Source: Mustelus asterias (lineage: Eukaryota). From it: DNA of 64,000 nt. The position numbers were made by a program, and so were the translations under genes. Location of the stretch: assembly GCF_964213995.1 (NCBI RefSeq), contig NW_027590173.1, positions 372,001-436,000 of the forward strand. The letters are read 5' to 3'. Shown here piece after piece: positions 1 to 64,000 of the stretch; the stretch's first letter is position 1, and every line of letters begins with the position of its first letter. The notes beneath the pieces are model-generated. The model was not told the origin of the DNA. It made no database searches and saw nothing but the letters and a program-made list of their open reading frames with translations.

Positions 1-857
1 TGTACCGACACCCCAGGGACTGCAGCAGTTCAATAAAGCAGCAAACCACCATCTTCTTAAGGTCAGTTAGAGATTGGCAAAGAATGCTGGCCTCGTCAGT
101 GATGCCCACCTCTCGAAATGAATAAAACAAACACAAACTCGCAACTACAACCAGAGACGGACGAATACTGAACAAATCTCACTCACGTGCCTTTGTTGGA
201 TACAATATGAATCCCCCAACCACATTCACGAACAGAGGGTAAAATGCAGTCGAAATTGGGCGATCGTTATCCAGTTGCAGTTTAACCAGAGTTTTATACA
301 AGAATAGAGAACATCTTAACACAACGTGCAACATTTTAACCCAATATGGAATATCATGAGACCAGTTAATTATCTTTCTGCCGAACAGAAAACATCTTCA
401 CGGTGAATATTTTGACCCAACAGGGAACACGTTTACAGAGCAGGGCATATATTAACAGAACATTTTAAAAAATACACAAGATGGACCATATTTATACAGC
501 CGGAAAGATACTTACAGCATGAGGGAAGCATTTTACACAACAGCAGAAAACACCTCTCAACAACAGAGAGCACAGTTACACAGCAGGAATTATATTTACA
601 ATCATGTATTTGCAACAGAAAATGCATTTTAAAATAGTGATTGATGTTCCAATTCCTTGTTTTGTCGGTTTTTCATCACCTTTGTCTTTCGTTACGTTTC
701 CAGACAATCTCTCTTACTGCGATTGTGTGTTTTTCCCTGTTTTATTCTCGGTGTGATGCGGTGGCTGAACCTCCTGACACTGGAACTGGTATTAAATGAT
801 ACAACGGCGAAAATCTGCCTGACTATATTGATAGACAGCACAGCTGACTTCTTCTGT

Positions 858-930
858 AGCAGAGTGGTGCAGCGGAAGCGTGCTGGATCCATAAACCCAA
901 AGTTCGGTGGATCACAGCCATCCTCTACTA
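858..930 (+). pseudogene. tRNA-iMet(CAT) pseudogene
   Basis: AGCAGAGTGGTGCAGCGGAAGCGTGCTGGATCCATAAACCCAAAGTTCGGTGGATCACAGCCATCCTCTACTA aligns to vertebrate initiator tRNA-Met, with anticodon-stem and T-loop lesions. Confidence 0.85.
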
Positions 931-1182
931 TTCCTATCATCACTGATAATGAAACGACTTGTGACTTTTACATGGAGTCTGCAGACAGGTAGTTACATCG
1001 GTTTCTCTTTTCCCCAAAAAACCTCGATCTGCAGTGAATCACTTTTATATGCAAGAAATCATATGAACGGGAACATCTTAACACAATATGCAACAATTTA
1101 CTGACAGAAACATCTTCACGGAGAATCTTCTCACACAACATAGAACACATTTGCAGAGCAGGGGCCATGTTAACAGAACAGA

Positions 1183-1700
1183 AGGGAGGGGGGACGGGGA
1201 GGGGGGACGGGGAGGGGGGGACGGGGAGGGGGGAGGGGGGACGGGGAGGGGGACGGGGAGGGAGGGGGGAGCGGGAGGAGGTAGGGGGAGAGGGGGGAGG
1301 GGGAGGCAGTGGGGGAGGGGGAGCGGAGAAGGGGGAGCAGGCAGGGGGAGGCTGGAAGGGGAGGGGGAGGGGAAGGGGTGAGGGAGGGTGAGGGGGGCGA
1401 GGGACGGGAGGAGAGGAGGGAGGAGGGAGGGCGGAGGGGACGAGGGGGGAGGGGGAGAGGGCGGAGGGGACGAGGGGGAGAGGGCGGAGGGGACGAGGGG
1501 GGAGGGGACGAGGGGGGAGGGGGGAGAGGGGAAGAAGGGGAGAGGGGGAGGGGCAGCAGGGAGGGGGGAACGGCGGGAGGGGGACGGGGCAAAGGGGGAA
1601 GGGGGAGGTGGGGGGAGGGGAGGAGAGAGGAGGGAGAGGGGGTGGAGGCGGTGTGGGAGGAGTGGTGGAGGCGGGAGGGGTGGAAGCTGGAGGTGGGGAG
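1183..1700 (+). repeat. G-rich polypurine low-complexity tract (G-quadruplex/triplex potential)
   Basis: Near-continuous G runs (GGGGAGGGGGGAC-like units); explains the Pro/Gly-rich ORFs in the track. Confidence 0.95.
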
Positions 1701-1719
1701 GCGAAGCTGGGCTTGCCGT

Positions 1720-1791
1720 AGCAGAGTGGCGCAGCTGAAGCATGCTGGGCCCATCGCTCAGAGGTCGATGGATCGAAACCATTCTCTGCTA
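1720..1791 (+). pseudogene. tRNA-iMet(CAT)-derived gene, probably pseudogene
   Basis: Full-length match to initiator tRNA-Met including the GATCGAAA T-loop; substitutions in the D arm, positions 37/38 and the anticodon stem. Confidence 0.88.
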
Positions 1792-4204
1792 CCTCCTCTT
1801 AACAATAATAACAGAACCACTTGACTGCACTTCTGCAACATTTGCGTGGAATATGCAGGCAGCTATCTGCATTGGCTCCTCTTTTCTGTTATAAGCCTCA
1901 AACCAGTTTGGTCTGCACACAAGGTGTAGGTACTGTGAACATCACCAGGATCTATTCGTGACAGACTTTATGGTGCACAGGAAACAATTTCAGAATTTTT
2001 GGATAATGTGAAAGTTGGAAGCATTGTGAACTGTGAGGAGGATAGTGTGAAACTTCAAAAAGGACACAGACAAGTTGACGGAATGAGTGGAGAAGTTGCA
2101 GATGAAATTTAAATGTGAGAATTGTGAAGTGATTCATTCTGGTCGGAAGATTATAGAGAGACAATGAAAAGTAAAAGGAAAACAGTTCCAAAGGATCTAA
2201 TCCATTTCATGAGTGAGGTTTCTCAGTCCTACAACTCTAAATGAAGTGCAACAGTACAACTCTAAAATAAAACAAATTACTGTTGATGCGATCATCTGAA
2301 ATCAGAAGAGAAAATGCTGGAAAATATCTGCCGGTCTGGCAGCATCTGAAAGGAGTGAAATGATTTGATGTTTCGAGTCCAGATGACCCTTTGACAAAAT
2401 GTTATCTTTATTGGTTTACTGCCAACTGGTAACTTCCTTAAAGTTAATAATAATCCATTCAAAATATCAGCATATGTGTTTTACAATCATCATTACTCGT
2501 TTGAATCAATTACTGCATCTCAGATTGCTTCTTGTTAGCTCATAAACCCATTTCGAAGTTATTTAACTGAATGCTGCTAGTTTTATCAGTACCTTAATGT
2601 CGACTGGTTTAAAAATCTTACCATCCCATCAGGGGTTCCACTTACAGGCATTAAATGCCATGAGGCGTCTGGACAGAGTGGATAGGGACAAACTGTTCCC
2701 ACTCTGGAATGATGAAGAATGAGAGAGAACAGGTTTAGCATCATTAGCAAAGGAAGGAATCGGAACACGAGGAAAACATTTTTCACACAATGAGTGTGTA
2801 AAGTGTTGAATGTATTGCTGGAGAGTGTGGTGGATATAGATTCAATTGAAACGTTCTAAAGGAATTAGACTGTTATCTGAAAAGGAAGAATGTGCAGGGT
2901 TGCAGGGAGAAGGCGGAGATGTTCATTTTCTGTCACAACTCCTCACATCATTTCTCATTCATCACTCATCACTGACTCGAGTGCGAGCTGTTCTCTTGTC
3001 GTTTCTAAACAAGGAGAAGTGCAGCAATGATTAAATGACAGGAGAGTTGGTGGCCGAAGTCTGACGGGAAAGTTAAAAAAAACAAATATATGTCAAAAAG
3101 ATGAGGATGGCAGAGAGGCGAAATTTGAAATAACAACAGAAAATGCTAGAAACCTTAGCAGATCTGACATCATCTATGGAGAGAGAAACAGAGTTAATGC
3201 TTCGAGTCTGTATGATTCTTCTTCAGAGCTGAAGAGAGGTTGAAATGTGACGGATTTAAAATGTTGCAGAGAATTCGGAGCACAATCCAGATTATTCATT
3301 AAAGCAATTAAAAAAGCAAATGGCATGATTGTTTTTATTGCAAGTGGATTGGAGTAGATGAAGAAAGGTGTCTTGGTACAATTGTACAGGATTTTATGGA
3401 GACCACATCTGCAATGATGTGTACAGCTATGGTATCCACATTTGAGAAAAGATAAGCTCGCATTGGAGGCTGTCCAGAGAAGGTTCACTAGATTGCCCCC
3501 CGGAATGAGGAGGTTGTTCTATGTTGAGAAGCTGAGTGAATTAGGCGAGAGATCCTGGAGCTCAGAACAATGTGTAGATGCTGAGTGAACGCTTCCATTG
3601 CTGTCCTCTGGGCAGACGAGTGGCAGATAAAGTAAAAGTAAAGAAAAGTAAAGTGAAAGTAAAGTGAAAGTTAAGTTTATTAATCACAAGTAAGGTTTAC
3701 ATTAAGACTGCAATGAAGTTACTGTGAAATTCTCCGAATTGCCACAGTCGGGCACCTGTGCGGGTCAATCACCTAACTAGATGAAGTTCAATGCAGAGAA
3801 GTGTGAGTTGATTCATTTTGAGATTGTGGAGAAATAAAGAGAGAAACTCTTAAGGAAATGCAGGAAAAAAGGGATCTCGGTTTCTCAGTACCAAAAGTCA
3901 TTGAAGGTGGTTGAGCATGTTGAGAGAGCAGGTAATAAAGCAAATGGCATCCTACGTTTTATTGGAGGATTGAATACATGAGTAAGAAGATCATGTTGAG
4001 CTTTCAAATACACTAGATAGGCCTCACCTGGAGCACTGCATCCAATTCTGGGCACCACTTGAAGAAGGTTGTGAAGGCAATGGGGAGAGTGCAAAGGATA
4101 TCCACATGAATGATTCTATTGATAAAGATTTGTAGCTATGAAGATCGATTTGAGAAGTTGGATATTTTTCCTCAGGGAAAGACGTCTGAGAGGACCTGCC
4201 GAGG

Positions 4205-5071
4205 GATAGGGAGCATTGAGGAAGCAGCTGTGCTGCAAAAGGACTTGGATAGGCTGGGAGAGTGGGCAGAGAATTGGCAGATGGAATACAATGTGGAAAA
4301 GTGTGACGTTACGCACTTTGGAAGGAGGAATGGAGGCGCAGATTATTTTTTAAATTGTGAAATGCTTAGGAACTCAGAAGCACAAAGGGACTTGGGAGTC
4401 CTTGTTCAAAATTCTCTTAACGTAAACGTGCAGGTTCAGTCGGCAGATAGGAAGGGAAATGCAATGTCGCGTGGGCTGGAATACAAGAGCACGGATGCAC
4501 TTGTGAGGCTGGCAAAGGCTCTGGTCAGACCCCGTTTGGAGTAATGTGAGCAGTTTGGGCCCCGTATCTAAGGAAGGATGTGCTGGCCTTGGAAAAGGTC
4601 CAGAGGAAGTTCACAAGAATGATCCCTGGAATGCGGAGCTTGCTGTATGAAGAATGTTTGAGGGCTCTGGATCTGTACTCTTTGGAGTTTACAAGTACGA
4701 GCGGGGATCTTATTGAAACTTATCGGATAATGCGAGGCCTGGATAGAGTGGACACAGAGAGCATGTTTCCACTTCTAGGAAAAACTAGAACCAAAGGGCA
4801 CAACCTCAGACTAAAGGGACAATCCTTTAAAACAGAGATGAGGAGGAATTTCTTCAGCCAGAGAGTGGCGAATCTGTGGAAATCTTTGCCGCAAAACGCT
4901 GTGGAGGCCAGGTCATTGAGTGTTTCTCAGACAGAGATAGATAGATTCTTGATTAATAAGGGGATCAGGTGTTATGCGGAAAAGACAGGGAAATGGGAAT
5001 GAGTAAAATGGCGGAGCAGACTCGATGGGCTGAGTGGCCTAATTCTGCTCCTACGTCTTATGGTCTTATGG
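4205..5071 (+). mobile_element. CR1-clade LINE 3' fragment
   Basis: RT C-terminal peptides (LQKDLDRLGEWAENWQMEYNVEKC, RTKGHNLRL) and a (tcttatgg) tail. Confidence 0.9.
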
Positions 5072-6379
5072 AAGAGAAAGAAGTGTTGCTTTCGCACTGC
5101 TGCTGCAGAATGACAGGGACGCGGGTTCAATTCAGGCTTTGGGTGGCTGTACGTATTTTCCACATTTTCTCTGTGTCCATGTGGCTTTCCTCCGGGTGCT
5201 CTGGGTTCCCCCACACTCCATTGATAAGGTAAGTGGATTTACCATGCTCGATCTGCCCTTATGTCTCCCAGTATGTTAGATTAGGAGGATTAACAGGGTA
5301 AATATGTGAGGTTGCGTGGATAGGTCAGAGAATCAGTGCAGCCTCAATGGGCCGAATGACCACCTTTTGCAATGTAGCCATTCAATGGTAGATGTTTTCA
5401 TGTTCCAGTCAAGAGTTCATCAAGAACCAGGAGAAAATTTTCAAAATAAGTGTCAAAATTGCAACGATTCAATGCCTAATTTTTAGGCATTGTAGGAAAA
5501 TAAAGGACCATTTAACATGGCCAATCCACTTAACCTGCACATCTTTGAACCACAGGAGTAAACCAGAACACCCAGAGGAAACCCACGGGGGAAGATGTGC
5601 AAAATCTGCACAGTCAGCAAAGGTCAGGACCAAACCCGGGTCTCTGGGGCTATGAGGCAGGAGAGTGGGATTAGATAGCGTGCAATTTCAATAATGCAGG
5701 GTAGACTTGATGGGCCAAATGGACTGCGACTGCATTGTAAAGATTCTGTGGTTTGGGAATCTAAAACATGATACTATTGACTCGAGCAGGAGGCTTGAGG
5801 GGCCATGCAGTCCACTTCTGATCCGATTTATTGTGCTGCTGTGTCCAGAAAGCTGCTGATTGATTTCTCATCATTAAATCAGAATTTTAGTCCAAATACT
5901 GTTAATGCATCAACCCTGTGCTCAGTGACAAACACTGACTTGTGGTTAAACAATGTCTCAATTTTAATATTCTTATCCGTGTTTCCAAAACCCTCCATGT
6001 CCTCAGCTCTTCCTCCCTTTCATCACCTCCAGCATAACAATCCTCTGAGATATCTGAGCTTCTCTGATTCTGCCCTCGTGAGCATCCCTGAATCGGTTCA
6101 TTCCACCACTGGTGATCGTAATTTCAGCTCTCTGGGTTTCAGCTCTGGAATTCCCTCTCTCAATGCCCCCGCTTCTCGCTTGCTTTCCTCTCGTTCATTT
6201 TTGTCGCCTGCTTGCTTCATTTATTTCCTCCTTCCTATCCCGTGGGTCTCACATTTTCCATCCTCTGACTTTCCGCAGTCCTTTGGCCGCTTTAACTGCC
6301 ATCAACGAATTATAATTGTTCAACTATAATTTTCCCCGTGGTTCCACTTTAAGGATTATTTCCGCCTCCAGCTCTTTGA

Positions 6380-6860
6380 TTTCTCATTGGTTTCAGCTGC
6401 GGATCGAATTGAATGACGCAATGACGCTGCGCAGGGAGTGACGCTGCGCGAGTCGCGCAGGAGCGGCGCATTCCGATTGGGCAGTGGGTTACGATTGGCT
6501 GACGGAGATGTCAATCACATTGAGGGCGTGTGTTGCCATAAGCGCGGTCTGCGATTGGTTAGAATTGGGAGCGTCATTTTCAGTGGTCTCACAGTTCAGC
6601 CGGTTGGAGCTCACGGATTGGACAAAGTAGCTGTCACTCAGTCGGCGCAGAGCGTCCATTGGATAACCGCGATGGGTCAATTTCCGATTGGTTTTCCCAG
6701 CTGCCGGTCACAGGCCGTTGGCGGGGATTTACCCCGGGCCCATCAGACACCGCGCGGAGCGGCAGCAATTGTCCCGTCAGTGGCTTCAGTCCCCGGGCCC
6801 GGATCCTAAGCCCGCGGCGGAGCTCCGGATGGGGGCAGGGTTTCGGCAGCCGGAATCCCG
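6380..6860. promoter_or_regulatory. CpG-island promoter with CCAAT-box array
   Basis: CpG-rich; eight same-strand ATTGG motifs between 6386 and 6691; TGACG half-sites near 6414-6444. Confidence 0.6.
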
Positions 6861-6879
6861 TCATGCCCGGTTGTAAATG

Positions 6880-7180
6880 GAGCGGCACCGTGGTTCGCAC
6901 TGCTGCCTCACAGCGCCAGGGACCCGAGTTCGATTACGGCTTGGATCACTGTCTGTGTGGAGTTTGCACGTCTCCCAGTGGGTTTCCTCCGGGTGCTCCG
7001 GTTTCCTCCCAAAGTCCAAAGATATGCGGGTTAGGTGGATTGGCCATGCTAAATTGCCCTTTCGTGTCAAGGGGACCAGCTAGGATAAATGCATGAGGTT
7101 ATGGAGATAGGACTTGGTGGGATTGTGGTTGGTACAGACTCGATGGGCCGAATGGCCTCCTTCTGCGCTGTTGGATTCTA
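6880..7180 (+). mobile_element. HE1-like tRNA-derived V-SINE
   Basis: tRNA-like head, V-domain (TGTGGAGTTTGCAC...GGGTGCTCCGGTTTCCTCCC) and CR1-like tail. Confidence 0.85.
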
Positions 7181-8540
7181 TAAATCGCAGCTCAGGGTTT
7201 CCAATGGCAGCTTCCTGTGTAAACATGTCGCTGCAGTTCCCCAGTCTCAGCAATGCCGGTGTTACAAACTCCCCTGGAGTCAGACCAATCAGTACATAAA
7301 CTGGAATCTTCCTGTGCTCTGTGTGTGGGGCTCAGTGCCACACTGGGTTAAAGCAGCTCACTTTGCAGAGGCCACGGTTAGATACTGGGATCTTCCTGTG
7401 CTCTGCTTTGGGGGTGGGGTTTGCTTACTCTGAGTGGATCTCCCTTATTGTTTGGTTTTAATTATAGCCTCTCTCTCTCTTACAGACTGAGCAGAATGGC
7501 CTGATCTGACTACACACATTGAGATGGAGGAGCTGCCGCTCGAAATGAAGATGATTGAGAACTCCAGCTTTCTCTACACTCGTTCACTGAGGCCCAGCCC
7601 TTCATTTATCATTAGTTTTCCCAGGATGTCAGGTACATTACCATCTTCATCTGCTGTGCACACTGACCTGACAGTGGGAAGGTATTGGAGCAGGATAGTG
7701 CAGTCAACCATGTCAAAGGTGTGGACAGGCTGAGAAGGATAAGGAGGGATAGTTTAGCTGGGTAAGACTGCATTTACCCCGTTCCGATCTTTTCCTTCAT
7801 ATGCAGAATATCACCTGCAATGATTTCTCTTCCCACTTCTGTTTTGTTAGCACCCAACTCGCCCAAGGATCTATCCTTGGCTCCCTCCAATTTTTCATCT
7901 ACACCTTATCCCTCAGTGGCATTATCTGAAAGCACAGTGTTAGTTTTCACATGTATGCTGATAACACCCAGCTCTACCCCACCATCACCTCTCACAACCA
8001 ATCCCCTGTTATTAAATTATTAGACTCCTTCTCCGACCTCTAGTACTGGCTAAGCAGAGAATTCCCCCAATTAAATATTTGGAAAACCAATGTTCCCACC
8101 CCAAATTCCGTTCCCAATCACTGACTCCATCTCCCCCCGACGTTGAAACAAACCCTCATAATCTTGGCACCTCATTAGACTCGGAAATGAGATTCTGACC
8201 ACAGATCTGTTCCTTCACCAAGATCACCTATTTCCAGCTGTGTAACATCACACATTGTTTGTAATATCTCAGTTCACCCGTACCTGAAACCCTCATCCAT
8301 ATTTTTGTTACCTCTAGACTTGATAATTCAGGCACACTCCTGCAGCAGATTTCCTTCCCTGGAGCTCATTAGTCAACCAAATAGGGTTTTATGACAAGCA
8401 ACAATTAGATTGTTGATTGCAGATTCATATTGAATTCAAATTTCACAATCTGCCCTGCTGGGTTTTGAACCCAGGTCCCTCAAGCATTCCCCAGAGTCTC
8501 TGGATCACTAGCCCATGACGCCACTGCCTCCCTTCATCAA

Positions 8541-8623
8541 TGTAAGGACTGGAATTTGAACGCATGCCTCTCGAGGAGACTGTGACCTGAACGCAGCACC
8601 TTCGATGACTTGGCCATCCTGAC
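8541..8623 (-). pseudogene. tRNA-Leu(CAG) pseudogene
   Basis: Reverse complement GTCAGGATGGCCAAG...CTGCGTTCAGGTCACAGTCTCC...GTTCAAATTCC; many substitutions. Confidence 0.8.
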
Positions 8624-8989
8624 ACAGACTATGTATTTCACTCCTCTGCCACTTTCTGCTTCCCCTTTATTTCCCAGTCTCAATCTCTCAGGAGCTTATG
8701 TTCACTTTAGTCTCCCTCTTTATTTTTATATATTTAAAGAAGCTCTTTCTGATCCTTTTTATATTACTTGTTCATTTACGTTTGTAGTTCATCTTCTCCC
8801 ACGTTAGTATTTTTTTGGTCATCATTTGTTGGTTTTTGAAACTTCCCCAATGCTCTGTCTTACCACTAATATATGAAACATCCTATGTTCGTCTTTCAGT
8901 TTAATGCAATCTTTAACTTCCTCGGTTAACCATGGTTGATTTATTCCCTTCCAGAATCCTTGTTTGTCACTGGTATACATCTTTGTTAT

Positions 8990-9390
8990 AGAGGTTTACA
9001 GCATGGAAACAGGCCCTTTGGCCCAACTTGTCCATGGCGCCCCCTTTTTTTTTTAAACCCCTAAGCTAGTCCCAATTGCCCGCATTTGGCCAATTCCTCT
9101 ATACCCATCTTACCCATGTAACTGTCTAAACACTTAAAAAGATAAAATTGTACCTGCCTCTACTACTACCTCTGGCAGCTTGTTCCAGACACTCACCACC
9201 CTCTGTGAAAAAATTGCTCCTCTGGACACTTTTGTATCTCTCCCCTCTCCCCTGAAATCTATTCCCTCTAGTTTTAGACTCCCCTACCTTTGGGAAAAGA
9301 TATTGACTATCATGCTATCTATGCCCCTCATTATTTTAAAGACCTCTATAAGATCACCCCTCAGCCTTCTACGTTTCAGAGAAAAAAGGC
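8990..9390 (-). mobile_element. CR1 LINE 3' fragment
   Basis: Same 3' end as the other CR1 copies in the window. Confidence 0.75.
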
Positions 9391-9547
9391 CCAAGACAGT
9401 CTGCACATATTGAATACAGTGTTACCTTTTAGATAAGTACTCTTGAATCAAGTTTATCTTAGTGGGAGGCCCAGCAACACCCCGCCATTGAAATTCCAGG
9501 GCAGGGGCAGAAGAAGTGGAGGGCAAAGAGACATAAGATTCAGAATA

Positions 9548-9840
9548 AGATTCCCTGTAGTGCTAAAGGAGGCCATTTGGCCCATTGAGCCTGCATCGAC
9601 AACAATCCCAGCCAGGCCCTATCCCCGTAACCCCATATGTTAACCCTGCTTGTCCCCCTGGCACTAGGGGGCAATTTAGCATGACACATCTTTGAACTGT
9701 GGGAGGAAATCAGAGCACCCAGAGGAAACTCATGCAGACACGGAGAGAACATGCAAATGTCGTCACAGTCACCCAAGACTGGAATTGAACCCGGGTCCCT
9801 GGTGCTGAGGTGTAGCAGTGCTAACCACTGTGCCACCATG
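9548..9840 (-). mobile_element. HE1-like V-SINE
   Basis: Reverse complement of the tRNA head (GTGGTTAGCACTGCT) and V-domain. Confidence 0.85.
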
Positions 9841-10099
9841 TCCCCAAGGTAGAATAAGCCATGTAGACCTATATCTTCACAGAAGAGCAACTTGCTTATG
9901 TAAATAATGCAAGGAGAAGCAACTTGCCATTAAAACATTCTGTAAATATTCTGATTTTCTTATATAGAGATCATCTTGATATATGCAAACAATATTGCAG
10001 TTTCACAAATCTATAAAAGCGGGAGTAACGATGAATCTAAGGGTGACTCTCCTTAGAGAGCTAGTTACAGTAGCTGTGGGAATCTTTTGCCGATCAAGT

Positions 10100-10620
10100 T
10101 TAAAAAAAGGAAATTACAATTGTTTTAGCCCTTGATAGACACACTCCCACATTCTTGGAGAGATGCTGGAAAGGCAGAACTTGACCATGACACAATCTGC
10201 ACAAAGTGACTCCAGAAACACACTGAGTGTTTTTTGTGAGTCAAAAACTATTTTCATAATGTATGTCATTGCTGATCGATCGTCTTTTCTGCTAAATATC
10301 TTTTGCAGTCCAGTCTCGCCAACTCTGCTCTCATTCTTTTGCAATTACCCTTATTTACGTTGAACACAGTTGCTTCTGACCCATGTTTGCACTCTCAAAC
10401 TGAATGCTAAATTCCACCATGTCAAGTTCACTGTTTCCTAGCGGAGCTTTTACTCTGATTGTTTATGAAAGCTGTCTCATTACACATTACAATATTCAAA
10501 CTGGCCTGATTTCTGCTTGGATTCACAAAATATTCTTCATGGAAACTGTGCCGAATGCACTCTAAATTCTTCCTCATGGCTACCTCTGCAAACTTGATTG
10601 TCCGAATCCACAGGAAGATT
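10100..10620 (-). mobile_element. Decayed CR1 ORF2 fragment (endonuclease-RT linker)
   Basis: Frameshifted peptides LECIRHSFHEEY and NKGNCKRMRAELARLD resemble CR1 ORF2. Confidence 0.6.
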
Positions 10621-10637
10621 AAAGTCAGCCACTGATG

Positions 10638-11868
10638 GGAAGTACTAGACGACAAAGGATACTCTGTCCACCGTGTCCCATGTTTGTCTTCTGAGGAGGT
10701 CGGTGCGGTTTTTCGCTGTGGCGCGTTGGAACTGTCGATCGATGAGTCGAGCGCCATATCCTGTTCTTGTGAGGGCATCTTTCAGCGTCTGGAGGTGTCC
10801 GTTGCGATCCTCCTCATCTGATCAGACCCTGTGTATATGGGAGTTAAAAACCTCACCAACCTCCTCAGAAGACAAACACGAGACACGGTGGACAGAGTAT
10901 CCTCCGTCGTCCAGTACTTCCCCGGAGCGGAGAAGTTACGGCATCTCCTCCGGAGCCTTCAACATGTCATTGATCAAGACGAACATCTCGCCAAGGCCAT
11001 CCCCACACCCCCACTTCTTGCCTTCAAACAACCGCACAACCTCAAACAGACCATTGTCCGCAGCAAACTACCCAGCCTTCAGGAGAACATTGACCACGAC
11101 ACCACACAACCCTGCCACAGCAACCTCTGCAAGACGTCCTGGATTATCGACACGGATGCCATCATCTCACGTGAGTACACCATCTACCAAGTACACGGTA
11201 CCTACTCTTGCAACTCGGCCAGCATTGTCTACCTGATACATTGCAGGAAAGGATGTCCCGAGGCATGGTACATTGGGGAAACCATGCAGATGCTACGACA
11301 ACGGATGAATGAACACCGCTCGACAATCACCAGGCAAGACTGTTCTCTTCCTGTGGGGGAGCACTTCAGCGGTCACGGGCATTCACCTTCTGATCTTCGG
11401 GTAAGCGTTCTCCAAGGCGGTCTTCACGACACACGACAGCGCAGAGTCACTGAGCAGAAACTGATAGCCAAGTTCCGTACACATGAGGACGGCCTAAACC
11501 GGGATCTTGGATTTATGTCACACTATCAGTGACCCCCACAGCTTGCCTCCTGGACTTGCAGAATCTCACTGGCTGTCCTGTCTGCAGACAATGCACATCT
11601 CTTTAACCTGTGTTTAATGCTCCCTCCACTCACATTGTCTGTATCTTTAAGACCTGGTTGGCTGGAGAGATTTACATTCTAATCAGTATTCTGTAACTTG
11701 ATTTTGTGTCTCTGTATGCCCTGTTTGAGAGCAGATATCCACTCCATCTGACGAAGGAGCAGCGCTCCGAAAGCTAATTGCATTTGCTACCAAATAAACC
11801 TGTTGGACTTTAACCTGGCGTTGTTAAAACTCTTACTGTGATTACCCCAACGCCGGCATCTCCACATT
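10638..11868 (+). mobile_element. Penelope-like element (GIY-YIG end) with inverted 5' segment
   Basis: ORF 10831-11532 has VYLIHC...WYIGET..RQRMNEH; the segment starting at 10638 is an inverted copy of about 10845-10922; 3' end carries a hammerhead-like motif at 11744-11780. Confidence 0.9.
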
Positions 11869-13214
11869 GTGGAATTACCACAGTTTGAATATGTGCTTTG
11901 TGCAGCATTGCCAATGTCTCTAATATGCGTCAGGAAGAGCAGTATTCCTAACACCAACCCTCCTGGAATCCCACTTTAACCGACCTCCATTCCAAATAAA
12001 AACATTTCCCACTGCTGTGTTTCCTGTCACTCAGTCAGTTTCCTATCCATGTTGCTGCTGTCCCTTTTATTCTATCAGCTCCAAATGTTACCACAAGTTT
12101 GCTGTGTGCCCCATTATTTATAAAATGTTTTTTGGCAGTCCATGTTCACATTAACCACATTACCCTCATCAAACTTTTCTGTTACCCTCATTAAAATCTG
12201 AAGCAAGTTAAATATGATCCCCCTTTAATAATTATGTATGTGTTTTCCTTAATGTACATTAGCACAAGTGAGTGTTAATTTAATCTCCAGTGTTTGGAGA
12301 TTAAACCTCAAACCAGTTTAACCTCGTTGCTGAGGTTAAACTGATTGGATTTAGTTGCCTTATCCTCACAGCCTTTTCTGAAGAAGTGTGTTTACCATTT
12401 GCAATTCTCCAGTCCTCTGGCACCACCCATATAACTAGCTCGGATAGAAAACTTTTAAACATTGCCTCTGCAATTTCCACCCTTTTTTTCCCCTCAGTAT
12501 CCATGCTTGTGTCTTGTCCAGTCACAAGAACACAGGAAATAAGGGCAGACATTTACTATATGGCTCATCAATAATGTTAAACCATTCAAAACAATTTTGA
12601 TTTCTGTATCTTTATTGGCATACAGTGCAAAGCACAGAGGCACAGCATTAAAACAAGAACAGCAACATCATCAGACAATACATAGATAGAAATCACACTA
12701 TGTTTCTGACAAGTTTTCTAAAAGTCACTACATTTTCAGCATTCCCAACAAAATCATTTCAAATATCAGCAATTCTATTGGGGAGAAAACAAACTGTGAC
12801 TATTAAGATGTGAATCAAATTTCTGTAGTTTATACTGACGATCACCAAAACTATGGTAACTCCGAAGAAAGAACTTTTCAAGCTTGGGTAATAAGGTTAT
12901 GTACTAATTTATAAATTTGAACTAAACCATAAATCAGCCTCTTGAAAGGTTGCAATCCAATAATTCCGAATCCCTCATAAAGTATTCCCCTCATGCCTTC
13001 CATTTTCCTGGTTACACAGCTTTCCACTCTTTCTATCAGCTGTATATCTTTTTGAAAGTGTGGGTTCCAAACTGTGGATGCAGACTCCAGATGTGGGCAT
13101 TCCAGCTGCTTAAAGAGTTTCAGATCTTGGGATTGAACTGCACTTTACTCCTCACTCCCTTGATTCCCTGAGAAACCAAAATTTGTCTATCTCAGCCTTA
13201 ATTGTCATAGACTG

Positions 13215-13515
13215 TCATAACCTGCAGTGTAGATGGAGGCCATTTGGTCCATTGAATCTGCACTGACTCTCTGACAGAGCATCCCACCCAGAACCTATCC
13301 CGGTAACCCCACATATTCTGCTAATCCCCCGAACCAATATATTTGGGACACTAACAGGCAGTTTAGCAGAGTCAATCCACCTAACATTTGGAGAATGGAA
13401 GGAATCGCAAACATGGGGAGGACATGCAAACATTATGCAGGCAATCAGCCAAGGTGGAATTGAACCCGGTTCCCTGGTGCTTTGAGGCAGCAATGCTAAC
13501 CACTGTGCCACCACT
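13215..13515 (-). mobile_element. HE1-like V-SINE (degraded)
   Basis: tRNA head plus V-domain similarity. Confidence 0.75.
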
Positions 13516-13919
13516 AGTGTATTCAACAATGGAGCATGTCAAAGGATCACAACCCAATGAGTGCAGAAATGTATTCTCATGTCAGTGTGAAATGATCTGA
13601 TCCTTACACTGAGCCAGCTTCCGCAATCTCCCAATGTCCACAAAATCAAACCCCTTCAGAATCTTGTATGTTTTAATGTTTTGCCTCTCATGCTTGTGAA
13701 TCACAGAGAATACAGACCCAGTTTACGAAGGGTCACATCATATGAAACCCTTTCACCCCCGTGGACCAATTTACTGACCCTTCGTTAGTGATTGAAGCAT
13801 AATGAGAAAACCCTTTCCCACAGCGAGTAGTTCAGTTCTGGGATGTATTGTCTGACAATGTGGTGATGCAGCTTCAAGTGAGGCATTCAGAAAGGAATTG
13901 GATTGTTAAAGTTACACCA

Positions 13920-14220
13920 GCAGAGTGGCACTGGTTAGTGCTGCTGCTTCACAGCGCCAGAGACCCATGCTCAATTCCTCCATGGCTGACTGTGTGGAGT
14001 TTGCACATTCTCCCTGTATCTGCATGGGTTTTCCCCAGGTGCTCCAGTTTCCTCCCAAAGACTAAAGATGTGCAGAATAAATAGATTAGACATGATATAT
14101 TGCCCCTTAATGACCCAAGATGTGTAGGTTAAGAGGGTTAGCCATGGGAAAAGATGTTCTTCCAGCGAGTCAGTGCAGATGCAATGGGCAAATGGCCTCC
14201 TTTCTCACAATGGATTATGA
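13920..14220 (+). mobile_element. HE1-like V-SINE (degraded)
   Basis: tRNA head plus V-domain similarity. Confidence 0.75.
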
Positions 14221-15282
14221 GGGATCCAATGGACACTCAGTGCTTCCATTTGTGAAGCCAAGGATCCCATCCACTTTGCGAACGACTGTCCGAAACTATC
14301 TCACTTTCAAATATCTCCCTGAACCTCACTCCCTCTGAGCCTGCACACTGTTTCGAACTGGACCATTCAGTTTATTTTGCCTCTCCCCATCTCTTCTGTG
14401 AAAAGGCAGCACTGTTCCTGAGTGTGGGATTAATAATGTGTCTCTTCCACAATATCAGTGAGAACTGATACTGCAGCTTCTGTTTCTCCAAGAGAATCTT
14501 TCTGGCTAAAGCCAGAATTTACAAGGATTTCTGTCACTGAGACATTGTCTGGCCGTCTGTGTCTCGCCGCCCTAACTCACTCTGTCTCTGTCTCTCCCTC
14601 CAACCACTCTCATCGACTCTATGTGAAGGCAGGATATTGTTGTTTAGTGACTGAGTGCACACAATCTGTATCTTCATCTGATCAAATAGAATTCAGCTTG
14701 TGAACAATATCATCATTTCAACCAGTTCTGGGTTAAATCAGGCACTGCTCTGATTGGCTGCAGCCCCCTGAATCTGGGGAGCAGCACCGGCCTCAGAGGC
14801 TTTTACAGTTACTGAGCCGGGAAACTCCAACAAATCCCTGAGAATCCACAGCACAGAGCGAGAGGAAAGCCTGTCCTGGGAGCTGTCAATCTGAGACACA
14901 GTTTGACCCTGTCAATGTGCAGATGTGAACCTGCTCCTTCCATTCCCAAACTGTTATAACCAAGAATACAGAACGCCCAGTAGTGACCAGCTTGTTGCAA
15001 TGTGTTTGAATGAACATGATGTGATATCATCGAAGCAGCATTTTGAAATATTCATTCAATGTATTCTGATTATTTAATGCTCTGTGTGCATTCTTATGCC
15101 ATTGCATAAGAATCTTCCTCTGACATGAGACCGTGTTTTGCCTTTGTGCCTTGATGCTGCTTTAAAAAAACATGTTCATGTTATGAATTTTCTCATCGAA
15201 CCATAGGAAGAATTATAGAAAAATAACAGCACAGAAGGAAGCCATTGAACCTATCCTGCCATGCCAGTCCAAGGACACAGCA

Positions 15283-15770
15283 AGAAATCTCACAACACCA
15301 GGTTAAAGTCCAACAGGTTTATTTTTTTTTATACTTTTCCAATTCAATCAAATCAAATCCAATTCAGAGTCTCAACAAGTTGAGACATTTCAGATCCAGG
15401 CTGACAAGACAGGGCGAGCGACCAAACCACCCTGTCCTGGGCCTGATCTACATGAGCCAAGCTGATTGGAGAAGGGGGAGGTTCCTCCTCCAAGACCTGA
15501 GCTCATTTGCATCTTAGCCAAAAGGCCGAGATGCCGCTTTTAAAAATTGCTTCATATGAAACATATGAAGCCTGTAACCTAATGACCTCGACCAAGTGCG
15601 GCCGACCATGGGCTGCCGTCCATACACTTGATCTTAGCCAAAAGGCCGAGGTTTATTTGGTAGCAAAAGCCACTAGTTTCAGAGCGCTTGCAGCTCCTTC
15701 ATCAGATGAGTGGGAGTTCTATTCACGAACAGGGCATATAAAGACACAAATTCAATTTACAAAATAATAT
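15283..15770 (-). mobile_element. Penelope 3'-end fragment interrupted by a U2-headed insertion
   Basis: ACAACACCAGGTTAAAGTCCAACAGGTTTATT|TGGTAGCAAA motif, shared with the other Penelope ends, is split at about 15325-15650. Confidence 0.8.
15325..15650 (-). mobile_element. U2 snRNA-headed short retroposon
   Basis: 5' end is U2 sequence (CTCGGCCTTTTGGCTAAGATCAAGTGTA); internal second U2 match at 15511-15531; poly(A) tail; duplication (ag)gtttattt at 15315-15324 and 15649-15658. Confidence 0.8.
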
Positions 15771-15917
15771 GTCCTTTCCAAGCCCATCTTCCTGCACCCA
15801 GCCCGGAGCCATGCAGCTGAATGCATGATGGATATCCAAATAATGCCAAATATTTGCGAGCCTTCTTCGAGTCAGTGGCTGCCCTGTAGCAGCGGAGTAA
15901 ACATTTCAAATCACACC

Positions 15918-15995
15918 CGCTGCGAGCAGGGCTCGAACCTGCGCGGGGAAACCCCATTGGATTTCTCAACGCCTTAACCACTCGGCCATCGCAGC
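15918..15995 (-). pseudogene. tRNA-Ser with 4-nt anticodon-arm deletion
   Basis: GCTGCGATGGCCGAGTGGTTAAGGCGTTG-AGAAATCCAATGGGG...GGTTCGAGCCCTGCTCGCAGCG; 78 nt vs 82 nt canonical. Confidence 0.85.
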
Positions 15996-16302
15996 TGCTT
16001 ATTTGTTGTTGTGTTGTAACCGACTTAGCAACATTCACAGACCTTTATCAGGCACCGGAATGATGCAGAGCACAGCGTGTGAGCTGAAATTTGTTCGTCT
16101 CCTTTTAATTTGTATCTTTGTCTCTGATCCAGAACTCATTCACTAGTTCAGAGACTTGTTGTTCTTTTTCAGTAACCTTTCATTAAAATCAAGTTGAACC
16201 CGAATTCTGCATCCGAAAAATAAAACGAAAACATTAAGTCCACTTTATTTCATTGCAGTCAAATGTTGCGTTTAAACCACATGAGGGCGCTGACATTACC
16301 AA

Positions 16303-16375
16303 TGCGATGGCTGGGAATCGAACCCGGGTCAACCTGCTTGTCAGGCAGCTATGCTCACCACTATACCACCATCGC
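16303..16375 (-). tRNA. tRNA-Gly(TCC)-body gene with GAC anticodon (variant or pseudogene)
   Basis: GCGATGGTGGTATAGTGGTGAGCATAGCTGCCT-GAC-AAGCAGGTTGACCCGGGTTCGATTCCCAGCCATCGCA. Confidence 0.75.
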
Positions 16376-17129
16376 TCGCTCCCCTCATGTAACTGTTATT
16401 TTCATTAGTTACAATTACAAAACTACCTTAGCTTCTGATTTCAGCAGACAGAAGGTATGTCCTTGGGACATTTTTTTTTACCTGAACTTGGCTTGTCTCA
16501 TTTTTCTGGACAGTTTTAGCCACCTTTTTGCGATTGCTTCTGACTGATAACTCTGATTAGATTTGCGGCCTGTTCTTTCATTTGAACAAAGTTTCCACTG
16601 AACGGAAATTGAAGCTGGATTTTATGTCAGAAACACATGGATGATGAGAATATTGGCTGATTTTTTTTTAGAACTTTCCCCCTTCTGTTCTGACCAGAGA
16701 TAGCTAATTAAATAAGTCAACACTCTGAAGGTCAGGAACTGACCCTTGGTCAAATGCTCGCACAGTCACCACAACACCACCTGGCTCTGTCACCCCCTCT
16801 GTATTTATAGAACGAAGCAATGAAGTGGCAGAGAAATCACAGCTGAGAGAATTCTGTAACCGACATTCCCGTTCTGGGAGTTTTACACTTACCGATAGAT
16901 CGGGGTGAGCAGGGTCGCCCAATCAGAAAGCAGATCCTTGGGACATGGAATTTGATTAATATCATGTTTTGCAATCATGTTAATCGGTAAGGACCATGTT
17001 GATGTAATTTCACTCCAATCTATGAAGGTTTGTTTGAATCGTGGCCTTGTTGCACAACTTGCGTTCAGCCAGGAGATGGCAGCAGGGAACAATAATTTGG
17101 ATTTGCTGTTTGTGTCAATAAATCTCGTC

Positions 17130-18040
17130 ATAGAGGTTCACAGCATGGAAAAAAGCCCTTCGGCACAACATGTCCATGCCGCCCAAATTTTACCATTAAG
17201 TTCGTCCCTATTGCCCGTGTTTGGTCCATATCCCTCTATATCCATCTTACCCATGTAATTCCTTTTAAAAGACAAAATTGTACCCGTCTCTCCTCCCTCT
17301 GGCAACTCGTTCCACACACCACTCTCTGTGTGAAATAAATTGCCCTTCTGGACCCTTTTGTATCCCTCCCCTCTCATCTTAAACCGATGTTCTCCAGTTT
17401 TAGACTCCCTTATTGCGGGAAAAAGCTGTTGACTATCTACCTTATCTATTTCCTCATTATGATATAGGCCTCTTTATATCACCTCGAGGTCTCCTGCGCT
17501 CCAGGGGAAAAAAAGTTCCAGTCTATCAAGCCCCTCCTTATAACTCAAACCATCAAATCCTGGTGGCATCCTAATAACTCTTTTCTGCACTCTTTCTAGT
17601 TTATTAATATCCTTCCGATAATAGGGTGACCAGAACTCTACACAGTATTCCAAGTGTGGCCTTATGAATGTCTTGTACAATTTCACAAGATGTCCCAACC
17701 CCCGTGTTCAATGTTCTGACCACTGAAACCAAGCATGTCAAATGCCTTCTTCACCACCCTGTCCACATGTGACTCTACTTTCAACGAGTTATGAACCTGT
17801 ACCCCGAGATCTCTTTGTTTAATAACTTAGCCCAACGTCTTACCATGAACTGAATAGGTCCTGCCGTGGTTTAATCCACCAAAATACATCACCTTACATT
17901 TATCTAAATCAAATTCCATCTGTCGTTCATCGGCCCACTGACTCAATTGATCAAGATCCCACTGCAATCCGAGGTAACCTTCTTCACTGTCCACTCTGCC
18001 ACCAATCTTGGTGTCGTTTGCAAACATACTAACCATGCCT
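17130..18040 (-). mobile_element. CR1 LINE 3' fragment
   Basis: RT peptides (FANDTKIGG, RPHLEYCVEFWSP), frameshifted. Confidence 0.9.
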
Positions 18041-18049
18041 CCTAAAAAA

Positions 18050-18985
18050 TGACGGGGTAGGATGAGTGACTTTGCGGATGGCATATAGATTGGCTGGGTG
18101 GTGAAAGGGAGGCTGAGTTTCTTAGTCTGCAAGAAGATATAGACAGGATAGTCAAACGGGCAGATAAGTGGCAGATGGAATTTAACCCCAAAAGATGTGA
18201 GGTAACACACTTTGGAAGGAATAATTTGGCAAGGAAGTATTCAATGAAGGGCATGGCACTTGGAAGTTCTGTGGAATAAAGGGACATTGGCGTGTTTGTC
18301 CATAATCTCTGAAGGTAGAAGGGTATGTTAGTAGGATGGTGAAAAAAAAACATATGGGGCACTTGCCTTTAACAATCGGGGCATCGATTGCAATAAAATG
18401 TCATGTTGGAATTGCATAGAACTTTGGTGGGGCCACAGCTAGAGTACTGTGTGCAGTTTTGGTCGCCACAAGATAGGAAGGATGTGATTGCACTGGAGGG
18501 GGTGCAGAGGAAATTCACCATGATGCTGTCTGGGATGGAACATGTAAGTTCTGAAGGGAGATTGGGTAGGCTTGGATTGTTTTCTTTAGAGCAGAGAATA
18601 CTGAGGGGGGACCTGATCAAGGTGTACAAAATTATGAGGGCATCGACAGAGTGGACAGGAAGCAGCTGTTCCCCTTGGTTGAAGGGTCAGTAAAAAGAGG
18701 ACATAGGTTCAATGTGAGGGGCAGGAAGTTTAGGGTGGATGTGCGGAAAAACATTTTTACCCAAGGGTAGTGACGGTCGGGAATGCGCTGCCTTGGAGGA
18801 TGATAGAGGCAAGTTGCCTCACATCCTTTACAAGTATGTGTTCAGCAATTGGCATATCATAACATTCAGGTCCATGGGTCAAGTGCTGGTAGATGCGATT
18901 CGATTGGAGGTCAGATGCTTCTTCCGTGTCAGAGCAGACTCGATGGGCCGAAGAGCCTCTTCTGTACTGTATGATTCTTTTATTC
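18050..18985 (+). mobile_element. CR1 LINE 3' fragment
   Basis: GPQLEYCVQFWSP, LRGDLIKVYKIM. Confidence 0.9.
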
Positions 18986-19238
18986 TCTAAAAAAATTCAC
19001 CACGAACCGGATCAATGTCAGCCATATTCCTTGCCAGTTCTCAGACAGGCACTGATTGGTTCGAAGTTTGTTTCATCTTTCAGGGTCCAGCTCAATTAAA
19101 TAAATGTATTTCTTATGTTCTGTGTGTCATTTATAAAAACCTTCCTCTGACATGAGACCTTGTTTTGTCCTTGTGCCCCTGTTGATGCCTTTGTCACTCT
19201 GCTCATGCTTTGATTTTCCTCATGGCACCTTAGAAAGA

Positions 19239-19506
19239 GTAAGAGTTTAAACAACACCAGGTTAAAGTCCAACAAGTTTAAAGATCTGGTTGGCTGTAGG
19301 GATTCACATTCTAATCAGTATTCTGTAACTTGATTTTGTGTCTCTGTGCCCTGTTTGAGAGCACATTTCCACTCCATCTGACAAAGGAGCAGCGCTCCGA
19401 AAGCTAATGGTATTTGCTACCAAATAAACCTGTTGGACTTTAACCTGGTGTTGTTAAAACTCTTACTGTGTTCACCCCAGTCCAACGCCGGCATCTCCAC
19501 ATCATG
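19239..19506 (+). mobile_element. Short Penelope end with 5' inversion
   Basis: Inverted ~40 bp plus 3' end; flanked by 12-bp direct repeat ACCTTAGAAAGA (19227-19238 and 19507-19518). Confidence 0.8.
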
Positions 19507-19716
19507 ACCTTAGAAAGAACCAGAGAAATGTAACAGCACCGAAGGAACCCATTCGGCCTATCTTGTCCTTGCCAGACTGAGGACACTCAAGTGTCCTTTC
19601 CAAGCTCACCTTCCTGTTATGTAGCTGAAAGTATGCTGGAGATCCAAAGAATTCATTCCAAAAAAATAGGATTTGCAATTCTGTGGCTGCCTAAAGCAAA
19701 CATTTCCAATCACACT

Positions 19717-19798
19717 TGCTGCCAGCAGGGTTCGAATCTGCACGGAGAAACCCCATTGGGTTTCAAATCCAACGCCTTAACCACGCAGCCACGGCAGC
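19717..19798 (-). pseudogene. tRNA-Ser(TGA) pseudogene
   Basis: 82-nt Ser-type sequence with D-arm, anticodon-stem and T-arm mismatches. Confidence 0.8.
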
Positions 19799-19815
19799 TG
19801 CTTCTTTAAAGAATG

Positions 19816-20043
19816 AAAGCAAATCACTGCGGATGCTGGAATCTGAAACCAAAAGAGAAAATGCTGGAAAATCTCAGCAAGTCTGGCAGCATCTGTAAGG
19901 AGAGAAAAGAGCTGACGTTTCGAGTCCAGACGATCCGTTGTCAAAGCTTTGACAAAGAGTAATCTGGACTCGAAATGTCAGCTCTTTTCTTTCTTTACAG
20001 ATGCTGTCAGACCTGCTGAGATTTTCCAGTATTTTATCTTTTG
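19816..20043. repeat. Palindromic short interspersed element
   Basis: ~95-bp inverted arms centred on AAAGCTTT (about 19946); single arms recur at about 2270-2400, 3130-3230 and 23530-23640. Confidence 0.75.
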
Positions 20044-20370
20044 GCAGCTCTTATTTGTCTGAATAATGTAACCACCTCAGTAACGTTCACATTAACTTAA
20101 TCAGGCACCAGGATTGCGCAGCACACAGTGTGGGAGCTGAAATTTGTTCTTCTACTTTTACTTTGTGTCTGGCTGAAAATTCATTTATTCGGTCAGAGAC
20201 TTGTTTTTCTCTTCCAATATTTTTCATCAAAAAAGAATTATGTCCGAACAAAAAATGAAAAAGCTATCTGCATTTTATTTCATTCTTGTCAAATGTTTCG
20301 TTTGCCCTGTTTTTGTCCACTCAGTTTAAAACACAAGAGGCCGCGGATAAGGTTCGAAATAAATGACCAA

Positions 20371-20442
20371 TGCGTTGGCCAGGAATCAAACCTGGGTCAT
20401 CTGCCTGGAAGGCAGCTATGCTCACCCCTATACCACCATCAC
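20371..20442 (-). pseudogene. tRNA-Gly(TCC) pseudogene
   Basis: Gly-TCC body; B box mutated (GTTTGA) and acceptor-stem mismatches. Confidence 0.85.
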
Positions 20443-21880
20443 TCACTCTGCTTAAACAACCGTTATTTTCATTAGTTATAATTAAGGAACTTCCTGAGTT
20501 GCTGATTTCATCAAACACCAGATGTGTCCACAGCACAGTTTGTAAATTGAACTTGGCTTGTCTCGTTTTTCTGGACAGTTTAGCCCACCTTTCGTTTTAC
20601 AATTGTTTCTGACTGAGAACTCATTGATTAGTTTTGAGGCCTTTTCTTTCATTTGAACAACGTTTCAGCTGAAAGCAAATTGAATGTGGATTTTACATTA
20701 GAAACACAGCGATGATGAGAATTTTTAGTGAATTTTATTTTAGGAGTGCCCACCTACTGTTCTGACCTGCGATAGATAATTAAATGAATTACCACTGTGA
20801 TGGCCAGGAACTGACCCTTGGTCAAATGTTCGCACAGTCACCACCATCACTCACCTGGCTCTGCCACCCCCTCAGTAAGAAAGTCCAGCTCTGACACTGA
20901 ATCTAGTTACCTTCGGGCCCAATTGGAGGATGGTCAGAAACTGTCTGCCACTGTCAGAGACTCCATTATCAGCGAGTGCGGGATTATTATTTAACTGGCT
21001 GTCACTGGTTGTTGAGGTTGTGATTTACTGTTACCTGTCAGTGCAAGAGAAACAAATAAAACAGGAAAATTGAGAGACTCCGAGAGCAGATAATTTGTCC
21101 TTCGCCCTGAAGAAACACAATCATGTCTGCAATCGCTATAATAAGTGAAAAAAAACAGATATAATTGGCTGTTGCCGCGAATCTGGTGAACAAATGTGGC
21201 CGTACTCCACATGGACTGAAGCGGTTCCAGAAGGCAGCTCACCACCACCTTCCCAAGGGCAATTAGGGATGGGCAATAAATGCTGACCCAGACAGCGACG
21301 CTCACATTCCATGAATGAATTCAAAGACAATCTGCAGGGAGGGGGCTTCAGAGTGTTTAACAGTTACTGAGGTGAAAAACTCTAACGAACCCCCCGGAAT
21401 ACAGAGGAAAGGCGAAAAGGAGGAGAAATTCCGTCCTGGGACCTTACATTTGGTGAAAGTTTTGTCCTGTGAATGTGTAGATGTGAATATTGTATGAAAG
21501 GGACGGGCGGGTCAGACTAATCCAACTGTGTTTGTGTGTCTGTTCTGATCATGACATCTCCGAGTCTCTCTTGTGTAAAATAAAACAATTTTCCAATCAA
21601 AGATTCCCTTAATCCCCCTGCTGAGCCCCAAAGTTAGACTTCAAGGCAATTGTTTCGCTAAATTGAAGAATTCAGTGGAAAAGTAGAGAACATGTCAGCT
21701 ATCGCGTGTGAGAGCGCGATCAGTGCAGCAGTAAAACGGGTTTCAGTGGAAAATGGAGTTCTCAGTTCGAGTGAAACCTTTTCAACAGCAAACATTCGTG
21801 TGTCAGAGACATGAAGGATGTGAGCTGGATCTCTGGAGAGGCGGAATTTCATTGCAAGGGGAGAGTTTGTGAGGAGAGAG

Positions 21881-21887
21881 AAACACA
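21881..21887 (+). promoter_or_regulatory. H1 box (AAACACA)
   Basis: Conserved H1-promoter motif ~150 bp upstream of the H1 ATG. Confidence 0.55.
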
Positions 21888-22029
21888 GAGAGGTTGGAGG
21901 AGCCGGGAGCTGACAGCAGCTTGTCTCTGCTCCGTCCGCTCTCTGCCTTTAAGTTGCTCTGTGCCGCCACCACTGGGTTCATTTCGGATCCAGTTCTGAC
22001 TCACACACATTTTCCACACACTCTCGGAT

Positions 22030-22695
22030 ATGACTGAAACTGCAGCCGCCGAAACGGCTCCTCCAGCCGCTCCCGCTCAAGTGAAGTCTCCCAGGAAGAA
22101 GAAGGCGGCTCCCCGACCTGCGGCAGCCGGTCCCAAGTTGGGCGAGCAGATCCTCAATGTTGTGGCGGGATGCCGCGATCGCAAGGGGATGTCCCTGGCC
22201 GCGATAAAGAAAGCTTTGGCTGGCAGCGGAGTGGATGTGGGGAAGCGCGTCTCCCAGATCAGGTTAACGATCAAGAGGAAGGTGGAGACAGGGTCTCTGG
22301 TGCAGACAAAGGGACAGGGCGCCTCCGGCTCCTTCAAACTCGCTAAGAAGGAAAGCCCGGGGAAAATGGGAAAGAAGGTGAAGAAACCAACAGCCAAGAA
22401 ATCTTTAGTAAAGAAAACAGCGGCCAAGAAGGTGACAACAAAGAAAGCAGCAGCCAAGAAACCCGCAGCCAAGAAACCCGCAGCAAAGAAAACTCCAGTG
22501 AAGAAATCAACAGTGAAGAAAACAAGCAGCAAAAAGGCGGCAACTCCAAAAAAGGTGGTGAAGAAAGCAGCCCTGAAGAAAAAGTCTCCTGTGAAGAAGG
22601 TGACGGGCGGAAAGTCTGTCAAAAAAGTGACTAAATCGAAAGCCAAACCCAAAGTGAAAGCAGCAAAAGCGAAGAAAGCGTCAGGAAAGAAGTGA
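22030..22695 (+). CDS. H1: Linker histone H1, replication-dependent type
   Basis: Globular domain (LVQTKGQGASGSFKL), Lys/Ala-rich tail, intronless, downstream stem-loop. Confidence 0.97.
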   Translation: MTETAAAETAPPAAPAQVKSPRKKKAAPRPAAAGPKLGEQILNVVAGCRDRKGMSLAAIKKALAGSGVDVGKRVSQIRLTIKRKVETGSLVQTKGQGASGSFKLAKKESPGKMGKKVKKPTAKKSLVKKTAAKKVTTKKAAAKKPAAKKPAAKKTPVKKSTVKKTSSKKAATPKKVVKKAALKKKSPVKKVTGGKSVKKVTKSKAKPKVKAAKAKKASGKK

Positions 22696-22731
22696 AACAA
22701 CCCGAGCAAATTGTAAACCTCTGAACCCAAA

Positions 22732-22772
22732 GGCTCTTCTCAGAGCCACCCACATCTCTCAGGAAAGAGCTG
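22732..22772 (+). terminator. Histone 3' stem-loop plus HDE (H1)
   Basis: GGCTCTTCTCAGAGCC followed by GAAAGAGCTG. Confidence 0.93.
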
Positions 22773-22992
22773 ATCCCGCAAGGAAATGATTCCTGTCCCG
22801 CGGCCCGGCTCATTCTTAATAGAGATCATTTCAAATTCAGACTAAAGCAAAACACAGCAGATGCTGAATTTCATTTGAATTTCACATTTGTTCAATCGCC
22901 ACTTTCTCTCATAATAAAGATGTCTGTTAGATTCAGTGTGAGACAGTAACACTGGCGGCTAAACACCGCATTCCTGCCTCATTTTTAACCGA

Positions 22993-23265
22993 ATCCCTGC
23001 AATGCAGAAGGAGGCCAATCGTCCCATCGAGTCTGCACCGACCTCAATCCCACCCAGTCCGGATCCCCATGACCCTATTTATTGACCGGACTTACCCCCT
23101 GACACTCCGGTGCAATTTAGCATGGCCAATCAACCTGACAGGCACGTTGTTGTGCGGGAGGAAACCGGAGCACCCGGAGGAAGCCCAGGGAGAATGTGCA
23201 AACTCCACACAGACAGTGACCTCAGCCGGGAATCGAACCCAGGTGCCTGGCGCTGTGAGACGGCA
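22993..23265 (-). mobile_element. HE1-like V-SINE
   Basis: GGAGGAAACCGGAGCACCCGGAGG and tRNA head, reverse orientation. Confidence 0.8.
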
Positions 23266-23284
23266 ATTCTTCGCCAAACATCAA

Positions 23285-23354
23285 TGTCAGGAGTGGGATT
23301 TGAACCCACGCCTCCAGAGGAGACTGCGGCCTTAGACCGCTCGGCCATCCTGAC
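23285..23354 (-). pseudogene. tRNA-Leu(CAG) lacking the anticodon (13-nt deletion)
   Basis: GTCAGGATGGCCGAGCGGTCTAAGGC|CGCAGTCTCC...GGTTCAAATCCCACTCCTGACA. Confidence 0.88.
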
Positions 23355-23960
23355 TCCCTTAATTTTAACACAGGAGATTGCCCCAAACAGCTTCAATAAA
23401 GTGTTTGCAAACAGCGAGAAGCAGATGTGTGTGAGGGTGTTCCGGAGGAAGATTCTTGCTACAGAATCGACTGTGTTTCGGTCGGAATATTACTGTCTGG
23501 GAATTATTCCGGGACCAGGTTTAAAAACACAAAAGGACAAAGTCACGACCCGAAACGTTAACTCTGTCTCTCTCTCTCTTCACAAAAGCTGCCGGAGCTG
23601 CTGATAATTTGCAGCATTTTCTGTTTTGATTCCATATTTCAAAGCTCCGGGTTTGTGGAAACTCTTGACTGTGAAGGGCGGCTCTGGTAGTGTTTGTGTG
23701 GGGAGCTGTGTTTCGCTTCCATTGTTAATAAACGGGTTGAAATTGGCGGTTGCAGAAACTGGAGGTGGAGCTGAAAGATCAGGGGCCGTTCTGTGTGTGT
23801 GTGTCAGTCCGGCTCTCTCCTCCCTCCCGCTCTGTGTTTAATCTTCACCCTGTACCTCCCCTCTCTGCTCTCACTCCGCCTTTCTCAGTCAGGTCGGGGC
23901 GGGCTGTATAAAAGGAGCCTGAAAGAGTTCTTCTCCCATATTGTGCAGTGATCTGAGTGA

Positions 23961-24281
<321 letters not shown>

Positions 24282-24315
24282 ACAACTGCAACCTTCCTCC
24301 CGAACACACAACAAA

Positions 24316-24331
24316 GGCTCTTTTCAGAGCC
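24316..24331 (+). terminator. Histone 3' stem-loop (H4)
   Basis: GGCTCTTTTCAGAGCC. Confidence 0.95.
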
Positions 24332-24744
24332 ACTCACCGCCTCACAGAGAGAGCAGTGACCTGGGGACGGGGGCTGGGACAGGCTGTTCAGTGGTGGAGA
24401 TGAATATTTGCTTTGTTCAGGTTGAATTTAACATTTCATTTGCAGTAGGGATTGAAATTGTTTTTATTTTTAATTGGATGATCTAAATAGCTCTACCGTT
24501 TCTGCAGTTGTTGATTTTCCCCAGTTGACATGTGCCCTCAGTGAAAAGCCACATCACTCCTGTTTAATCACTGTGTTTGAATAGAGTTTATAAAAGCTTT
24601 CTCTGGAATAGCGGAGTTTAGTAGCAGCAGCCGGTGAATCGTTCACTGGAACCAGTCCCAGTTGTGATGCTATTTGCCCCCAGACGGTTGTTTCCTGCAC
24701 TGAAACTGACAGGCTTTGTCCTCTTTTTAGGTCAAACCAAACCA

Positions 24745-25411
24745 AGTAAACAAACTCAGATTAAATCAGGACAAAGTAAAAGGGGCAGCTCCCAAAAAGG
24801 AGGGGGAACAGCCCGAACAGAAATCAAAGTACAAAGGAAACTTAAAAACATCAAATTAAAATGTGATTATTGGGGTCAATAATGCACCCCAACCCCTGCG
24901 GTGCCCAGCGGGCACGGAAAGCGTCAACCTCGCCCGTGGACACCGCATGCTCCCTCTCCAGGGACACCTGGCCGCGAACGTAGCCGCGGCAGAGGGGAAG
25001 ACAGTCAGGATGGACGGCCCCCTCGATCGCCCGCTGCCTGGACCGGTAAATGGCGCGTTTCGCCAGGCCCAGGAGCAGGTTCACGAGGAGGTCGCAATCC
25101 CGACCCTCCCCTCTCCGCACCGGGTGTCCGTAGATCAGGAGCGTGGGACTGAAGTGCAAACAAAACATCAATAAAAGGTTCTTTAGGAAAACATAAAGGG
25201 AGTGCAGCCTAAGACACACAACATAGACATGGTCCACGGACTCCACAAGGCCACAGAAAGGGCAGTCTTCGGAGCCCGTGAACCAGTGAATCCTACGGTT
25301 GTGCGGAACTGCTGCATGCATCACCCTCCACCCCAGGTCCCCGACGTAATTGGGGGAGATCCCTCCGTAGAGGGACCTCCAGCGGGGACCTCCGCCGCCC
25401 GGCGGCAACAA
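24745..25411 (-). mobile_element. Tx1-clade non-LTR retrotransposon 3' fragment (zf-RVT region)
   Basis: Open 186-aa frame with DLGWRVMH, CPFCGLVESVDHVYVVC and LLLGLAKRAIY, followed by a U-rich 3' UTR. Confidence 0.85.
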
Positions 25412-26220
25412 GGCCCGCCAAGGTGTAGAAACTGATCAGTTTCCGCTCAATCATTCACAAACCCGCAATTCCCGCAGTTTGAGCCGCTCCAACCCCAGCC
25501 TGCTTCTGATTGGCCATCCTCTCCGCATTCGCAGCTCTGAACCAATCGCAGAGCATCGAATGTGAAGATTGAGCCAATCATTGGCTTCAACTGTCAACCG
25601 GCATAAATTTTGAATTGGGGAAAATGCCGCCAATTTCAGCGCGGGAAAGGGAATTGAGACAAATTCTTAACTTATTAAAAATAGATTCTCAATTAATATT
25701 CTGCTGTAAGATTATTTTACAAAAGCTTTCATTTGTCCGCCACGGGAAGCAAACGGCTCTATTCAGTAATGTCAAACGGGACAAATATGAAGTCACTCTC
25801 TGTAACAAACAACAGACTCAACCCCTTTCACACCGGCTTCAGGGAGACACAGAGAAGCGACAGATTTCTGATCCTTTCCGCTGAAAGCGGCGGCGAATGT
25901 CACAAACGACAGGGGAGGGGCAATCTGAATGGGCTGGAGAGGAAAGGGACGGGGATAGAGTGGAACAGTGGGAGATTCTGGGAATGAACAGCCCAGAGAG
26001 CGGGGAAAGGGTCTAAAGCACTAAGTGGAGGGAGATGGACTTCAAATCTTCAATGTTTCTGGTAATGGTTATATTAATAAGGACGGAATAAAGTCTTCTT
26101 TGAAACAGACGGTTATTTCTTGCATCGAAAACGGCCCAATTTCTGAAAGGGGCGGTTAAGGAAACCACTGAACCAATTAGAACCTGAGTTACAGATATTA
26201 ATTCCCTGGTCACAATTTGA

Positions 26221-26754
<534 letters not shown>

Positions 26755-26783
26755 AATCCGGCTTCAGCACCAAGTACAACAAC

Positions 26784-26824
26784 GGCTCTTTTAAGAGCCA
26801 CCAACTCGACAAATGAAAGAGCTG
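26784..26824 (+). terminator. Histone 3' stem-loop plus HDE (H3)
   Basis: GGCTCTTTTAAGAGCC and GAAAGAGCTG. Confidence 0.95.
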
Positions 26825-27201
26825 CGATCTCCTGTTAACGATTCTAGTGTTTCAATTCCCAGGACAGAATATTCCCAGGACTCCAGTACTGACACCTCTC
26901 AATGTTACAATTAACTCTCCGTTGCATTGAGGTCACTCATATCTCCAATCCTTTGATGGTTGGAGTAAAAGCGATGCCGTTAACAATTTTACTACAATTT
27001 AATTTTAAAGTAGTTTATTAAACCTGCGATCATTTCAGTTTCCGAGCAATAATTCCGCAAATCCACTTTCTCCGCACGTGTTTCGAGTCGCAGCGAGAAT
27101 GTTGAAAATTGTGTCAATTAAGTTCAGAATATGAAACATGTCTCAAACAGTAACCCACTCACACAGATATAGCCATTGCAGGAACGCTTGCACATTCGCA
27201 T

Positions 27202-27305
27202 AGACAATAATTAACACTTTTCCAGATCCAGTGACTGACTTTGTGAGAACATTCATCGGTTTTCAAAGTCAGTCACTGGATCTGGAAAAGTGTTAATTAT
27301 TGTCT
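27202..27305. repeat. Perfect 42-bp inverted repeat, 20-nt loop
   Basis: 27202-27243 is the reverse complement of 27264-27305. Confidence 0.9.
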
Positions 27306-27531
27306 CTGAACGTCTATGCGACTATCACATTTTAAAGCAATTATATTGGAAATAGGATCATTTCAGTTCACTGGGATGGTTTCCCCGATAAACAGCAGCA
27401 ACTTGTATGAAAATACTGTATGCGTCAATAGTACGGATTGATAGAACAAAGCGGGAAACAGCTGTACTGTGAATAGCAGTGCAGAAACTGACCGATAGAC
27501 ACCAGGTCGCCCTTTTTCAGATAAAGTGAGT

Positions 27532-27547
27532 GGCTCTGAAAAGGGCC
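27532..27547 (-). terminator. Histone 3' stem-loop (H2A), one stem mismatch
   Basis: GGCCCTTTTCAGAGCC on the minus strand. Confidence 0.9.
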
Positions 27548-27577
27548 TTTGGGTTATCAGATTAAAGAATGGGCGCT

Positions 27578-28027
<450 letters not shown>

Positions 28028-28997
28028 TTATAAACTGACAGCTCCTCTGATTGGCCGCTACTCTATTCACCTCATTTGCCTATATTCTTCACCAATCAGC
28101 TCACTGGAAACAGAAGAGGGCGGGATTTCCCCACAACATCCGGCAGAAGCAGAGAATTTGTCCATTTCCAAAAGCCGCCAATTTCATTGTGGGAAAGGAG
28201 CGAATTCAAATCAATGTCGTCATCAGTCAGAGATTTCAAATCCCTTCTATTGATTTGCTTTTATTCAGCTCTTCCCGTCACCAATCTCAGGCGCGGCTTT
28301 AACATTTTCTTTCAATGTGCTTCATTCTCCTATCGCTTTCTAACTGTCCCGGGCGGGAATCAATCCCTGTTCACAGCATTCCCAGAAGGAAAACACTCCG
28401 TTTCGTCTTCAATCAGAACCCACTCTTCTTCACAGAAAACAGGGAGCCGGATCGAATCCTCACACTGTCCTTATTCCGCTCTGTAATAATCCCACTCCGG
28501 AATGTTACCCTGCGGAGAATTACTGCGAATAAAATGATGAATCAATGAACATTTCAGGAATTGAGAGAAGGGACCGTTACCGCGAAAAACAGCCGCTAAT
28601 TTAGGAGCTGTGAAAATAACAGAATAATAACAGTTTTCAGCACAAAGCGAAGGCAGCTGAGTGAATTCTGGGTCAGTGTTTGGATTGCAGGACAGGAGAC
28701 ACAAACGAAAGTTTAAAAGATAATTTATTAGTCACAAGTAGGCTTACATTTAACACTGCAATTAAATTACTGTGAAAATCCATCAGTCGCCACACTCCGA
28801 CGCCTGTTCGGGTACACTGAGGGAGAATTTAGCATTCACCCAACTTGCACATCTTTAGACTGTGGGAGAAAACAGGAGCACTTTCCTCTTTCAGAAGAGG
28901 AAAGAGGCAGAGGATGGATGTACTGGTCTGGAAACCCAGAGACCTGGGTTCAAATCCCAATGGGGTGGATTCCTAATGGGGCAAATTAGAAGTTTAT

Positions 28998-29312
28998 GGG
29001 GTGGCACTGCTGCCTCACAGCGCCAGGAACCTGGGTTTGATTGCTGGCTTCGGTCTTTGTGGAGTCTGCACGCTCTCCCTGTGTTTGCTTGGTTTCCTCC
29101 AGGTGCTCTGGTTTCCTCCCACAGTCCAAAGATGTGCGGGTTAGGTGGATTGGCCATGCTAAATTGCCACTTAGTGTCCCGGGATGCATAGTTTAGAGGG
29201 ATTTGCGGGATAACTATGTGGGGTTACGGGGATCGGACCTGGGTGGGATTGTTGTTGGTGCAGACTTGATGGGCTGAATGGCCTCCTTCTGCACTGTTGG
29301 GATTCTATGATT
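28998..29312 (+). mobile_element. HE1-like V-SINE
   Basis: tRNA head, V-domain and gattctatgatt tail. Confidence 0.85.
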
Positions 29313-29639
29313 CACCCAGAGGAAAACCAATTCGATTTCCTGACCCAATTGTTGTTGGAATGATGATCAAATAGGATTCGGGAAAAAGGCAGCAAGATTT
29401 TTCCTTCCTCCCTTCCATTCTCTGGATTTACACCGGCTGAAAGAACAACGGAAAACGTTATTAGTGATGGAGCAGTAACAGATTATCTTTGGGAAACACA
29501 TTAAGTTTGAAATTTCCTTGTTATGTAATAGAGCAGAGTGGTTATATTTGTGGCGAGATGGAAGAAACTGTGGAGGAACAGAGAGCCGTGTACTGACATC
29601 ATTATCAGCTAGTGGACAGGAAGGTAAAGAATAATGTAA

Positions 29640-31105
29640 CAAAGCGAATAGAATATGAAGAATTGGAACTAGTGCTACAGTTATAGAAAACTCTGTTTAG
29701 ACCCCATTTAGATCACTGCGTTCAGTCTGGACAACACACCTCAAGAAGGTTAGATTGGCCTTGGAGTGGGAGCAACAGAATTTCACCAGTGATACCAGAC
29801 TCAAATGATGAGGACAGATTGCAAAGACAAGTCCTGTCATTACCTGAATATGGAAGATTAAGGGATGATGTGAGTGAGATGTTTACAATGAATAATTTGA
29901 CAGGGTACAGAGAGATAAACTATTGGCTCTGAATGGGGAACCTCACCGTAAAATGACAGAGAGGCATTTCAGGGGTAATTTCAGAAAAAGCTTCTTTACA
30001 GAGGATGGTGGAAATGTTGAATTGTCCACAAACAATTGTTAAAGCTCCGTTTATCAGGAAATTTCCAAGCTGAAGCTGACAAGTAGCCAGTGATATGAAG
30101 GTGGATAGTCAGAGATTCTGTAGATAGTTAAACAAGAAAAGAGTTAGCAGAGTGAGCATTGGTTCTATAGAAAGTGCAACTGGGGGATTGATAATGGAAA
30201 ACAGGGTATTGGCAAATGAATTGCACAGGTGCTTTTCATTGGTGTTCACGATAGGGGATACAAGTAACATCCCAGAAATAGCTGTAAACCAGCAAATGGA
30301 AGGGAGGGAGGAACACAGGAAAATTCCAATCAACAGGGAAAGTGGTATTGAGCAAATTGTCGGGTCGACAGGCTGACAAATTCCTGGGTCCGGATGGACT
30401 TCTCGTGAAGGACATGAAAGAAGTGGCGAATGAGATAGTTGATGCATTTGTTTTAATTTTGCAAAATTCCCTGGCTTTGGAGAATGTTCCATTCAGTTGA
30501 AATATAACAAATGTAATACCTTGATTCAAAAAGGGATGGAGACAGAAAGCAGGAAACTACAGGCTGTTAGCCTAACACAGCTGTCATCGGGAAAATGTTC
30601 GAAGCCATTCTGAAAGATACTGCAACTTGGAAAAAATACAAGGCAATCAGCTCGAGTCAATATGGTTTTCTGAAAGGGAAATCATGTTTAACTAAATTAT
30701 TGGAGTTTTTTGAAAGAGGCCCATGTGCTGTGAATGGGGAACCGGTTCTTACATTTCCAGAAGACATTTGCCAAAGTGCCAGATCAAAGGTTATTGTGTA
30801 AAATAAACATTCATGGTTTTGGGCGTAACATTTTGGCATGGATTGATGGTTGGCTAGCTAACAGGTGAAAAAGAGTGAGCACAAATGGTTATTTTTCTGG
30901 GTGGCAGGATCTGATGAGTGGTGTATTCATGCTGGGGCTACAAATTGTTACAATTTATAAAAATTACTTGGATGAAGGGACTGAAGGTACCGTTGCTAAA
31001 TTTGCTGACAGCATAAAGATAGATAAGAAATTAATTGTGAAGTATACGTAAGGAGGCTTCAAAAGGAAACAGATAGATTAAGTGAGGGCAAAATGTGGCA
31101 AATGA
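29640..31105 (+). mobile_element. Old decayed CR1 fragments
   Basis: QYGFLKGKSCLTKLLEFFE and other remnants with many stops. Confidence 0.7.
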
Positions 31106-31558
31106 GGCAAATTGTGAGGATAAAACAGTGGTTGACAAATGGGAGACTTTCAAAGTTGAGTTGAATGGGATGCCAGCCAGGTACATAGCTACCAGACACA
31201 CATATGCAGTGTCCAAAGCTGGGGTATCCTGGATGTCTAAGGTTATTGACAAGAAAATAAGGAAGAAAAAAAGAGGCATATGATGCATGCTGGAATAATA
31301 ATAGCAATAGAAATCAGGAAAAACAGCTCTAAATGCAGGAGAGGGGCTAAGGCTGGAATAATGAAGAGGAAGCATGAGGAAATGTTAGCAGGCTGCGCTA
31401 ATACAAATCATAACATCTTCTTCAAACATATTAATTGTAAAGGATTAGTGAAGGATAGAGTGGGGTTCATAAGGGCCAAGCAGGGTAAACTGCTCACTGC
31501 AGCAGAGGGTATGGCAGAGATAGTAAATAAGTACTGTACTTCTGGCTTTACCAAATTA

Positions 31559-31762
31559 AGAAGTTTAACAACACCAGGTTAAAGTCCAACAGGTTTATTT
31601 GGTAGCAAAAGCCACACAAGCTTTCGGAGCTGCAAGCCCCTTCTTCAGGTGAGTGGGAATTCTGTTCACAAACAGAGCATATAAAGACACAAACTCAATT
31701 TACATGAATAATGGTTGGAATGTGAATACTTACAACTAATCAAGTCTTTAAGAAACAAAACA
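31559..31762 (-). mobile_element. Penelope 3'-end fragment
   Basis: Reverse complement of the element end at about 51190-51400. Confidence 0.8.
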
Positions 31763-34054
31763 ACAGCATAAAGATAGATAAGAAATTAATTGTGAAGTAT
31801 ACGTAAGGAGGCTTCAAAAGGAAACAGATAGATTAAGTGAGGGCAAAATGTGGCAAATGAGGCAAATTGCGAGGATAAAACAGTGGTTGACAAATGGGAG
31901 ACTTTCAAAGTTGAGTTGAATGGGATGCCAGCCAGGTACATAGCCACCAGACACAAATATGCCGTCTTTACCAAATTAGACAATGTGACAATGGCCCAGT
32001 TGAAAATGTATGTGTTGATTCACTGAGCTTCATCGTGAGAGTGTGGAATTAGCTCTCTCTCAATCGATCATTGTGTGGGGGTGCGGAATTAATCCTGTCT
32101 CAATCTATTTGTGTGTGTCAGTGTTGAATTAACTCTCTCTCAATCTATTATTGTGAGAGAGTGTGGAAGTAACTCTCTCAATCTATTACTGAGAGAGAGT
32201 GTGGAATTAATTCTGAATCGATCATTGTGTGTGAGTGAGGAAGTAACTCTCAATCTGTTATTGTGTGAGAGTGTGGAATTAACGGTCTCTCAATCTATTA
32301 CTTGTATGAATGTGGAATTAACTGTCTCTCAATCTATTACTCGATGTCACTGTGGAATTAATTCTCAATCTGTTACATTGTGTGAATGTGGAATTGACTC
32401 TCTCTCAATCAATTACCGTGTGTCACTGTGGAATTATATCTCAATCTATTACTGTGTCTGAGCGGGGAATTAACTCCCTCTCAATCTTTTACTGTGTGCC
32501 AGTGTGTGTGTGTGCCAGTGTGTGTGTGTGCCAGTGTGTGTGTGTGTGCAAATAACTCTCAATTTCTTACTGTGTCAGTCTGGAATTAACTCTCTCTGAA
32601 TCTATTACTATGTGTCGGAGTGGAATTCACTCCCTGTCAATCATTTGTGTGTGTGACTGGGATTAACGGTCCCTCAATCTATCACCTGTGTGAGTGTGGA
32701 ATTATCTCTCTCTCAATCTATTACTGTATGTCAGTGTGGAATTACCTCTCTGTCTCAACATATTACTGCACGTCAGTGTGGAATTAACTCTCAATCTATT
32801 TCTGTGTGTGTGGGGAATTAACTCTCTCTCAATCTATTACTATGTCTCAGTGTGGAATAAACTCTCTCAATCTATTACTGTGCGTCTGTGTGGATTCACT
32901 CTCTCTCAATTTTTTATTGTGTGAGAGTGTCGATTTATCTCTCTCTCTCACTCTATTACTGTGTGTCAGTGTGGAATTAACTCCCTCTCAATCTATTACT
33001 GTGTGAGAGTGTGGAATTAACTCTCAATCTCTGACTGTGAGAGAGTGTTGAATTAACTCTCCCTCAATCTATTCCTGTGTCAGTGTGGAATTAACTCTCC
33101 CTCAATCTATTCCTGTGTCAGTGTGGAATTAACTTTCTCTCAATCTATTACTGTGTGTACGTGTGGAATTAACGCTCTCTCAATCTGTTGCTGTGAGAGA
33201 GCATGGAATTAACTCTCAATCTATTCCTGTGTGTGAATGTGGAATTAACTCTCGCTCAATCTATTACTGTGTCAGTGTGGAATTGACTCTTTCTGAATCT
33301 ATTACTGTGTGGGAACATAGAATAACTCTCTCTCAACCTATTGATGTGTATGGGTGTGGAAATAACTCTCTCAATCGATTAGTGTGTCTGAGTGTGGAAC
33401 TAACTCTCTCTCAATCTATTACTGTGTGAGAGAGTGGAAATAACTCTCTCAATTTATTACTGTGTGTCAGTCTGGAATTAACTCTCTCTGAATCTATTAC
33501 TATGTGTCGGAGTGGAATTCACTCCCTCTCAATCATTTGTGTGTGTGACTGTGGGATTAACGGTCCCTCAATCTATTACTTGTATGAGTGTGGAATTAAC
33601 TCTCTCTCAATCTATAACTGTGTGAGTGTGTGGAATTCTCTCTCTCTCAATCTATTACTGTATGTCACAGTGGAATTAGCTCTCTGTCTCAATCTATTAC
33701 AGTGTGTGTGTGTTGAATTAACTCTCTCAGTCTATTAGTGTGTGTGAATGTGAAATTAACTCTCTCAATCTATTACCGTGTCTCAGTGTGGAATTATCTC
33801 TCTCGCAATCCAAAACAGAGAGAGTGTGGAATATCTCCCTCTTAATCTATTACTGTATGTCACTGTGGAATTAGCTCTCTGTCTCAATCTATTACAGTGT
33901 GTGTGTGTTGAATTAACTTTCTCAATCTATTAGTTTGTGAGAGTGTGGAATTAATTCCCTCTCAATCTATTACTGTGTGACGGTATGGAATTCACTCTCT
34001 CTCAATCATTCATTGTGTGTGACTGTGGGATTAACAGTCTCTCAATCTATTGCT

Positions 34055-35062
34055 TGGGGTGGTGGTGTTCCTCAGGGATCAGTGCTGGGACCTTTGCTGT
34101 TTGTAATATATATAAATGATTTGGAGGAAAATGTAACTGGATTGATTAGTAAGATTGTAGACGACACAAAGGTTGGTGGATTTGTGGATAGCAATGAGGA
34201 CCATCAGAGGATACAGCAGGATATAGATCAGTTGGAGACTTGGGCAGAGAGATGGCAGATGGAGTTTAATCCGGACAAATGTGAGGTAATGCATTTTGGA
34301 AGGTCTAATAGATAGGAAATATACAGTAAATGGCAGAACCCTTAGGAGTATTGATAGGCAAAGGGATCTGGGTGTACAGGTACACAGGTCACGGAAAGTG
34401 GCAATGCAGGTGGAGAAGGTAGTCAAGAAGGCATACGGCATGCTTGCCTTCATCGGCCGGGGTATTGAGTTTAAAAGTTGGCAAGTCATGTTGACGCTTT
34501 ATAGAACCTTAGTGAGGCCGCACTTGGAATATAGTGTTCAATTCTGTTCGCAACACTACCAGAAGGGTGTGGAGGCTTTGGAGAGGGTACAGAAAAGATT
34601 TACCAGGATGCTGCCTGGTATGTAGGGCATTAGCTATGAGGAGAGGTTGGAGAAACTTGGTTTGTTCTCACTGGAGTGACGGAGGTTGAGGAGAGACCTG
34701 ATAGAAGTCTACAAGCTTATGAGAAGCATGGACAGAGTGGATAGTGAGAAGCTTTTTCCCAGGGTGGGAGAGTCAATTAATAGGGGGCATAGGTTTGAGG
34801 TGCGACGGGCAAGTTTTAAAAGAAATATACGAGGCAGATATTTTACACAGAGAGTGGTGGGTGCCTGGAACTCGTTGCCGGGGGAGGGAGTGGAAGCGGA
34901 TACGGTAGTGATTTTTAAGGGGCGTCTTGACAAGTACATGAATGAGATGGGAATAGAGGGATATGGTCGCCGGAAGCGTAGGGGGCTTCAGTTGAGTCAG
35001 ACAGCATGGTCGGTGCAGGCTTGGAGGGCCGAAGAGCCTGTTCCTGTGCTGTAATTTTCTTT
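34055..35062 (+). mobile_element. CR1 LINE 3' fragment
   Basis: [20 protein letters not shown] through to the 3' UTR. Confidence 0.93.
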
Positions 35063-35359
35063 GTACGAGTGTGGAATTATCTCTCTCTCAATCTATTACT
35101 GTATGTCAGTATGAATTTACCTCTCTGTCTCAACATATTACTGTGTGTCAGTGTGGAATTAACTCCCTCTCAATCTATTACTGTGTGTCGGTGCAGAATT
35201 AACACTCTCTCAATCTATTAATGTGTGCGAGAGTGGAAATAACTCTCTCAGTGTATTACTGTGTGGCAGTCTGGAATTAATTCTCTCTCAATCTATTACT
35301 GTGTGTGTGTGTGAAATTTACTCTCTCACAATCATTTGTTGTGTATGAGTGTGGGATGA

Positions 35360-37185
35360 AGAACATAAGAACTAGGAGTAGGAATAGGCCATCTGTCCCC
35401 TCGAGGCTGCTCCGCCAGTCAATAAGATCTTGGCTGATCTTTTTGTGGACTCAGCTCCACTTACCCACCCGCTCACCATAACCCTTAATTCCTTTACTGT
35501 TCAAAAATGTATCTATCCTTGCCTTAAAAACATTCAATGAGGTCGCCTCAACTGCTTCACTAGGCAGAGAATTCCACAGATTCACAACCCTTTGTGTGAA
35601 GAAGTTCCTCCTCACTTCAGTCCTAAATCTGCTTCCCCTTATTTTGAGGCTATGCCCCCTAGTTCTAGTTTCACCCGCCAGTGGAAACAACTTACCTGCT
35701 TCTATCTTGTCTATTCCCTTCATAATCTTATATGTTTCTATAAGATCTCCCCTCATTCTTCTCAATTCCAACGAGTATAGCCCCAGTCGACTCAGTCTCT
35801 CCTCATAAGCCAACCCTCTCAACTCTGGAATCAACCTATTGAATTTTCTCTGCATCCCCTCCAATGCCAGTATATCCTTTCTCAAGGAAGGAGACCAAAA
35901 CTGTACACAGTACTCCAGGTGTGGCCTCACCAGCATCTTATACAGCTGCAACATAACCTCGCTGTTTTTAAACTCCATCCCTCTAGCAATGAAGGACAAA
36001 ATTCCATTTGCCTTCTTAATTAACTGCTGCACCTGCAAACCAACTCCTTGAGATTCCTGCACAAGGACACCCAGGTCCCTCTGCACAGCAGCATGTTGCA
36101 ATTTTTAATCATTTAAATAATAGTCCATTTTGCTGTTATTCCAACCAAAATCGATGACCTCACATTTACCAACATTGTACTCCATCTGCCAGACCCCCGC
36201 CCACTCACTGAGATTATCTATATCCCTTTGCAGACTTTCAGCGTCCTCTGCACACTTTGCTCTTCCACCCATCTGAGTGTCATCTGCAAATTTTGACACA
36301 CTACATTTGGTCTCCAACTCCAAATCATCTATGTAATTCGTAAACAATTGCGGTCCCTACACTGATCCCTGAGGCACACAACTAGTCAATGATCGCCAAC
36401 CAGAAAAATACCCACTTACCCCCACTCTTTGCTTTCTGTTAGTTAACCAGTCCTCTATCCATGCTAATACATTACTCATAACACTGTGCAACTTTATCTG
36501 ATGTAGCAGTCTTTGGTGCGGCTCCTTGTCAAATGCCTTCTGGAAATCCAGATACACCACATCCACAGGTTCCCCATTGTCCACTGCACATGTAACGTTC
36601 TCAAAGAATTCCAAAAATTAGTCAAACATGACCTGTCCTTTATGAACCCATGCTGCGTCTTACCAATGGGACAATTTATATCCAGATGTCTCGCTATTTC
36701 TTCCTTGATGATAGATTTAAGCATTTTCCCTACTACAGAAGTTAAGCTAACCAGCCTATAGTTACCTGCCTTTTGTCGACCTCCTTTTTTAAACAGTGGC
36801 GTCACATTTGCTGTTTTCCAATCCGCAAGAACCACCCCAGAGTCCAGCGAATTTTGATAAATTACCACTAGTGCATTTGCTATTCCTCCCGCCATCTCTT
36901 TTAGTACCCTGGGATGCATTCCATCAGGACCAGGAGACTTGCCTACATTTAGCCCCCAAAACTTGCCCAACACTACCTCTTTCGTGATGATAGTTTCTAG
37001 GTTCTCACCTGCCATAGCCTTCCTGTCATTAATTTTTGGCATGTTATTTGTGTCTTCCACTGTGAAGACCGACACAAAATACCTGTTCAATGCCTCGGCC
37101 ATTTTCTCATTTCCAGTTATTACATCCCCCTTCTCGTCCTCTAAAGAACCAATGTTTACTTTTGCCACTCTTCTTCATTTTATAT
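35360..37185 (-). mobile_element. CR1 LINE RT fragment (frameshifted)
   Basis: PGPDGMHPRVLKE, YLDFQKAFD, KFADD. Confidence 0.95.
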
Positions 37186-37881
37186 ATTATAACGGATTTT
37201 AACGGTCTCTCACTCTGTTACTGTGTGTCGGTGTGGAATTAACTCTCTCTCAATCTATTATTGTGTGTGTGTGGAATTAACTCTCTCTCAATCTATTAGT
37301 GTGTCAGTCCAGAATTAATTCCCTCTCCATCTATTACTGTGCGTCAGTGTGGAATTAACTATCTCTCAATTACTGTGTGTGAATATGGAATTAACTCTCA
37401 ATCTATTACAGTGTGAGACTATGGAATTAACGCTCTCTCAATCTATTGCTGTGTGAGAGTGTGGAATTAACGCACTCTCAATCTATTACAGTGTGTCTTT
37501 GTAGAATTAACTCTCTCTCAATCTATTACTGTATGACAACCTGGAACTAACTCTCAATCTATTCCTGAGTCTGAATGTGGATTATCTCTCTCTCAATCTA
37601 TTATGTCAGTGTGAAATTAACTCTCTGTGTCAATCTATTAGTGTGTGTCAGTGTCCAATTAACTGTCTCAATCTATTACGGTGTGACAGTGCAATGGAAT
37701 TAACTCCCTCTCAATCTATTACTGTGTGTGTGTGTGGAATTAACTCTCTCAATCTATTACTGTGTGTGTGTGTGGAATTAACTCTCTAATTCTATTACTG
37801 TGTGGGAATGTGGAATGATCTCTCTCTCAATCTATTACTGTGTGTCAGTGTGGAGTTAACTCTCAGTCTATTGCTGTGTAT

Positions 37882-40800
37882 CAAGAACAAAGAACAATAC
37901 AGCACAGGAACAGGCCCTTCGGCCCTCCAAGCCCGTGCCGCTCCCTGGTCCAAACTAGACCATTCTTTTGTATCCCTCCATTCCCACTCCGTTCATATGG
38001 CTGTCTAGATAAGTCTTAAACGTTCCCAGTGTGTCCGCCTCCACCACCTTGCCTGGCAGCGCATTCCAGGCCCCCACCACCCTCTGTGTAAAATATGTCC
38101 TTCTGATATCTGTGTTAAACCTCCCCCCCTTCACCTTGAACCTATGAGCCCTCGTGGACGTCACCACCAACCTGGGGAAAAGCTTCCCACCGTTCACCCT
38201 ATCTATGCCTTTCATAATTTTATACACCTCTATTAAGTCTCCCCTCATCCTCCGTCTTTCCAGGGAGAACAACCCCAGTTTACCCAATCTCTCCTCATAG
38301 CTAAGCCCCTCCATACCAGGCAACATCCTGGTAAACCTCCTCTGTACTCTCTCCAAAGCCTCCACGTCCTTCTGGTAGTGTGGCGACCAGAACTGGATGC
38401 AGTATTCCAAATGCGGCCGAACCAACGTTCTATACATCTGCAACATCAGACCCCAACTTTTATACTCTATAAAGTCCTATAAAGGCAAGCATGCCATATG
38501 CCTTCTTCACCACCTTCTCCACCTGTGACTCACCTTCAAGGATCTGTGGACTTGCACACTCAGGTCCCTCTGCGTATCTACACCCTTTATGGTTCTGCCA
38601 TTTATCGTATAGCTCCTCCCTACATTATTTCTACCAAAATGCATCGCTTCGCATTTATCAGGATTGAACTCCATCTGCCATTTCTTTGCCCAAATTTCCA
38701 GCCTATCTATATCCTTCTGTAGCTTCTGACAATGCTCCTCACTATCTGCAAGAACATAAGAACATAAGAAATAGGAGCAGGAGTAGGCCATCTGGCCCTT
38801 CGAGCCTGCCCCGCCATTCAACAAGATCATGGCTGATCTGAAGCGAATCAGTTCCACTTACCCGCCTGCTCCCCATATCCCCTAATTCCCTTATCGATCA
38901 GAAAACTATCTACCCGTGATTTAAACATATTCAACAAGGAAGCCTCCACCACTTCAATGGGCAGAGAATTCCAGAGATTCACTACCCTCTGAGAGAAGAA
39001 GTTCCCCCTCAACTCTGTTCTGAACCGGCCCCCCCTTATTTTGAGGCTGTGCCCTCTAGTTCTGGTTTCCCTTCTAAGTGGAAAGAATCTCTCCACCTCT
39101 ACCCTATCCAGCCCCTTCATTATCTTATATGTCTCTATAAGATCACCCCTCATCCTTCTAAACTCCAATGAGGACAGACCCAATCTGTTTAATCTCTCCT
39201 CATAAGCTACACCCCTCATCTCCGGTATCAATCTGGTGAAACTTCTTTGCACTCCCTCCAAGGCCAATATATCCTTTCGCAAATAAGGGGACCAAAACTG
39301 CACACAGTACTCCAGTTGCGGCCTCACCAGTGCCTTGTACAGTTGCAGCAAGACCTCCCTGCTTTTATATTCTATCCCCCTCGCGATAAAGGCCAACATT
39401 CCATTCGCCTTCTTGATCACCTGCTGCACCTGCAGACTGAGTTTTTGCGATTCGTGCACAAGGACCCCCAGGTCCCTCTGCACAGTTGCACGATGTAATT
39501 TTTCTCCATTTAAATAATATTCCAATTTACTATTATTTCTTCCAAAGTGGATAACCTCACATTTGCTAACGTTATATTCCATCTGCCAGATCCTCGCCCA
39601 CTCGCTCAGCCTATCCAAATCTCCCTGCAGACTTTCCGCGTCCTCCACGCAATTCGCTTTCCCACTCACCTCCGTGTCATCAGCAAACTTGAATACCCTA
39701 GATTCAGTCCCCTCCTCCAGATCATCTATGTAAATGGTAAACAATTGAGGCCCCAGCACCGATCCCTGCGGCACGCCACTGGTCACCAACTGCCAACCAG
39801 AAAAGCACCCATTTATCCCAACTCTCTGCTTCCTGTTAGATAGCCAATCCCCAATCCACGCCAACACCTTACCCCTAACTCCGTGTACCCCAATCTTCTG
39901 CAGCAACCTTTTGTGAGGCACCTTATCGAACGCCTTCTGGAAATCTAAAAACACCACATCCACCGGTTCCCCTCTGTCAACCGCACTAGTGACATCTTCA
40001 TAAAAGTCCAGTAGATTCGTCAAACACGACTTTCCCTTCATGAATCCATGCTGCGTCTGCTTGATCGAACCATTCTTATTCAGGTGCTCTGTTATTTCCT
40101 CTTTAATAATGGACTCTAGCATCTTCCCAACTACGGACGTTAAGCTAACCGGCCTGTAGTTACCCGCCTTTTGTCTACTTCCTTTTTTAAACAGCGGCGT
40201 AACAGTAGCTGTTTTCCAGTCAGCCGGCACTACCCCAGAGTCCAGCGAATTTTGATAAATTACCACTAACGCATCTGCTATTACCTCAGCCATTTCTTTC
40301 AGTACCCTGGGATGCATTCCATCCGGGCCCGGGGACTTGTCTACCTTCAGTCCTATTAGTCTACCAAGCACCACCTCCTTAGTAACAGTAATTGTATTAA
40401 GGACCCCCCCTCCCACCAACTCTCGATCTCTAATATTCGGCAAACTATTTGTGTCTTCCACCGTGAAGACCGACACAAAGGACTTCTTTAAAGTCTCAGC
40501 CATTTCCTCGTTTTCCACTATTAAATCCCCCCTCTCATCTTCCAAGGGTCCAACATTCACTCTAGCCACTCTATTCCTTTTTATATACTTGTAAAAACTT
40601 TTACTATCATTTTTTATATTTTGAGCTAGTTTAGTTTCATAATCCATCTTTCCTTTCTTAATCGCTTTCTTAGTCGTTCTTTGTTTTTCTTTAAAGCTTT
40701 CCCAATCCACTAATTCTCCACTATTTTTGGCCACTCTGTACGCATCTGATTTTATTTTAATACTCTCCTTTATTCCCTTCGTTATCCACGTCCGGTTATC

Positions 40801-41135
40801 CTTTTTCTTACAGTCCTTCTTTATCACCGGAATATATGTTTGCTGAGTACTTAAAAAATCTCCTTAAAAATCCTCCACTGTTCCTCAGCTGTCCTACGTA
40901 CCAGTCCTGCCAATTTTGTGTCGTCCGCAAACTTACTGATCACCCCAGTTACACCTTCTTCCAGATCGTTTATATAAATCACAAACAGCAGAGGTCCCAA
41001 TACAGAGCCGTGCGGAACACCACTAGTCACAGGCCTCCAGCCTGAAAAAGACCCTTCCACTTCCACCTCTGTGTTCTGTGACCAAGCCAGTTCTCCACCC
41101 ATCTAGCCACCTCCCCCTTTATCCCATGAGATCCA
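37882..41135 (-). mobile_element. CR1 LINE fragment hosting a nested CR1
   Basis: RT reading [11 protein letters not shown] (to about 40900) resumes as ADSEEHCQKLQ at about 38750. Confidence 0.85.
38750..40835 (-). mobile_element. Young nested CR1 LINE, 5'-truncated, uninterrupted 659-aa RT frame
   Basis: ORF 38848-40827 with full RT motifs; (ttcttatg)n tail. Confidence 0.95.
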
Positions 41136-41858
41136 ATAGATAGTGTGGAATTAACCCTCTCTCAATCTATTACTGTGCATCAGTGTCCAATTAACTGTCT
41201 CAATCTATTACGGTGCGACAGTGCAATGAACTCTTTCACAATCCATTACTGTGTGTTAGTGAGGAATTAAAACTCTCTCAATCAATTACTATGTGTGAGT
41301 GTGGAATTAACTCCCAATCTATTACTGTGTTTGAGTGTGGAATTGACTCTCTCTCAATCTGTTACTGTGTGAAAGTGTGGAATTAACTCATACAGCAATA
41401 GGTTGAGAGTTAATTCCACACTGATACACAGCAATAGATTGAATCAGTGTGGAATTAACTCTCTCTCAATCTATTACTGTGTGGCAGTGTGGAATTAACT
41501 CTCTCAATCTATTAGTGTGGGAATGTGGAATTATCTCTCTCTCAATCTATTAGTGTGTGTCAGTGTGGAATTAACTCCCAATCTATAACTGTGTGAGAGT
41601 GTGTAATTCTTGCTCTCAATCTATTACTGTGTGTACGTGTGGAATTATCTCTCTCTCAATCTATTGCTGTGCGTCAGTGTGGAATTATCTCTCTCTCAAT
41701 CTATTGCTGTGTGTCAGTGTGGAATTAACTGTCTCAATCTATTACAGTGTGACAGTGCAACTAAGTCTCTCGCAATCTATTAGTGTATGAGTGTGTGGAA
41801 TTAACTCTCTCTCAATCTCATACTGTATGTGAGTATGGAATTAACACACTCTCAACCT

Positions 41859-41930
<72 letters not shown>

Positions 41931-42467
41931 AATTAACTCTCAATCTATTACAGTGCGAGAGTGTGGAAATAACTCTCTCTCTGATCTATTACTGTGTGTT
42001 AGTGTGGAATTAACTCTCAATCTATTACTATGCATGAATGTGGAATTAACTCTCCCTCGATCTATTACAGTGTGTCAGTGTGGAATTAACTCTGTCTCAA
42101 TCTATTATTGTGTGTGAGCATGGAATTAACTCTGCATCTATTCCTGTGTGTGAATGTGGAATTAACTCTCTCCCAATCTATTACAGTGTGAGAGTGTTGA
42201 ATTAACTCTCTCTCAATTACTATGTGAGAGTGTGGAATTAACTCTCTCTCATTCTAGTATTGTGTGTGGAATTAACTCCCTCTCTATCACTTAGTGTGAG
42301 TGTGTGGAATTAACTCTCTCTCAATTTATTACTGTGTGTGAGCGTGGAATTAACTCCCAATCTATTACTGTGCATGAATGTGGAATTAACTCTCTCTCAA
42401 TCTATTAGTGTGTGTCAGTGTGGAATTAACTCTCTCTCAATCTATTGCTGTGTGTCAGTGTGGAATT

Positions 42468-44205
42468 AAGAACAAAGAACAAAGAAAATTACAGCACAGG
42501 AACATGCCCTTCGGCACTGCACCGACCTTGCTGCCCAACTGAACTAAAACCCCCGACCCTTCCAGGGACCATATCCCACTATTCCCATCCTATTCATGTA
42601 TTTGTCCAGACGCACCATAAAACTCACTATTGTATCTGCTTCAACCACCTTCCCCAGCAGTGAGTTCCAGGCACCCACCACCCTCTGTGTAAAAAACTTG
42701 CCTCATACATCTCCTTTAAACCTTGCCCCTTGCACCTTAAACCAATGCCCCCCAGTAATTGACTCTTCCACCCTGGGGAAAAAGCTTCTGACTATCCACT
42801 CTGTCCATGCCCCTCATAATCTTGTAGCCTTCCATCAGGTCGCCGCTCAACCTCTGTCGTTCCAGAGAGAACAAACCAAGTTTCTCCAACCTCTCCTCAC
42901 AGCTAATATCCTCCATACCAGCCAACATCCTGGTAAGTCTTTGCTGTACCCTCTCCAAAGTCTCCACATCCTTCTGGGAGTGTGGCAACCAGAATTGAAA
43001 ACTATATTCCAAATGCAGCCTAACTAAGATTCTATAAAGCTGCAACATGACTTGCCAATTTTTAAACTCAATCCCCCGGCCGATGAAGGTAAGCATGCCG
43101 TATGCCTTCTTGACTACCTTCTCCACCTACATTGCCACTTTCAGTGACCTATATACCTGTACACCCAGATCCCTTTGCCTATCAATACTCCTAAGGGTTC
43201 TGCCATTGACTGTATATTTCCTATCTGTATTAGACCATCCAAAATGCATTACCTCACATTTGTCTGGATTAAACTAAACTCCATCTGCCATCTCTCCGTC
43301 CAAGCCCCCAACCTATCTATATCCTGCTGTATCCTCTGATGGTGCTCATCGCTATCAGCAAATCCACCAACCTTTGTGTTGTTCGCAAACTAACTAATCA
43401 AACCAGTTGCATTTTCCTCCAAATCAGTTATATATATATATTACGAACAGCAAAGGTCCCAGCACTGATCCCTGAGGAACGCCAATTGTCACAGTCCTCC
43501 ATTCAGAATCGCACCCTTCCACTGCTACCCTCTGTCTTCTATGACCAAGCCAGTTCTGTATCCACCTTGCCAGCTCACCTCTGATCCCTTGCGACTTCAC
43601 CTTCTGCACCATTCTGCCATGCGGGACCTTGTCAAAGGCCTTACTGAAGTCCATGTAGACAACATCCACTGCCCTACCCTCATCAATCATCTTCGTCACT
43701 TCCTCAAAAAACTCGATCAAGTTAGTGAGACATGACCAGCCCTTCACAAAACTATATTGCCTCTCGCAAATACATCCACTAATTTCCAAGTGGCAGTAAA
43801 TCCTGTAGCCAGTGAGGATACAAACATTTCTCTCAAGGCCCCAGCAATTTCCTCCCTTGCCTCTCCCAGTATTTTGGGGTATGTCCCATCAGGCCCTGGG
43901 GACTTGTCTACCTTAATATTCCTCAAGAACCCCAACACTTGATCTCAACATGACTCGAACTATCGACACACCCTTTCCCAGATTCATTATCCACCAAGTC
44001 CTTCTCTTTGGTGAATACTGACACAATGAACTCATTGAATACCTCACCCATTTCCTCTGGCTCCACGCATAGATTTCCTCCTTTGTCCTTGAGTGGGCCA
44101 ACCCTCTCCCTGGCTATCCTCTTGCTCTTTATATATGTATAAAAAGCCTTGGTATTTTCCTTAATCCTGCTGGGCAATGATTTTTTGTGACCCCGTTTAG
44201 CCCTA
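42468..44205 (-). mobile_element. CR1 LINE fragment
   Basis: YMDFSKAFDKVPH, GVPQGSVLGP. Confidence 0.92.
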
Positions 44206-44269
44206 TATTATCTCTCTCTCCGATCTATTACTGTGTGCCAATGTGGAATTAACTCTCCCTCAATCTATT

Positions 44270-45425
44270 AAGACCATAAGACCATAAGACATAGGAGCGG
44301 AAGTAAGGCCATTCGGCCCATCGAGTCCACTCCACCATTCAATCATGGTTGATTTCAACTCCATTTACCCGCTCTCTCCCCATAGCCCTTAATTCCTCGA
44401 GAAATCAAGAATTTATCAATTTCTGTCTTGAAGACGCTCAACGTCTCGGCCTCCACAGCCCTCTGTGGCAATGAATTCCACAGACCCACCACTCTCTGGC
44501 TGAAGAAATTTCTCCTCATCTCTGTTCTAAAGTGACTCCCTTTTATTCTAAGGCTGTGCCCCCGCGTCCTAGTCTCCCCTGTTAATGGAAACAACTTCCC
44601 TACGTCCATCCTATCTAAGCCGTTCATTATCTTGTAAGTTTCTATCAGATCTCCCCTCAACCTCCTAAACTCCAATGAATATAATCCCACGATCCTCAGA
44701 CGTTCATCGTATGTCAGGCCTACCATTCCTGGGATCATCCGTGTGAATCTCCGCTGGACCCGCTCCAGTGCCAGTATGTCCTTCCTGAGGTGTGGGGCCC
44801 AAAATTGCTCACAGTACTCCAAATGGGGCCTAACCAGTGCTTTATAAAGCCTCAGAAGTACATCCCTGCTTTTGTATTCCAAGCCTCTTGAGATAAATGA
44901 CAACATTACATTTGCTTTCTTAATTACGGACTCAACCTGCAAGTTTACCTTTAGAGAATCCTGGACTAGGACTCCCAAGTCCCTTTGCACTTTAGCATTA
45001 TGAATTTTGTCACCGTTTAGAAAATAGTCCATGCCTCTATTCTTTTTTCCAAAGTGTACGACCTCGCACTTGCCCACGTTGAATTTCATCAGCCACTTCT
45101 TGGACCACTCTCCTAAACTGTCTAAATCTTTCTGCAGCCTCCCCACCTCCTCAATACTACCTGCCCCTCCACCTATCTTTGTATCATCGGCAAACTTGGC
45201 CAGAATGCTCCCAGTCCCGTCATCTAGATCGTTAATATATAAAGAGAACAGCTGTGGCCCCAACACTGAACCCTGCGGGACACCACTTGTCACCGGTTGC
45301 CATTCTGAGAAAGAACCTTTTATCCCAACTCTCTGCCTTCTGTCTGACAGCCAATCGTCAATCCATGTTAGTACCTTGCCTCGAATACCATGGGCCCTTA
45401 TTTTACTCAGCAGTCTCCCGTGAGG
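44270..45425 (-). mobile_element. CR1 LINE 3' fragment, open 312-aa frame
   Basis: ORF 44355-45293; (tcttatgg)n tail. Confidence 0.95.
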
Positions 45426-46479
45426 CAGCGTGGAATTAACTCTCTCTCTCTATCTATTATTGTGTCCGTGTGCAATTAACTCTCTCAATCTATTTTTGTG
45501 TCCGAGTGTGGAATTAACTCTCTCAATTTATTACTGTGTGAAAGTGTGGAATTAACTCTCTCTCAATCTATTACTGTGTGTGAGCATTGAATTAACTCAC
45601 TCTCAATCTATTCCTGTGTCAGTGTGGAATTCACTCTCTCACAATCTATTACTGCGTGTACGTGTGGAATTAACTCCCTCTCAATCTGTTGCTGTGTGAG
45701 AGCATGGAATTAACTCTCAATCTATTCCTGTGTGTGAATGTGGAATTGACTCTCTCTCAATCTATTACGGTGTGAGAATGTAGAATTAACTCTCTCTCAA
45801 TCTATTTCAGTGTCAGTGTGGAATTAACTCTTTCTGAATCTATAACTGTGTGGGAACATAGAATAACTCCCTCTCAATCTAATGCTGTGTGTGGGTGTGG
45901 AATTAACTCTCTCTCAATCGATTAGTGTGTCTGAATGTGGAATTAACTCTCTCTCAATCTATTACTGTGCATGAGTGTGGAATTAACATTTTCTCAATCT
46001 ATTACTGTGTGAGAGTGTGGAATTAACGCTGTCAGCCATTCTCTGTTCATGTGTTTCAGTATGGAATTACATCAGTTCGTCTATATTAGTGAATGCGAGG
46101 ATGGAATTAAATCTGTATTTGTTATTCACTATTACTGAATGTGAGTGGGACATTAACTCTCTGTTCATCGCTGTTATAGCATGTGAGAATGGAATTAACT
46201 GTCAGTCTTGGTTATTGTGTATGAATGTAGCATTAACTCTTGCTCAGTAGAATTGAATGTGGAATTAACTCTGTCTGTGTTACTGTATGTTAGTGTGGAA
46301 TTGATTCTCTAACCTTTAATCACCATCACTGGATTTATGTTTGCAATTACCGTTGTGGCAATCTGTTACCGCATCTGAATGTGTAATTCACTCCCTATCT
46401 ATCAATAATAATGTGTGAAATTATCTCACTGTCTGTCAGTCTCTCTTACTGCATGGAAGTGGGTCACTGTCAGCTTAGC

Positions 46480-47360
46480 AAACTGCTGCTTGCAGAGAGC
46501 CACATGGATCAGTGCTGGGTTCTCAGCTATTTACAATCTGTACTAATGGCCCAGGTGAAGGGACAGACCATCACCAAATTTTCAGACAATACATAAATAG
46601 GTGGGGAAGTAGGTTGTGAGGAGGACACAAAGAGTCTGTAAGGAGATATAGCGAGGTTAAGTGAATGGACACAAATTTGTCAGGTAGGATACAATGCAGG
46701 AAAATGTGAGACTTTCCACTTCAGTGGGAAGGATGGGAAGGCAGAACATTATTTAAATAGAGAGGGAGATACAGCAGATTGATCCAGAAAAGAAGGAAAT
46801 AACTGTAATAAGTATATATGTGGAGTATCAAAGTAGGGAAATGTTGCTACAAATACATGATATTGCTGAGTTTAAAGGTTTTCTCTGATTTAAAGAGGGA
46901 AATACTTGTCTTGGAAGCAGTGAAGATTCACTCGGCTGATTGCTGAGATATCTTCTGAGGAAAGTTCAATCAATGAGCCGATCTCAGAAGTTGAGAAGAA
47001 TGAGAGATGATCAGATTGAAACATTGAAGGATCTGAGGGAATTGGACAGGGTAGATATTGAGAGGAATGTTTTCATTTGTGGGCAAAATTAAAACAAGAG
47101 GACACAGTTTAAAAATAAAGTATGTCCCACTTAAGATGGAGATGAGAAGAAATTTCTCCTCTCAAAATGTACTTAATTTGTGGAATTTAATAGATTCCAT
47201 CCTAAGTTAGAAAGAGTTTTGATCTACACGAGAGACAGGGTTATGGGGCAGGCAATTAAATGGAGTTGAGGCCATAATCACATTAACCATGATCTTACCG
47301 AGTGGTGGGGCAACCCTAAAGAACAAATTGCCTTCTGCTGCTCCTGCTTCTTATGTTCTG
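46480..47360 (+). mobile_element. Old decayed CR1 fragment
   Basis: Degenerate RT C-terminus and ttcttatg tail. Confidence 0.7.
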
Positions 47361-48464
47361 ATTTGATGTCAATGTGGGACTAACTCACTGTCTGTTAGGC
47401 TCTGTTCCAGTATTTCAGTGTGAAATTAACACAAGTTTGATACTGCATATGAGTGCAGAACTGATTTGCTATCCATTACTTATTTTATATGAGAGTGCAA
47501 TGTCTCTGCCAGTCTCTGTTCCTGTACAGGAAATTTTGATGAGAAATGTTTGGGCTCGACTGGTCTCAAATGAACTCAGGGTTAAACCCATCAGCTTTTC
47601 CTTCATCAACACTCCAGTTCACAGCCAGCCAACAAGAACGTACCTTCACAGAACATCCACCTTCATTCCAAAGGGTTCTTCATTTGTCTATTTCAGGCCT
47701 CAGTTTTCTGAACAGCTGCAATATTTCACCGGTAAAATCATGTGGACACTGAACATCTGAAACAAAGTGAAAATTCTGGAATGACTCAACAGGTCAGGCA
47801 GGTCAGAGAGAAACAGAGTTCATGTTTCAGCTCTCTGACAATTGACTTGCAATAATACACTTACTGATGTCTGTGAATGGCAGCAGGCATTAATTCCCAC
47901 ATGAGGAATTAATGGTGTAGTGGTATTGTCACTGGACCAGTGATCCAGAATAATGCAATGGGACCTGAATATCACCACAACAGAGAGTGACATTTGAGCT
48001 CAATAAACAACTGGAATTAAAGGTCTAATGATGGCCATGTCATAAAAACCCACTTGATTCACTGATGTCCCTTTCGACAAGCAAATCTGCCTCTTCTGGC
48101 CTACATGTGACTCCAGACACACAGCAATGTGTTTGACTCTTAAATGCCCTCTGAAATGGCCTAACAAGCCACTCAGTTCAAAGGTAATTAGTGCAATGAA
48201 TGCTGGCCAAGCCAGTGACGCACATATCACATGAATGAATAAAAATAATTCTCTGCACCCAGAAAGCGCTCTATCCAACACACTGACTTGCCCAGGCACT
48301 GAGAGTGGGCATGCTGCCCAGGGGCAGCTGCAGGGCAATCGGTGGTGGAACTTTCCCCACTGCCACTTGTCTCCAATTCCACCAAGCTGCCTGTGTCCTT
48401 TTGAAGTTTCCCACTTTCCTCCTCACAGCTGCCAATGCCTCCAAGTTTGGTGGCGTGTGGAAAT

Positions 48465-49412
48465 GAAGAACAAAGAACAGTACAGCACAGGAAACAGGCC
48501 CTTCGGCCCTCCAAGCCTGTGCCGCTCCATGGTCCAACTAGACCAATCGTTTGTATCCCTCCATTCCCAGGCAGCTCATGTGACTATCCAGGTAAGTCTT
48601 AAACGATGTCAGCGTGCCTGCCTCCACCACCCTACTTGGCAGCGCATTCCAGGCCCCCACCACCCTCTGTGTAAAAAACGTCCCTCTGATATCTGAGTTA
48701 TACTTCGCCCCTCTCACCTTGAGCCCGTGACCCCCTCGTGATCGTCACCTCCGACCTGGGAAAAAGCTTCCCACTGTTGACCCTATCTATACCCTTCATA
48801 ATCTTGTACACCTCTATTAGATCTCCCCTCATTCTCCGTCTTTCCAGGGAGAACAACCCCAGTTTACCCAATCTCTCCTCATAGCTAAGACCCTCCATAC
48901 CAGGCAACATCCTGGTAAACCTTCTCTGCACTCTCTCTAACGCCTCCACGTCCTTCTGGTAGTGCGGCGACCAGAACTGGACGCAGTACTCCAAATGTGG
49001 CCTAACCAGCGTTCTATACAGCTGCATCATCAGACTCCAGCTTTTATACTCTATACCCCGTCCTATAAAGGCAAGCATACCGTATGCCTTCTTCACCACC
49101 TTCTCCACTGTGTTGCCACCTTCAAGGATTTGTGGACTTGCACACCTAGGTCCCTCTGTGTTTCTGTACTCCTGATGACTCTGCCATTTATTGTATAACT
49201 CCTCCCTCCATTATTTCTTCCAAAATGCATCACTTCGCACTTATCCGGATTAAACTCCATCTGCCACCTCTCCACCCAATTTTCCAGCCTATCTATATCC
49301 TGCTGTATTGCCCGACAATGCTCTTCGCTATCCGCAAGTCCAGCCATCTTCGTGTCATCCGCAAACTTGCTGATTACACCAGTTACACCTTCTTCCAAAT
49401 CATTTATATATA
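48465..49412 (-). mobile_element. CR1 LINE 3' fragment
   Basis: KFADDTKMAGLADSEEH, RPHLEYCVQFWSP. Confidence 0.93.
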
Positions 49413-49577
49413 TCACTCAAATGTTGAGCTTGTGTCCTGTACACCAAGGTGTGTGTCATTAATATATATCAGGAAGAGCAGGGCTCCGAACACCGAGCCC
49501 TGGAAAACTCCACTGGAAACCTTCCTCCAGTCTGAAACACAACCATTAACCACTGCTCTCTGTTTCCTCTCACTCAC

Positions 49578-49860
49578 ACTGTTCCATATGGGGCGGTGAG
49601 GATGGCCTCGCTGCACCATCCGCTTCATGGTGCCGCGCCGCCGGCTCCCTCGCCGCACGTCCGCCGAGCCCGGCGGCTTTGATTCGGGCTCTGAGAGCCG
49701 CTGAGACTCGCCGCTGTTCCGCCTGCACAGTTCCGCTCAGCTTCCGGGAGCTGCTCCGCGCAGACAGGCGGCCTCCGGGGCGGAGCCTCCCGACGCCTGC
49801 GCAGTGCGGATCATTCTGAATGAGATAGACCGTCTTCACGTTCGCGGCGCATCTTGGGTT
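49578..49860 (-). promoter_or_regulatory. CpG island with a putative first exon of an unidentified gene
   Basis: CpG-rich; GC box and TGCGCA; Kozak-like GGCACCATGA; GTGAGT donor at 49577-49572. Confidence 0.5.
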
Positions 49861-50811
49861 ACACTGCCCACCATTTCATGGAATAATACAGCATATGGGG
49901 TTATAGTTAAACTCATCGGAATTCTGCCAGAGATTTCGTAGCGAATCCGTCCCATTTCCTCTTTATGCCCTAAAATTCGCCCTTTAAAACGTTTTTTCTC
50001 CAACTGCTCTTTGAAAAAATGTTGCATTAGATTCCCCAGTTTTTTAGACAGCGTATTCAGGATTCACAGAAACTAGCGACCTATGTAAGTTAACATGTGT
50101 TTGCTCACAATATCGTTACTTTTTTAACAAATCATAATGAATCAGTGTCCTCATGTAACAGGAACAATTTATGCCAATTTACTCTATTAAAGCTGCCAAT
50201 GATTTTGAACACCTCCATGAAAACTCCTGTTAACAAAGAACAAAGAACAGTACAGCACAGGAAACAGGCCCTTCGGACCTCCAAGCCTGTGCCGCTCCTT
50301 GGTCCAACTAGACCAATCGTTTGTATCCCTCCATTCCCAGGCTGCTCATGTGACTATCCAGGTAAGTCTTAAACGATGTCAGCGTGCCTGCCTCCACCAC
50401 CCTACTTGGCAGTGCATTCCAGGCCCCCACCACCCTCTGTGCAAAAAACGTCCCTAACGTGCCTGCAGACATCAAAAAATATGAATGCTGGAAGTACAAA
50501 CTTAATTTTGAAAATCTGGATGTACACAACAAGTATGCACCTGCGGGGGTAAATAGTGACCAGGTTTAAACTTTCAGATCAACATCCTTTCATCAGCACT
50601 GGTGAAAGTTACAAATGTGATCGAAGACTTTAAGAAAATGCTACGGAGAACGGCAGATGGCAAAAAAAACCAAAAGGGAGGTTTGTGATTGTGTGCAACA
50701 CACACGCATAAAATGGCAAACAGTCTAAAGGAAATAGTAAGAGTACAAGTAAAGATAGTGAGCACTGTGTCGTCAAGAGGGGTGCATGAGTTCCATTGGA
50801 GCACTAGAGAA

Positions 50812-51435
50812 GATGTCCCGAGGCATGGTACATTGGGGAAACTATGCAGACGCTGCGACAACGGATGAATGAACACCGCTAGACAATCACCAGGCAAGAC
50901 TGTTCTCTTCCTGTTGGGGAGCACTTCAGCGGTCATGGGCATTCGGCCTCTGATATTCGGGTAAGCGTTCTCCAAGGCGGCCTTCGCGACACACGACAGC
51001 GCAGAGTCGCTGAGCAGAAACTGATAGCCAAGTTCCGCACACACGAGGACGGCCTCAACCGGGATATTGGGTTCATGTCACACTATTTGTAACTCCCACA
51101 GTTGCGTGGACCTGCAGAGTTTCACTGGCTGTCTTGTCTGGAGACAATACACATCTTTTTAGCCTGTCTTGATGCTCTCTCCACTCCCATTGTTTTGTCT
51201 CTTAAAGACTTGATTAGTTGTAAGTATTCGCATTCCAACCATTATTCATGTAAATTGAGTCTGTGTCTTTATAAGCTCTGTTTGTGAACAGAATTCCCAC
51301 TCACCTGAAGAAGGGGCTAAGAGTTCCGAAAGCTTGTGTGGCTTTTGCTACCAAAAAAACCTGTTGGACTTTAACCTGGTGTTGTTAAACTTCTTACTGT
51401 GTTTACCCCAGTCCAACGCCGGCATCTCCACATCA
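50812..51435 (+). mobile_element. Penelope-like element 3' part (GIY-YIG end)
   Basis: Same sequence family as 11250-11870; CTGAAGA...GAAAGCTT motif. Confidence 0.88.
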
Positions 51436-52825
51436 GAATGTAGAGCAGAGTACATTGTGAGCAGCAAATACAGCACACTACATTTAAATGATTAGTCCAG
51501 GAGGATTCATTGAGGGGGTATTTGATGAGGAGAGAGGAGGTAAAAGGCCTGTTGCTGCACCTTGACAGGTGCCATGGAAAGTCAAAACGACAAATAGAAG
51601 CTGTTAGGAAAAGACTGCGGTATTCGGAGGGGAAGGAATGTTTGGTGACAGCATCACACAAGCTGGAGGTGGTAAAAATGCTGAGAGCTAATCCATTGAA
51701 AAAGTTGGTAATTTAAAGGAGGAAGCATTATCATAATACAGAGAATATAGAGACGGGGTGAGAGCAGAGGTGTGGGACAAGAGCAGGCACAGATGAGAAT
51801 GCTGTCAGCCACAGAGTGGGGAGATCAGTGGCTGAGGAAAAAGGAAGAAATATCATAATTTCTCAAATGGAAAGCTCCATTATCAGTACGCATTGTTCAA
51901 GACTATAATTATACGGCCAGGAGAAATATTGATGTATCTGAACGTTTTATGTTTCAATTTGGTAGAATACATTCAATGCTCACAATGTGGTTTGCTCTAG
52001 ATTGGATAGACTGAGTGTCTGCTTTGTGAAACACCTGTCTTCAGTCAGAACAAAGATTTAAATCCAAGCTTAAACTAAAGTCCCAGCTCTAAACAAAGGA
52101 AACTCAGAATGTATTACAGGTGAGTTGGCTAAAATAGATTGGGAAACTCGATGAAGGGGCACGAAGGTGGATAGGCAGTGTCTGATATTTAAGGAAGAAA
52201 TGCTTGCGTTGTAACAGTTGTACATTTCCTTCAGTCGCAAAAACATAACAGGAAAAATGACCCAATCATGGCTAATAAAATTAGGTATTATTAGATCTGA
52301 TGATGATTTTTATAAAGTTGAAAGAAAAAGTTGCAATCCCAAGGATTGGGAACAGTTTTTATTTCAGGAAAGGAGGACAAAGAGATTGATTAGAGGGATA
52401 AAATGCTGTATGAGAGTGAACTTGCAAGTCGCTTACAATTGGACTATTAAAGCTTATGTTAGTGTGTGAAAAAATATAACAAAGACAAATTTAGGTGCTT
52501 TGCATTCGGATATGGACAAATTTATAACGGAGAACAAGGTAATGGCAGCACAATTAAATAAGTGTTTTCATGCTGTCTTCATGGAGGAACACACAAATAA
52601 CTACCCAGCAATGCTCGGGAACCATGGTCTAGAAATTGGGGGGATTTAATATTACTAAAATATATAGTGCTGGAGAAATTAATGGGACTGAGGGCTGCAA
52701 AATCTCCAAGGCCCAATAATCTACATCACAGGATACGAAACGAAGTGGCAATGGGAATATTGGATCCAACATTGTCTACATTCTTTAACAGTCTCAGCAG
52801 TTTGGAGAGTGGAAAATGTTACCCC

Positions 52826-53742
52826 TGAGCACAGTTTCATAGCAGAGAGCACAGTTCCACAGCAGAGATCACAGTTTGACAGCAGAGAGCACAGTTCCAC
52901 AGCAGAGAGTATTTTTCCACAACAGGGAAATGAGTTCCACAGCGGAGATCGCAGTTCCACAGCAGACAGCACAGTTCCACAGCAAGGATCACAGTTCCAC
53001 AGCAGGGATCACAGTTCCACAGCAGAGAGCACAGTTCCACAGCAGAGAGCACAGTTCCACAGCAGAGAGCACAGTTCCACAGCAGAGAGCACAGTTCCAC
53101 AGCAGAGAGCACAGTTCCACAGCAGAGATCACAGTTCCACAGCAGAGAGCACAGTTCCACAGCGGAGAGCACAGTTCAACAGCGGAGAGCACAGTTCCAC
53201 AGCAGAGATGACAGTTCCACAGCAGAGATGACAGTTCCACAGCAGAGATGACAGTTCCACAGCAGAGAGCACAGTTCCAAAGCAGAGAGCACAGTTCCAA
53301 AGCAGAGATCACAGTTCCACAGCAGGGTGCACAATTCCACAGCAGAGATCACAATTCCACAGCAGAGCAAAGTTCCACAGCAGGGAGCACAGTTCCACAG
53401 CAGAGAGCACAGTTCCACATCAGCAAGCACAGTTCCACAGCACTGAGAACTTTTCCACAACAGGGAAAAGAGTTCCAAAGCAGAGAGCACAGTTCCACAG
53501 CAGAGAGCACAGTTCCACAGCAGAGAGCACAGTTCCACAGCGGGGATTACAGTTCTACAGCAGAGAGCACAGTTCCTCAGCAGGGATCACAGTTCCACAG
53601 CAGAGAGCACAGTTCTACAGCAGAGAGCACAGTTCCACAGCAGAGAGCACAGTTCCACAGCAGAGAGCACAATTCCACAGCAGAGAGCACAGTTCCACAG
53701 CAGAGAGCACAGTTCCACAGCAGAGAGCACAGCTCCACAGAT
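52826..53742. repeat. 20-bp minisatellite (ACAGTTCCACAGCAGAGAGC)n
   Basis: Direct tandem units, many of them perfect. Confidence 0.97.
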
Positions 53743-54344
53743 ACACAAGCCAAGGTTTTTCCCTTTCAGCCATTTCTCCCAAACAGCTGACACAGGCGTG
53801 ATGATCCGAATGATCTTGGATTATTCACCATCACTCTATGATTGTCCGAATAGAAAAAAAAGCTATGTTCTTAAATGAAAACAATCTAGTGAAGTTTAGA
53901 CGTATTAGCTGCACTATTTCTGATCTACAGGGCACCCTGCAGTAAGCCACCATGCTTGTATGGGCAGCAGCGTGCTCCCTGTGACATGTACCATTCAGAA
54001 GGACAAGAATATCAGCACAGCGGATACAGCATCACGTTAAAGACAGAGTTAATCATTATTTGGACAGAAATCACTATTCTTTCTTAATTACTGGTTTAAA
54101 ACATGAGTTCCCAAAATCACCATAAACTGAGAAAGTGAAGTTTCCTTTCTTCAGGCTTTCATTAGATACACATTGTATGAAATACTTTTTTCAGTCTCTC
54201 TGATTGTTCCCTTGATTCGCCTCTTCACAGTTGGACGGATTTTAACGTGTTCAGTTTACAACACGTTTCACCCTTCTCAGCCTTACTTAAGGTCAAAACT
54301 GTGACCTGCGTGTGTCCTTTCTCCTCACACTGAATGTCTGCCTC

Positions 54345-55505
54345 TAACATAAGAAGAACATAAGAACATAAGAACATAAGAAATAGGAGCAGGAGTAGGC
54401 CATCTAGCCCCTCGAGCCTGCCCCGCCATTCAATAAGATCATGGCTGATCTGACGTGGATCAGTACCACTTACCCGCCTGATCCCCATAACCCTTAATTC
54501 CCTTACCGATCAGGAATCCATCCATCCGCGCTTTAAACATATTCAGCGAGCTAGCCTCCACCACCTCAGTGGGCAGAGAATTCCAGAGATTCACCACCCT
54601 CTGGGAGAAGAAGTTCCTCCTCAACTCTGTCTTAAACCGACCCCCCTTTATTTTGAGGCTGTGTCCTCTAGTTTTAACTTCCTTACTAAGTGGAAAGAAT
54701 CTCTCCGCCTCCACCCTATCCAGCCCCCGCATTATCTTATAAGTCTCCATAAGATCCCCCCTCATCCTTCTAAACTCCAACGAGTACAAACCCAATCTCC
54801 TCAGCCTCTCCTCATAATCCAAACCCCTCATCTCCGGTATCAACCTGGTGAACCTTCTCTGCACTCCCTCCAATGCCAATATATCCTTCCTCATATAAGG
54901 GGACCAATACTGCACACAGTATTCCAGCTGCGGCCTCACCAATGCCCTGTACAGGTGCATCAAGACATCCCTGCTTTTATATTCTATCCCCTTCGCAATA
55001 TAGGCCAACATCCCATTTGCCTTCTTGATCACCTGTTGTACCTGCAGACTGGGCTTTTGCGTCTCATGCACAAGGACCCCCAGGTCCCTTTGCACGGTAG
55101 CATGTTTTAATTTGTTTCCATTGAGATAGTAATCCCATTTGTTATTATTTCCTCCAAAGTGTATAACCTCGCATTTCTCAACATTATACTCCATTTGCCA
55201 TATCCTCGCCCACTCACTCAGCCTGTCCAAATCTCTCTGCAGATCTTCTCCGTCCTCCACACGATTCACTTTTCCACTTATCTTTGTGTCGTCTGCAAAC
55301 TTCGTTACCCTACACTCCGTCCCCTCCTCCAGATCATCTATATAAATGGTAAATAGTTGCGGCCCGAGTACCGATCCCTGCGGCACGCCACTAGTTACCT
55401 TCCTCCAACCGGAAAAATACCCATTTATTCCGACTCTTTGCTTCCTGTCGGATAGCCAGTCCCCAATCCATTTTAACACACTACCCCCAACTCCGTGTGC
55501 CCTAA
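54345..55505 (-). mobile_element. Young CR1 3' fragment, open 339-aa frame
   Basis: ORF 54460-55479; (ttcttatg)n tail. Confidence 0.95.
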
Positions 55506-55899
55506 CATATTGTGGTCACTCAGTGTTTGATGTTTATTTACTGTCAGATTATTAATTTATCCTGCTCCCGCCTCATTACTGAAATTAGTGGAACCTTTTG
55601 TCTTGTGCTTTCCAAAGCAAGGTGGAGGGCAGGAGTGATTAAGTAATAAAATAATTGGTGCTGCAAGGCTAAAGGGAGTGGGAAAGGAACAAGTAACAGC
55701 AAACAGAGATGTGTCTGAAGGAGGTGTGAATGGAAGAATGATGAACAGCTGCCAGCTGAAAGCAAAATCAAGAGAAAATATAGATGAAAACCAAAAATCA
55801 AAATAAAATGGAATCAATTATGACGGTTACTATCATATTAGAAATACGGGCAGGAGTCAGGCCATTCAGCCCCTCAGTCCTGCACCATCATTCAAGAAG

Positions 55900-56225
55900 G
55901 GGAGGCGATGGTCTCGTGGTATCATCGCTAGACTATTAATCTGGAAACTCAGCTAATGTTCTGGGGACCCAGGTTCGAAACCCTCCACAGCAGATGGTAG
56001 AATTTGATTTCAATAAAAAGTAATTTGAAAATAAGAATCTAGTGATGGCGATGGAACCATTGTTGGAAAAATCCATCTGGTTCACTAATGTGCTTTAGGG
56101 CAGGAAATCTGATGAAATTACCTTGTGTGGCCTACATGTGACTTCAGAGCAACAGCAATGTGGTTGACTCGATCCGTGGATGGGTAATAAATGCTGGCCA
56201 GTGATACGCACACCCTATGAATGGA
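55900..56225 (+). mobile_element. tRNA-headed SINE of a second family
   Basis: A/B-box-like head (GGTTCGAAACC); related copies at about 47915-48240 and 8380-8530. Confidence 0.6.
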
Positions 56226-56389
56226 CCAAGGAAATCATTGTGGCTGCAAATCGACTTTTCGAGCTTTTGCAGCAACCATTCACTCCCTTGTATAATCTGT
56301 CCAATTCAGCCTAGAACATATTCAATGATCCAGCCTCAACTGTTGTCTGGGGAAGGGAATTCCACTGACTAACGATCCTCTGAGGTGAG

Positions 56390-57310
56390 ATGAGAGTGAC
56401 TGCCCTCGACATCAAAACAGGATTTGACCGAGTTCAGCATCAAGGATCCTCAGCAAAAGCAAAGTCGATGGGAATCATGGAAACCTCTCCACTGGTTGGA
56501 ACTTTATCCAGCATAAAGTAAGATGGTTGTGGTGGTCAGTCATTTCATCCTCAGGAGATCATTTCCCGAGTTTGTCAAGTTACTGTCCCAGACCCTTCCA
56601 CCATAAGGTCAGAATTGGAGATGCTCGCTGATGACTGTGCAATGTTTAGCACCATTCAGGACTCTTCAGTTACTGAAGCAGCCCATTCCCAAATGCAGCA
56701 AGAACTGGACAGTATCCCAGCTTGGGCTGAGAAGTGGCAAATAATAATCACACCACACATGTACCAGACAAAGACCATTTCCAGCAAGACAGAATCTAAC
56801 CATTGTCCCTTGACATTAAATGAAATTATATCAATATCTTTGTGATGACCTTCAATTGGACTAGCGATGTAATACAAGGGCTACAAGGCAGGTCAGAGAC
56901 ACAGAATCCCATGGTGAGTAACAAAGATCCTGACTGCCAAACACTGTTCACCATCTACCAGGCACAAATCAGGAGTATGATGGATTAATCTCCACTTGCC
57001 TGGGTTAATGCAGCACCAGCAACACTCAAGAGGTTTGACACCATCCCGGACAAAGCATCCCTCATGATTGACATCCCATCTGTAAACAAACATGCCCTTG
57101 ACCACTGACACACAGTGGCAGCAGTACTTACTACCTCCAAGATGAGCTACTGGAACTCACAAATGTTCCTTCAGTAGCATCTTTCAAACCAAAGAGCACT
57201 ACCGTCTAGAGAAGGACAAGAACAGTTGACTCATGGAAACACCATTAAATGGACCTTCCCCTCCAAGTCACTTACCATTCTCACTTGGGAATATATCGCT
57301 GTTCCTTCAT
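56390..57310 (+). mobile_element. Decayed LINE RT fragment (CR1/L2 group)
   Basis: ALDIK..FDRV and MLADD-like remnants. Confidence 0.6.
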
Positions 57311-59056
57311 TGTGGCTGGATTCATTCTGTATCTGTCATTCTCTGGTGCAATATATCTGTACCATATGCCATATGTATCTTGCATTTTTTGCTGCAGGAT
57401 GTATGTTGCATCATTATTTGAACCTGTGTTTGGAACAGTAGTTGAGCAAGGGATTTTGTCTATCAGTTACTTTCTGATACTGCAAGTGAATTTGGGACTC
57501 ATTCTGAATCTCTTAAGAATAGCATGTGTGAACATTCAAAATCTGAGCAGGAATAGACCACTCGAGTCTGCTCCTCCATTCTATAACATCATGGCTGATC
57601 TGATTTGAACATCGACTCCACACTCCTGCCTAACCTTAATACCTTTTACCTCTTTGCTTATCAACAATCTATCTTTCAGTTAGTGTGTGTGTGTTTGTGT
57701 GTGTGACCATCAGTCAGTGCTATTGTATATGAATTTAAACACAATTCTGAATAGGAATCTTTCTGGTACCACACGAGTGCAGTATTCAGTATTCTCTGAA
57801 ATTGTATGAGTTTGGCAGGCATTCTGATCTGTCACAAAGATGGAATATTAGGGTAGGATTTATGTTTCTCTCTCAGGTACCATACGTGATTTGGGGTTCA
57901 TTCAGCATCTGAGTATATCTGCTGCTGTTTCTAAAGGGTGAAAATCATGTGTATTGGTCAGACTGTCATAATGTGTGTGAGTGTGGGATCATTCTGAATC
58001 TGTCACTGGTACTCAGTGTCTGGGATACTGCTATGTAAGTGTGATAGTCAGATGTAACTTTCAGTCCCTGGTGCTCTATGTGCAGCATGAGATTCATTTA
58101 TCTAACACTGAGCACATGTTTGAGAATTATCGTGTGTATGTCAGAGTCTATGACTCAATGTGAGCATGGGATTCATCATGTAATCGTCAATCTATTTATA
58201 AGTTTGGATTCATTCTATATAAATTTCCAGCAAAACAACAGGCCACTGATGTGGTAGGTTTGAAGCAAACAATGTATGTGAATTTCGGCCCAACATTAAA
58301 TCTGTGTCACTCTGAACACAATTGTGAAAGATAATGTATCCTTCAATCTGATGCTGGATTGCTATGCAAGCTTCACTCAGGTTGTTCACACTGATTTGAT
58401 CTGTGACACTCAGCCTGATTCTGAGGAAGAATTTTGACATGAATGTAAAAGGAAACTCAGTCTGGAATTCATATAGTATCGTCCATCTGGCTCAGTGTGA
58501 GTAGGGAGTTAGGATTAGTTAATAAGCTATAGTTCAATTCAAAGTAATCAAATTGATATTGTAACTTTAAGTTTCATAATCTGGGTGAGTTTTCAACTGG
58601 AATCTGAATTTGTATCTCAGGTTATACTCGCTCTCAGAATATCTCAATCTGAGAATGTATTTGAGATTAGGCTTTGTATGAATGTATTTGTGAGGATACA
58701 AACTATGGGCCACTTTTAAACCCCTGATGTGGGTGGTATTTAACTCGAATCTCAGTGTACATTGTTAAGGTACATTGTGTAACTTTTAACCGAAAACCAT
58801 TTGTCAGTTTGATCAGATATTGAATTTGGAGCTGTGGCTGCTCTATTGTGGGATTGACACAGTGATGATCCAATATTAGGTGAGAATTTGGACTGGGATT
58901 TATGGATTCCCCTATCAATGGCACTGAGTTTGATTTGATGTATTGGTATACAGTGAAAGGTATTGCTTCTTGCGTAAAACGGACGAATCATACCGTTCAT
59001 AGAGTAGAGGGGAGAAGGAAAGGAGAGGGTGCAGACTGTAGTGTTAAAAATTCATT

Positions 59057-59132
59057 TACCAGGAGTAGGGTTCGAACCCACGCAGACATATGTCCATTGG
59101 ATCTTAAGCCTTAACCACTCGGCCATTCTGGT
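59057..59132 (-). pseudogene. tRNA-Leu(TAA) with 7-nt anticodon-stem deletion
   Basis: ACCAGAATGGCCGAGTGGTTAAGGC|TTAAGATCCAATGGACATATGTC...GGTTCGAACCC; T5 terminator just downstream. Confidence 0.88.
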
Positions 59133-60376
59133 ACGAGAACTGGCTGTCAAATAGGCACATCATCTGTCTCTCCTGCAGTTTGGGTCTGTGGAATTGATCA
59201 GCTGTCTGTGTCTCTGAGCTGTCAGTGACAATGTACGGACTGTGTGTGAGAAGGAAGGAGTTGGCAACAATTTCCCCTGTAACTTGTGTGGAGGAAATAT
59301 CACGTTTGTTTTGGATCTGTCAAATATTTGTCTGTGGAAACAAAGTACATTTAATATCTCAAATCCAGATTCCGTCAGTTTAATCTCTATTAATAATCAT
59401 TGTGAGCGGTTTGTGAGGCTGCAGCCAGACTCGAGCTCTGATTGGTCACTCACATTTCAATCACATTCTTAACCAATCGGAGAGCCAGGTAGAAGAAATG
59501 GGAGGTTTTGATTGGTTCACATTTTCAAACTGGAAAAACCCGCCAATTTCAGTGCAGGAAAAATACAAAATAACGGAACGCCTGAATGTTCAGGAAACTA
59601 TTTCAATCTCACACTTTATAATCTGTTTATTGTATTTTCCCTCAGAATCCTGGCGCTATTTTAGGAACAGTTTGAATTTCTCAATCTCTTATCTATAACC
59701 CGCGGTAATCAGACCCCGTTCAGCAATTTAAAACGGAGCAAATCTCAGCTCAGTGGAAAAGCAGAGCTTCACAGGGACAGAGAGAAACGGCTGATTTCTG
59801 ATCCTCTCCCCTGAAAGCGGCCGGGAATGTTACAATGGGAAGTGCGGAGAGAATCCCCGGCCCGATCCCGCCGGTGGAACAGGCAGCTTTGTGTCCGGAG
59901 AATAGGGAGCGCCGGGGGGAGGCAGATCTTAAAGCGCTGCAATGGACTCAGGTCCTGTGTGTGCACAGATCTGGCTGATTCCGTCCTCTGGGAAAGCTGC
60001 GGAATAAACAGATCAGCCCGAGAATAACCTCTTCATTCCCGCCTTTACTCTGTTGCGGGAGCTGCTCCCAGATCACCCGAGAAAAAAAAATTAATTCAGG
60101 GTCGTGAAACTCTGAATATAGTGATAAATAAATTTAAATAATTACCTCCTGATATTCTTTCTCCCCATTGTCCGTGACAATCCCCAGACTGGGATTTAAA
60201 ATACGCTCTCAGTTCAGTTTGATTGTCCCTTCAATGTGAAAGTGTGTGTGAGGGGCGGGTATGAAGTCCCATTCACAGCATTCTGCACCGGGACAAATCT
60301 CTATCCTCCAGAAAGACATTTCTCATTCACTCAATAAGGGAAAAGATGGCGCAGCTTTTTCACAGGGATTGTGAGT

Positions 60377-60392
60377 GGCTCTTAAAAGAGCC
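60377..60392 (-). terminator. Histone 3' stem-loop (H2B)
   Basis: GGCTCTTTTAAGAGCC on the minus strand, AAAAAGCTG downstream. Confidence 0.95.
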
Positions 60393-60427
60393 GTTGTGTT
60401 TGGGGTGTTTTCAGTCCATGGGGAGTT

Positions 60428-60814
60428 TTACTTGGAGCTGGTATACTTGGTCACCGCCTTTGTCCCTTCCGACACGGCGTGCTTGGCCAGTTCCCCGGGC
60501 AGCAGCAGGCGCACGGCGGTCTGGATCTCCCGGGAGCTGATGGTGCTGCGCTTGTTGTAATGGGCCAGGCGGGAAGCCTCACCCGCGATGCGCTCGAAAA
60601 TATCGTTCACGAACGAGTTCATGATGCTCATGGCCTTGGAGGAGATGCCGGTGTCGGGGTGAACCTGCTTCATCACTTTGTAGATGTAGATGGAGTAACT
60701 CTCCTTCCTCGACTTTCGCCGCTTCTTGCCGCCCTTTGTTCCCGGTTTCTTAATCACTTTCTTCGCCCCCTTCTTGGGAGCTGGTTTCGGTGTTGGTTTC
60801 TTCTCATCAGCCAT
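60428..60814 (-). CDS. H2B: Histone H2B
   Basis: [26 protein letters not shown]...KYTSSK; ATG at 60814. Confidence 0.99.
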
Positions 60815-60854
60815 CTTCAATTTCACACAGAAATAAAGCAAACCCCTTCCGAGC

Positions 60855-61035
60855 GCTGATTAAATAGACAATCCCACAGAACTATGCTAATGAGGAATTG
60901 GGAAAGCAATGATTGTGATTGGACATTTTGAAAGTTATTACAGTCACTTATCAGGGATTCAATTGAGTGGATATGAAAACAGACCAATCAGATTGAGGGG
61001 TTTCCGCCAATCACAAGCCTCCTTACCACAATCAG
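60855..61035. promoter_or_regulatory. H2B promoter, potentially bidirectional
   Basis: TATTTAA (minus strand), octamer-like ATTAGCAT (60884-60891), CCAAT boxes in both orientations (about 60918, 60984, 61007). Confidence 0.75.
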
Positions 61036-61113
61036 GAAATACATTTTACAAAGAATCTCCAGCGCCAGTTTGTCAGTGTGTAAAGATACACCGGGACCGG
61101 CGGCCATTACAAG

Positions 61114-61422
61114 ATGGCGGCGGCTCCTTCCAGAAAGAGCTTCGTGATCTTCGTGTCGCGGGTGCCCTGGACCCTGGCCGGCAAAGAAATCAAAGAATAT
61201 TTTGGACAGTTTGGATTAGTAAAGAAATGTCTTCTTCCATTCGACAAAGAGACTGGATTTCATAGAGGATTCTGTTGGGTTGGCTTCAATACAGAAGAAG
61301 GGCTTCAGAATGCACTGCAGAAGGAACCACACCTCCTTGAAGGGGCAAAGCTTCAAGTTCAGAGAAACAGAAAATTGTTTCAAGGGCGCAGACCAAATAA
61401 AGTCACTGAATCAGCAAATTGA
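61114..61422 (+). CDS. SLIRP: SLIRP-like RRM protein, intronless retrocopy with intact ORF
   Basis: FVSRVPWT...[12 protein letters not shown]...EEGLQNALQ matches SLIRP; ATTAAA, A9 tail and 15-bp TSD. Confidence 0.88.
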
Positions 61423-61589
61423 CACTGAACATGGAGGGTATAGTTAAAGCTCTTTTGTCCTAAGTAAATTAAAGATGGTGATTTAAACACTAAAAAAAAA
61501 GATCCACCGGGAAATGTCGCCTGGCTGTCGGTGTGAGGGACCCTTCTCCACAGAAGAACTGTGCGGGAGTGTGGGATTCCTTCAGGAAC

Positions 61590-62522
61590 TGTGAATCTCT
61601 GGTAATGTGCGTGAGTGTGGGATTTACTTACTCTCTGATACAGTGTGTGAGTGTGGCATTTACTCACTCTCTGATACAGTGTGTGAGTTTGGGATTTACT
61701 CACTCTCTGATACAGTGTGTGAGTTTGGGATTTACTCACTCTCTGACACAGTGCGAGAGTGTGGGATTTACTCACTCTCTGATACAGTGTGTGTGTGGGA
61801 TTTACTCACTCTCTGATACCGTGTGGGATTTACTCACTCTCTGATACAGTGTGGGATTTACTCACTCTCTGATACCGTGTGTGAGTGCGGGATTTACTCA
61901 CTCTCTGATACCGTGTGTGAGTGCGGGATTTACTCACTCTCTGATACCGTGTGTGAGTGCGGGATTTACTCACTCTCTGATACAGTGTGAGAGTGTGGGA
62001 TTTACTCACTCTCTGATACCGTGTGTGAGTGCGGGATTTACTCACTCTCTGATACCGTGTGTGAGTGCGGGATTTACTCTCTCTCTGATACAGTGTGGGA
62101 TTTACTCACTCTCTGATACCGTGTGTGAGTGCAGGATTTACTCACTCTCTGATACAGTGTGAGAGTGTGGGATTTACTCACTCTCTGATACCGTGTGTGA
62201 GTGCGGGATTTACACACTCTCTGATACAGTGTGTGTGTGTGGGATTTACTCACTCTAATACAGTGTGAGAGTGTGGGATTTACTCACTCTCTGATACAGT
62301 GTGAGAGTGTGGGATTTACTCACTCTCTCTGATACAGTGTGAGAGTGTGGGATTTACTCACTCTCTGATACAGTGTGAGAGTGTGGGATTTACTCACTCT
62401 CTGATACAGTGTGAGAGTGTGGGATTTACTCACTCTCTGATACAGTGTGAGAGTGTGGGATTTACTCACTCTCTGATACAGTGTGTGAGTGCGGGATTTA
62501 CTCACTCTGATACAGTGTGTGA
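61590..62522. repeat. ~34-bp minisatellite (GTGTGGGATTTACTCACTCTCTGATACAGTGTGA)n
   Basis: Homogeneous tandem units. Confidence 0.97.
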
Positions 62523-64000
62523 GACCATAAGTTATCGGAGCAGAATTAGGCCACTCGGCCCATCGAGTCTTATCCGTCAATCATGACTGATATTTTTCTC
62601 TTCCTCATTCTCCTGCCTTTTCCCCATAATCCCTGGTCCCCTTATTAATCAAGTCTATCTATCTCTGACTTAAAAAACACTCAATGACTTGGCCTCCACA
62701 GCCTTCTGCAACAAAGAGTTCCACAGATTCACCAGTCCCTGGCTGAACAAATTACAGTAAGAAGTCTCACAACACCAGGTTAAAGTCCAACAGGTTTATT
62801 TGGTAGCAAATACCATAAGCTTTCGGAGCAATGCTCCTTCGTCAGATGGAGTGGTCTCTGTTCTCAAACAGGGCACAGACACAGAAATCAAATTACAGAA
62901 TACTGATTAGAATGCAAATCTCTACAGCCAGCCAGGTCTTAAATGTACAGACAATGTGGGTGGAGGGAGCATTCAACACAGGTTAAAGAGATGTGTATTG
63001 TCTCCAGACAGTACAGCTTGTAAAATTGTGCAAGTCCAGGAGGCAAGCTGTGGGGGTTACTGATAATGTGACATAAATCCAACATCCCGGTTTAGACCGT
63101 CCTCATGTGTGCGGAACTTGGCTATCAGTTTCTGCTCAGTGACTCTGCGCTGTCGTGTGTCGTGAAGGCCGCCTTGGAGAACGCTTGCCTGAAGATCCAA
63201 GGCTGAATGCCCGTGACTGCTGAAGTGCTCCCCCACAGGAAGAGAACAGTCTTGCCTGGTGATTGTCGAGCGGTGTTCATTCATCCGTTGTCGTAGCGTC
63301 TGATGAATGACAACGGATGAATGAACACCGCTCGACAATCACCAGGCAAGACTGTTCTCTTCCTGTGGGGGAGCACTTCAGCAGTCACGGGCATTCAGCC
63401 TTGGATCTTCAGGTAAGCGTTCTCCAAGGCGGCCTTCACGACACACGACAGCGCAGAGTCACTGAGCAGAAACTGATAGCCAAGTTCCGCACACATGAGG
63501 ACGGTCTAAACCGGGATGTTGGATTTATGTCACATTATCAGTAACCCCCACAGCTTGCCTCCTGGACTTGCACAATTTTACAAGCTGTACTGTCTGGAGA
63601 CAATACACATCTCTTCAACCTGTGTTGAATGCTCCCTCCACCCACATTGTCTGTACATTTAAGACCTGGCTGGCTGTAGAGATTTGCATTCTAATCAGTA
63701 TTCTGTAATTTGATTTCTGTGTCTGTGCCCTGTTTGAGAACAGAAACCACTCCATCTGACGAAGGAGCATTGCTCCGAAAGCTTATGGTATTTGCTACCA
63801 AATAAACCTGTTGGACTTTAACCTGGTGTTGTGAGACTTCTTACTGTGCTTACCCCAGTCCAACGCCGGCATCTCCACATCATGAACAAATTACTCCACA
63901 TCTCTGTTTTAAAGGATCGTCCCTTTAGCCTGAGATTGTGCCCTCTGGTTCTAGTTTTTCCTGATTTTGGAAACAAACTCTCCATGTCCACTCTATCCAG
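62522..64000 (-). mobile_element. CR1 3' end interrupted by a Penelope palindrome
   Basis: CR1 tail at 62522-62750 continues after 63894. Confidence 0.8.
62756..63882. mobile_element. Penelope-like element as an inverted dimer with TSD
   Basis: Two GIY-YIG C-terminal copies in opposite orientation; 12-bp TSD TGAACAAATTAC (62744-62755 and 63883-63894). Confidence 0.92.

Follow-up and report, generated by a model that had tools for sequence, protein, structure and literature searches.

A U2-headed retroposon copy, candidate for a SINEU-like family, in a Penelope-type terminal repeat of Mustelus asterias

A 326-nt retro-insertion on the minus strand of Mustelus asterias DNA (15650-15325) begins with an exact fragment of U2 small nuclear RNA (snRNA), and the sequence that follows this head includes an arm predicted to pair with it. 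All positions are those of the window, the 64,000-nt stretch of contig NW_027590173.1 (positions 372,001 to 436,000) that was analysed. We read the insert, with roughly even confidence, as a single copy of a retroposon that is non-autonomous and non-coding and behaves in the manner of the SINEU elements, and as a candidate for a family. The anti-U2 arm complementary to the head is what is new here; two U2 pieces alone are already known from SINEU-1, as excerpts of the SINEU report describe (PMC4494074).

The insert and its target site

The insert is flanked by a perfect 10-bp target-site duplication, AAATAAACCT, the two copies of which (15658-15649 at the 5′ side and 15324-15315 at the 3′ side, both minus strand) agree at 10/10 positions and sit at an A-rich site. 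The last 2 nt of the 5′ copy are at the same time U2 nt 8-9, a microhomology, and because these two bases serve both purposes a preliminary description of the locus had given the duplication as 8-10 bp. The retro-insertion with poly(A) and duplication recognised there is real, with an exact duplication of 10 bp and a short poly(A): a remnant of 6 A (15325-15330), or 9 when the three in common with the duplication are counted, preceded on the minus strand by a G/T-rich tail of short GATT(T)-type repeats (15331-15368). Neither a credible open reading frame (ORF) nor an ORF remnant was found in the open reading frames and protein searches of the insert, and a bacterial SprB-repeat protein that matched one of its frames was rejected as spurious. 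Runs of four and five T occur inside the insert and B-box matches number 0 within 15325-15650, against 24 in the 64-kb window, which together argue against transcription by RNA polymerase (Pol) III.

The U2 head (15650-15623, minus strand) matches the Rfam U2 consensus at 28/28 positions, nt 8-35, and is unedited; the first 7 nt of U2 are absent. The 28-nt 5′ segment ending in AAGTGTA that had been noticed previously is thus exact. Scored as a whole, the U2 model RF00004 reached 25.1 bits, below its gathering score of 46, so the insert is not a U2 gene, and no Rfam family attained its threshold within the insert. Unlike in a tailless U2 retropseudogene, the head is followed by a body of about 300 nt and by poly(A).

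The repeat that received the insert is divided into a left part (15659-15768, minus strand), with a minimal hammerhead core from 15705, and a right part (15275-15314, minus strand). We take it to be a Penelope-type terminal repeat on the strength of the hammerhead core, and a frame at 10822-11532 (+), directly before an empty host repeat, presumably resembles the GIY-YIG endonuclease of Penelope elements; this frame found no match in Pfam, NCBIfam or PDB. Minimal hammerhead cores occur nine times in the window, six of them in the host-type repeat, that is, in the host and five of its empty copies (15705 and 11748, 31648, 51305, 62845 and 63756), with a stem II that differs in two subfamilies. 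Such cores mark Penelope terminal repeats (PMC4209133, excerpts). Alignment of six empty host-repeat copies, from which a seventh, partial copy (19280-19251) was left out, showed a single instance of the site in each; its letters are identical in five of them, and in the sixth a T is changed to A. This bears out the earlier observation that a Penelope end is cleanly split. The intact duplication inside the repeat indicates that the insert entered the repeat, here or in a parent repeat. The site that it entered is not U2-like, which lends no support to the preliminary suggestion that the internal U2 copy might act in target recognition, and its 3′ flank is Penelope-type repeat, not U2.

Predicted RNA structure and the inner U2 copy

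Structure was assessed by folding the single sequence and comparing it with shuffles. The insert is predicted to fold at -142 kcal/mol (z -7.44), a stability that 0/100 shuffles equalled, and the excess over shuffles is larger for the sense than for the antisense strand (-46 versus -29). Against a background of 196 window tiles of 326 nt, less two that overlap the insert, each folded on one random strand with four shuffles, 2/194 exceeded the excess of the insert, and both are long DNA palindromes.

The most distinctive part of the predicted fold lies at the 5′ end, where a small apical hairpin (15622-15600, minus strand) links the head to the anti-U2 arm (15599-15576, minus strand). The arm is predicted to form three colinear stems of 5, 5 and 10 bp with U2 nt 11-34, giving a duplex of 20 bp (14 Watson-Crick and 6 G-U pairs) in which two 2x2 loops separate the stems; 6/6 departures from the perfect complement within the stems are G-U compatible. 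For head and arm together, z was -4.42 in the sense and -1.06 in the antisense orientation, and when the head was held fixed and the next 50 nt were shuffled, 0/1000 sequences folded as well and 1/2000 yielded as good a duplex. The predicted pair probabilities of U2 stem I in the head are 0, the head pairing with the arm instead. When 5116 window tiles were paired with the head, only those of the insert itself reached the value of the arm, and three unrelated tiles came within 0.6 kcal/mol of it, so a match of this strength to the head is rare rather than unique. A tally of G-U against A-C over all antidiagonals was set aside, as its segments overlap and base composition favours G-U. In these folding models the head and arm look co-adapted, and this argues against a one-off chimera. 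The presence of the arm further implies either that head and body shared one RNA lineage for a time or that the body binds U2.

Further downstream, a perfect 10-bp hairpin (15571-15549, minus strand) is followed by an unpaired A/U linker with a run of five T (15548-15535, minus strand) and then by an inner U2 copy (15534-15502, minus strand). This copy corresponds to about U2 nt 4-36; it differs by 2 substitutions, 1 insertion and 1 deletion, and its stem-loop I is predicted to be extended. An exact 20-nt repeat of the head lies within it at 15530-15511, 120 nt downstream of the first occurrence; the 20-nt U2 pattern occurs 2 times in the window and in 0 of 100 shuffles. Beyond this match the inner copy departs from the head by an inserted G, a G-to-A change and a deleted T. 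Aligned to the Rfam consensus, it extends further to nt 4-7, where one base is changed, and to nt 36. Two of the four edits are predicted to give stem-loop I additional base pairs (z -2.6 when flanks are included, -5.3 when they are not). Both U2 copies end at nt 35-36, the inner one edited and the outer one not, and an edited inner copy lying beneath an unedited outer copy with a common end is what repeated 5′ addition predicts. From this arrangement of the sequence we infer that an older U2 head, since edited, survives as the inner copy.

The preliminary description had seen a second U2 match fused to an octamer, and a CCAAT, in what it took for a U2-promoter-driven element. The second copy stands, but the octamer ATGCAAAT (15512-15505, minus strand) is not a separate fused part: it lies within the inner U2 copy, where it corresponds in register to U2 nt 26-32 apart from an inserted base and a changed one, and it pairs in the extended stem, where it closes a longer hairpin. 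Of 3000 shuffles of the insert, 2.9% contain the octamer, and across the window 4 were seen against 3.86 expected. CCAAT is indeed present (15469-15465, minus strand) and likewise appears in 71.5% of 3000 insert shuffles, its place in the insert being the 3′ arm of a hairpin. We therefore rejected both as promoter elements, the one being edited U2 nt 26-32 and the other a hairpin arm at chance level.

With the inner copy in hand, a single chimeric event can be weighed. On that account a reverse transcriptase copied the 5′-truncated end of a LINE or SINE and then switched to U2 RNA, the pairing of the head being chance or having favoured that one switch. U2/LINE-1 chimeras are known, usually as single events (PMC11838501, PMC4494074, both in excerpts), edits affect the inner copy but not the head, and the 64-kb window holds one copy. 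The 24-nt colinear complementarity directly past the junction, at the shuffle frequencies given above, would however demand a body already adapted to U2, and a second, older U2 piece that ends at nearly the same base speaks for an association that was not single; we consider this account improbable.

The remainder of the body consists of hairpin 1 (15506-15452, minus strand), which has a C/UCA internal loop and holds the CCAAT in its 3′ arm, its twin, hairpin 2 (15450-15391, minus strand), and a 7-bp hairpin (15386-15369, minus strand). The twins are alike in lower helix and C/UCA loop and differ in their upper stems, a likeness reached by 2/2000 shuffles, and the body that they form gave z -6.09 on the sense and -2.95 on the antisense strand. 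No HDV-like ribozyme of the R2-type leader kind was matched on the sense strand of 15300-15700 by strict or relaxed forms of a custom double-pseudoknot descriptor.

So strong a sense-strand structure would also suit a retrocopy of a structured host RNA (an snRNA variant driven by a U2 promoter, for instance, or an antisense U2 regulator) rather than a selfish element. The linker adds to this, as cmscan aligned its U-run to the U2 Sm site and we take a U-run between two hairpins to resemble a near Sm-site pattern. Yet a closing G is missing from the U-run, the insert scores below threshold for every Rfam family, and nested U2 heads with a G/T-rich tail and poly(A) fit retroposons better, so that we regard a host RNA as very unlikely.

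Comparison with U2-associated elements

In excerpts of the report that describes them, SINEU elements are recorded from crocodilians only (Kojima 2015, PMC4494074). SINEU-1 acquired U1 or U2 heads repeatedly, including a U2 head added onto the already U2-headed SINEU-1J; subfamilies with more than one U2 piece, occasional duplications of about 10 bp and insertion into another transposon are described, Pol III is argued against, and the mode of transcription and continued head gain are left open (PMC4494074, excerpts). SINEU-1, especially its subfamilies F, C, H and E, has in common with the insert a U2-derived head, a length below 500 bp, poly(A) and a duplication of about 10 bp, and in addition several snRNA pieces, internal oligo-T and residence in another transposon. 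Taken by the SINEU criteria, the insert has a U2 head matching at 28/28 positions, a short non-coding body, poly(A), an approximately 10-bp duplication and oligo-T, and no B-box. It differs in its target, which is a Penelope-type end with a hammerhead core, whereas SINEU favours Mariner-N4_AMi, and in its head-complementary arm, of which the excerpted SINEU text makes no mention (PMC4494074). We do not place the insert in a named crocodilian SINEU family, its target being different and its likeness to SINEU one of overall design. Of the U2-promoter-driven, non-autonomous SINEU-like element proposed in the preliminary description, the non-autonomous U2-headed build holds, the octamer and CCAAT fall away as promoter parts, and a U2 promoter would belong to a source copy.

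Among the points against the SINEU-like reading are the single copy in 64 kb, a poly(A) of 6-9 nt and a head that ends at nt 35, when the U2 sequence that follows Keno and Utopia insertions begins at nt 39 (PMC4640811, excerpts). The insertion site of Keno in U2 genes lies near nt 37-39 (PMC6136364, PMC4640811, excerpts), and some Tx1-Mar LINEs bear U1 or U2 heads (PMC4494074, excerpts). Keno and Tx1-Mar elements thus have an association with the U2 5′ region in common with the insert, but Keno encodes ORFs with an AP-type endonuclease and a reverse transcriptase and lies within a U2 gene, with U2 from nt 39 after it, whereas the insert has no ORFs and a Penelope-type repeat as 3′ flank. The 5′ U2 flank of Keno ends at about nt 37-38 and the head of the insert at nt 35, a difference that the loss of 3 nt from the GTA repeat would reconcile. 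Utopia, an RLE non-LTR element, likewise has a U2 5′ fragment upstream, and 5′ junctions of its U2-targeting members vary; its duplications measure 20 bp in reptile elements and are lacking in arthropod ones (PMC4640811, excerpts). Utopia has an RLE-type ORF and U2 or U2-like targets, in contrast to an insert with no ORF, no U2-like 3′ flank and a 10-bp duplication. Having no ORF and not lying in U2, the insert is classed neither as Keno nor as Utopia. Finally, snRNA/LINE chimeras and tailless U2 retropseudogenes resemble it in their 5′ snRNA piece and target duplication (PMC11838501, PMC5322556, PMC6789731, excerpts), but the chimeras are single events without an adapted body and the tailless copies have neither body nor poly(A).

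The main rival to the SINEU-like reading is a Keno-type LINE that suffered an internal deletion and landed off target. Its U2 leader would then stem from the U2-gene site of the parent, the arm from the 5′ UTR, and the 10-bp hairpin, inner U2 mimic, twin hairpins and tail from the 3′ UTR, the inner U2 copy being a standing part of the LINE 3′ UTR; movement would proceed as in the SINEU-like reading and only the origin would differ. A leader co-transcribed from the target would explain a U2-adapted arm, the head may be one that extended to nt 39 before losing a GTA unit, and we count in favour of this origin that teleost U2-associated LINE ends presumably resemble the inner copy and body. The Keno insertion site near nt 37-39 and the varying Utopia 5′ junctions cited above point the same way. 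Against it, the insert has no ORF remnant and its 3′ flank is not U2, and we hold this origin to be rather unlikely, though a serious contender.

Proposed mechanism and genomic context

Target-primed reverse transcription by an L1/Tx1-type protein leaves such traces as the poly(A), the 10-bp duplication at an A-rich site and the 5′ microhomology seen here, and an AP-type endonuclease would suit a duplication at such a site. Under the SINEU-like reading, the insert would have entered by this route, most likely through a protein of the Keno/Tx1-Mar lineage. U2 pieces would have been added to the 5′ end of the element more than once, the inner copy then being an older head. The outer head and arm would have evolved together in a source copy whose RNA begins with U2 nt 1-35; the simplest origin of such an RNA would be Pol II transcription running through from a U2 promoter. 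Folding would mask both U2 pieces, the arm covering the outer one and a lengthened stem-loop I with an edited branch-site sequence taking up the inner one; such masking may stabilise the RNA and prevent it from behaving like a defective U2 during splicing. The twin hairpins and tail may be the signal recognised by the partner LINE protein. No U2 promoter precedes the copy examined here, and it is probably silent except when transcription of the host repeat runs into it.

The arm could also act in trans. Pairing with nt 11-34 of cellular U2 snRNA, it would hold nt 35 beside the 5′ end of the element, and template jumping or RNA ligation would add a fresh head at a fixed position, with a Tx1-type LINE directed to Penelope ends as the means of spread. 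Capture of this kind would explain why both copies stop at nt 35-36 and why SINEU heads were added repeatedly, and ligation has a precedent in RtcB, which joins U6 to L1 RNA (PMC6789731, excerpts); we nevertheless think it distinctly improbable. Whichever way it works, the arm offers a testable handle, on cis masking of a U2-promoter transcript or on trans capture of U2, and, were the latter true, the RNA of the element would be a natural antisense binder of U2. The host lineage is probably new for snRNA-headed SINEs. A second SINEU-like lineage, if the insert belongs to a family, would mean that the design arose or persisted more widely than in crocodilians; if the element is catalogued in Repbase or Dfam, or is a deletion derivative of Keno, the gain shrinks to the observation on RNA structure.

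Relatives were sought at several levels. BLASTN of the insert against the window returned only the insert itself, the internal 20-nt repeat and short palindromes, that is, one copy in 64 kb. Motif scans of bacterial and archaeal genome contigs gave 0 matches, BLASTN against plasmids and phages gave none, and protein searches with the open frames of the insert recovered no relative, one of them giving no candidate and another two candidates that did not score. These collections hold no eukaryotic genomic DNA, so their negatives on copies say little; within them and the window, neither a second copy nor a source locus, transcript or partner LINE was found. Motifs of the insert had 0 matches in the supplements of the Utopia paper, and in literature text, among the matches listed, only the shortest motif was hit, in no relevant context. 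Among the titles and abstracts listed from the open literature, none concerned an snRNA-headed SINE in cartilaginous fish; the element may already be catalogued.

The window does contain a 5′-truncated Tx1-like LINE end (25435-24725, minus strand), comprising the ORF2 C-terminus and 3′ UTR, which lies between histone genes and is flanked by an imperfect duplication of 11-12 bp. Its ORF2 end (25435-24851) has a weak zf-RVT match and is 74% and 54% identical to two unnamed proteins, and tblastn with these two homologues found this LINE end as the only match in the window. Its sequence suggests that Tx1-like LINEs are present in the source genome. As a partner of the insert this particular element is unsupported: the likeness between its 3′ UTR, the one 3′ UTR compared, and the tail of the insert was equalled by 81/2000 and 173/1000 shuffles.

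The insert and its host repeat lie within a duplicated unit with two tRNA-like copies (16400-15770 and 20460-19590, both minus strand; 73% column identity), each paralog of which has later insertions of its own. The paralog near 19.6-20.5 kb has neither the host repeat nor the insert at the matching place, indicating that both arrived after the unit was duplicated. The 64-kb window otherwise contains histone genes, further tRNA-like copies, CR1/L2-type reverse transcriptase frames and repeats. The histone cluster (22000-28030 and 60350-60860) comprises H1, H4, H3, H2A and H2B frames and three histone 3′ stem-loops, with tRNA-like copies between, and a short intronless frame beside the H2B gene (61084-61422, plus strand) we take to encode an RRM protein of SLIRP type. 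Long DNA palindromes lie at about 27180-27330 and about 19850-20040, the second being an insertion missing from the paralogous tRNA unit. The octamer occurs also inside the Penelope-type repeat (62912-62919 and 63682-63689), upstream of the site of the insert, and the host copy is truncated just beyond this octamer-bearing stretch. At 62730-63880, two inverted Penelope-type ends are joined in a near-perfect fold-back of about 1.1 kb.

Follow-up and report, generated by a model that had tools for sequence, protein, structure and literature searches.

A SLIRP retrocopy amplified with an H2B unit in a shark histone cluster is probably an unselected passenger

Processed pseudogenes made by LINE machinery are recognized by the loss of introns, an A tail and a duplication of the target site. 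In amniotes, divergent H2A/H2B gene pairs are spaced by about 300 bp and carry two-way CCAAT boxes, with octamer and CCAAT elements upstream of H2B. Retrocopies that recruited the bidirectional promoter of a neighboring gene are known in mammals, human HTR7P1/HEBP1 being a reported example (Carelli et al. 2016, PMC4772013). A vertebrate survey reported coding potential in 10-50% of retrocopies, which were mostly species-specific outside mammals, birds and turtles (PMC13320880), and the LRPPRC-SLIRP complex and the function of SLIRP have been described elsewhere (PMC5001613, PMC11637978, PMC13274650). Among the papers listed in literature searches on SLIRP retrocopies or pseudogenes, on processed pseudogenes in histone clusters and on elasmobranch retrocopies, none was on the locus described here, although the retrocopy tables of PMC13320880 may include it.

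The locus lies in a window of 64,000 nucleotides of the Mustelus asterias genome (C141:372001-436000), in a region of dispersed histone and tRNA genes. H1, H4, H3 and H2A genes are found at 22-28 kb of the window, an H2B gene at 60.4-60.8 kb, and another H2B and an H2A just past its end. ARAGORN called four tRNAs in the window region; a tRNA-Leu-like sequence with an apparent short deletion (59060-59135, minus strand) was not among its calls. A near-perfect inverted repeat of a dispersed element, about 1.1 kb long, which we take to be Penelope-like, occupies 62755-63848 and is common to the carriers of the retrocopy. In a stingray, histone and tRNA clusters were reported to share a location (10.1101/2025.06.08.657570).

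A processed copy of SLIRP occupies 61097-61491 of the window on the forward strand and differs from its parent on C18 at 3 of 395 letters. Alignment to the parent identified 17 nt of parental 5' UTR (61097-61113), with a G>A change at 61106 common to all five copies in the assembly, and parental 3' UTR (61423-61491) with ATTAAA at 61468-61473. Between them lies an intronless ORF of 102 amino acids without stops (61114-61422), identified from the ORF list, a structure-database match and the parent alignment. Paralogue comparison and motif reading placed the two copies of a 15-bp target-site duplication at 61082-61096 (AAAGATACACCGGGA) and 61498-61512 (AAAGATCCACCGGGA), both read on the forward strand, and the single mismatch between them is a later change, as the C223, C85b and C85c copies have the C allele in the 5' repeat. 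The sequence ends in an A9 tail (61492-61500); its last three A overlap the start of the 3' repeat, which leaves A6 as the unambiguous tail. The tail (A6-9) is non-templated, because the parent reads other sequence at that point: the copy begins 17 nt 5' of the ATG and stops 18 nt past ATTAAA, where the parent continues into a T-rich genomic stretch that is absent from the retrocopy. The encoded protein has a single RRM (Pfam RRM_1), its best PDB match is human SLIRP (E 3e-31), and shark SLIRPs are its closest named relatives (93% to P0001). A protein cluster listing shows an NCBI source with exactly the protein of the window, which indicates that one pipeline called the window copy coding; the SLIRP cluster holds one named entry per species, two for one species, and none is labelled a second copy.

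The parental SLIRP gene on C18 has four exons separated by GT-AG introns of 7261, 1608 and 653 bp, and the retrocopy joins all three junctions exactly (after 61183, 61242 and 61350). Together with the single 15-mer in empty paralogues described below, the joining of all three junctions of a four-exon parent means that the retrocopy is not a chance resemblance. It shows all three marks of a processed retrocopy, namely introns removed, an A tail at the parental poly(A) site and a duplication with empty sites, and an earlier note that had identified an intact SLIRP retrocopy here was right in this respect; the ORF, ATTAAA, A9 tail, 15-bp repeats, H2B spacing and promoter boxes that it described were all found where it had placed them. 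The window protein equals the parental one at 101 of 102 residues, the one change being E11V at 61145, and keeps both histidines of the LRPPRC-binding patches, whereas the copy lacks the introns and the promoter of the parent, and in three sister copies both histidines are replaced by Arg. An ALKBH1-like first exon (L019:876-1007, C18) stands head to head with the parent gene, at 197 bp from ATG to ATG. C6, C18 (14.66 Mb) and C17 carry at least three further SLIRP retrocopies that are older and broken, with 83-88% identity (L006, L007, L009/L010). As read from these remains, SLIRP would have been retroposed at least four times in this lineage, with breakage as the usual fate of the older copies.

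Full-length intronless SLIRP frames were found five times in the assembly: once on C141 (the window), once on C223 and three times on C85. All five have the same breakpoints, tail and flanks and the shared 5' UTR change, and several kb of flank are common on both sides. A promoter search yielded 53 candidate H2B promoter units, and five of the best 40 carry the retrocopy. Among the 35 listed non-carriers, 28 paralogues were read, and in 26 of these a single 15-mer runs straight into the downstream flank with no insert, the other two having a deletion that starts inside the 15-mer. The shared breakpoints and flanks of the five copies and the empty non-carrier paralogues prove both the target duplication and a spread by DNA duplication: there was one insertion, which was then copied along with the H2B unit to five places. 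Amplification with H2B copies, which the earlier note had proposed to check, is therefore borne out. In lacking introns and having an A tail and a target duplication the shark copy resembles LINE-made processed pseudogenes in general, but it differs from them in sitting within a repeated histone unit and so having become a small family by DNA duplication.

The number of copies could in principle be inflated by assembly artefact or haplotype duplicates. The C141 and C223 retrocopies are identical and their flanks only 0.03-0.24% apart, and because of this near-identity the two may be alleles or a very recent duplicate, so that the number of loci may be below five. The C85 copies, however, differ by 1-3% and have an insert of their own, and a contig of run X17 passes from the flank into spliced SLIRP exons with the window's T61145, albeit reaching just 24 letters into the flank and coming from a run that may derive from the source animal. 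Artefact as the origin of the copy picture is in our judgement barely credible. Between lineages the divergence is 1.27% for the retrocopy, 1.0-1.1% for the downstream flank and 2.5-2.7% for the upstream flank. The pedigree mutation rate reported for the epaulette shark, 7e-10 per generation (PMC10587355), would roughly correspond to an age of the order of ten million generations, possibly many millions of years, as a cross-species estimate. At about 1% from its parent, the copy would count as young in sequence terms. An attempt at dating by the C>T difference at 61272 in runs X1 and X18 failed, as three old retrocopies have C.

The neighboring H2B gene is intact, of the replication type and 128 amino acids long (60428-60814, minus strand; ORF list and domain search), and a pattern scan placed its histone 3' stem-loop at 60377-60392 on the same strand. 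Its ATG at 60814 lies head to head with that of SLIRP, 300 bp away, in the arrangement that the earlier note had reported. Motif scans of the intervening sequence found a TATA-like box of H2B (TAAATA at 60861; 60860-60866, minus strand) and no TATA match on the SLIRP side. They also found an octamer-like element, ATGCTAAT, at 60884-60891, with one mismatch to ATGCAAAT, and four CCAAT boxes within 60897-61011 (ATTGG at 60897 and 60918, CCAAT at 60984 and 61007). The octamer-like element is also kept 5' of the second H2B at 73545 and is presumably an H2B box. In the three C85 carriers (L022-L024) a 152-bp dispersed repeat, which we assume to be Penelope-like, interrupts the TATA box of H2B and has a 6-bp duplication; the H2B frames are intact, and the octamer and CCAAT boxes have been moved away from H2B and not from SLIRP. 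Some H2B copies elsewhere are broken, with frames ending at 61 amino acids in 2 of 30 units (L030, L037) and one H2B split by an insert (L066:11155-11850).

The octamer-like and CCAAT elements 5' of the shark H2B, the two-way CCAAT boxes and the 300-bp spacing all recall the amniote H2A/H2B pairs, and one could suppose that a divergent H2A was once present here, was lost and had its slot filled by the retrocopy. The empty sites hold no H2A and lead into non-coding sequence and minisatellite. We examined 45 H2A loci (the 30 best and 15 from other contigs, among 150 matches), and at none of them does a divergent H2B lie within about 1.5 kb upstream; an H2B near H2A stands in tandem upstream at five. 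H2A genes at these loci (L077-L106, L115-L129) are usually tail to tail with H3 or 3' of H2B. The promoter arm on the SLIRP side aligns with the promoter of the second H2B (score 54 against a shuffle maximum of 36), but its scores with the upstream regions of two H2A genes (33 and 26) stayed below the shuffle maxima (35 and 42). An H2A remnant in the arm was considered and rejected on these scores. A lost H2A partner is thus highly unlikely, and the statement of the earlier note that the retrocopy occupies the H2A partner slot is not supported. The shark arrangement departs from the amniote pairs in having no H2A partner, here or at the 45 loci, and in having an outward transcript that is spliced and non-histone.

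This transcript was recognized from run X18, in which a contig of 214 nt reads across the empty-site junction, continues along 61498-61602 and exits at a GT donor to other sequence. The interval 61498-61603 (forward strand) is thereby the rest of a host exon ending in the donor at 61602-61603, and a 36-bp minisatellite found by repeat search (61596-62523), present in carriers and non-carriers, forms the start of the host intron. The evidence for the host transcript is this one contig of one run, which has another organism label and a library type that is not recorded; its spliced contigs suggest that the run is RNA. The 5' end of the contig was not taken as a start site because the same contig ends occur in two DNA-like runs. 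No long frame opens from the ATG of the host exon: of 28 units, 26 have a TGA at codon 27 and the other two a 1-nt deletion. The exon into which the retrocopy was inserted belongs to a spliced transcript, probably non-coding, that is directed away from H2B and may start in the H2B promoter, to judge from the CCAAT boxes at 60984 and 61007.

Past the donor, the X18 contig continues into a 165-nt exon bounded by AG and GT (L059:1500-1665, C85:1829776 on). For seven of its eight close pattern matches, a listed promoter unit stands 1.8-5.3 kb upstream in the same orientation; in the set of the best 40 of 53 units, 15 of the 35 non-carriers and none of the five carriers have the exon within 15 kb. 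One of its frames is open, with 3- and 9-nt in-frame indels among paralogues of 85-88% identity on C70, C72, C73, C81, C134 and C169; in all it has 15 close paralogues, and relatives of 72-74% lie near histone genes on C5. It is possibly a decayed coding exon. The exon belongs to an uncharacterized NCBI model, P0121, which joins it both to a repeat-derived exon and to one lying 24 kb upstream, and the last third of the model matches a genome-wide repeat. Pfam searches of the exon and of P0121 gave nothing significant, and no zinc-finger arrays were found downstream of nine regions. In two units (L039 on C959 and L040 at C141:809744) a deletion of about 5 kb, with CAC microhomology, begins in the same 15-bp target site and removes both host exons.

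The proposed history starts with a SLIRP mRNA that would have been inserted by target-primed reverse transcription, a LINE endonuclease cutting at GT/AAAG in an open promoter region; the hallmarks are presumably L1-like. Its spread would then have come about through segmental duplication of the histone cluster and not through selection on SLIRP. Use of the outward side of the H2B promoter by the retrocopy is plausible, given a spliced transcript that crosses the empty target site in the direction away from H2B, and the copy may work in the manner of the mammalian retrocopies that use a neighbor's two-way promoter. We consider transcription at some level, by capture of the start of this spliced non-histone transcript, to be somewhat more likely than not. 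Such an RNA could end at the retrocopy's own ATTAAA, adding a near-parental protein to that of the parent, or could read through as far as the donor at 61602, which lies 179 nt beyond the stop codon, and would then be a likely target of nonsense-mediated decay. When four of the 21 listed runs were compared with 60820-61615, parent-type spliced SLIRP contigs appeared in X1 and X18; among the listed contigs of these two runs none joins flank and SLIRP, and those of X18 leave the part upstream of 61090 uncovered, but both runs are sets of assembled contigs with other organism labels and so have no bearing on expression of the copy. A run search listed no RNA run with the sequence, which speaks neither for nor against expression.

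We examined the coding changes for signs of selection. The window copy differs from the parent as given above and the C85 copies at 4 letters, and across all copies there are five distinct coding changes: E11V, D44E, H50R, H73R and one silent. The ratio of replacement to silent changes is 4:1 against a neutral 3.4:1 (224:66 sites), a comparison with almost no power at five changes, and as far as these can tell the divergence is neutral, an outcome that the earlier note had named as refuting its own proposal. The frame is open in all five copies, and the ATG context and ATTAAA are kept in each. The chance of no stop after five distinct coding changes is about 0.77, so at about 1% divergence an intact frame is expected by chance. 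E11, H50 and H73 are kept in 120 of 120 homologues and D44 in 117 of 120, the set being fish and amphibian sequences without mammals, 120 listed of 191 matches. All four replacements therefore fall at near-invariant sites (P about 0.004 under a random null, post hoc), or about 0.05 without E11, which may be discounted since human SLIRP has V at position 11. Two of the four fall in the five LRPPRC-patch residues (P about 0.016, post hoc). The location of the replacements at near-invariant and LRPPRC-patch sites argues against constraint for normal SLIRP function.

The earlier note had proposed that the intact copy may be a retrogene expressed from the histone promoter in S phase or in the germline, which would couple the control of mitochondrial mRNA to the transcription of histones. 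The open frame of every copy fits such a selected retrogene, as do the outward CCAAT boxes with a spliced transcript across the site and a window copy changed only by E11V, to the residue that human SLIRP has; 11 retrocopies in human and 12 in mouse are, moreover, reported to have captured a promoter head to head, with co-expression (PMC4772013). Silent changes are nevertheless not in excess, the replacements fall where SLIRP hardly varies, intactness is what chance predicts and the copy is carried by only 5 of the best 40 units. The step from intactness to an S-phase or germline function is thus not supported, the coding changes looking neutral or damaging, and we regard a selected retrogene as improbable. 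Among the criteria for a functional retrogene the copy fails none outright, and the one it passes, the intact frame, is the weakest.

The three C85 copies, which share H50R and H73R, raise a separate possibility, namely that these were selected as an LRPPRC-independent RNA-binding protein or as a crippling against extra SLIRP dosage. In an alignment without gaps shark H50 and H73 correspond to human H59 and H82, which are reported to lie in the only two human SLIRP patches whose alanine mutation abolished LRPPRC binding (PMC5001613). The invariance of both histidines among the listed homologues, the open frame and the position of the 152-bp insert, which puts distance between H2B and the octamer and CCAAT boxes but leaves their spacing to SLIRP unchanged, would all suit this proposal. 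It is weakened by the fact that there are two changes only, both A>G transitions and noticed afterwards, that the published mutants are double or triple alanine changes and not single His-to-Arg changes (PMC5001613), and that the window copy lacks both. Selection against dosage would, in addition, have fixed stops as readily, and the copies have none. Clustering of the changes beyond chance leaves selected uncoupling as a small possibility, and we hold selection on the C85 copies to be just as improbable as selection on the retrogene as a whole. The functional readings taken jointly are unlikely. The fullest of them, a SLIRP retrogene family that captured the outward H2B promoter, was amplified with the cluster and became LRPPRC-independent in its C85 branch through arginine at both contact histidines, with the insert uncoupling the promoter from H2B and the protein made in proliferating or germ cells, is very unlikely.

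The explanation that we favor, and consider probable, is that the retrocopy is an unselected passenger that was inserted once upstream of H2B, was duplicated with the histone unit and is maybe weakly transcribed. The H2B unit tolerates damage, as seen in the promoter insert of 3 of the 5 carriers, the absence of the 165-nt second exon from 5 of 5 carriers and 20 of 35 non-carriers, and the deletion in 2 of 28 units. This tolerance counts in favor of a passenger, as do the older broken copies and a retrocopy divergence (1.27%) within the range of the flanks (1.0-2.7%); against it count the lower divergence of the retrocopy compared to the upstream flank (1.27% versus 2.5-2.7%), the keeping of all five frames with their ATG context and ATTAAA, the clustering of replacements at near-invariant sites and the coding call by one NCBI pipeline. 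The locus is like the HTR7P1/HEBP1 type in being a processed copy head to head with a protein-coding gene less than 2 kb away (PMC4772013). It differs from that type in that the neighbor is a multicopy, replication-type histone gene, the copy has been amplified with it and promoter use is putative here.

As a passenger, the retrocopy would serve as a clean, dated marker for birth-and-death turnover in the histone cluster of a shark and would illustrate well how a retrocopy can multiply by hitchhiking. The locus also exposes a spliced non-histone transcript that appears to run outward from shark H2B. Were a functional reading true, the control of histone genes would be tied to a chaperone of mitochondrial mRNA, and a natural LRPPRC-uncoupled SLIRP would provide a direct test of SLIRP without its partner.
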